The position numbers and the translations under genes are program-made. A stretch of DNA of 64,000 nt from Eledone cirrhosa (taxonomy: Eukaryota). A model generated the notes under the pieces. The model did no database searches. It saw nothing but the letters and a program-made list of their open reading frames with translations, and had not been told where the DNA came from. Where the stretch lies: positions 381,858,001 through 381,922,000 of the forward strand of contig OZ024740.1 in NCBI GenBank assembly GCA_964016885.1, in the 5' to 3' direction. Shown here piece by piece: positions 1 to 64,000 of the stretch (positions within the stretch are counted from its first letter, which is position 1; every line of letters starts with the position of its first letter).

Positions 1-303
1 TGATAGAATATTGGACGTACCTTGAATTTGTTTCTGTTTTCGTAATTCATCAATGCCTATTGCTTTAGCCCTTTCTATTCCATTATTTATTAGTAATGGT
101 GGGTACTGTCTTTCGAGTAGAATTTCCTTTAATTCTTGAAGTCTTTTATTTGGCGTTTCATAATTGGAGACAATTGTGTAAATTCTTCTTGCTAGGTTAA
201 AAGGAATGTTCGTCTTCGTGTGCTTTGGATGGTTGGAGGTGAATAGCAGGTATTGTTTGGAATATGTTGGTTTGTAGTGTATGTGAGTTTCAATCTTTGT
301 GTT
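1..303 (-). mobile_element. Penelope-like element RT thumb fragment (Neptune-like), runs off the window edge
   Basis: Manual minus-strand translation without stops: TKIETHIHYKPTYSKQYLLFTSNHPKHTKTNIPFNLARRIYTIVS...RLQELKEILLERQYPPLLINNGIERAK. This matches the PLE YxKPT..YL...SxHP...IP...RR...YP thumb pattern. Not in the ORF track because it has no start codon. Confidence 0.85.
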
Positions 304-359
304 TTTCTCTGCGGTGCGGAAGCTTAAGATGTGTGAAGCAGAAACCAGCGGTTCATGGA

Positions 360-1165
360 ATTCCACCAGAATCATAGTAGAGGACAAGCAACTCAAGTAT
401 GTTGATAATTTCACATACTTAGGAAGCAAGGTGAACCGCAGTGATTCCCTTGATGACGAAGTCACCAACCGCATCTCAAATGCTTCCTCTGCGTTTCGTA
501 ATCTCAATCAGCGTCTTTGTAATGAAAAAGGTGTAAAACTAAATACGAAAGTGCAGGTGTATAGGGAGGTTTTCTCAGCACTTTGCTTTATGGATCAGAA
601 TGCTGAACACCATGCCGGTCACACATAAACCAGCTTGATGTGTTCCACAAGGGCTGTTTGAGATCTATCTGGGGTCATGTACGAGAAGATAAAATCTCCA
701 ACGCCGACATCCTAACCAAATGCAAAACTGGGGGAATTGAAACTTACCTCATGCAATCTCAGCTTCATTTGTCTGGCCATGTCATCCTCATGAGTGACGA
801 CAGAATTCCAAAAGTCCTCATGTTTAGTCAGCAGTAAGAGGAAGGTTGGTAGATGATGGCTACGATATAATGATGAGTTGAAATCAAATCTCATAGCTCT
901 TGCAATGCCTTACCGTGATTGCGAACAAATTGCTGCTGACAGAAAGCTTTGAATCCAGTCGCATAAAGAAATTGCGTGTTGAAAGAACACGGACGATGCA
1001 ACGGGCCTTGATACCTGCAAGACCCTCCATAAACTCTTGATGATGCAACATATATGGCTTAATCTGTGGTTCACTGGCGGGATTGAAATGTCACATGAGA
1101 CACCGCCATCCAGAGAGCTGAATTTTGTTGGACACTCATACGTCGGATATCGACGGGAGAGTCCA

Positions 1166-1167
<2 letters not shown>
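360..1167 (+). mobile_element. 5'-truncated RTE-clade LINE (C-terminus after the RT domain), frameshifted
   Basis: ORFs 299-628 and 640-837 give LKYVDNFTYLGS...DDEVTNRISNASSAFRNL...TKVQVYR, FHKGCLRSI...EDKISNADIL and GHVILMSDDRIPKVL, typical of RTE/BovB-like LINEs. Ends at (TA)n. Confidence 0.9.
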
Positions 1168-1230
<63 letters not shown>

Positions 1231-1234
<4 letters not shown>

Positions 1235-2298
1235 TAAAGTTAGTCCTTCATCAGTGATCTTCCAACCATCATTGGTATTTCATCGCTTTAAAGACCATAT
1301 ACCTCCGGTTGGTGCGAGCAACGGCTAAAAAAAGTCGTTGGGACACGTAAATAAAGGGGACACGAGAGTGTAAACAAACAAAGATGGTGGAGCAACGAAA
1401 AGTGAGGAAGAAGGAGTCAAGTCCCAAATTTCCATGAATATAAGTTCGGTGAAATCGTGAACGAGAGAGAATAAAGACAATCAAACCTGGTTGGAATGAG
1501 AGCAAGGAAGGAATTCCGTACAGGTCTAACGGTAGGAAGAAGGAATCTAGTCTGTAAATTTGGTAAACATAAGTTCTGTGAAATCGTAGATGGTTGGAAG
1601 ATCATTGATGAAGGACTAAATTTATTCATATGTAACCCATTAGCAACCACGCAGCACGTTTATTCTCATATTTACACATATTTTTTCCCTCGCTGTGACC
1701 CGTCTATTTCGTTCTTACTGCTCCTCTTTCTCTGTATCTTTATCCTCTCTAGCAGTCACTCTCTCTGTTAGCCTATTCCTCACCCGTCACTCACTCACTC
1801 TCTGCTACTACCTCTCCTCCTCCTTCTCCTCCTTCCCGTTTGACCTGTGCGTAATTCTTTTCTTTCGCACCCTTAGTCAGGCAGGTTTCCTTTTTTTTCT
1901 CTCTCTCATCTACGATTTCACAGAATTTATGTTTACCGAATTCACAGACTAGATTCCTTCTTCCTCCCGTTAGACCTGTACCGAATTCCTTCCTTGCTCA
2001 CATTCCAACCAGGTTTGATGGTCTTTATTCTCTCTCGTTCACGATTTCACCAAATTCATGGAAATTTGGGACTTGACTCCTTCTTCCTCACTTTTCGTTG
2101 CTTCACCATATTTGTTTGTTTACACTCTCGTGTCCCCTTTATTTACGTGTCCCAACGACTTTTTTTAGCCGTTGCTCGCACCAACCGGAGGTATATGGTC
2201 TTTAAAGCGATGAAATACCAATGATGGTTGGAAGATCACTGATGAAGGACTAACTTTATTCATATGTAACTCATTAGCAACCACGCAGCACGTTTATT

Positions 2299-2301
<3 letters not shown>
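1231..2301. mobile_element. Non-coding fold-back element in (TA)n (family A), carrying the permuted hammerhead-like motif
   Basis: 1231-~1530 is the near-perfect reverse complement of ~1965-2262. 1589-1668 is a direct partial copy of the 3' end. (TA)n on both sides. Confidence 0.8.
2176..2246 (+). ncRNA. Permuted hammerhead-like motif (inverse copy at 1247-1317)
   Basis: tcgc-a-ccaacc-gga-ggta-TA-tggtctt-taaa-gcga-t-GAAA-tacc-aatgat-ggttgg-aagatca-CTGATGA-a. Four complementary segment pairs plus the complete HHR core in non-canonical order. Confidence 0.65.
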
Positions 2302-2350
<49 letters not shown>

Positions 2351-2552
2351 AAATAACAGGAGGCTGGACTGATGTAGTTCCTTAAAGGTTTATTATACTA
2401 TGAACATTTCAATGACCGGATTCAGTATGAATCCGGTGATATCATCAAGTATTCGAAATTTAACAAAGAAATATATTCCATAGGGCTGAAAAGGCAGAGA
2501 GACAAGAAGGTGGCCACACATTTAGCAGTTTCTAGTTCGGTCGGCTGCCTTC

Positions 2553-3042
<490 letters not shown>

Positions 3043-3195
3043 ATATATATATATATATATCAAACACAAATTTATTTGCAGATAACTTCGTAAAAGTTAC
3101 TCTATATAAGTATATATGTATACACACACACACATACATACATACACACCCACACACCCACACATACACACACACACACACATACACCTACACAC

Positions 3196-3249
<54 letters not shown>

Positions 3250-4377
3250 TTATATATATATATATATATATATGTACTTATTTAGATTTATATATTTATA
3301 TATGTGTGTATGTGTGTGTGTATGCATATAGATAATACATATATGTGTGTAATAATATACAATGAGAGAGACAGAGAATGAGAGGAAGTAGAGAAAGAGA
3401 GAGTGAAAAAGAATGTTTCTTTTACTTAATAGATACATCTATGAAATTGTAATACGCAGAAGCAATGATGGTTTGTTCATTGAAGTGTATATTCCTTACA
3501 CGTTGCAAAATACATGTAATATATCAAATGCCGACATTTAGGTATTTTTCCAGTAAGAATTTGGTCCTCTTCCAACACGATTAGTTCAAACAGTGATACT
3601 AAACTAGCGTGCACTACTTTTCTATGCTGTATTTATTGAAATGTGTGTGGGGGTAATTGTTGGAAACGGTATATTTATGTGTATATGGGAATATGTTGAA
3701 TTGTGGTGTAAATATTAGTCTGAATTTTGTATTATATTAAGAATTACTTCATCTTATAATTTAACCTAACCTACTTTCCGTTTACACTGCACCGACCACT
3801 TTACAAATTAAGCCTACAGATAATGTTTGTTGTCTCTTTCTTTTCAGTGAAAATCTTCAATCAATATAAATACCTTCAAGACTCCCTAAATAGAAAAAAA
3901 AATGTTAACTAACAGCAACAAAGGCAAAGAGGAAAGAAAAATACAGAGAAATCGAAATACAGCTAACATTGAAATGTTTCTTTTTTTAATATTTAACTTA
4001 TCTTTCCTTATTTATTTGCTGCCTGATAGATTACGATTCTAATTGATTCCGTATCAAAATGCATCCACATAGCCAGCAGCATCGTTTGATTAAAACTTGG
4101 CAACTACATTAAACATTTATTAGTAGTTCATTTGCCTTTCTCGAATTAAACTGATATTACAAGTTTCCAGTCTCATTGCAGTACTATTGCTGGATAGATA
4201 TGTTTTTATATTTGCTATTTATTCTGATAATCCACAACAATTGATATCTGAAATACGCTTACCGCCTAGCACATACATACACAAAGACACACACAGGTAC
4301 ATAGGCACACACACTCACTCACACATACACACACTCACACACAACCACACACACGCATACATACGCACGCACGCACG

Positions 4378-4408
<31 letters not shown>

Positions 4409-4414
4409 ACACAC

Positions 4415-4471
<57 letters not shown>

Positions 4472-5099
4472 AGTATGTATATGAGTATATTTGTGTGTAT
4501 TGTAAATTGATCTTTAAAAATGTTGAGCTGGTTCAGTAGGTAGAATTATGCGGCGTAAAAAAGATACCTGGCATTTCAAGCAGGTTCTTAAATTAGTAGT
4601 TCTGTTTTGTTCAGGATGTTTCAATTAGTAATATTATTATCGCTTGCCGGGTTCATGTTTAGTATTTCAGAAGGAAACGTTCTCATGTAGTTACCTGTAA
4701 TTACCTGTGAATCCATGTGATAATTGTGATTCTGGATATATGTTTATGTGCGCAGAGGTATATTGCCACATCAGAACTTGTTAATTTATCACGTTAAACC
4801 CACACAGTACGTAAATGTATAGGCGAAACAATAAATATTTTATCTTTTAGATGAGTTGAGTAGAGACGGATAAGTTATTAAATGAGCATATATTTTGGGT
4901 GGTACTTCTTATCAGAAAAGTGCAAACCCTTTACTAAACATTGCATGACCATGTGCATGCAGGTTTCATTACGGAACCGCTTTTGTTTTGCATGCACGAA
5001 AGGAGCCTATTCCATTTCCTACAAAGTTGAACCTAATATAACTGTAATTGTTCATGCCTGTGTTTATTTTGTTTCATTTTGAATATATATATATATATA

Positions 5100-5184
<85 letters not shown>

Positions 5185-5650
5185 AAAGGTAATCAGATAT
5201 GACAACACAATTGATTCACAATTGGAATGAATATATGAGGTTAACGCTTGAAATATCAGGAAGACGGTCTTCGGACGCTAGTTCTTCACAAGAAGAAAGA
5301 ATGAGAAATAAGATAGATTGAAGGGATGGGCGGGCTGGAATTGGAAAAAATGTCTTTAGATAAAATAACAGGTGCATTCATGTGACATCTCTTCGAGAGC
5401 TGCTGATGCTGGCGTTTTATGTATGATTTATATATATATATATATATAGATATATATACATAGTAACATTTTGGCTACTGTCTTTTTAACACCCCACTCC
5501 TCACTGATTAACCTAGATGTCACGTGATTGATTCTTTTGAATTTGCCACTGACCGAGAAGGCAGTGAAATTTTCAGTGTCTTGAAATTTAGTCCGCGCTT
5601 GTTTGAGCTCCCTATGTCCGCCTATTGCCAGGGATATTAGCCGAGTATTG

Positions 5651-5727
5651 ACTCCCTGATGAAGAAAGGATTCTCCATAGTTTTGAAAACTATGTATATC
5701 CCCTTTCAGAAACTAATTAGTTGGAGT
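5651..5727 (+). ncRNA. Type I hammerhead ribozyme motif in a (TA)n-flanked insert (5462-5878)
   Basis: actcc-CTGATGA-a.gaaagg...cctttc.a-GAAA-ctaattag-TT-ggagt. Helix I actcc/ggagt, palindromic helix III. Confidence 0.75.
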
Positions 5728-5888
5728 GAAATTTAAGTAAGTTAATTATTACAATTATCTTATTTTACGTCTTTCATATAATTGATCTACATTTTTGTAT
5801 TGAACCACAAAGTTACTAAGACAAAACCTATATCTTGCTAGCGTAAGTATACTTCTGTATACATATGACGGTAGATATACTAATTCTT

Positions 5889-5965
<77 letters not shown>

Positions 5966-6003
5966 TACTAGGATTGGATTGAAGAGTATTCCGCAGTTCA
6001 CAG

Positions 6004-6196
6004 TAATAATAATAATTGTTTCTACTATTGGCACAAGGCCAGAAATTACCCAGTACATTACTGGTACTTTGTTTTATCGACCCCGTAAGGATGAAAGGCA
6101 AAGTTAACCTCGGCGGGATTTGAACTCAGAATGGCAAGGGCCGTAACTCGATGCGTCAAAGCATGGCGTCCGACCCTCTACCGATACTGCCGATCC
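6004..6196 (-). mobile_element. tRNA-derived SINE (octopus-type family 1)
   Basis: Minus strand has an A-box-like tcggcagtatcgg, a B box gagttcaaatcc and an (ATT)n tail. Four similar copies occur in the window. Confidence 0.85.
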
Positions 6197-6224
6197 ATAA
6201 TAATATTAGCTCAAAGAAGAATAG

Positions 6225-6515
6225 AGAATGAATTTTCTTCTGAGCTCAGGACATCTTCAGGTGACTTGCTGGGGAGAGTCATCACTTGTTATGAGACATG
6301 GTTCCTCGCGTACGAGACGTTTTCCGCCCGTGGAATTTAAGCAAGAAGGCTGTGACGACAGAGCTGCACAGAATCCTTCCATGAGAGCATGGCGGAGTGG
6401 TACAAAAGGTGGGGAATGTGTGTAAGACTTGAGGAGGTTTACTTCAAGATGTAGTTTGTAGTTAGGACTTGATATATTTTTTTGCAGCCCCAGTTTACTT
6501 CTGATCCACCGCGTA
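6225..6515 (+). mobile_element. Mariner transposon 3' remnant
   Basis: Translates [18 protein letters not shown] (cf. ITGDETW). C-terminal part is similar to 40110-40200. Ends in TIR-like ...tttacttctgatccaccgcgTA. Confidence 0.7.
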
Positions 6516-6525
6516 ATATATATAT

Positions 6526-7413
<888 letters not shown>

Positions 7414-7529
7414 GAAGAAGAGGCAGGTTGTGTGGTTACTGAAAACAAAGTGTTAGAGAGAGATAGATAGAGAGAGAGAGAGAGGGAAAGAAAGAGAGAG
7501 AAAAGGAGGGAGTCGATCCGAAAGACAAA

Positions 7530-8280
<751 letters not shown>

Positions 8281-8865
8281 ATATATAAATATTTATATAC
8301 ATATATATACATATATGCTGTGTGTGTGTGTGTATGAGAGAGAGTGTGTATAAGTATATGCGTGTATATATGTATGTGTGCATGCACGTATAACTTATGA
8401 AGTAAATAGTCTGTAATTTATTTTATCAGTACTAAATATGAATTACGTAAAAGTTATGTATACATAGTTAGAGTTGTTTCAATATTGGATATTTATGACT
8501 GAACAAAATATCTGTATCTTTCTTGTTTAGTGTTACTTCTAACGTGTGTAATGTTTTAATGGATCAGTCAGAGACGAAATATATGACAATGCTTCTGTAA
8601 ATGTTAACTGGAAAGGAGAGGGAAAATAATGTAGTTGTAGACGGAAGAATCTTTCAACAGATTTGGACAGCGTTAATGTTGTTCAGGAGTAAAAAGTGTC
8701 GAAAAATCAAGTGATGTACTTAGGCTACCACAGTATAACATATTCTACACATAAGTCATTGTAAGCTGAATTTGGAAGAAGGCTATGAGGGTCGGCTGAA
8801 ATGTTCATAGACTGACTATGAAGGATTTAGGCTAGCGCTTGGAAATTTGCATGCATAAATATCAA

Positions 8866-9077
8866 CTCTTCTTCTTCTTCTTCTTCTTCTTCTTCTTCTT
8901 CTTCTTCTTCTTCTTCTTCTTCTTCTTCTTCTTCTTCCTCCTCCTTCTTCTCCTCCTCCTCCACCTCCTCCACCTCCCCCTCCTCCTTCTTCTTCTTCTT
9001 CTTCTTCTTCTTCTTCTTCTTCTTCTTCTTCTTCTTCTTCTTCTTCTTCTTCTTCTTCTTCTTCTTCTTCTTCTTCT
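8866..9077. repeat. (TTC)n/(CTC)n trinucleotide microsatellite
   Basis: Direct reading. Confidence 0.95.
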
Positions 9078-9336
9078 AGGCCCACATATGCACGAGAGGG
9101 TCGTTCTTTCCAGAGACTATGTTGAAGAACAAAACTCATTTGGTCATTCCATGAGAGTATCTTGGTCAACCTATGAACGTTTCAGGTTATGAACTTTTCA
9201 ACCGATTCTCGTATGGTAAATGTCGCCTAATTTGTTTTGCAATCGGTTCGGGTATGATTTCAGACAGTTGTAAGGAAATGATATGTGAATCCAAAACGCC
9301 TGTGACACGACGCTCAAAATATTTGAGTCTTGTAAG

Positions 9337-9812
<476 letters not shown>

Positions 9813-10237
9813 TACTATAAGTGATATTTGAAAAAAATCGAGTAAGGAATCCCAGGCAATGAAAAAGTGGACAGAGGCGAATCAGTATTGATTCACAGAG
9901 TTTAATTCCATTGTATTGATCGCTGCTAACTATTGTTGTCTAGACCACCAGAAAAGAACATTTTGTCTCAGTGAAAAGCTGCTATTTTGCTCTCAGTAAA
10001 TAGAAACAATTACAATATATTTACGTAAATACAGAGTCACAAACAGACAGAACCTTTTATATCGCACATATACACTACATTTCATTTTGATCGATATATT
10101 CTTTGAATATCTGGCTATGTCATATATTTATATATATATATATACACATATGTGTGGTGGGTGCGTATATCTGTATGTGTGTAGCAAATAGATATAAAGG
10201 TTATATATATATATGCTGCAAAGGGACTTTTATCTTA

Positions 10238-10301
<64 letters not shown>

Positions 10302-10435
10302 TAGAAGGGATATTTAATTTGTTGGAAATGCGACAAATATAAATGTTTATAACTGATTCAGAGCACTCAACAGATTTCTGGAGTAAATATTCAATGAAAT
10401 TAAATAAATGGAAACTATATTTATAAAACCATATT

Positions 10436-10500
10436 TATTTTATTATATATATTTCAAGGGCAACAAAGACAACATTGGTACGCTTTCTTCAGATAAAATA
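10436..10500 (-). ncRNA. Type I hammerhead motif in PLE1 3' repeat (inverse copy 15093-15155, +)
   Basis: tattttat-CTGAAGA-aag...ctt-GAAA-tatata-TA-ataaaata. 8-bp helix I, palindromic helix III, sense to the ORF. Confidence 0.8.
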
Positions 10501-10685
10501 CAAAGTTTGTTTTATAAATAGAGACATACCCAGGAAAATCATACCTTACCAGTTGAATATTCCCTGGATAGTGGAAATGTATAAAGGATTTTTCAAACTT
10601 ACGGGTGAATATGCAAATGAATATGTAAATAATTGAAAAACAACCGTTAATTTAAACGACTATGTAGAGTTTAGATATATAATAT

Positions 10686-10869
10686 ATAATTTTTCTACTT
10701 TTGGCACAAGGCCAGCAATTACCCAGTGCATTACTGGTACTTTATTTTATCGACCCCGTAAAGATGAAAGACAAAGTTTAGCTCGGCAGGATTTGAACTC
10801 AGAATGGCAACGACCAATACTCTATGTGTCAAAGCATGGCGTCCGACGCTGTACCGATACTGCCAATCC
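10686..10869 (-). mobile_element. tRNA-derived SINE family 1 nested in the PLE1 left arm
   Basis: Similar to 6004-6196. Absent from the mirror arm (~14890-14920). Confidence 0.85.
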
Positions 10870-11722
10870 GAGAGAGTAGAAGGAAAAAATAGTAAGAGAG
10901 AGAGAGAGAAGGAAAAAAGCAAAGATAAATGAAAAGCTCATATAACGTTAATATGAGGGAAATATATTCGTACAGTTATCTATGTATATATGTAAGTATA
11001 TATTTTAATAGTATGTGTATTTATGTTAAAAGGATAATTTACAATTATTAGTTGTTTATAATTTGTTTTTAATATGAGTTACGAGAGATATTTTTGTTCT
11101 GTTTTAAGTAGATATATAAATAAATAAATAAATAAATAAATGGGTATATTATGTAAATAAATGTGTATTTAAAATTGAGAATTATTTAAAATTAAATTAA
11201 CGGAGTTAAGTAATAATATTTATATGATTGAAAAGGAAAGATAAGGAATGATAAACTCCGATTTTATTTATTCGTTAGTGTGATATTATTTAGTCAAAAT
11301 AAGTATGGATGCTTAAGATACATTTAGCCAGAATCAATTAGCGGTTATTATCTACATTTAAATAATAGCTTTAGAGGGTGTCATTGTACTTAGTAAAGAC
11401 TTAAGAATTAAGAAATTAAGAAAATTAAAAAATTAAAACATTTTGAAAAAACTTTTAACATTTTTTTTTTAAATTAGAAAAATAAAAAAAATTTTAATTA
11501 ACAATTAACAAGTAAAATAGAAAATAAAAAAAATATTATTAAAACAATTATTAAAAAGTCAAAAATTAAAAAATTAAAAAATTAGAATTATATGCGTATA
11601 AGAACATTTTTTAAAAAGTGGAAGTACAGCAAATGTTAGAGATATGATTTACAGATATCAATATATTAAAAATAAAGTAGATGAGATTGTTATGGAGATT
11701 AATAGGAATATTATAAGTATAA

Positions 11723-13764
11723 TTATAAGTTATATATAGTTCTGAATGTTGAATTCTGGCGATGTCTACAAGAATTAAATAAATTCGTTCTGAGATTAAT
11801 AGAGATTTTTACAGTTAATTATATAAAAAATGTCTTCAATACACAATTTACAGAATCTAGATAAAGATGTGTTTCGGTACGCGGGTGCTTTCGAAACTGT
11901 TTTACAAGATAATGAATAGTCTATATTCTTGCATTTTAAGTTCCATATCAGGTTTGAAATAGGAGTAGAAGATTTGTTATCAAATCTTCTGAAAGAAAAA
12001 TTGTGGTTATTCCAGCAAAGTTTAAATTCTTTAGAAGTGGCACCGACATAGTTAAATATATTTTCAATAGTTTTAACTGTGCATTTGTAGTCCACGTTTT
12101 TATCTAAACACTTATTTTGTAAAGGACAGTTTGATTTAATTCTAAAGTTATATTTTGCGGAGTTGTTGTTGCTCGGAACGGTACTATTATGTTGGATGTT
12201 GCTAGAAATATTATTATTGCTGTTTTGGTTATTTTGTTTAGGGTTTAAATTGATGTTTCTATTATTAATTCTATTTATATTTTGTGCTATGTTCATAGTA
12301 GTAGAGTAGGATAATTTTATGGTATGTCTGTTAAAGATTGAGTGGTATCTGTGGGCTTTAGGAAAACCTTTGTCTAGTGCGTTAAAGAATAGCTTTCCTA
12401 AAGGTGTTTTAATGCTTAATGAGAATGGGGTTGAATACCAAATACTGTTTCTAGTTCTTTTGTTAGTTTTAGAGTTTAAGTTAATAGTAGGGTGATTTGC
12501 CTTATTATTGTTGTTAATGTATTTAATTTTATTTGTATACCCTGCTCAATTTAAAGCTTCATTATAATATTGAGCCTTATCATCAAAAATGTTTTTATTA
12601 GCGGAGATGCGTGAAATCCGTTGTTGGACACTATTGACAATAGTGTTCTTAATAGATCTAGGATGACTAGAGTTAAAACTTACATAATTTAGATTCTCAT
12701 TAATTTTATGGAATGGATAATAGAGCCCTGTGCTAAGGTTTAATGTTACGTCTAAAAAGATAACGATTGTATAGTTATTCTCTATTTCTAACTTAAGGCT
12801 GTAGTTATTGAAGAATTGTATTATGGATTTTCTTTTCCTATTAATTTCACAATTACTATGATTTTCAATTAAAAGCAGCATATCATCACGACATAAACCA
12901 CCGGTCATCTCTGGTATTTTTCTATGCAGTGAATTATTAATAAATAACCTCACAATATCCGTTATTTGCGCCGAGTCAGATGATCACAAAGTGATATCAA
13001 AATTATTTTTTCTATCAGCTCTTGTCCAGAGATGATTGTTGAATTCAATTAAAGTTTTCCGTGCGGTTAAAATGATATGCATTTCTTCACTAGATAGATC
13101 TGTATGTTTAGATGCATAGATAAGGTGTCTTATTAAGTAAACTAGGAGTAATAGAGGAGTAGTAATTTGCAATATCCATTTGAATGAATTTTTTGTTATG
13201 TTTACATTTTATGTTATTGAATTAATCTATAACCTCATTAGTATCGTTCCATAGTTTTAGGTATGATTTTTCTTTAAGTTGCGGTATGATTCTATCTAAT
13301 ATATCTTTACTAACTATGCCTAAGTCTGATTTAGATGGTGTTATAAGTCTGACTGGTAGTTCTATTTCAAAGTTTCTTTTGTGGTCTTTCAGGTTAATTT
13401 TCGGTCTTCTAGGTATAAAGGGTTCAGTCCTATTTTCGATGCATAATTTATGAGTTATTTCAGAAGCTTCTCTATTTAACGTTTCAAGATCGTCTTTAGT
13501 TGTTATTTTGTAATTTTTCCCGAGTTCTTTCAATATAAGGTTATTGTATTCGTCCTTTGGCATTCCATATAGATTGTTTGTTTCATCAGATTTTACGAGG
13601 ATCCTCTCAGTTTTGCCTATATTATTATTGAGGCCTTTAAGGTATACATGGCCTACAAATTGGTTTTTCTTGAATTTGATGTTTTCAATAATCGATATTA
13701 TTTCATTTTCAAATTCCATTAATAGTTTGTTGTTAGGTGGGTTCTTCTTGGATTTGAAGATCAT
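11723..13764 (-). pseudogene. PLE RT + C-terminal GIY-YIG endonuclease (decayed; Hydra-clade-like)
   Basis: LKDHKRNF...VRLITPSKSDLGIVSK; FDITL*SSDSAQITD; GGLCRDD; FLDVTLNL; YPFHK...SSHP; CPLQNKCL..NVDYKCTV...YVGATSKEFK..WNNH; CKLC; CRH. Stops and frameshifts present. Confidence 0.9.
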
Positions 13765-15194
13765 ATCGATTTTATATCATATCAATTTTTCTTTCAGAAG
13801 ATTTGATAAAAAATCTTCAATTTATCTTTCAAACCTGATATGGAACTTAAAATGCAAGAATATAGACTATTCATTATCTTGGAAAACAGTTTCGAAAACA
13901 CCCGCGTTCCGAAACACAGCTTTATCTAGATTCTGTAAATACGTGTATTGAAGAAATGTTTTATATAATTAACTGTAAAAACTCTATTAATCTCAGAACG
14001 AATTTATTTTATTCTTGTAGATATCGCCAGAATTCGACATTCAGAATTATAAATAACTTATAATTATACTTATAATATTCCTATTAATCTCCATAAAAAT
14101 CTCATCTACTTTACTTTTAATATATTGATATCTGTAAATCATAATATCTCTAACATTTGCTGTACTTCCACTTTTTAAAAAATGTTCTCATAATATTTAC
14201 GTATATAATTCTAATTTTTAAAATTTTAATATTTTAATAAAAACATTTTAAATTATTTTTAATTTTTTTATTTTCTATTTTAATTTTTAATTTTTAATTT
14301 TTTTTTTTAATTAAAAAAACAATTTTTTAAAATTTTTTCAATATTTTTAATTTTTTAATTTTCTTAATTTCTTAATTCTTAAGTCTTTATTAAGTACAAT
14401 AAGACTCTTTAAAGCTATTATTGAAATGTAGGTAATAACAACTAACATTCTGGCTAAATGCATCCATACTTATTTTGACAAAATATTCTCACACTAACGA
14501 ATAAATAAAATCGGAGTTTATTTTTCCTTATCTTTCCTTTTTAATCCTATAAATATTATTACTTAACTCCGTTAATTTAATTTTAAATCATTCTCAATTT
14601 TAAATACATCTTTATTTACATAATATACCCATTTATTTATTTATTTATTTATTTATTTATCTACTTAAAACAGAACAAAAATATCCCTTGTAACTCATAT
14701 TATAAACAAATTATAAACAACTAATAATTGTAAATTATCCTTTTAACATAAATACACATACTATTAAAATATATACTTACATTTATACATAGATAACTGA
14801 TCGAATTTTTTTCCCTCATATTAACGTTATATGAGCTTTTCATTTACCTTTGCTTTTTTCCTTCTTCTCTCTCTCTTACTATTTTTTCCTTCTACACTCT
14901 CTTACTATTATATATTATATATCTAAACTCTCCATAGTCGTTTAAATTAACGGTTCTTTTTCAATTAAATGCATATTCACCCATAAGCTTGAAACATCCA
15001 TTATACATTTCCACTGGAATATTCAACATGGAATATTCAACTGATAAAGTATGATATTCCTGGGTATGTCTCTATTCATAAAACAAACTTTGTATTTTAT
15101 CTGAAGAAAGCGTACCAAAGTGTGTTGGCGCCTTTGAAATATATATAATAATATAAACATGGTTTTATAAATATAGTTTCCATTTATTTAATAT

Positions 15195-15272
<78 letters not shown>

Positions 15273-15278
<6 letters not shown>

Positions 15279-15542
15279 GTGAGGTTTTTTTTACAATATG
15301 AAAAATAACCGAGGTGTCCTACACGAGTGAAAGTGTAAAGAAAAAAAGATGAAATCGAAAATGCAACTGTAGTCTTATTTTTAAGATGGAGGGTTTGTGG
15401 TTTTTCGAAAAACCACAAACCCTCCATTTCAACTCTACTTTTGAAAAGCAAAAGAACTGCGAAACCGGTAAAGGAACCAAATAAATATATATTTTTTTTA
15501 AAAATAAGACTCCAGTTGCATTTTCGATTTCATCTTTTTTTC

Positions 15543-15543
<1 letters not shown>
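15273..15543. mobile_element. Short fold-back element in (TA)n with a U3-A8 hammerhead variant
   Basis: 15339-15384 is inverted at 15499-15543, with a perfect internal hairpin at 15387-15427. ctt-TTGAAAA-gca(aaagaac)tgc-GAAA-ccgg-TA-aag at 15438-15473. Confidence 0.7.
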
Positions 15544-15574
<31 letters not shown>

Positions 15575-15968
15575 TGGGAGAACAGGATTGGCTGTGTAGT
15601 TGCTAGTTAACCTAGCTTAAAATGGAATGAGAATAAGTTGAAAGCAAGAAGAGGGGGGGGGGCTCATCAGTTGTCTACTGGGGGTCTCAGATATTTCAAC
15701 GCTTTAATGACAAGATATCTACCCACAGCGCGTTTAATAACTGGGTAAGTTATTGAGAAAACGGAGTATAGGGGGGAAGAAAAATAGAAGGGAAAAGGGA
15801 AAAGAGAAAACAGCGAAAAACAACAACAAACCGAGCAATGTGCGAGCAACTTAAGGTAAGATACCTCGTCTTTAAAGCGTTGAAATAACCGAGACCCCCA
15901 GTAGACAACTGATGAGAAACACTCCCCCCCCCCGTTCTCGCTTTCTTCTTATTCTCATTCCATTTTAC
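15575..15968. mobile_element. Fold-back element in (TA)n (family B), carrying the permuted hammerhead-like motif
   Basis: 15619-15723 is inverted (diverged) at 15855-15967. (TA)n flanks. Confidence 0.8.
15663..15733 (-). ncRNA. Permuted hammerhead-like motif, second family (decayed partial copy 15855-15916, +)
   Basis: acgc-g-ctgtggg-t-agata-TC-ttgtcat-taaa-gcgt-t-GAAA-tatct-gaga-cccccag-tagacaa-CTGATGA-g. Same 71-nt length and order as 2176-2246, with compensatory helix changes. Confidence 0.65.
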
Positions 15969-15989
15969 TATATATATATATATATGTAT

Positions 15990-16126
15990 AGTAATAATAA
16001 TAATAAATGTGAAAACTAAAATCCAAAACGGGCTCGATAAGGATAAATATATCAAATATATAGGAACGCTAGAGCAAATATTTAAGGGTGAAAGCAGCGA
16101 TTCTTTGCTTAAACTTTAATCTGTTA

Positions 16127-16132
<6 letters not shown>
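15990..16132. mobile_element. Short (TA)n-inserted family J; copies at 35025-35141, 43350-43546 and 57630-57760
   Basis: Shared gggctcgataaggataaatatatcaaa...agagcaaatattta and inverted gggtgaaagcagcgattctttgcttaaactttaatctgttattttaa. Confidence 0.8.
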
Positions 16133-16164
<32 letters not shown>

Positions 16165-16171
<7 letters not shown>

Positions 16172-16694
16172 AGATCAAAAGATGGTTAAAAGAGTTCCAA
16201 GTATTTTATTATGCGCATTTCAAAAACAAATATCATCATGGGATGATATTTGCGTTCTCATCAGATAAAATAGGGAGACATGATATGAAGCTTAAAAAAC
16301 ACTTGCGAGCAGTGAAGTGTTAAATCAACATATGAAAAATAAAGAAAGATGGATATATCAGATTGGGAAAAGAAGGAGGGGGTAGGAAAAGGTAAGGAAG
16401 AGGAAGAAAGAAAGTAAACGATGACGGGGAGGAGTATAAGAAGGAAGGATGATTTAACTCTTCACTGCTCGCAAGTGTTTTTTAAGCTTCATATCATGTC
16501 TCCCTATTTTATCTGATGAGAACGCAAGTATCATCCCATGATGATATTTGTTTTTGAAATGCGCATAATAAAATACTTGGAACTCTTTTAACCCTCTTTT
16601 GATCTTATATTATTTATACTCCAGTCCTATAAACAGTGGAGTGCTACTTATCCGACATTTGCATTGTTTTATGGTGCTACAATAAAACTCACCT

Positions 16695-16697
<3 letters not shown>
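16165..16697. mobile_element. Fold-back element in (TA)n with an intact type I hammerhead in both arms
   Basis: 16165-16323 is inverted at 16453-16613. HHR tattttat-CTGATGA-gaacgcaagtatcat..atgatatttgttttt-GAAA-tgcgca-TA-ataaaata at 16505-16575 (+) and 16202-16272 (-). Confidence 0.85.
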
Positions 16698-16728
<31 letters not shown>

Positions 16729-16731
<3 letters not shown>

Positions 16732-17714
16732 GTTATTGGATGTCTAAAAATACGGACGAAACCATGGTAGAGATATAATTACGGTATGTACGCACTTCTT
16801 CTAAGTTTGAATTTACACCTAATTGTGTATGGTTGACGGTATATTTGGTCAATTTCTACATGCTGTTGAAATGTTGGATAAATACTCTATCGGGGCCACC
16901 ACGAAGAGGCCGCTTTCGGTTATTTGTCGGAAATTTCTTCATAGGAGCCTTTATTCTTATAGCCTGGTCTAATTGATTTTTTATATGGAAAATTATGCTA
17001 ATTGGGAGAGGAAATGGTATATATTTTATCTAATAATTCTAAAGACATGATTTATGATATATTGCTCTGATTATTTAATTTATTAATTCTTCATTGAGCC
17101 ACAACGTGACCGGTTGCATTATATATATCTATGACTTTATGTTTATGTATACGTAAATCTCTATATTTAATAATCTCCCGTTAGGTTGAGATACAATTGG
17201 GCGATATTGGGCTGCGCTTTCTAACAACAAGCCTACCCGCCGTAAGCAACTAATCACATTCTTTCTAACTTGACCACTGCCACGTCACGATTCTTAGCCA
17301 TTTTTTAATCTATTTTTGGCGCGATCACTTTGGAATATTAAATGTCTAATTTCGAGTTCACTCCTGATGGGTCCGATACTCTGGACATATCCTGTTATTG
17401 GATGTCTAAAAATACGAACGAAACCATGGTAGAGATATAATTACGGTATGTACGCATTTCTTCTAAGTTTGAATTTACACCTAATTGTGTATAGTTGACG
17501 GTATATTTGGTCAATTTCTACATGCTGTTGAAATGTTGGATAAATACTTTATCGGGGCCACCGCGAAGAGGCCGCTTTCGGTTATTTGTCGGAAATTTCT
17601 TCACAGGAGCCTTTATTCTTACAGTTTGGTCTAATTGGTTTTTTATATGGTTAATTATGCTAATTGTGAGAGGAAATGGTATATATTTTATCTATTAATT
17701 CTAGACATGATTTA

Positions 17715-17720
<6 letters not shown>
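16729..17720 (+). mobile_element. Direct partial tandem (pLTR-like) element in (TA)n, period ~661 bp, with hammerhead
   Basis: 16730-17060 is repeated at 17391-17720. HHR ctc-CTGATGG-gtccg...cg(g/a)ac-GAAA-ccatgg-TA-gag at 17361-17434 (A9G). Confidence 0.8.
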
Positions 17721-17771
<51 letters not shown>

Positions 17772-18049
17772 TAGATATATATAAAATAATATATATAGAT
17801 AAAATAAAACAAGGACGAGTGGTGGTTACTCCTTCATTACGTTTATTGGTTGGTGACGCGCGCTTCGCTATTGATTTGCTCAAATTCCGATTTGTATCGA
17901 TCTAGCCCGATATATGCATGGCTAAATCTTTAGAAAATCATTTCAAAATAGGGATCATACACGACAAAGAGAATGGAAAAAAAATAATCAACGGAAAGAC
18001 GGACAGTCCCATCTCCTCGGTCAACCTCTGGAAATAAGTATGGCTTCAG

Positions 18050-18195
18050 TTCATTAAGGTCAATACCATTTATTCCTGTGCACATTTGGACATGCCCAAA
18101 CAGGTAGACAGATATTATGCGTTGTCCATGCTTCACATCCATATAACAAGGCTGTAAGTACAAATAACTCATACACTGAGAGCAGACAGACTTAT
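18050..18195 (-). mobile_element. Very degraded RTE-like LINE fragment
   Basis: Minus strand reads ...TALLYGCEAWTT, similar to the RTE LLYGCETW motif. Confidence 0.45.
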
Positions 18196-18223
18196 CAAGC
18201 TTCCAGAAGGTAAGAATCGCTAA

Positions 18224-18384
18224 AGAAGGAGGAGGATGAGGAGGATGAGGAGGATGAGGAGGAGGAGGATGAGGATGAGAAGAAGAAGAAGAAGAAGAAG
18301 AAGAAGAAGAAGAAGAAGAAGAAGAAGAAGAAGAAGAAGAAGAAGAAGAAGAAGAAGAAGAAGAAGAAGAAGAAGAAGAAGAGG
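18224..18384. repeat. (GGA/GAT)n-(GAA)n microsatellite
   Basis: Direct reading. Confidence 0.95.
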
Positions 18385-18828
18385 ACTGGTAGCAGATATG
18401 GGGACGCTATTGTCAAGAAATGCTGAAGAAAAGTAGCTGTATAACAATTAGTTGGTTTCTTCATCGTTTATAGCTATTTCATATGGGATATGTTTTTTAA
18501 GGCCCAAACATGAATGAAAGGATGTATAAAGGATGACTTTGATTTTGGATTCCTTTCAGGAAGGTTCTTCGCAGCTTTGAGTAAAATATATGAATACTGT
18601 AGAAGGTTTCGAACCTCATCGGAAGTCATACCGTTTCTCTCGCTCTCCAGCTTTCAACGATATCGATAAATAATGTTTAGAGGCAGCCAGTTTTCCATTA
18701 CGACTGAAAAAGGTGACACTAGACTGTGGAAAGTGTAAAGACCAATCACTATCGTAATCTTTGCAATCGAGGTGGTAATTCTTTTCTCCACTGGTGACCT
18801 GTCAAATTATTGTTGGCACACACACACA

Positions 18829-18867
<39 letters not shown>

Positions 18868-20509
18868 GAAATCTTGGGGCAGAAACATCTGACTTTCTAG
18901 GTTTTCGAACCATCTGCATTCTCTGCTCAAACGGGATAAAAAGAGCCATACACAAGTACGAGCTCCGTGACACAAACTGGTACTTTTAGCGCATCTCTCA
19001 CGTCATTCTTTGGTAAGCATCGAAATATTGTAATCTCGTATATAAATTGTTTGTAATACTTGAGAGCTTTTGACTAAAGTTATAACATAATAAAGAAAAA
19101 TGCTACGTTTTCTATCTAATAATATTTCTACTAACAGTTTTACACACTTTTTACGTTGGACTTATGTACTATCAGTTTTGCAGGACAACTAAATTTAAAA
19201 GAATTACGAATCTTAGAATTACTACCTTCGCTACAGGTAAGAAAGTTAATATTTCCCTTTATATTAAATGTATTAATACATAATAAATATTTGTTATTCC
19301 CTTATTTTCAATGAGTTTATAATATTAGATGTATCTTAATCAACATAACGTTAAATTTCCTCTACATTAAATATGCGTCCTGGTAATAATCTTCTAGTAG
19401 TGTGAATACAATTGTTTTACCATGCGTAATGTTTTGAAATAATCAACTAGTATTTAGAGCATCGATTAACGTAATATAGTAACATTCATTATTCATAATA
19501 AATATATTAAAGCATGGTAACATTTTATTGTAAATAATAATTTATCATAATTCTCTACAATATTTCTGTAAATTTTAATCGGCTGTTAATATTCTAGATA
19601 ACGTAATTAAGTTACACATTCTAAGCTTTGATTATGTTTATACATGATTATGTTTTACAAGTATACTTCAAAATTAATACTGCAATCATTAATATAATTT
19701 CTAATATCATATCTACAAGTGGTCTTTTCTTATTTGATATATTTTATATTTTGGAGTGGAAGATCTTGATTTTTCTTTTCTTTTTTTTACTTCTTTATTT
19801 GTTTTCAATTTTTATTTCTCCAATATATATATTAAATGGTCTAGACAGTTTGTTAACACAACGCCTATAATAACGGTCTATAACTAACAGTTTGTTGTTT
19901 ACCATTTATCCTACATCTGCTGTTGGCATGTCACTATAAAGACAGATTTGCTATAATGAGACCCAATATTAGTTTTCTCCAGTGATGCCAAAATAATTAT
20001 TAATAATTGAGTTTCTGATTTGATTATAATATTCAAAATATAATAATTTTATATAGAGAGTTTTAATGGCTTTTTTAGCAATTTTGTTTTTATTTTACTG
20101 AAATATGTGTGAGGAATTAAATGATTCAATTCCATCTTTGTCCTTTATTACATTATTAGGTTTGTTCTCTGCACAACAACATGCATACAACTTCTCGAAT
20201 TTATTTGCATTAGAATTGATTCTTAAGGAAATTTACGAAACATACTCCTGAAGGAAACGAAATCATATAACGGGTACGAAGAGAATGTCCGCTTTCCCCC
20301 TAGAAAATCTTCCAAATATTGGTCGCTAAACAACCACATATAAAAAAAGAGCAAGAACTTAACGACCTAGTCGGTGGGCACAAGCCCGCTGACAGGCGAG
20401 GACGGACTGCATAACAAGCAGCGAATTAGCTAGTACATAATCTATGCAAAAAGAAGTACATAATCATATTAAGGTATGGCACCCCTAGCATGTACACTGC
20501 TCTACGTAG

Positions 20510-21843
20510 AGATTAATCACCTAATTTACACAGACGAGAAAAGTATATATTCTCGCCTGTCTTCTAGTCCAGCAGTCGCAAGTGGTGGGAGGGACCGTCC
20601 TGACGAAAGCCAGTTAAGCCTGAAATGCATAGACGGTTGGTCCCCTTGCTTCTGCTGGACATCACCAGAGGGCGTTAGTCCCCCAGTGTTTGCATAGCTA
20701 TGGCTTCCTAAATCCGTATTTCTTTGGAGATACGAAATATTTATACACATTATATAAAGCTATGCTTGAAGCGAAATCCTATTTCTTTTATATATATATA
20801 AATATTTCGTATCTCCAAAGAAATACAGTTTTAGGAAGCCGTAGCTATGCAAACACCGGGGGGCTAACGCTCTCTGGTGATGTCCAGCAGAAGCAAGGGG
20901 GACAACCGTCTATGCATTTCAGGCTTAACTGGCCTTCGTCAGGACGGTCCCTCCCACCACTTGCGGCTGCTGGACTAGAAGACAGACGAGAACATATAGT
21001 TTTCTCGTCTGTGTAAATGAGGTGATTAATCTCATTTGATATGATGCTGCTTAAGTTGGCTCAACTTATAATAAAAAAGAAATAGGATTTCGCTTCAAGC
21101 ATAGCTTTATACAATATATTCGGACCGTCCTGACGAAGGCCAGTTAAGCCTGAAATGCATAGACGGTTGTCCCCGTTGCTTCTGCTGGACATCACCAGAG
21201 GGCCTTAGCCTCCCAGTGTTTGCATAGCTACGGCTTCCTAAATCCGTATTTCTTTGGAGATACGAAATATTTATACACATTATATAAAGCTATGCTTGAA
21301 GCGAAATCCTATTTCTTTTATATATATATAAATATTTCGTATCTCCAAAGAAATACAGTTTTAGGAAGCCGTAGCTATGCAAACACCGGGGGGCTAACGC
21401 TCTCTGGTGATGTCCAGCAGAAGCAAGGGGGACAACCGTCTATGCATTTCAGGCTTAACTGGCCTTCGTCAGGACGGTCCCTCCCACCACTTGCGGCTGC
21501 TGGACTAGAAGACAGACGAGAACATATAGTTTTCTCGTCTGTGTAAATGAGGTGATTAATCTCATTTGATATGAAGCTGCTTAAGTTGGCTCAACTTATA
21601 ATAAAAAAGAAATAGGATTTCGCTTCAAGCATAGCTTTATACAATATATTCGGACCGTCCTGACGAAGGCCAGTTAAGCCTGAAATGCATAGACGGTTGT
21701 CCCCGTTGCTTCTGCTGGACATCACCAGAGGGCGTTAGCCTCCCAGTGTTTGCATAGCTACGGCTTCCTAAATCCGTATTTCTTTGGAGATACGAAATAT
21801 TTATACACATTATATAAAGCTATGCTTGAAGCGAAATCCTATT

Positions 21844-21905
<62 letters not shown>

Positions 21906-21972
21906 CGTATCTCCAAAGAAATACAGTTTTTGGAAGCCGTAGCTATACAAACACCTTTGGAGATACGAAATA
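20510..21972. repeat. 530-bp-period array of alternating inverted units carrying five hammerhead motifs
   Basis: accgtc-CTGACGA-aggc(cagttaa)gcct-GAAA-tgca-TA-gacggt at 20594-20637, 21124-21167, 21654-21697 (+) and 20905-20948, 21435-21478 (-). The identical 108-aa ORFs 530 bp apart reflect the period. Confidence 0.9.
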
Positions 21973-22248
21973 TATACAAATATATAAATATATACATATA
22001 TTTCTCTGTGAGTGTGTGTGTATATATGCATGCGTATGTATATATATATATAATAACGAAGGGGGAATCAGTGATGCATCATATCACATTTATTAACATA
22101 TTACATATGTTTCTCCGTCGATTAGTTCGAGGCGAGATCTGTTACAGATCGAACCTGACTCTGCATTTGAAGGATCTTATATATATATTTCGTTTCTGAA
22201 TTTCTTTAGCAAGATTATTTATCTGAAAACCTGTGTTGAAGCCGATAT

Positions 22249-22455
22249 TGTTATACTTTGGGAGGGTCATGTTGCCAATAAGAAACACACGCATCAGCCG
22301 CTTTCACTCCAATTTATTATAAATTAAAAAATTTCTTTTAAAATATATCTTTTTTTTTAAAACATTTTTTAAAAGAAATTTTTTAATTGATAATAAATTG
22401 GAGTGAAAGCGGCTGATGCGTATGTTTCTTATTGGCAGCATGACCCTCCAAAGTA

Positions 22456-22460
<5 letters not shown>
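22249..22460. mobile_element. Mini fold-back related to the PLE3 terminus
   Basis: 22250-22345 is inverted at 22366-22459. Shares gttatactt(t/g)gggagggtcat with 29310-29331 and 32382-32403. Confidence 0.7.
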
Positions 22461-22542
<82 letters not shown>

Positions 22543-23595
22543 AGTATTTCCGTCAGAAAGGTACAGGACAAAAGAGTGCTCTATGTAGGCTACAGAGCTG
22601 TTAGTTATGTAATAAACAACATAAGATAATTATTTTATTTACCAGTGGTTTCTTGAAGACAGATATTGTGTCTGTCTTCAGTCGTCAGACTGAATAAAAA
22701 ACATGGTGTATTTATTAAATATGGATTTGAAAACAAAATTTTGGAAATATGAAAATGAGGCTGCAAAAACGGGCGAAAAGGAAAAAGGGGAAAAAATAAA
22801 TATATATATAGAAAAATATAAATATCCAGAACGTAAACATACACACACTCAACTACGCCCATATACCAAAAAGTACATAGACGGATACTTTCTGACATAA
22901 GCGTATTTGCGTCTACATAGAAAAACGGACAGGAACATAAATACATACACATACATATACACAGATATATATGCACTCAAAAATGTACACACAAATATGG
23001 ACAGTAGTTAGGAAACAGGAATAACTAAATAAATAAATAAGAACAAAAAATACAAAAAATATGTATATATATATATACCCATGGGGTGTAATTTGGAGTT
23101 ACTGCAGGTTCACCCGAGAGAGTACTGGATGTTTAGGTTCACTTCTGTGATGATGCAGTCTTATAGCATTTTAAAGGGTCCGTCGAGCTGCCGATCATTG
23201 AGTCGAGTAGGATCGATACTGATCGAACCGTGAGCTGATCAGTGGCGAAACGCGCGTCACCTACCAATAAATGTAATGAAGGAGTAACCAATCGTCGTTG
23301 TTAACCTTTCAATATATATATGTATATTCATTAGTTAAGCAAAACAAGACCACAAATTTCACAAGGAAGACATTATTAAAAGATTGTCAACATATTTTAG
23401 TTTGATGTAAGGAATGTAGAGAATAATAATAATAATATTAATAATAATACTGTCCGTTTACAATTGTTTCGCTACTCCATATAATATTTCTGGATCAGAT
23501 GACTATATATCATAATTGATCTGGTTCAGTTGAAAATAATTAACATATTTAAAGAACAGGGCGGCTCATCGGAACTTAAAAGGAATATAAATTAA

Positions 23596-23776
23596 AATAA
23601 TTGTTTCTACTTTTGGCACAAGGCCAGCAATTACCCAGTGCATTACTGGTACTTTATTTTATCGACCCCGTAGGGATGAAAGGAAAAGTTAACCTGAGCG
23701 GGATTTGAACTCAGAATGGCAAGGGCCGAAACTCTATGCGTCAAAGCATGGCGTCCGACCCTATACCGATACTGCC
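23596..23776 (-). mobile_element. tRNA-derived SINE family 1 nested in the PLE2 inverted arm
   Basis: Similar to 6004-6196. Absent from the mirror arm at ~26550-26565. Confidence 0.85.
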
Positions 23777-23889
23777 GAGAGAATGTTACATAATATAATG
23801 TTCCATATATTGGTTTTCCACTATGGTGTCTTGTTTGCATCAGTATACTTGAGCTCCTATAGTTTAGCTATTTACTGTTAGAAGTCACC

Positions 23890-26203
23890 ATGTTGAGCAA
23901 GCAGGAACTCAGAATCTCACTTAAGTCCATGCCTAACCCGGACAGGAAGACATACCTCAAACTCCTAATACAGAGTGTCAACTCTTTCATCCGAAGAATA
24001 ATATGGAAAGCGTTCCACTTTGACCATGCGGTTGCTGCTGACGCCGGAAGTACAGCAAATAGATATGGATTTACCACCTGCAAGAACCCCCCACACACCA
24101 TCCTGCTGGACCCTTTTGAGAAAGATCTATTCAACTTCCTCAGGAGCATTAAATTCAAAAATCATTATAGACACAAAAATAATTTCCTCACTAAATTAGC
24201 AACAACTATAAAAACATTTAAAGATAGCCACCTCTTACATGTTATGTCTGACAAAACTAAAAATCAATACACCATGACTCCTGAAACTTACAACTCTTTC
24301 CTTCTTAAATAACTCAATAAAAACTATAAAAAAACTATACCCTCCAGTGTAAACGTACTTAACCGAAAAGCCCAGGCTTTGGTTAAGGACTTGCATCTGG
24401 ATAGATTTACCCACCCTTATGTACCAACAACCCCAAGGATCATAAGCCAAACTTTATAGAGAACCCATCTATTAGACTTATAAGCCCGACCACATCCGAC
24501 CTGGGCCGTATCAGTAAGAACATCCTTGATAGGATAATCCATGGGCTACGGGATGATATCACCTACAAGTTGTGGTCCAACACCGGCCAAGTAATTAGAT
24601 GGTTCTCCGATCTCAGGTCCAAGCAATCTATGAGGTTCATCCAATTTGACATCGACAGCTATTACGCATCAATAACCCCGGAACTGCTCAACAAAGCATT
24701 AACCCTAGCCAGCACCAACTCGGACATAACCAATAATGAGATTAACATCATACTTATGGCTAGGCAGACTATCATTGAATTCAACGGAGCACGCTGGACT
24801 AGAAAAGATAGAACAGACAACTTTGACATCACGATGGGCTCAAGTGACTCTGCGCAAATCACCGATTTAGTTGGAATTTACCTATTACATAACATCAGAG
24901 CCGAAATCCAACCCTTGCAAGGCGGAATATACAGAGACGACGCCCTATTTGCAGTCCACAATTGCACTAATCGGGGCATTGATTTGCTAAAAAACAATTA
25001 CATAGATTCTTTTAAAATAACGGTCTCTCTATCACCAACGAGCCGAACCATAAAGTAGTAAACTTCCTAGACGTCACCCTGGATCTCAACAATAACCTAT
25101 ATTACCCTTACCATAAACCAGGTGAAATACTCACATATATTAGCTCACACTCTAACCACCCACCGGCAGTCATCGGAGCAGTAATCAAATCTATCTCGTA
25201 TAGGATCTCAATGCTATCAGCAAATGAGGAGATATTTATAAACCATGCACAATATTATAATAAGGCTCTTTCTGAATCTGGTTATGAACAATCAACCCTA
25301 GAATAGGAATGAGAAATGGGATTACAAATAACAAATCCCCAGGTAATAATAACCCTAGGAAGTCCCTTACCAACTCCACTAGAACCCCTAGAAGGAATAG
25401 ACCTAGAAATATCACCTGGCTTTACCCCCCCCCCCCCATTCTCATCTAATCTAGCCACTAATATCCCTAAACGCTTCTTCTCTATCCTATCTAAACATTT
25501 TCCCCCAACCATAGATATTACAAACTCTTTAATAAAAATAACATTAAAATCTCATTCTCCACAACACCTAACCTATCTAGCCACATCGCATTCAGTAACC
25601 ATCATAAACTAAGACAGTATAACTCCCACACCGCGGTACCACCACCCCTATCTAATACACCACGCCACTACACCAATAATTACTCTAGTAGCACACCTCC
25701 CCATCTAATCCTTCTAGCACTAACCTACCGCTTAGGTTAAACTACCCTACTCTCACTAACCGCAGACGCAACTGCAACTGCCGTTACCCTAATGCATGCC
25801 CATTAAATGGACACTGCCTGACACCCAACATAGTCTATAGGTGCACGGTTAAAACTACTTCGAATACCAGCTCTTATATCGGGTCTACCTCTAACCCTTT
25901 TAAGGTACGCTATAACGCGCACTCTTTTTCCTTCCGAGACCCTAGCAATAGATGTTCGATATCGCTAGCTAGGCTCATTAAAAACCTTAAATTAAGCTAC
26001 ATTCAACACTCATTAAAATGGGATATCGTGGCTAGGGCCCAACCGTTCAATAGACGACAAAATCTTGTGATCTCTGTATTACAGAAGCATATTACATAAC
26101 TCTATCACGACCTGTACCGATTAACGATAGAACGGAGGTAACTATTAGCTGTCAACATCGAAGGGCTAATTCCTTCGCCAATAGAATATTTGACCCAACT
26201 TAG
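23890..26203 (+). pseudogene. PLE RT + GIY-YIG endonuclease (frameshifted; Hydra-clade-like CxCx5C linker)
   Basis: SFIRRIIWKAFHF; FIQFDIDSYYASI; FDITMGSSDSAQITD; GGIYRDDAL; NFLDVTLDL; YPYHKP..SNHPP; CNCRYPNACPLNGHCLTPNIVYRCTV...YIGSTSNPFKVRYNAH; CDLC; CQH. The clade assignment is from memory of the motif, not from a search. Confidence 0.9.
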
Positions 26204-26565
26204 TCATCTAGCCCCATTTTTACTTGTAGCTAATAAGTTAAATAGTTATGACTAACTTAGATAATTATAAGTTACCTCCGCTACATTGTTCCTCAATTAA
26301 AACAATTAAAAATTAGCACTTAACTATAAACTACCCACACTTTCTAATCTCTCAAGGAGTTACTTCCCCTGAACCACCCTCTAATTAGTAAGAGAAATAT
26401 GTCCTTTGGCAGCCATCTTGTTACCCATAGGTAGATCTCACACAATGCAGCCTCGACAGATGAATACTGCTTGATTATGGCTGACAACTGATGCAACCAA
26501 GACACCATAGTGAAAAACCAATATATGGAACATTATATTATGTAACATTCTCTCATTATTTTAAT

Positions 26566-26685
26566 GTTCCGATGAGCCACTCTGTTCTTTAAATATGTTA
26601 ATTATTTTCAACTGAACCAGATCAATTATGATATATAGTCATCTGATCCAGAAATATCATATGGAGTAGCGAAAAAATTGTAAAC
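26566..26685 (+). ncRNA. Hammerhead motif with U4C core and long helix II insertion (inverse copy 23456-23575)
   Basis: gtt-CCGATGA-gccactc...[~80 nt]...gagtagc-GAAA-(c/a)aattg-TA-aac, sense to the PLE2 ORF. Confidence 0.7.
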
Positions 26686-27001
26686 GGACAATATTATTGT
26701 TAATATTATTATTATTATTCTCTACATTCCTTACATCAAACTAAAATATGTTGACAATCTTTTAATAATGTCTCCCTTGTGAAATTTGTGGTCTTGTTTT
26801 GCTTAACTAATGAATATTTCCAGCTCTGCGCACATAACTTTTGCATGAACCCAGCCACCTAGCTGCTTTCTCCTGCATATTGCACATTGAGCACATGCCT
26901 TTACGCTTTGGCTTCTAACTAATTCACCAATCTCTCCTCTCATATCTCCTCTCCTATCTCCATCTCTCTCGTTAAGATTGGTTACTCTTGAACTGTGTAT
27001 G

Positions 27002-27043
<42 letters not shown>

Positions 27044-27045
27044 TG

Positions 27046-27234
27046 TAAGAATATTTTCGAAACAGCGAGTTGGTTTGAAATTATTAGAAATGTAAGCTAT
27101 CACCGTATTTTGACTAAAGAAATTAAAGAAATTATTTAGCCTGATAGTGGGGTTACGAACCCTCGGAGAAATGGAAAAAGTTAATACTCATCTTTTTCCA
27201 TTTCTCCGAGGGTTCTTAACCCCACTATCAGGGG

Positions 27235-27237
<3 letters not shown>
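27046..27237. repeat. Short (TA)n-flanked insert with a terminal inverted repeat
   Basis: 27140-27180 is inverted at 27192-27232. Confidence 0.7.
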
Positions 27238-27271
<34 letters not shown>

Positions 27272-28440
27272 AAAGTAAAGATCAAAATCAAAAACAAAAT
27301 AAAGTAAAAATAGGGTGGGGGACGCGTTGACAACGATAGGTGTGAGTGTGCAGGGTGGGGGAATAAAGAAAAACAACTTAAATATAAACAAATACACATA
27401 ATATGCATATACATATAGATATATATACATACACATATACACATATACACATGTACAAGCATATATACCTACACACACATGCAAACACACACACGTATAT
27501 ATATGTGTATACATATATAACAAAAATAAATATACCTACACATACACATACATGTGCATGCATATATATATATATACATATATATATCAACCCCATTAGA
27601 TAGAACAATCAGCAAAACATTTACATCAAGCGTTTATCAAACGTCCCGTCATCCCTAGCCCATAAATCTCATACATGTATCCACCAATTAATCTCTAATT
27701 TATTGTTTTTTCTTGTATCTGTCACTACATCGGACCCTCTACACATATCTATGTACATCTCGAATCTGATTTTTCATGTTAACACTAAACCCACCAACGA
27801 ATTCTTATAAGAACACTTACTCAAAACTACTACTAACATACTATGTACTTACACGCTCCCACTTATCCTTATTTATTTCTTTATATTTTCCAATTTCTCA
27901 TTTTCTTACTTTTTTAATGTATCCTATCTTATCTTTTACTTTTTACTTTTTACATCTGTAACTTCTCTACCTATTTACCATATATGTTTTTTTTTATTAT
28001 TTATGTTATTGTTTTGATTATACGCTATTTTTCTATATATGTCTTGCCTCGAGTGAATTATTTTCATATCTACGTACTATGATGTGTTGACCAGAGGTAA
28101 ATAATGTATTGGAGATCGAGTGACGCAACTTCAAGCGATAGCGAACTCTAGACTCACCTGATCAACGAAACAATTTTCATTACTTTATATAAAGCCCCTT
28201 ATTGTACAGCCAACCATGTTACACTTCATTCTTTAACTATTATTACTCCAAGTATAACCTGCATAGAAATTACGGCGACCTCGCTGCATAAGTGTGGAAG
28301 CATCTTGTTGAGTCAAAACTATCCACGACGCACAGTACTCACAACCTCTAAGTGGATTACCTATATCGATAACTTGTTATCACATATTATACACACACAC
28401 ACACACACACGCATATATATATATATATTTATATATAAAT

Positions 28441-29312
<872 letters not shown>

Positions 29313-29506
29313 ATACTTGGGGAGGGTCATATTTGTGTAATATTGCCAGAATTAATAACAGAACACACTCACTGTTTGGTTGGTTTTCGCTTCTGTGTCC
29401 TTTATATCGGTTAATTTAATTTATTCGGTCCTCAATGTTGCCATTGACTGACCAACGGTCAAAAATAATACAGTACAATATAGACACAAACACATATATA
29501 TAGTTT

Positions 29507-29547
29507 ATCAAAGTTCTTTCGTTGCACATGTGCAACTCGTCAGTGGT
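29507..29547 (-). ncRNA. Hammerhead motif in the PLE3 3' UTR
   Basis: cacca-CTGACGA-gttgca(catg)tgcaac-GAAA-gaac-TT-tgata. Core and helix II are perfect; helices I and III are weak. Confidence 0.6.
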
Positions 29548-29810
29548 GCTATTGTTTCCTCCCGTTGCATTGTATTTTCTACGCCATCTTTATTTAGTCT
29601 GTTTATATATTTATTTATTTGTTTATTTTTTTGTCTTCTTTGCGCATGCGTTTGCGTGTGTGTATAGTGTTTTGTTTGATGTGTGTTCGTGATTGGGTGA
29701 CTATGTATTGGTTAATGTATTCTATCTTTACTAATGTGTGTTTATATGTGTTTGTTGTTATTGTGCTTGTGTATGTATTTATTTATTTATCTATTTATTT
29801 ATTTATTTAT

Positions 29811-32255
29811 TTATACTTCTCTTAGGTCAGTGTTGTTTGTTTGTGTGTTGTTGTTTTTCCATTCATTTTTTCTGTTTAGCCTTGGCCTTCTAAGTTCTAT
29901 TTGCCTACCTGCTGGGTCATTTCTATGTTTAGATATTATTCTAATTTCTATGTTGTCTATGTTACCGTCGTGTTGTTGTCTGGCATGTTCGTATAGTACT
30001 GAACCGCTTTTTCGTCCTTTTAGTTCCTCCCAGTGTTGGTCTATCCTTTCAACTATGCTACGAGCTGTCTCGCCTATGTATGTTGTTGTCATGTTTCTGC
30101 AAGTACCCTCTGTACATCTTATGCTATAGACTACGTTTCTAGTTTTACAGTTTATCCGTGGGTTTACCTTACATATGATACATTTCCTATTAGTACAGGG
30201 GGTTTTCTTAAAAGGGTAGGTTTTGTTGATCAGGGATTTTATGGTGGTTCCTGGCTTTTCTACCACCTTAATCTTTAAGTGGGTCTTTCTCAGGGCCTTT
30301 CTACACTGGTTAGCTAATTTCTCTGCAGGGGTAGCGTCCACAAACATGACACTTTGGTATCTCTGGTTGTCGTACCATGAGGTGGCTTTCCCTAACTTAT
30401 GTCTAGCCCTATCTTAGCTATTCCATGATTTGCTCCTGCATACTGGGCAAATGCCTTTCATGGCCAGTTCTATAAGGGTCTTATACGTCTCCGTGGATCG
30501 TTCGTATACTTTGATTCTGTCTCTTTGGTTGTAGCCTGAGAACTGCATGCGGTTAATGAAGTGTTGGATGTGTCTTTCCATTTCTGTTGGGTGGCACATG
30601 CGGGACACGTTCTTCATCACTCGTACCAAGTCTGCGATCAGAATATTAAACCTAGCACTACTGGACATTGCTGAGTTTTTGAGTATCAGGTATTTCGAGG
30701 CCATGGGTTTAACATAGTGTGAGTGGAGAATTTGGGCTCTCTCGTCTATAGTGTTAATCCAGAGTTCTGTGTCTAATACAGGTAGTCTATTGTTAGGGTG
30801 TTTGAAAGGGTAGTCGATAGTTACAGTTATACTGTGGTGTACGGAATTAGATATCTGCTGGATGCTTTCCATTGTGCTACGTTCTAAATCAAACTTATTA
30901 GTGCTCTCTTGTGGGGATGTTCTTATAACTATATTGATGTCGTCTACGTAACGAGAGTACATGATGAGGTCTATGGACCTCTCATCAAGGAGAACTTTGA
31001 GACTCCTTTCCCACCATACCATAAAAAGATTGGCAACGTCACCAGCTATACTGACGCCAATGGCTGCTCCCTTATTTTGGGTGTAGATCTTCTCGTTGAA
31101 TTTGAATATGTGGTCCTTTAGGGTAGTTTTGATACTAGCCCCTATTGCATGTGCGACCATTTTTCTTGCCTGATCATTGTTTTGGGGGGTCCGTATAGCT
31201 TTGTTCCACCCAATCCACCTTCCCATGGGAGTCTTTTTAGCCATTGAGGTTATGGTGGAGGTCTACCTCTTATGGGTCTACTGGGGCAGAAACGTCTAAG
31301 ATCATGTCTGTCTAGGTAGTCAGTGTCGTAGGTAAGTCTAAGTAGGAGGCCCAGTTCGTCTGTGTCGACGTCGCTGACCTCCACCTCACTCTCAATGATC
31401 ATTTCCACACATTTTTCCACAGCAAAATCAATGTTAATGGATGGGTACAGTGATACCACATCCATGCTGCCTATGATGCAGTTGGATAGGTTTTTGTTTT
31501 TGTTGCACTCACTGATTCTGCTGAGGAGGTCTTATGTACTGTCACATACATTTGGGGATATCTTGATTATGGGGCGTATAACCATTGAGAGGAAATATGA
31601 GATCCTGTAGTTGCTAGCTATATTTGCTCCGCATACGGGTCTTGTTGGTGGTCCTGTTGTCGGGTCGTCGACTGTCTTGTGGTCTTTGCGGAGCCCATAC
31701 AAGTGTTGTATGCCATTGTTAGACGCCTGGAAGTTGTTGGCAGTGCGTCTGTTTGGCTTTAGGATGTCGGTCCACATCATCATGTGAGCGTTAAGGATTT
31801 TCTCTCTCCCATCATGTATTTGCTGCTCAATTTCGCTCGTGTTGGTGATGTGGGGTTGCATAGCCTTGATCTAGTTCGGCATGTTATCTATTGACATCCT
31901 ACCAGACTTATCCGTGGGTAGACATACAACCTCACCATCCCTTGTGCGCTGCTTGAGGCTAACCAAGCCTCCTACAGGTTTCCTCCCAAGTTGTTGGGCC
32001 TCTGGTCTGCTCTGTCTCTTAGTATACCGGTCTACTATTTGTCTTATCTTATTTCTAGATATGGTGAACTGTGCCTCTCTCTCGTCATCTATTTACTGTG
32101 GTATGCACACTCTTTATTAAAGGGTAACCTCGTAGGATAGATATTACCCATCTTATATGTTTTGTCAGCTGGATTGAAGAATAGTTTCTCTAAGGGGTTG
32201 TCATTATATCTATCGTCATAGTTGTGTGTGTTACTATTATTGTTATTATGGTGGT
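29811..32255 (-). pseudogene. PLE RT + GIY-YIG endonuclease (decayed)
   Basis: LYGLRKDHK..GPPTRPVCGA; MDVVSLYPSI; GAAIGVSIAGDVANLFM; YSRYVDDINIV; LPVLDTELW; HYVKPMAS; CTNRKCIIC..CKTRNVVYSIRC..C...YIGETARSIVERIDQH. Confidence 0.9.
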
Positions 32256-32447
32256 TGTCAATGGCAACATTGAGGACCGAATAAATTAAATTAACCGATA
32301 TAAAAGACACAGAAGCGAAAAGCGAAAACCAACCAAACAGTGAGTGTGTTCTGTTATTAATTCTGGGAATATTACACAAATATGACCCTCCCCAAGTATA
32401 ACAATATTTGTTTCGACACACGATTTCATATCAAAAACCTCGCAAAA

Positions 32448-32503
<56 letters not shown>

Positions 32504-33328
32504 GGGGTAACAGATTATTGTTATAGGTAGTCCACTTAGGTGTAGTCCAGTTAGGGTACTCCGAGTAGTGGATGATATCAACGCTTGGCTAAGTTTGACT
32601 CAACAGCGCGTTTCTCACAAGCTCTAATGAATTGACTGGTTACAACTATGTATTGGTGATCCAATGACGTGAAAATAATGGGGTAGCTATCTCTAAACGT
32701 ACCAGTTCAGAGAAACAATTGTCAGCAATGAGATTAAAAACTTTTTTTGTATAGCAAAACGTGTCACTCTTCTTTCCTGATTTTTATATATATATATATA
32801 TATATATACGTGAGCGCATGTGAGTGTATTAAAAAATGTGTAGAGATACGTTTAGAGACAGATATCGTTTACACCGTTTGCTGCTTGCCTAAACCTAGTG
32901 TCTCAGTACATGCCGGGCACCAGCGCCCCCACCTTACGAAACACCCGTAAAATAAAACAAAAATTAAAAACCAACAAACCAAAACTATAATATAATAATT
33001 GCTAATCAATCAAACTCTACATCAGTAACTTTCAGATGTCAAGAATACAGTGCTAGCTCTCACTTTCCACAGCATAACGTGTAATGAAAGAAGTTGCGGT
33101 GTGTAGTGATGTTTATTGTTTAATAAAATCTCATTGATATATGCCGTCGATTGAAAACAAACGTAATGTATAAAAAGAAGCGAGTAAAATAGAATGAACA
33201 AAAAAGAGAGGAAAGGGAGTTGGAAAATAATGAATAAGACTGTAGTAAGATATTACATATACGCTACATCATGCTAAGTTTGACCCCAAATTGCAAATCC
33301 CATGTCTGTGCGGTTGGGTAGGCAGGTT

Positions 33329-33429
<101 letters not shown>

Positions 33430-33432
33430 TTA

Positions 33433-33856
33433 TATTAATGAAAAAGAACAAAGGAACTATTATGATATTATAACAAGTTTATTGCCGACAGCCGTTTCGT
33501 CCGACCATATGGTGGGACTTTTCAAAGCATATAACATGTGATTGTAAGTTCATTATTTACATCAACGTATCACTCAAGACTAGCAGTTCGGAATTGTGGT
33601 ATACATCAGCAGCTCCGCTTGTATATTTGGGGTCTATATTCTAAGGGGGCTCTTTTATATTAGTTGTCGAAGTCAGGGATTGAAGGTTAAAAATTAGATG
33701 ATTTATAATTTACGCATTAAAAGTAAAAGACTTGGGATCACGTAGAAGCACCTTAAAAAATCCCTCAATAAGTGCATAAAGCTTACAAGCCCCAATAAAC
33801 TTAACAAACTAGAAGAGATTAAGAGACTAATAAAAAAAAAAAATAAAACAATAAAA

Positions 33857-33889
<33 letters not shown>

Positions 33890-34998
33890 TTAAATATAAA
33901 ATTTCCTAAGAAATTCCTTCAAGAAAAAAAAAATGTTTTCGAAAGAAAAAAACTTTCTTCCCCAGAGATCACGTTAAAAAATTTCAGAAAATTTACTAAG
34001 TTTTGATAATCCCTACTAATTTGGAAGAAACTAATCAATTAAAGGTTAATTCAAAAACCCTTCAATAAATCCCTCAGAAAAGGCCCCTTTAATATTTTTA
34101 ATAGGAACCTCCTATGAGAGACCCTTGGATATCCCAAATACCGTAATTTTTAACTTTTAATTTATAATTTTCCTCAATTCGTTTATATATATCCTTAAAG
34201 GCTCTCTAAAATTTTAATTCTTCGAAGGGTCTCTCGGAGGTGGTTCCTATTAAAAATATTAAAGGGGCCTTTTCTGAGGGATTTATTGAAGGCTTTTTGA
34301 ATTAACCTTTAATTGATTAGTTTCTTCCAACTTAGTAGGGATTATCAAAACTTCGTAAATTTTCTGAAATTTTTTAACGTGATCTCTGGGGAAGAAAGTT
34401 TTTTTCTTTCGAAAAAATCTTTTTTCTCTCGAAGGAATTTCTTAGGAAACTTTATATTTTTTTAGGGAAACTTTATATTTTTATTTTTTTATTTTATTAG
34501 TCTCTTAATCTCTTCTAGTTTGTTAAGTTTATTGGGGCTTGTAAGCTTTATGCACTTATTGAGGGATTTTTTAAGGTGCTTCTACGTGATCCCAAGTCTT
34601 TTACTTATAATGCGTAAATTATAAATTATCTAATTTTTAACCTTCAATCCCTGACTCCGACAACTAATATAAATGAGCCCTCTTAGAATATAGACCCCAA
34701 ATATACAAGCGGAGCTGCTGATGTATACCACAATTTCAAACTGCTAGTCTTGACTGATTCGTTGATGTAAATAATGAACTTACAATCACATGTTATATGC
34801 CTTAAAAAGTCCCACCATATGGTCGGACGAAACGGCTGTCGCAATAAACTTGTTATAATGCCATAATAGTTCCTTTGTTCTTTTTCATTAATATTTCTGC
34901 TCTGCTTATACGCATAGAGCTTAACTAGCTACCGTCACATATTTGGAAGGTCAGACGTGATCATCGCGATTCACATACGACCTACCATACATCTTGCT
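33433..34998. mobile_element. Large non-coding fold-back (~690-bp arms) in TA repeats with a U3-A8 hammerhead
   Basis: 33433-34126 is inverted at 34225-34893, followed by a ~100-nt tail. tgct-TTGAAAA-gtcc(caccatatggtc)ggac-GAAA-cggctg-TC-ggca at 33483-33528 (-); decayed copy at 34798-34843 (+). Confidence 0.85.
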
Positions 34999-35305
34999 TA
35001 TATATATATATATATATATATATATGCGATTCTTTTCTTAAACGTTAATCTGTTATTTTAATAAATATTTGCTCTACGGTTCTTATATATTTGATACATA
35101 TTTATCCTTATCGAGCCCCCTTCAAATTTATTATTATTACTATACATATATATATATATATATGTATATATAACGTTATTCCGGGTTGAATCTGAGGTAA
35201 CCCCATTAAGTAAGGTTCTCAATACATAGCAAAGTATAACAGTTTTAATATAGATGAGATTCTACAGGAATCAGATTCCTGATGATTTCTGTTATATATA
35301 TTTAC

Positions 35306-35384
<79 letters not shown>

Positions 35385-35608
35385 GTATGGTGTGTATGTA
35401 TGTAGTATGTATACATATGCTTATGTGTATGTGTAAATATTATATTTCCTTCTACCGAATATCAATCATAATACTTTCTTCAATTGACATGAGGTGACTA
35501 TAGAAGGCAAAACCTGCGACCTTATTATGTTCTACCAGAGAAAAGAAGTCCTTCTCACGATATTGTTAGTGCTGTTGTATGATTTACTTACCGTCCTATC
35601 TTTTATGA

Positions 35609-35693
<85 letters not shown>

Positions 35694-35704
35694 CCTCTCT
35701 CTCT

Positions 35705-35746
<42 letters not shown>

Positions 35747-35747
<1 letters not shown>

Positions 35748-35943
35748 GGAACAAGTAAGACCCCGACGGCTGAGCTCAAGCCGTTTCGACGGCTAATTCT
35801 GGACTTAGTCCAGAATTAGCCGTCGAAACGGCTTGAGCTCAGCCGTCGGGGTCTTACTTGTTCCTATTACCCACTCTACTACCCAAAGTATTGAGTACTT
35901 TGGTGCGTTATGGTCCACCTGGTTCCTTACCACATTTCCTTCG

Positions 35944-35946
<3 letters not shown>
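35747..35946. mobile_element. Mini fold-back family G; relatives at 36025-36227, 42657-42745, 44768-44860, 45512-45688 and 52055-52108
   Basis: Perfect palindrome 35746-35866. 3' half-hammerhead gtc-GAAA-cggcttgagctcagccg-TC-ggggt. Shared tail tattacccactctact...gttatggtccacc. (TA)n flanks. Confidence 0.8.
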
Positions 35947-35980
<34 letters not shown>

Positions 35981-36296
35981 GGTATATATTTAAATAAATA
36001 TATATATATATGTATATATATGAAAACATCGAGACACCGACGACTGAGCTCCAGCCGTTTCAACCCCGAGATCCAAACTCAAACAGTTCGGATCTGGCTG
36101 TTGAAACGGCCGGACATCAGCCGTTGGGGTCCCGAATTTTTCATATTACTTACACTACTACCCCAAGAATCGAATACTCTGGTGAGTTATGGTCTAACTT
36201 GTTTTTACCTCCCCCATTCTGATACATTTCTCTCTCTCTCACTCTCTCCCTCTCTCACTCTCTCCGTCTCTCTCTCTCTCTGCCCCTCTCTCTCTC

Positions 36297-36357
<61 letters not shown>

Positions 36358-36444
36358 TGTGTGTGTATGTGTGTGGGAGTGGGAAGAGATATGTATCAGA
36401 ATGGAAGAGGTAAAAACGAGTTGACCTGTACTTGATGTTGTGCT

Positions 36445-36489
<45 letters not shown>

Positions 36490-38810
36490 TATACAGGAAC
36501 AACATCAAGTGCAGGTCAACTCTCAGAGTGCCTCCACCATCGTATCTGTGATCTACAGAGAAGCGGTTGTTGGGCCGTTATAGAAAAGGTCTGTCTTCAC
36601 CTGCCGTCCTGCCACTCTAGCGGTGCTGGTTCCCTCGTTATACTGCTCTGAAGAACATAATTAAAGTTGCATCGGGCTTCCAGTCACAGCTTGGCCTAGC
36701 TGGCCTCAATTTTGGTGATGGTAAGTGCCCAGATGTGTCCATCCTTTTCCCATTTGGGAGAGATAAATCTAATCTTTAACCACGTCACTTCTGCCGCAAA
36801 GCCGTGGATTATGGAGCATTATGCAGAGGATAGGAAGTTAATCAGAAACCGCAGTTTGACTGACTAGTATTTTTTTACTTCAGTCCCCGTCGCGGCTTCT
36901 TGTGACCAAACTGCTGTTTTCCTACGCAAAATCTGGAAGGTTTCTGCCGCCCGAGGTGGCAGTTGCAGTGTATGTCACTGGACATTCTCCGGGGAAATGC
37001 CTTCACTATCGCGTCCGCGGATTGCTGCTGAAACATATATTTCGATGCCGAATCACATAACCTCCCTTAACCTATCAAATCGCACTCCAAACAGAGATTT
37101 GTGTCACATCTTTTCCAAAAAAAAACAAAGATTTAGCAACATCAGTTAGATGTGACTTACAAATCGGCATAGCCACACATCTCTCCATCACTCTTGACTT
37201 TTGAAATTCATGAAAACTTATGAAACCGGTAATGCTAAAAGTGATTGTAAATAAACCTTCTTGAAGCCTCAAATGCCATTGTCAACTTACTTATCATATA
37301 TATATATATATATATATATTCTTGCTTCACTCCTTCTTAGTCAGCTTTTCAACCCACTTTCATAAATATCTATATTGTTTTACTCTTTTACCTGTTCCAG
37401 CCATCCGGGTGAGGCCATGCTGGGGCATGTGTGTGTAGCAAAATATTAGTGGATGCAAAAAAGGAAAAAGAAAAACAATGCTCATTAGGTTAGATAGCTT
37501 ATTTTCTATATATTAATGTTCATACATCGAGCCCAATTTTTACCATTCCTCCAGATTTGTAAGTAAAAACGTTGTTTAAAATGACCTTGCATATCTTATT
37601 GCATATCTTATGCTAACTTGAGAATTTTTTGTTGCGTTATGTATAATCTCTGTCTTATACACAATAGATTTGATATTAGATTTCTGTTGGGGAGGGCTTT
37701 TGATATAAATCTTAGTAATACAAATTTGTTTGATATAAACTTAGACCCAACCACAACTTCCGATAGAACAAATATATATTTTCCTCAGATAATCTTTCAA
37801 TATTTCAGAACAATATATCTTTAATAGGGTACTACTCTTAGACATTGGCTGTATTTGTCTTTTCTGATAAATGTAAATTATTAAAAATATGCAAATCTGA
37901 ATTTACAACAATATAGATTTAGCAAATAATATATTTATGTATGATTTGAGTGAAAAATATTTGAATATTTAATTATTGATGGCAGTAAATTATAAAATGG
38001 ATTAAATATCTATGCCTTAAGTGCATAATCAAATTGCATTTATAATCAATAACAATTACAAATTTAATGTATTCTGCTTGCAAAGGCGCTAATTTCTCTA
38101 TCGGCTCGTTGTATTAATTATTTCATAGTTATATGAATATGCCAAATGATTTGAAAATCAAGTTATACTTATAATAACTTACGGTAAGTATATACTGTGC
38201 TATGCTAAGAAACTTTAAAAAGTTTAAGTAACCCTTCTCCGCCGATATATCGTTGTCGTATAGAATCCTCTGGCGCCTAAATAAGATTCACGGAAAATGA
38301 AAAAAAAACACTACTGCAGCTTGTTTACTTGCCACACAATGTCGTAAATAGAGGAGGCACATATTGACGTTTTCAGTGCCACACATCGGCTGAAAGTCAA
38401 TACAACAGAACCTATCACTTCGTAAATCCATTACCCACTCATAAAACCATTATTTTTGCCCGTTGGAAGATGAAACAATATAATATAATCTCACAATTAT
38501 ATATTCACAATTTGCCCCACAGTGTACAAGCCTAATCACTCTATTATTCTGAGCTGCACTAGCGGCTGTCTACTTGCGGCATTGATGCTACATCATCTAC
38601 CGGCATGATGAATGGAATATTTAATATTATAAACTTAGAAAACAAACAGAGGCCACCACAGGAAAGGGCGAGAAACCAATTTCTATCAGTTATACTGAAG
38701 ATTCTCTGACAAACCTACGATTCACTATATTGTTTCCACCTAATTTAAACCAACCAGATTTAGTAACTTACTAATTTTCATATCAGTATTGAAATAAAGT
38801 TATTTTTATA

Positions 38811-38846
<36 letters not shown>

Positions 38847-38869
38847 ATATATATATATATATATATATA

Positions 38870-38926
<57 letters not shown>

Positions 38927-38984
38927 AAGGGCAAAGGAGCTCTTAAGAGTCAATGGCCATCCAAAATCGCTGGGAGAGATGACC

Positions 38985-39170
38985 CTTTAGCCTTTGTCAA
39001 GGCAGAATTCTAGGAGAAGGAAAACTCTGATATAACACCTGCAACTCTGATGGTATCCAATGATGTTGACTTGTTCTTCTTTTTGGTAAATATCATCTTG
39101 GTTAAGAGAGTGGGACTGGCTTTGTGCAGTGCCTTTGCTCACTATAAAAGCTTCACGGCACAGGCATTGC
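38985..39170 (+). repeat. Dispersed repeat shared with 47320-47512; contains an RTE 5'-UTR-like segment
   Basis: cctttg(t/c)caaggca..ttctag(g/t)agaagg..aactc(t/c)gatataa.acctgc...gatgttga...gagagtggga.tgg...cacaggcattgc occurs at both sites. Confidence 0.55.
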
Positions 39171-39378
39171 TTTATATCTGGAGATCTCTCTGCACTTGTC
39201 GTCACAGGGTACCATGGGCCCAGCACTATGTGTCAATATTTGTCACAAGTGTAGTGTTTGTACCAGAGTTTTCAAGTTGCTGGTTGGACTAAAAAGTCAC
39301 ACTCGTTCAGCGCATCGGTAGGGGTTCTCTTATATGGATATAAAGTAGTGGCCGTACTCGAAAACGAGTTGGCAGCCA

Positions 39379-39428
<50 letters not shown>

Positions 39429-39429
39429 T

Positions 39430-40247
39430 TACGGGGAGTGTCAGAAAAGTAACAGGTGTTACTGTGCTGTGCGAGCTATGAGTGAGGTAGGGAGTAGCTG
39501 GTTGCACCGCCGTATGACAGCATGTTCAGGGAGTCGATAACGGCAATTTCTGCGCTCTCTAACCATTGTATGTATTTTTACGTACTTTTGTCAACAGCTC
39601 CTCAATTTTAGGCTGACGATCAATGAGCTAGGAGCAACGAACTAACCTGAAATTTGTGGTTCGGTCGGAGAAACTTCGTTAGAAGCACCCACAGTTGATA
39701 AAATGTGGTACTAATGAGTTTTTGAGTAGCGCACAAATATAAAAAAAAGGGTTGCAAGGATGTGGAAGACCACCCCAGGAGTTGAATGCCTCAGACATGT
39801 GCGGCGTGGTGATTGTCGGCTGAATGTCCGCCTCATCACAAGTGAGTCGGACATGAACCGATACACCATGTGAAAGATCATCACCGAAGATTTGTGCATG
39901 CAGTAGATATGCGCAAAGATGGTGCTGAGGTTTTTGAATGAACGGTGCTAGTAGGTGTATCAGAATATTCCTCTAGCGTTCTGAAACCAAATCAAATTTG
40001 CTCGGGAGACTCTTCACCGATGATGAGTCATTGATCTTCAAGTACGACCCGGAGACCAAGTGCCAGAGCCTTCAAGAGGACCATGGCCACCGACTGCGGA
40101 AAATCCGGGAGAATCCTTCCAGGAGTGCATGGAGACGTAGTGGCCAAGTAAGTGGATAATTTCGAAGAGGAAGTCTTGTAGTTTGTACTTTGGATTTTAA
40201 ATATTTTTTTTCTATTCCAGTCCTCTTGATTTCCTGAAACACCTTAT
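39430..40247 (+). mobile_element. Internally deleted mariner element
   Basis: Fragments EQRTNLKF, DCRLNVRLI..KIITEDLCMQ*ICAKMVLR and FTDDESLIFKYDPETKCQS. Degenerate TIRs bounded by TA. Confidence 0.85.
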
Positions 40248-40340
40248 ATATATATTGGTATATTATATTCATAAATATCTAATACATATATACATTCGTG
40301 TATCCGTGTATATATAAATATATACACGGATACACGAATG

Positions 40341-44735
<4,395 letters not shown>

Positions 44736-44866
44736 ACCTTTCCATATATATATATATATATATATATTGACATTTTTCATATTACCCACTTTACTAACCA
44801 AAGTTTTGAGTATGCTGTTGCGTTATGGTCCACCGGTATCTAACCACAACTTCTTTATTGTCTCTC

Positions 44867-44990
<124 letters not shown>

Positions 44991-45029
44991 AAGAGAGAGA
45001 GAGAGAGAGATATATACATATATAGTTAC

Positions 45030-45345
45030 ACTAGCGCATTGGGCTTGCAATCGGAAGGTTGTGAGCTCGGACCGGGTGATGCGTTGCGTCCTTGTGCAAG
45101 ACCCATTATTTCACTTTGCTCTAGTTCACTCAGCTGCAGAAATAAGTTACGACGTCACTGGTGTCAAGCTGTATCGGCCATTGCCTTTGCTTTGGACATC
45201 ATCGGCGGCGTGGCGAGCAGGAGGCTGGTTTGCATGGGCGATGGTTGGTCTTCCACAAATAACTTTGCCAGGATTTGTGCCTCTAAGGGGAACTTTCTAG
45301 GTGTAAATCCCATGGTCACTCGTGACTGAAGCGGGTCTTTATCTT
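45030..45345 (+). mobile_element. tRNA-derived SINE family 2 (degenerate copy at 56433-56600)
   Basis: tRNA-like head followed by gcgttg(c/t)gtccttg(t/a)gcaagac...tttcactttgctctagttcactcagctg. The 56433 copy keeps gaaggcgcgtggc and the B box gagttcgattcc. Confidence 0.7.
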
Positions 45346-45411
45346 ACAACAGTGACATAAACATATATGTGTATATACATATACATTCACACAAACACAC
45401 ACACATACACT

Positions 45412-45509
<98 letters not shown>

Positions 45510-45684
45510 TATAGGAACCGGTAAGACCCCGACGGCTGAGCTCAAGCCGTTTCGACGGCTAATTCTCGAAACGGCTTGAGCTCAGCCGTCGGGGTCTTAC
45601 CGGTTCCTATTACCCACTCTACTACCCCAAGTATTGAGTACTTTGGTGCGTTATGGTCCACCTGGTTCCTTACCACATTTCCTT

Positions 45685-45746
<62 letters not shown>

Positions 45747-47594
45747 GTTAGTTTTATGTACAAACGTATATATCTGTGAATTTGCATCGATTATATGTAA
45801 TCCCACACATATATTGACACAACGTTGAATGTAAGAACTTCTTATTATTCTCGATTTCTATTGAGCAAAGTACATGTGATTGTTCTATCGTTTTCTTTTC
45901 GGCTGTTAATTTCTTAGCCCAAAGACATTTCCAATGATACTAATGTAGCCAGCACACGAAAAATATTCCAGAAAAATCTATGACTATTTGTGTCTATTTG
46001 TGCGTGTGTGAGCAAAGGTACAGTTAAGCACATTATTTTAACCATAGACACAAATATAAATCTACACATACACACGTATACATCAACTCAAATATATACA
46101 ATTACTCAACACGTTTTATTAATAAGGGGATCAAATTTGTCTTTAGTAGCTAATTTGTAACAATTTTTTTCTCCCTTTTCTCCAGCAATGATTTTATTTT
46201 ATTTTTCTATCCCAATCATGAAACTTCATTACACCCAAATTGCGAGCCGAGTCGTTGATAATTGCATAAATTTCAGAGCAAAGCAACGATTACTTGTTTA
46301 CTTTGTTTTTGATCTCTAGAGGCAATTTTCTTAATAGTGAATACTTAAAATTGTGGCATTCTTTTAAGGTCTAAGATCTGATTAAAAGCTTACGAGAGAA
46401 TTAAATCTCCGCGTTGTAGCTTGTTTATAAATGATCATTTTACGCTGTTCACGTGTTAAAATGAGTAACAGTTTCTATTCCTATCCAGCAAATGATCGTT
46501 TATTCTACGTATTTTCTTTTACATTTATCATTTTTATTATCAGAATTATTTTTGCTTCTTTATGTGTTTAGCGTTCATTGTCTTTTCTCTTTTTTTTTTG
46601 TTCATTTACTTAAATATTGTCCTTACAAATTGGCAGTAGTTATGATTAAGGGAAATTTATTTTCTCCCTCAGAACTAGAATTATTGCCAAATTGCGATCA
46701 TAATAGGATATGTAGGACTCAATCATAAATCTTAGCAATTTTGAAAGATGTAATTTCTTTTTTTTAATATCACATTAGTTTATTTCATTAAAATTTCAAG
46801 TTGCTCTATGTGGTGGTATATATGTGTGTATACGTGTGTATGCATGTGTGTGGGGTCGCGCATGCGCGTGTGGCAGGATTTTCAATACCTCCCCACAAAA
46901 AAAGAAAGAGAAGAGAATAGTTTTTATTCAATTTTACTTTGCTTTCGGTTTATTTTTTGTTTTAGTTTCATCGAAATTCATTGGTTTTATTACACTTCTA
47001 ACGGAATAAAACGTATTATTTAGTTGACTAATAAATGAATTCATTCACAATCTAGTTTAGATTTTTATTAAGAATCATTTTATTTGGCATAGATCTCAAT
47101 ACATCTGGAAAGGCATGAACATATGAATAACTACAATGTTTTACAACCGCAAGAGTTATGAATGATATGTATGAATGTCTGTATGTATATATATATATAT
47201 ATACACAAGTACATATTAATATATACATGGGTGCATGTGTATGTATATGCGCAGAGACATAGAAATAGTTGGGCTGGACACCCGATCGCGCGTTTAAACC
47301 ACTAGGAATGGAGGACCCCGACCTTTGCCAAGGCATTCTTCTAGTAGAAGGCAACTCAGGAAACTGGGATAACTCCGATATAAAACCTGCGGCTCAGTAA
47401 TTACCGACGATGTTGATCTTTTCTTCTTTTCGGGTTATAGCTACTGTCGCTCAGAGAGTGGGATTGGTTCATTTTCCTCACTTTAAAAAATATCTTCACG
47501 CACAGGCATTGCACGATAGAATTAATTAATAATTATTAATAATGATATATCGTGCAATGGCCATACTCGATAACGAGGGGCCAGCCAACATGTG

Positions 47595-47644
<50 letters not shown>

Positions 47645-47705
47645 ATATAAATATGTATGTATATATTATATAAATATGTATGTATATATGCATATATATA
47701 TATTT

Positions 47706-48010
47706 GTTGTGCAAGAAATGTAGTCTATAGTGCGGGTGATGCAGAAACCAGACAACGACATACATAGGACAGCCCGTAGTATAGGAGAAATAGAAAAGGA
47801 TCACTAGTGAGGACTTAAGGAGGGGAAAAGCTCATCAGTTCTATACCAAGATGCCAAACTAGAAAACGTTGGCTCAATAGATAACATACAAAATAAAGAG
47901 ATCCTATCCACACATAAAATTGACGCAACACTCAGACAAATTACGGAGGCCCTGCACATAATTGAACATAGTCCAACCTGAACAAGAAAGCTCGAGCTGA
48001 ATAGTAACAG
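47706..48010 (+). pseudogene. GIY-YIG endonuclease remnant of a PLE3-related element; 3' UTR extends to ~48660
   Basis: RNVVYS..CRNQTTTYIG..ARSIGE...GKSSSVLYQ...GSIDNIQ..ILSTHKIDATLRQITEA aligns by eye with ORF 29811-30347. Confidence 0.8.
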
Positions 48011-48665
48011 CCCGCAACGTAACGACTGAAGAGAGAATAGAGGGAAAAAAGACGCAAATAGCACAACAGCAAGCCATAACCCCCTCAGACACACACACAC
48101 ACGTAAAACACACATAAACATAACAAATACAACTCATTCACACATACAAAAACACACCCGCAAACGTAGCGCAGACACGAAACAGAAAACCGACCATAAG
48201 ATTAAGAAAGACAAAATAGAGTACACGTTTAGGATCAGGAAAAAGAAGAGGCCCAAAACAGATAATCATTGAAGAGGACATGTGACATTGAAGAGAATAT
48301 GTGACGAAAGAAACTTGCCAAAAAAAAAAAAATGAATGACGCACATTAAAGACAAAGTGAAACTTATATTGTCCGTGTTTCTTTCTAATGTTCCTATCAA
48401 CAAATCGGCTAAGAACAATTTTTCCGACCATAAAAACGCCTCGGATGACCAGCGGTGACTTAAGTAAAGAACACGCAAGGCAGCAACTACAGTTGGGAAC
48501 AAGCATGATGTATCGATGGGAAAGCATAACTTGCTGTATAGTTAGTTACTATGCGGATATTTATCTGTCATTACCACACAGTTTCTGTCTCATTGCATTT
48601 CTCTCACAATATTTCGGAAGACCAACGGCCTTCAGATACGAATTAGGTTCGTGAGCCAGCATCGC

Positions 48666-48803
<138 letters not shown>

Positions 48804-48847
48804 TGTGCGTGCGCCTGTCTGCATATATATATATATATATATATATA

Positions 48848-50699
48848 TCTTTATATATATAAAAGCGAGGATGTGTGTGTGTCTGTGTACAAATTTGGAT
48901 ACCTAAGGCATTTACAATTACCAACCAAATTTGACCAAATTTACTGTGCACGTTGTACAGGTCTCTAAGATGGTCACATCACAAACACTTTTCCAATCGA
49001 CCCACGTTGAGCAATAAAAAATCGATATTAAAATTATCGGTAGCAAAATTGATGTATGGGAGATAACCAACTTTATTGACAATCCTTATAAAGAGAGTGA
49101 GATATGGGACCTTCGTTTTCAATTTTAAAACAACAAACATCGTCGGATGAAATTTCAGAAATATAAACATCAGATTCATTTGAAGATATATCACTAATAT
49201 TATCGTTTGTTTCTTGTTTATTCTTTGTTGTACTTTCAAAGTTAACAGACACTTGTTGTTTTAACTTGTTTCACTATATTTAGTGTTAATTTTTGCGTTA
49301 AGGCCCTAATATGGAATTGACGAGATTTTGATGATGGTTTGTTTATTTTTAGAACAATCGCTATGGAACTTTCCATTCAAACCATTGGGACCTACAACCT
49401 TTACATTTTTAAAACTGTCATAAGCCATGTTGATACACAAAAGAAATTGTTGCACTTTCAAAGTTAAAAAAACACTTGTTGTTTTAACTTGTTTCACTAT
49501 ATTAAGTGTTAATTTTCGCGGTAAGGGCCTAATCTCGCAGCAGTCTCGATTGGGACCTACAGCTTTTACATTTTTAAAGTAATTTCGTCCATATTTGAGG
49601 CAGGCATTATCTATGCTTCCAGCTGCATTCGTACATATCAAACTGTTTTGACAATGAAGGAACATACAGAACAGGATTATTCCTGGATGTCCACGGATAT
49701 ATAAATCTATTGATACTGTATGTGAATCACAGGATGCGGTCAACTATCCAGTTGAATTTCTAAATTCTTTAAATCCTCCTGGTTTACCTCCTAATACATT
49801 GGTTCTGAAAGAGGGAACGCCAGTTATTTTGCTGAGAAATATCACTCCTCCAAAACTATGCAATGGCACAAACCTTGTGGTTAAAAAACTGTCTGCATTT
49901 AGTATTGACGCTACCATTCTATCCGGATGTGGAAAAGGCGAGCATGTGATAATAACAAAAATTAGCCTGACTACATGAGTCGTGGATACTCCCTTCTCCT
50001 TTCGCCGAACCTAATTTCCCCTTCGTGTTGCCTTTGCGATGTACATAAACAAGTCGCAAGGTAAAACTCTGTCCGTCACTGGAATTCACTTGGATGAACC
50101 TTGATTTTCGCACGGACAATTCTACGTTGCCTGCTCACGAATTGGCAGTCGAGATAAACTCTTTGCGTTTGTTCCGAAAAGAAAAACAAAGAATATCGTC
50201 TATCCTGAAGTGCTTTAGTGTTAACAAAAAAACTTATTACAGCTCTGCCTTGACTTCACCTTACTCATAAAAAAAAATACCAATGAATATGTCATGCAGG
50301 ATATTTTGGATTATAAGTTCAAAATTTAACCATACACAGCAAAGGATGCTCTCAGAGAATAGATATTCTCTTATTCTATTCTCATTGTTTTTTTGTTTGT
50401 ATACAACTCTGCTTTCATTAGAACTTTTTGTACTTTAGCAAAACTGCCTGTTTTTTTTTCAGATTTGTAAGGTGTATTATCTTTAATCATTTGTATAATT
50501 ACATCCTGTTCAGTGTTTTCCTTCATTATCAACATAGTTTTATGTGTACAAAGATTGCACTAAATATTCGTTTGCATTAATTATTGAAGACTTCTGCTTA
50601 TGTTGAGAGGTTGGGGACAAATAATATTCTTCTTTTACTTCCCAGCTGTATATTATTAGCATAATTTCAAACCCGGAGCAAGCCGGGTAAATCTGGTAG
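48848..50699 (+). mobile_element. Non-autonomous Helitron retaining the Pif1-like helicase C-terminus
   Basis: 5' A|TC start (tctttatatatataaaag). 3' hairpin acccgg-agcaag-ccgggt at 50671-50688, then ..GTAG|T (canonical CTAG). Helicase remnant inside. Confidence 0.8.
49678..50218 (+). pseudogene. Helitron Pif1-family helicase C-terminal fragment
   Basis: YKSIDTV..YPVEFLNSLNPPGLPPNTLVLKEGTPVILLRNITPPKLCNGT...FPLRVAFAMYINKSQGKTL..G..FSHGQFYVACSRIGS...TKNIVYPEVL*. Confidence 0.92.
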
Positions 50700-50846
50700 T
50701 ATATATATATGTATATATATAAGTTTATCTCGGGTTCAATCGGGGGCAACTACAGTAAGTATGGTACTCAATACATAGCAGAGTATACATTTTTAATATA
50801 GAAATGGGTTATTAAATATTACATATATATATTAAATATGAAATAT

Positions 50847-50909
<63 letters not shown>

Positions 50910-51088
50910 GTAGAACACTGGAAAGTATTATCCGTAGTGGTAGAGCACTCAGTCCATGGGATGAGTTAGGTAGAAGTGGTAACACAAAAGTTAGTTCACC
51001 ATACCGAGAACAATTGTTTAACCTTAGCGGATCTGTTAAGGTAAAAACAATTGTTCTCGGTATGGCGAACTAACTGTTGTGTTACCAC

Positions 51089-51138
<50 letters not shown>

Positions 51139-51370
51139 ATGTGTGTGTGTGTGTGTGTGTGCGTGTGTCTGTGTAGCTCTGGTTTTTAACTATTGAGCAT
51201 TTTGCCAGTATCATTTCTGATTTTTGCGTTTCGCTTCGATTTTCCTGCCCGCCGAAAATGTGATTCTCGCTGAATCTTTATTTGTATATATACATATATA
51301 TGCGTTGGGTGGGGGTGGGGGGTGCATCCGTGTGTGGTTGACGGCTGAAGTAGAGTTTTAAAATTCATGT

Positions 51371-51553
51371 GGATTGGCAGTATCGGTAGAGGGTCGGATG
51401 CCATGCTTTCCTGCATAGTTACGTCCCTTAAGGATCTGAGTTCAAATCCCGCCGAGGTGATGTTGCCTTTCATCTTTACGGGGTCGATAAAATAAAGTAC
51501 CAGTAATGCACTGAGTGATTGCTGGTCTTGTGCTAAAAGTAGAAACAATTATT
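51371..51553 (+). mobile_element. tRNA-derived SINE family 1
   Basis: tggcagtatcgg A box, gagttcaaatcc B box; body matches 6004-6196. Confidence 0.85.
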
Positions 51554-52102
51554 AACGCTGAATAGCAAGTCTTATGGCTGAACGGTGATAAGGAGGCGAA
51601 GCTCCAGGGTAACAACACCCACTATTCAGGCGTAATAAAATGAATATATATAAATATATGTTTATCCAGTTACATCGTAGAAGTGCACACATGCATCGCA
51701 TGTGCATTATACAACTTGTTATATAACTTCCATGAGTCCCAGAAACCTATCAGAGATATTTTATCGATTATATCAATTTTAATCAATCAGAAATTTTCCA
51801 GGTTAGGTTAAACATTTCTGAATCTGTCGTCGCTGTGTTATATATATATCAAGTGTCTTCGGTCGGTTTTCTTGGTGTCATACTTCATCTGGACCTAATC
51901 TTTTTTACTTTCGCTTCATTAAGTGTTTTGGGTATTGCCTCAAACAAATCGAATAGTACTTGCTGTGCAACAGCTAAAACTTCGATTTGTACCTATTAAA
52001 TCTTGGCCATTTAATGTTCTTCCTTACGCATTGGTTTGGTTTTCAAATTTATTTAAATACCTGTAGAAACGGCCGGAGTTCAGCCGTCAGGGTCCTGACT
52101 CT

Positions 52103-52138
<36 letters not shown>

Positions 52139-52152
52139 TTTGTTTTCTGTTT

Positions 52153-52211
<59 letters not shown>

Positions 52212-52531
52212 TATCTCTAATAAAACTTCTACGCGTAAGAATATGTTCACATAAAAAAAATATTTGTGATAAAGACAAATTAACAAAAACAAAACAACCA
52301 ACATTATCATAAATAGCAATCAATATGCGTGTGAAATAAAAGAAGTTAAAGGAACTTTAACATGTAACACCATAAACTCGATAACGCCGATATAGAGACG
52401 TGTGTGTCTACGTATGTATATATATATGTGCGTGCGTGTGTGTATGGTTGTGTTTTTATGACATATATATATATGTGTGTGTATGTATATTTATATATAT
52501 GAATGTATATATATATATATATGCCTGTGCG

Positions 52532-52657
<126 letters not shown>

Positions 52658-53496
52658 TTAGCGTGTTTCCCTCTTAGTTTCATTTTATTGTGATGTTTAT
52701 GTGATAAGGAAGGGAAGCAATGATGATCATTAGAACAAAAGAAACAAACATTACTCATACGCAGTAACGACATGCACACGCTAAATGTAGTAAATTTTCA
52801 CTGAAACCAATTAACTGTATATAATGTCTGCTTCCATTGTGGCATTTCCTTTACATTTTCCCTAAACCCAAAATTGTGGATAGGCGCAAGGTACTGATGG
52901 TGGTAACACAAGGGTCATGCAGGTCGAACATTGAAAGATTAAAAAAAGTTTTTGGACTCTGAATGTGTTGGAGAGAAACAAAAAATATAAATATATTATA
53001 CATCTATATAAAAATAAACAAAATGAAGTTTAAAGTGTCAACTTATTCAAAGTTAAAATCAATACATTTTATGTTCAATAGCTGAACGAACTGTTTTAGA
53101 TCTGATTGGCACAGTCTCCAATCAATACCGGTATCTAATGTTATTAAACACATACTTGTTTGTTTGTTACAGTATATTATTTTAGTATCTTTCAACTCTT
53201 CATACCAAATCATATTGGTCTCCAAAGTAGGTGTTAAATAGTGTTTAAAACATTTTATCAAGATTTAGAATGTGTGATAATGTAATGTTCTAGTACCACT
53301 AACGTTACAATATAAATCTTGCCAGCGTATCAAAGAATAGTGTGAGTCCTTTAAACCAAGAAATCAGATGCCAATCCATGTGTCGATGAATATACGAAGG
53401 AAAACATGAATACAAAGAAGTAGATTACATTCCACAAAAAATCATGAACACAGAAGTATGAGAATACACACACACACATACACATACATACATACA

Positions 53497-53581
<85 letters not shown>

Positions 53582-56500
53582 TTAGATGCTGTGATCTAAA
53601 AACAACGAACAGAATAATCAGTATAACAGAAATCTGGTTTGATATAGTATATTTGAGTTGTTATATTCGAAGTTTTAAAGACATTAGCTGTATACTTATC
53701 GTTTAATCATTGGAAAATTAGAAAGGTTTGTAAGCCAAAGATTTTGCTGTAATGACGATAAACATCTAAAAAATGACGAGAATAAATATTTGAAGAAATG
53801 AAGTATCAACAGAATTAGTGAAGATGCAAAGTAAATGTCAAGTGTAAAAGGAAAAATAGTACAAATGAAATAAAATGAATGCAACAAAACAACTACTAAT
53901 GTTATTGAAACATGCTTTTATTATCTAAAGGAAAGGCCTAACAAGATTGTTTGATGAAGAACAATTTTGATAATATATATACATACATATATGCGTTAAC
54001 GCACTTAGTAATATATTCACTAAGATGAGAAACCTTGCACAAATAATGTTAAATATAATGTGAATGTGTATTGCGTCTTGATCAGTATCAGTCAGCATCA
54101 GCATTTAAATTGTCTACCAGTCTCAGAATATGATACTTATGAAAGTGCGGTTTCAAATGTCGAGTTACACATTTATTTCTATATGAAAATGCCATATCTG
54201 TGTTCAGTAGTGGGTTCTATCATTGTGTATTCCCAAACCATCCTGTGAGCATTCTAGTAGTCACTTCAACTGCAAAAAATATCAGTAAGACTTCTCTCTC
54301 TCATATATATAAATACATGCTAATGGACTCACTGGTAGATCTCCACGTAGGAGTGTCCATCAGCTTTAGCTTAGTGCGTTGACTGATGTGACACTACAAT
54401 CCTCTAAAAGATGTTCGAACATGAGACTGCAAGAATGTGGGCTAGGAGACAATATAGCTGATGATAGTGCAGATGCTTTAGTTTACCATCTTTCATTCAT
54501 CAGCTGTTAGACACCGCAAGATTCCAAAATTGTAATGCCACAAAACTACCTCCTTCTTTCGGCCTAGGCTCACCAGCTCCAAGATCTTAAAAATTATGCG
54601 AACTACTTCAAGATTCCTATTCAAATGGTTCTTATATATGAGTCATGGCCTTTCTACTATCATTTTATTGCTGTAGAGCTGGTTGTGCTTGAAGATGTTA
54701 CGTATTTGATCTTGACTCATTCTGATGACATGGTGAACCCGTAATTGGGATTGCCTGGAGAAAGTCTAAATACCTCTAACATTGCATTTCCTGAAATGAA
54801 CAGCATTTGAAGGCATTTCTTGAGGTGCGCATCTAACCGATACAACGCATGTGCGATACAACGTCATCTTAGTTTGGTTTCTGGGTATGTCTCTCTAATT
54901 CTAGATTTATATATCGACGCACTGTGACCAACTATTTTAGAAAATATTCCGCCTATGTTCCCGGTGAGTGATTTAATCATCTGTTTAACAAGAAATTGAG
55001 TAACATATCTGTATTTGCTGATGAATTAAAAACAGACAGACACATACAGACAGACAAACACGTACATATATACACACACAAACGTAGTCACAACCACACG
55101 TACATTCATGCACACAGACATACCCACATATATGCATATGTATGTAAAAATAGCTAACTTGCAATGCACATATATTATAGTGAGTGTAAAGTTATAAAAT
55201 CATTTTCAAAGTTATAAAAGCCTACCATACATACATGCATACAAGAAAACTAATTCAAACTATTTTTACTATCAGTTTAAAATAATTATCTACTTTCTCT
55301 TAAAGAGGAAACACATCTTTGAGGAATATACATCAGTTCTTATTGATAAAGCAAATATATCTTTAAAATATTGAATATTATCAGAATATATTGCATCTTA
55401 TTATTTAATTTCACTTGGAAAACAAGTTAATATATTTAGGAATGATTTTCTATGTCTTGTTTATTCTCTGACGTGATATGAATGAATTATATCACCGATG
55501 AGAAACACACTTTTGTGTTTCACAAGTTTGTGTAAATAATATAGGAAATGATTATATATTATATAACTGATGCCTTTCTGCGTTTCGCTTTTATTTATAT
55601 CCTATTTCTTTCATTGTAGGTTTTGTATGATCACTTGTAATGTGCATCTATCCATTAGTAGGTAAATCTAAACATTCAATGTTATCGAATAAGCTAACTG
55701 GATTTCTCTCTTTCAATTTATTCTCGAAATAGCTCTACACAAACTCTGACACACACTGAAAACCAAATATCCTAAGAACTAATAAACGAAATATCCTATT
55801 AAAAGAGAAAGATAAAGAATATATTTTTTATTCTCATACACATTATTTCTCCATTCCTGAGAATCTTACATTACATTATTACATATAGTCATTGAAAATA
55901 TATTATCTACGTTATGTAATATAGAGAAACATATCTTCCTTATTTTTAATATTAAAATATATTTATGATTATATATTTTTATTTTTATTTTAAAATTACA
56001 CTTTTCAAAAACAGATCATATTATCATTTGTTTCGCCTAGCTGTAGTTTAAAGAAACAAATGTTTATTTATTCTTTCCATTTGGTCATTTGCTTGTATGT
56101 TGAACAAAACGAAATAATTATCAATTTTCTGCACTAGTAATATGGATATTTATATTATCATAAGGAGCTTTATGAAAATGAACATTTTTAACTATCAACG
56201 ACTTGCTATTCTACTAGCGGTGTCAGAATTCCGTTTCTAATTTAAATGCAGTAGAACATATAATCTTCGTAAGAATTTAATTATTTGTATTTCTAATTAG
56301 TCAGAAACATAAGCCGTCGTTACTTCTAAATTGTTTGTAAAATTCTGTTCCATTCAAATACGATATTCATCGATAAATTACGCAAAATACATATCAAACA
56401 TTTACTTTAAACATATAAGGTCTCGTTAAAATGAAGGCGCGTGGCCAAAAGGTTGGACTGACGATCATAACAACATGAGTTCGATTCCTGGAACGAGTAT

Positions 56501-57553
56501 TGTGTTATGTTATTGAGCAAGGCACTTCATTTATGGTATCTCTCATATACTACTATGAAAATGAATACAAACAGTAGTTGGTTATTAACCCTACGATGGG
56601 TATATATATTTAACTCCTAGGTAACAAATGTATTATCTATCTTCTAGGTAACAAATGAACAGTCTATCTGAGATAAGTTTTAACAGAGAATATATATACA
56701 CACCTTCTACGATGCAACTATCCTTTTGAATTCAGTCATTGTTGATCTTTTCCTGAACTACAATCAAAGAAAGTCATGTTTTATCGTTTAGTTAGAATTA
56801 GAAGTGGGGGCATTGGTGGGTTATATTTATTCATGACCTCAAAGACGTGCGGGAAGAAAAGCGACGTTATACCTAAACTGGAGATCTCACCCAAATGCTT
56901 GCAACAGATTGGATTTCAATAAAAGGACCTGATGACCATATGGTGATGTTAAATCGACGTGCAATTAACTCTCTACATCCCTGGGATGTAGCAGCAAAGC
57001 GCTGAATTGTAAACCAAAAATTATCCTCATCTAATTCTCTAATATCTCCGTTAGTCTCTTGTTCTAGACTGGTACTGTATATTTTAGTTTTGATCTGCCT
57101 ACATTTTTAGACTGGGTTGATGCGTGTTGATGCGTGGTTGATGCCGGTCCAGTGGCCTGCTGATTGGAGATGATCAGAGAAAGCTAAGCCAAATTTTGAC
57201 TCATAACACAAAGAACTGGACTCGATACCGCAAGTTATTTTCTCCGATACTCTAAACCCTTCCACTAATCCATCGCGATGGATTATCGAAATTAAAATAA
57301 TAAAATTCAAAGTTTCTTTCGTGTAAATTTGAATTCAGACCAAAGAATATTGAAAACTCTTCCGCAAAGCATTCTATCTGTGACTGTAACAACTGCGCAT
57401 GCCCGAGGCTATGGGTAATCGAAATATGAATAAATGTCATAATTTCCACCTTACTACGGATGGCTTTCTGCTAAACATATGAATACACACATTTCCATTA
57501 CACACATACACACACACATACACACATACAAACACACACAAACACACACACAC

Positions 57554-57633
<80 letters not shown>

Positions 57634-57821
57634 ATAATAATCCGAAGAGGGCTCGATAAGGATAATATGTATACCAAAATATAATAAACCATAGAGCAAA
57701 TATTTATTAAAATAACAGATTAAAGTTTAAGCAAAGAAACGCTGCTTTCAACCTTAACGGGATCTTAGTTCACCATACTGAGAACAAATGTTTCACCTTA
57801 TTCGGATCTTTTCTTTTTTAG

Positions 57822-57864
57822 ACCGAGCGGAGGATCCGCATAAGGTGAAACATTTGTTCTCGGT
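57822..57864 (+). ncRNA. Hammerhead motif of family F (U4G in this copy)
   Basis: accgag-CGGAGGA-tcc(gcataa)ggt-GAAA-catttg-TT-ctcggt; 6-bp helix I. Confidence 0.65.
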
Positions 57865-57966
57865 AGTGTGAAACTAACTGTTGTGGAACTACTTCTACCA
57901 AATTGGTTCCATGGTCTGCGTGCTCTATTACTACGGATATAACCAACCAGTGTTCTACAATTATAC

Positions 57967-58013
<47 letters not shown>

Positions 58014-58129
58014 TATGTGAGTGTATGTGTGTGTGTGTATATATGTAATATGTATATATATGTATGTACATATACACGTGAGAATCGTTTATTTTAAATT
58101 GAATCAAGGTATGTATTCTCTTTTTCTTC

Positions 58130-58773
58130 GCTCACTTATTCCGGCACTCCTTCCAAAGGGTCCTATCATAAGCAACTATCTCCATCTGATCCGGCTGGAT
58201 CGCCAAGCGAGAATAACCAAGGCCATGGATGTTTCCAACTCTCTTGGTCGGGGTTTAACAGAGGACCCTTCCAGTTCGTTTTGCCTGTAAATTCTTTCCA
58301 GCGATTCTTTGCTGAGACATTCTAACCACATGCCAATATTATTGGAGCTGTAATATCTCAATTCGGAGAGGGAGTAGCGCTACCTCGAGTGACTCTCTGG
58401 TTTCTGAACTACGCACTCTATCGAGTAACGTTATTCCAAGTACCCTTCGTAGGAACCCCATTTCGGCTGATTGTATTCGCGATCGTATTCTTTTCGGTCA
58501 TTACTCAAGATTCATGACCATAGGTAAGGGGGTTGGCGCGAATACCGAAGTGAAGATAGCGAGTTTAGCTTTCACGCTTACCTCTTTTATTCTGCTGACG
58601 GAATGCTGAAGATGGCGCATTAATGCAACAGCTCCTGCTGTTCTTGCACTTAATTCAGCCTCCTGCCTTCTATCACTCTTGAACACGGCTTCCAGATACT
58701 TGAACTTCTTTACCTGCTTCAGTGGAACTCCATTCCCACGTAAAGTGCACTGCTCAGGCTTCATTGATAGCAC
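58130..58773 (-). mobile_element. RTE-clade LINE 3' fragment (Expander/Rex3-like)
   Basis: LKQVKKFKYL..FKSDRRQEAELSAR...KAKLAIFTSVFAPT, then in another frame LTYGHES..MTEK..SRIQSAEMGFLRRVLGITLLDRVRSSETRESLEV. Confidence 0.88.
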
Positions 58774-61700
58774 ATGTGTCTCAGTTTTCGCATCACATAA
58801 TATTCAGCTTGCTGAAGTTCATGAATTGGCTTCGGTATCTTGTTAAATTTCTCTTACGTCATTTCGCTGTGAATGCCATCGATATAATTGTGGAAGTTAT
58901 GTAATCTAAGTTGTCGTTTGAATTATGTCTCACAGATAATATTCCTTTGTATATTTTAACTGCTTAATCAGGCTGAATTATATTGTTTATCGAGAAAATT
59001 AATTAACAAATTACGTTGTCTCAGTGAACCTATTCACAAAGTTGTCTCGATTTCGATTAAATGTTTAAAGCGTCATCAATTACCTTACGCCATTATACCA
59101 TTATGAAAAATATAATGTTCACGTATTCTCATTCCACTAAGTAGCTTTAGGCATTTGCGATTCATTACAAAAATGAGTGTCATACAGGTAAACGTAAGCT
59201 CCTGTAAATAAGGATTCCAAAATCATGTAACATTCTAACTACCATTTCGCGTCTTATGTACTTAGCAAAAAGTAATATTTCCATTTCTTCTGTCATGAAA
59301 GAACGGACAATTCTAACCTGGGAGAAACAATATATAGGACTGGGGAATTATTGAAATGACATTAACCTTACAGTATGTATTTCAGTTTTTCTATGTGTTG
59401 ATTTCTGATCATGTAACTTTAGGTTTTGACTATCATAAACTATTAATTATTTTTGTTTAGCATTCGTTTAGTTCAGAAGATTAGTTCTGAACTAGCTAAT
59501 CAATGATCAGAAATCCTTCACCCATTATCATATTGTCATGTGGGATGTCAAAGGCTACATTCTTTAATGTGTCCTTTCGTTTTAAAAACGATAATTTGTG
59601 ATATTAAGAAATGTGTCTGCTATGTTAGATAGAGCTGGTGCATAGAGTCTTCATCGGGCATTCAGAGTAGAAAATAAGTCATAATGGAAAACTACGGAAC
59701 TTGTCTGTAACTGTGTGGTCTTGTACTAGTGTAAGAAATCATTATATGTGAAGGAATTGGAGTATCTGCAAAATATTTGAAACAATACAACAACTAGTAT
59801 CTCTGTTATTCGGTTTTCATAATTCTGAACTTATGACAAGTATTATAATTATGTGATTAAAATTTGCAAAGGAAAATTTAATCAACAAAAATTCAATTAT
59901 ATTTCTTCAAGCTGCTAATTAAAAATTGAAATATCACAAGTTTGATTTGAAGACATGCGAAATTCCTTCGGTTACGTAATGTAATCAAATTATTGTTTCA
60001 TTTAAGCTTAAATAGTAAAGTAAATGTATAAAATAAAATAAAACTCTTAGTAGAATACTGATAATTTACAATTCTTAAATCTTTTTCGTGTCATGAAAAC
60101 AGACTAATAAGCCTAGTGCCAAATTATTATATCGAAAGTAATTATTGAGATATTATTTTATGGTAAAATTGCCTGAAATAATTACAGAAATACATAAATA
60201 AAAAAAAATATTGGTTTGGTGAAGACGAATAAACTGTACAAATTAATACGAATAATTAACTTTCTGTTTTCATGATTGAAGTTCTAATTTCTGATTTCTC
60301 CTAATTTCACTCTAAGTTTGGTTTCACAAGTATAAAGAATATATTATTAGTTTAGTAGATTCTACCTTTTATGTGTAGAGTGATAGTCTCAATATAATAG
60401 ATCGTTATTACAAATAATATGAGTTGCAAAAAAAAAACAAGGTCGAATTTGTGGTTCTTATTTTATATAGCTTACGATCTTGAAAGGAAATCCAGTAATA
60501 TCTTAGTATTTAATATTTATCTAGAGTATAAGCCTTTTTGTTGTAGACAATGAGTAAGTTTTTAGGGTAATATATTTGGATAGCTATTTGGGTCCCAACG
60601 TAAACCCTTTAGGTTTTTAAGAAGTTAATCAAAATAGTAGAAGTGACTATCGTTTTTGTAATTTGTTTCAACCTTGACAGATTTGAAGTTAATGAAATAA
60701 ATATTCAGAATGAGTAGGTCATTCCTGAAAAGGAAAGACATGTTTATGTGGAAGGATTGGGGACTAGAATCATTTTCTCGAAAGGTATAATTTTATAAAG
60801 AAATCATTTGGCAAAACATTCGGTGTGGGATATGGGAAATGAATCACTATAAGGACGATTAAACTGATGTTTCAATATGTTGTGTTGCTACTTTGGTCAA
60901 GCTAACTAATTCAAAGGCGCAGAAGGCGCTGTCGAAAGGGTAGAAAGATTCAAACAGAATAGCAGTAACATACGTAAGATTATTAATTGATATGTATTTG
61001 GTAAATGGAACATTGACAAACCTTAGGGAGACACTTTGCCGGAAATTGGACAATAAAACTCGTCTGCATAGGCATGAAATTGTGACGTTGATTTTGGTAT
61101 TTAGCCTCATATAAGCTCTGATCAAGTATAGCTACAATATAAAGCGTTCAAGTCGTGTCCAAGTTCGTTTTGAATAAAAGCGATAGCATATAATATGAAA
61201 CGTGTACAACACACAGTTATATTCTTCATAAATATGAAAGACTTACTGAGAAAATATTAATGCTTATGGAAACAAGTCTGATCGGGGAATACATATAATC
61301 AGCACCATCGTCGTTCATATTTCCTTCAACATGATAAAGTTAATCTTCTTTTGCTAAATGTTAAACGCCGTTGTTTTAGTCGACTGAAGTGATTTAATCT
61401 CACCAGTAATGCTCTTTAAAAGGCAACTTTATCATATATTATGTTTCGTTAAAAGAGAAAGCCGTATATTCAGAACATATAAAATAAATTGTAATCGTTT
61501 TCCGTTTCTCTATATTGAAGAGAAAAGTTAAATGGACGATATTTCAGAAATAAATAAAACATTAACAGTTCGAATTTAAAAAAGCTAATGGGTTAATTAG
61601 GTGTTTCTCATTATCATGATATAAGGACAAGTTATATAATTAGCAATACGCGATTTATTTAAGTTCTTAAAACTCAGCAGATAAGCTCACTTGATCTTCG

Positions 61701-61863
61701 CTATGTACAGGTGCACATATATAAATAATTTGTAACTTTGTAAAGCTATTTCTTATATTATATATGCTTCAAGAAATAGAGTTAGAGGGCTGAAACAAGA
61801 GAAAACGATATATATATATACACACTCACAAATACATGCACATTCAAACACACCCACACTCTC

Positions 61864-61866
<3 letters not shown>

Positions 61867-61940
<74 letters not shown>

Positions 61941-61948
61941 CACACACA

Positions 61949-62031
<83 letters not shown>

Positions 62032-62053
62032 GCGCGCACACACACACATATAC

Positions 62054-62120
<67 letters not shown>
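61867..62120. repeat. (CA)n-(TA)n compound microsatellite, representative of dozens of such tracts in the window
   Basis: Direct reading. Confidence 0.95.
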
Positions 62121-62125
<5 letters not shown>

Positions 62126-62585
62126 CACCCTCTCACTTGTTCTCTCTCTTCGGGTGAGAGAGAATCATAATGTGTATGGATTCGCCAATAAGCGTTTGTG
62201 AACGGAAATATGGGAAGGTTTTAAAAAGTACGGAGAAAGGAAGACAGGAAAATAGTAAAGAATAATACGTATTGAAGAGAAATGATTGCTTTTTCCACAG
62301 ACAGGCACATGTAGACTTTGCAATCATTTTCTCTCGATTCTTCCCTATATTTTTCATTTGTTCTGCTCGTCATACTGTAACCTAAATTCTACTTATCCAT
62401 ACAGACGGTAATAGACGACAACAGATACATGAACATATAGAGAAATACATAGATATAAAAATTCATAAATAGAATCATGATAGGTGAATATATATATATA
62501 TATATATAGGTACATGGATGTATATGGATGAGAAGATATACGGATACGTATTTATTTGCCTCACCCTCTCACCCCCGCTCTCTCT

Positions 62586-62643
<58 letters not shown>

Positions 62644-63120
62644 GTGGATAAATAGCTAGATAGATAGATAAATTGAGTGACGGATATATATAGAGATAGC
62701 TCTTACGATAAAACCAGAATGAAGAGACAACAAATGAAGAAGGGGGAAACGTCGCGAAAATGAGAGAAATGAAATTTAATAGAAAATGAGAATGTGTTGG
62801 TGGGAGAGAGGTACATATTAAAAAAAAATTGAAGCCTTCTATCTATGAGGTGGATCTACAGAGAAAAATGAAGACGTGAAATAAATCATAGATAAAAGAA
62901 CTACATAAACAAGCAAACAAAATAATGAAAATCCTTAGTAAAATTGAAGAATGACTTTAGATAGATATAGGGAAAGATGTCTAGATAAATCTGAAGATAG
63001 ATACATAGATAACCATATACATGGATATGTATAAATACAAATATATAGCATAGATATACAGCCAGACACACACGCACAAAAACGTCACACAGTTATATAC
63101 ACGCACACGCACACACACAT

Positions 63121-63194
<74 letters not shown>

Positions 63195-64000
63195 GCACAC
63201 ACACACACATATATATATATATCAAGGGATAGCTTGATAGAGAAATATCAATGAAAATAATATGGGGTTATAATGAGAAACCGATTTAGGAAATAGTAAA
63301 ATGGTAAAGAGAAAGATTGGGATAAATTATACATAATCTAAAAGTGTGAGAGACAGGCGGAGAGTTTACATAATAAGGAACCGGAACCAAGTAGACACAT
63401 TGATAATATGAAATACAAAACCACATAAAAGGTGATAAGGCACCAGAAATTTAGAAGGTGTTGTTTCATATATATATGTGATACTATCATCTCTTTAGGA
63501 CATCAACCAGATCTGTATCCGATTAATCTAAAGTATAAATTGTACAGATTTTTTACTTATTCCCTGCTTCCTTTCTCTTTGATAAACAGAAGGCAGGTGC
63601 GTTTCCTTTATGTCCACTTCAATATCAATAGCATATATGTTTTCTTTTCTAGAACTGCAATGGGAATAGTGTTATATAACTATTCTGTTATATATAGGTT
63701 ATTTACGTGTCTAGTTCAGGTAAATATCACCCAGTCAACTAGCAGAGCTCTGTTTATCTGTGTCTCGCTAGATTTTGATTTCAAAACGCATCACGCTCGT
63801 ACAAAAGTGTATGACAATGACCTTTTAGCAACCAGCCAGCGAGCCTCTATGTATCCGCTGGAATTGCTAAATACATCGGAAAGCTTTCTCTGAAATCTCA
63901 ATGAAATTATATTTAAAAGAGACACTTTGAACGGTGCAGTACAAGATACACTGTCTAGATTAAGGCATGTATGGCTATGACAGGTATAAATATGATTTTC

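Follow-up and report, generated by a model that had tools for sequence, protein, structure and literature searches.

The two arms of the inverted insertion at 15576..15969 are probably terminal-repeat copies of a non-coding Penelope-type element, likely derived from Naiad, that carries a reversed four-strand hammerhead predicted to self-cleave. The insertion is 394 bp long, is set in (TA)n and belongs to a repeat family that we call family B; it lies in a 64,000-nt window, by which we mean the whole stretch of Eledone cirrhosa DNA analysed here. Read 5′ to 3′, the strands of the predicted RNA are ordered as X, P3b, helix III, UH, helix I, a linker, the helix II strand, GAAA, helix III, a 3-nt bulge followed by GA, P3b, helix I and CUGAUGA. 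An earlier note had proposed a permuted hammerhead-like motif in this family, and the motif is real in both arms. The pattern GAAA-N7-GA-N14-CTGATGA, in which the CUGANGA and GAAA boxes and the GA of the bulged strand are constraints of the search, has 20,880 matches in the 3.0-Gb genome versus 54 for the reversed control.

Anatomy of the insertion and its arms

The elements have Penelope-type anatomy, with an inverted 5′-truncated arm, an optional tail, a (TA)n target and tandem units of 445-762 nt. This is the pseudo-LTR arrangement, whose features are common to other PLE clades too. The family-B unit contains no ORF, and the elements are non-autonomous. Within the insertion the two 3′ ends differ, the minus arm being long (with a tail) and the plus arm short, and the 3′ ends of family B fall into two classes about 45 nt apart. 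Separately, the minus strand at 15600-15670 and other family-B copies have CUGAU, then a pyrimidine tract, then an AG some 55 nt further on, an arrangement reminiscent of a branch point with its 3′ splice site; in many family-B copies the short 3′ end coincides with that AG.

The minus arm (15576..15861, minus strand) is nearly intact: it begins some 150 nt upstream of the cut site, spans the motif and finishes at the end of the tail. Its predicted structure begins with P0, a 7-bp hairpin (15736..15754) immediately 5′ of the fourth strand, X (AACGC, 15730..15734), which would form the 5′ side of helix II with 15702-15698. The 5′ strand of P3b follows together with the non-bulged side of the kink (15720..15728), which reads UA here; one P3b mismatch also lies in this segment. 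Block S (15708..15719) comprises the helix III strand GAUAU, C17 and a helix I strand, with UC at 15715-15714, TTGTCA at 15713-15708 and the predicted cut between 15714 and 15713. Block G (15690..15707) holds a 5-nt linker, the helix II strand GCGUU, the GAAA core (15697-15694) and the second helix III strand. It is followed by a kink-turn-like element consisting of the 3-nt bulge, GA and the 3′ strand of P3b (15678..15689). Block C without a helix II strand of its own (15664..15676) completes the motif, with the helix I strand AGACAA (15676-15671) and the CTGATGA core (15670-15664). The change at 15708 breaks the distal helix I pair of this arm; sequencing contigs from three runs of one sample show that the family is abundant and that the 15708 change is private. 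Helix I and P3b each have a single broken pair in the minus arm, which may still fold.

The plus arm (15859..15969, plus strand) is 5′-truncated 7 nt before the cut site, with 3-nt microhomology at 15859-15861. Because 15790-15861 lies on the opposite strand and is upstream of the motif in other copies, we read the plus arm as a truncated copy joined to the inverted arm. Its motif comprises CC (15864-15865), TCGTCT (15866-15871), GAAA (15882-15885), AGACAA (15903-15908) and CTGATGA (15909-15915), and it lacks the three upstream strands, namely P0, X and the 5′ strand of P3b. Blocks S and G of this arm bear three changes, and U16.1, and with it the NUH triplet, is lost. The plus arm is predicted to be dead and unable to fold. 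The letters that the earlier note gave for the two arms (CC and TCGTCT on the plus arm, TTGTCA on the minus arm) are correct; its list for the plus arm missed the third change, ATAAC for ATATC in helix III. The same note held that the arms had decayed separately. The copies have indeed decayed, but the loss in the plus arm stems mainly from truncation at about 15859.

A second family, A, is represented in the window by a copy at 2153..2245 (plus strand), which has the same predicted fold and a full tandem G.A kink-turn signature, and by its inverted partner at 1248..1340 (minus strand). As previously claimed, motif spacing is the same in families A (2239 on the plus strand and 1254 on the minus strand) and B. 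The two families had been thought to share only one 10-nt word, gttgctcgca; they also have in common a 10-nt word downstream of the motif and a homologous hairpin immediately on its 5′ side. The gttgctcgca match itself is 11 nt long and falls at non-homologous positions in the two families. Between the family-A arms lies a third, partial copy at 1590-1680 (plus strand) with a changed first core base.

The window also contains standard-order minimal hammerheads at 6827(−)/7085(+), 16264(−)/16513(+), 20600, 21130, 21660(+)/20942, 21472(−), 22688(−) and 29543(−), mostly within inverted Penelope-type repeats and none picked up by Rfam. Broken Penelope-type ORFs with reverse transcriptase (RT) and C-terminal GIY-YIG pieces occur at 11796-13776(−), 23863-26099(+), 29811-31262(−) and 41364-41777(+); their Pfam matches are weak, and two of the ORFs are flanked by long inverted repeats.

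Abundance, predicted fold and decay

Genome-wide, copies belong to many sequence families, whose spacing is almost constant. The family-B pattern gave 910 matches versus 0 for its control, and a pattern with C before GAAA, which defines the C-type families, gave 377 versus 0. We read 190 distinct copies at fetched loci, of which 151 keep block S; its absence from the other 39 is due to truncation, decay or chance. Rfam returned no match at gathering score in the window and two chance matches only around the motif, which is expected because the strand order is scrambled. A metagenome scan gave one match, which lacks block S and was taken as chance. At loci L111-L113 (G000:C1:111929000-111953900) a block of about 5.2 kb occurs three times at 97-99% identity with a family-B-type copy in each, which is either a recent duplication or an assembly artefact. 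Copies 5.2 kb apart at C1:111.93-111.95 Mb were considered as full-length elements and rejected, the repeat being a duplicated genomic block.

Covariation was assessed in 18 natural copies, one per cluster with common spacing, hand-picked from 43 clusters; three shorter-linker clusters, in which the aligner misplaced a gap, were dropped, as was the window arm, which would have represented family B1 twice. Across the four helices of these representatives, 86.5% of 414 cells are paired and 17 of 23 pairs show two-sided changes. The covariation score was 0.512, versus 0.223 ± 0.019 for shuffled and at most 0.157 for slid alignments, a comparison that overstates significance under shuffling because the families are related and that is not a P value. 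Helix I is paired in 92.6% of cells with two-sided change in 5 of 6 pairs, helix III in 97.8% with two-sided change in 3 of 5, and the outer helix P3b in 79.4% with two-sided change at 6 of 7 positions; the innermost P3b position holds a non-standard pair in 14 of 18. The A15.1-U16.1 pair is present in all 18, and U16.1, which lies outside the search pattern, occurs in 146 of the 151 copies retaining block S (triplets AUA in 80, AUC in 47 and GUC in 7). In 19 of 21 representatives, P0 has no more than one unpaired position. A single base separates P3b from X, and another separates P3b from the helix I strand. Single-strand folding, a method blind to pseudoknots, recovered helix III and P3b only, and the window arms were not significant (z of −0.35 and 0.09).

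Helix II proved to be the unusual part of the fold. Its complementarity had been set as a check by the earlier note; in the standard position, after CUGAUGA, it fails, with 34% of cells paired, no better than shuffled or slid controls, and we rejected a helix there. Complementarity is found with the fourth strand, X, which that note had not seen: 77.8% of cells are paired in the 18 representatives, four X pairs are each kept in 15-17 of the 18 rows, and two of these have two-sided changes. Among the 151 copies with block S, X makes 4 or all 5 of its possible Watson-Crick pairs in 111, versus 6 for the strand after CUGAUGA and 1-11 at six control windows. The backbone would then be open between A9 and 10.1, and the helix II strand is not continuous with A9. 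Position 11.1 is poorly served. The first base after A9 could pair with 11.1 in 11 of the 18 representatives, through four pair types, and 11.1 has no partner on either strand in 6. Neither family A nor family B has the canonical G10.1-C11.1 pair; X supplies it only in the C-type families here and in several published Naiads. Missing or weak pairing at 11.1 is the main structural weakness of the ribozyme reading.

Two further features near the core were noted by eye or by conservation. GGA one base after CUGAUGA is kept in most families, as seen in A1, A2, A7, A8, B2 and B4, with no Watson-Crick partner, and may make a tertiary contact. The A-rich linker could pair with downstream U-rich stretches.

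In the kink-turn consensus, tandem G.A and A.G pairs come after a 3-nt bulge. At the junction of helix III and P3b, the motif has a 3-nt bulge and then GA. On the opposite strand, where no letters were constrained by the search, the 1n A is invariant (18 of 18), so that the first G.A pair is present in every representative. A full tandem, with GA on the non-bulged side, occurs in 12 of the 18 families and UA in the other 6, family B included. U mostly replaces G at kink position 2n in family B, and the window copy follows suit; two C-type families have Watson-Crick UC/GA instead of the tandem. The GA of the opposite strand appears to fit the kink-turn consensus, and conservation looks stronger for the bend than for the kink-turn as such. 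Such a bend would bring P3b to the outer ends of both helix I and helix II, closing the RNA into a cage.

The majority sequence of 66 family-B copies restores the 6-bp helix I, as the earlier note had predicted, with TTGTCT at 92-98% per column, and restores UH as well. Every element of the motif is intact in 20 of these 66. The accompanying proposal, that selection acted in active ancestors and not on genomic copies, is borne out in that copies decay, but their decay is not uniform. Among BLAST-found family-B copies the core differs from the majority in 14 of 560 cells, and change rates over 55 BLAST-found segments were 2.5% in the core, 3.4% in helices and 4.9% in flanks (Fisher P of 0.012 and 0.027). 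This unevenness may reflect selection on intermediate master copies, BLAST ascertainment or subfamily structure. Selection mostly on active masters, with inserted copies decaying, is our best reading of the decay, though short of proof.

Naiad relatives, the cut site and rival readings

Published relatives of this motif are seen by eye in Naiad elements. Naiads have a (TA)n target, inverted truncated arms and an optional tail, as does the family-B element (PMC8557442). The excerpts of that paper report no canonical hammerhead in Naiads and give 'HHR_core' or 'HHR_half_core' flags only. We examined its consensi by eye, in keyword excerpts and one whole supplement part rather than element by element. 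The four-strand layout lies at the 3′ end of 8 of 54 of these consensi with all helices changed in step, namely Naiad_Obim, Ovul, Amil, Aacu, Anas and Bfor, plus two whose names fall outside the excerpts. Amil, Aacu and Anas form one near-identical group and Obim and Ovul another; the latter two have the 23-nt spacing, kink and P0 loop of family A2, and X gives G10.1-C11.1. The Naiad_Omin consensus, seen whole, has no motif by eye. Five consensi of the nematode part, including Naiad-2_Nbra and Naiad-3_Nbra, are by eye complete hammerheads of type CSG (file S5, parts 13-16), in which G10.1-C11.1 is present and helices I and II are connected at their outer ends by a helix of 9-14 bp. One Naiad of the arthropod part (file S5, near part 16) has the order S-G-C, 7-bp helices I and III and an outer helix; a separate hairpin in its linker before GAAA possibly marks a further variant.

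A Naiad origin of the families is inferred from this homology, and the motif likely cuts the RNA of Naiad-type elements. Naiads have an ORF with an N-terminal GIY-YIG domain and a C-terminal RT. The elements described here are short and non-coding, and no physical link between them and a Naiad ORF was found in this genome. No Naiad ORF was found upstream of 20 rare-family motifs. A genome search with one Naiad RT motif, which may miss younger families, gave 17 matches, mostly broken remnants that are 65-82% alike over stretches of the RT region, and the 16 of these Naiad-type matches that were followed downstream show no hammerhead motif within about 5 kb. The remnants at L243-L259 are decayed, by eye near octopus Naiads and much older than the motif-bearing short families. 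The two matches of a first RT pattern were non-Naiad RTs, and that pattern was discarded.

Cutting of templates after H17 should leave some copies that begin there. Two early loci, L047 and L080, hinted at such starts, and L047 is within the set used below. A fold-back junction pattern near the site gave 37 genome-wide matches versus 15 for its control, 29 of them in known families and 8 not. The longer fold-back arm starts at −1/0 in 14 of the 29, where three nulls, chance microhomology included, predict 3.6, 6.5 and 5.4 (P at most 0.0013). Counting any fold-back arm raises this to 15 of 29 (P at most 0.0075 under the three nulls), and the longer arm extends past −1 in only 7. Eleven of the 14 events are at −1, not 0, to which 1-nt microhomology may contribute. 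A control window about 25 nt upstream, with narrower family coverage, gave 14 matches versus 5, 3 of them clearly family-derived by eye.

Direct junctions point the same way in family C, where 9 of 15 loci are family junctions, with starts at −8, −4, −1, 0, 0, +1, +1, +3 and +3. Five of these 9 fall at −1..+1 (P 0.012, in a window widened after seeing the data), and the flank has no TA homology; the strict −1/0 window holds 3 of 9 and is not significant (P 0.08). Most scored copies (127 of 183) read through the site, extending at least 75 nt upstream. In a general survey of these 183 copies, which retains some misassigned rows, the density of junctions climbs over the length of the motif, from 0.15 per nt to 1.2-1.5 per nt, with no sharp peak. 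Overall, the junction excess appears to be a real footprint and an indirect sign of cleavage. For a canonical PLE, the available parts of one study describe cleavage as dispensable in vitro, with no RNA ends at the site (PMC11167929).

We propose that the cage would fold in cis and cut transcripts of tandem units after H17. Some 15 base pairs, in the X helix, P3b and helix III, would hold the new 3′ end beside the new 5′ end. Re-ligation of the RNA, or a jump of the reverse transcriptase over the nick, could then give read-through and tandem copies, and a failed jump could yield either a copy starting at the cut or a fold-back into an inverted arm. Selection would act mostly on active masters while inserted copies decay.

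Several readings of the same data compete with this proposal. One, which we regard as improbable, is that in families A and B a hammerhead-derived fold no longer cuts and is retained for a Penelope-type reverse transcriptase to recognise or to stall on. The weak 10.1-11.1 pair, the read-through in most copies and the in vitro dispensability of cleavage in another PLE all speak for it. Nonetheless, the catalytic letters are conserved in every family and in the published Naiads seen from several phyla, and arms start at the cut position, a place at which, by inference, an enzyme past the displaced downstream partner strands would meet no helix to stop it. Alternatively, the ribozyme might fold in trans or as a dimer, taking CUGAUGA and the helix I strand from a neighbouring tandem unit in the way of minimal PLE hammerheads, which work as dimers (PMC4209133, in excerpts). 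Tandem units are common and P3b is tightly tied in by a 1-nt link at either end, as this reading would have it. We nevertheless consider it quite improbable: helix III is a stable, non-palindromic 5-bp helix, unlike that of dimer-type hammerheads, every family has its bulge at one and the same position, which a cis fold would predict, and the parts of PMC10085705 consulted describe cleavage in cis by type-SGC RNAs that have an equivalent helix.

It is highly improbable that the motif is an ordinary type-SGC hammerhead that takes helix II from the strand right after CUGAUGA. The block order is indeed S-G-C and the first base after A9 can often pair with 11.1, but that helix is paired at control level, and it is the upstream strand that pairs and covaries. 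A further alternative concerns only the partner enzyme: the families could descend from Naiad ends and now be copied by another Penelope-type enzyme, for example of the C-terminal-endonuclease clade. We think this unlikely, though it is the rival to which we give most weight. The Naiad-type RT remnants are old and broken while some motif families have near-identical copies, and C-terminal-endonuclease ORFs are frequent nearby. Such ORFs beside family-B copies were rejected as the parent, since they end in a type I hammerhead of their own; three neighbouring ORF ends carry this canonical ribozyme and have no sequence in common with family B. The one-motif RT search, moreover, may have passed over younger Naiad families. 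For the motif itself, we retain the reading of a cis-cleaving, Naiad-derived hammerhead as the probable one.

Place among known hammerheads

Eckert et al. described six orders of the three hammerhead blocks in 2023 and, in the sections available to us, assumed CUGAnGA to be uninterrupted from the helix II strand (PMC10085705). There, types SGC and CSG come from metatranscriptomes and metagenomes, with none in genomes of known organisms and CSG comprising two metagenomic sequences, and type-SGC RNAs with an extra helix cleave in cis. The motif described here has the SGC order, with cut site, GAAA and CUGAnGA running 5′ to 3′, and both its block order and core letters are those of HRIMA-1 and its variants. 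In both, a short linker joins the helix I strand to the helix II strand, and, from the text of that paper, the connections of P3b appear equivalent to those of the extra helix labelled 'I' in type SGC, which joins the other sides of stems I and II. The difference lies in block C, in which the stem I strand, CUGAnGA and the stem II strand do not follow one another in a row: the helix II strand follows CUGAnGA in type SGC, whereas here it is a separate 5′ strand. The present motif, unlike type SGC, also keeps both links between the extra helix and helix III and has the kink-like bulge. It is predicted to work like type SGC yet is outside SGC as defined there, and its four-strand order is outside the six published orders. 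Cleavage has been shown for type SGC; the motif here is a predicted ribozyme, present in tens of thousands of animal genomic copies. Type CSG has the same cyclic block order but opens after helix III and leaves block C whole. SGC, CSG and the present form can be read as three openings of one circular design: before helix III, after helix III, and between A9 and 10.1.

A broader reading, which we put forward tentatively, is that this is a seventh hammerhead wiring, with its opening in the catalytic strand and a kink-turn that closes it into a cage, and one form of a Naiad-wide reversed-order ribozyme, with type CSG in nematodes and the present form in molluscs, cnidarians and ctenophores. The ribozyme would cut the element RNA and clamp its ends for ligation or an RT jump. 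If true, this would explain Penelope-like insertions that are inverted or longer than a unit. It would place non-circularly permuted hammerheads, nearly all environmental so far in the literature consulted in part, in animal genomes at tens of thousands of copies, with a wiring beyond the six orders thought possible by Eckert et al. (PMC10085705). Craig et al. found Naiads without a canonical hammerhead, as far as the excerpts of their paper go (PMC8557442); the reading would account for this, as standard descriptors would miss such an order. The kink-turn would likewise be a concrete answer to the puzzle, raised in the consulted parts of PMC10085705, of how the extra helix is joined to stem III. 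The pile-up of junctions would be a rare, if indirect, genomic sign of in vivo cutting by a Penelope-type hammerhead, and the ribozyme prediction is directly testable with RNAs of about 105 nt. Searches for permuted, Naiad, Penelope and kink-turn hammerheads, which mostly did not cover subscription journals, found no prior description of the motif.

The other natural comparison is with the minimal type I hammerheads of PLEs. As far as the excerpts of the relevant papers go, these are also terminal-repeat ribozymes with dispersed, inverted and tandem copies (PMC4209133; bioRxiv 10.64898/2026.07.22.740005). They and the non-LTR retrozymes likewise form many covarying families per genome and tolerate an extra base after A9. 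The units described here resemble non-LTR retrozymes in being tandem and non-coding with one motif each, but their motif is not type I. Minimal type I hammerheads have the standard order and a short palindromic helix III, and act as dimers (PMC4209133), whereas the motif described here has the reversed order, a stable helix III and a predicted outer cage.
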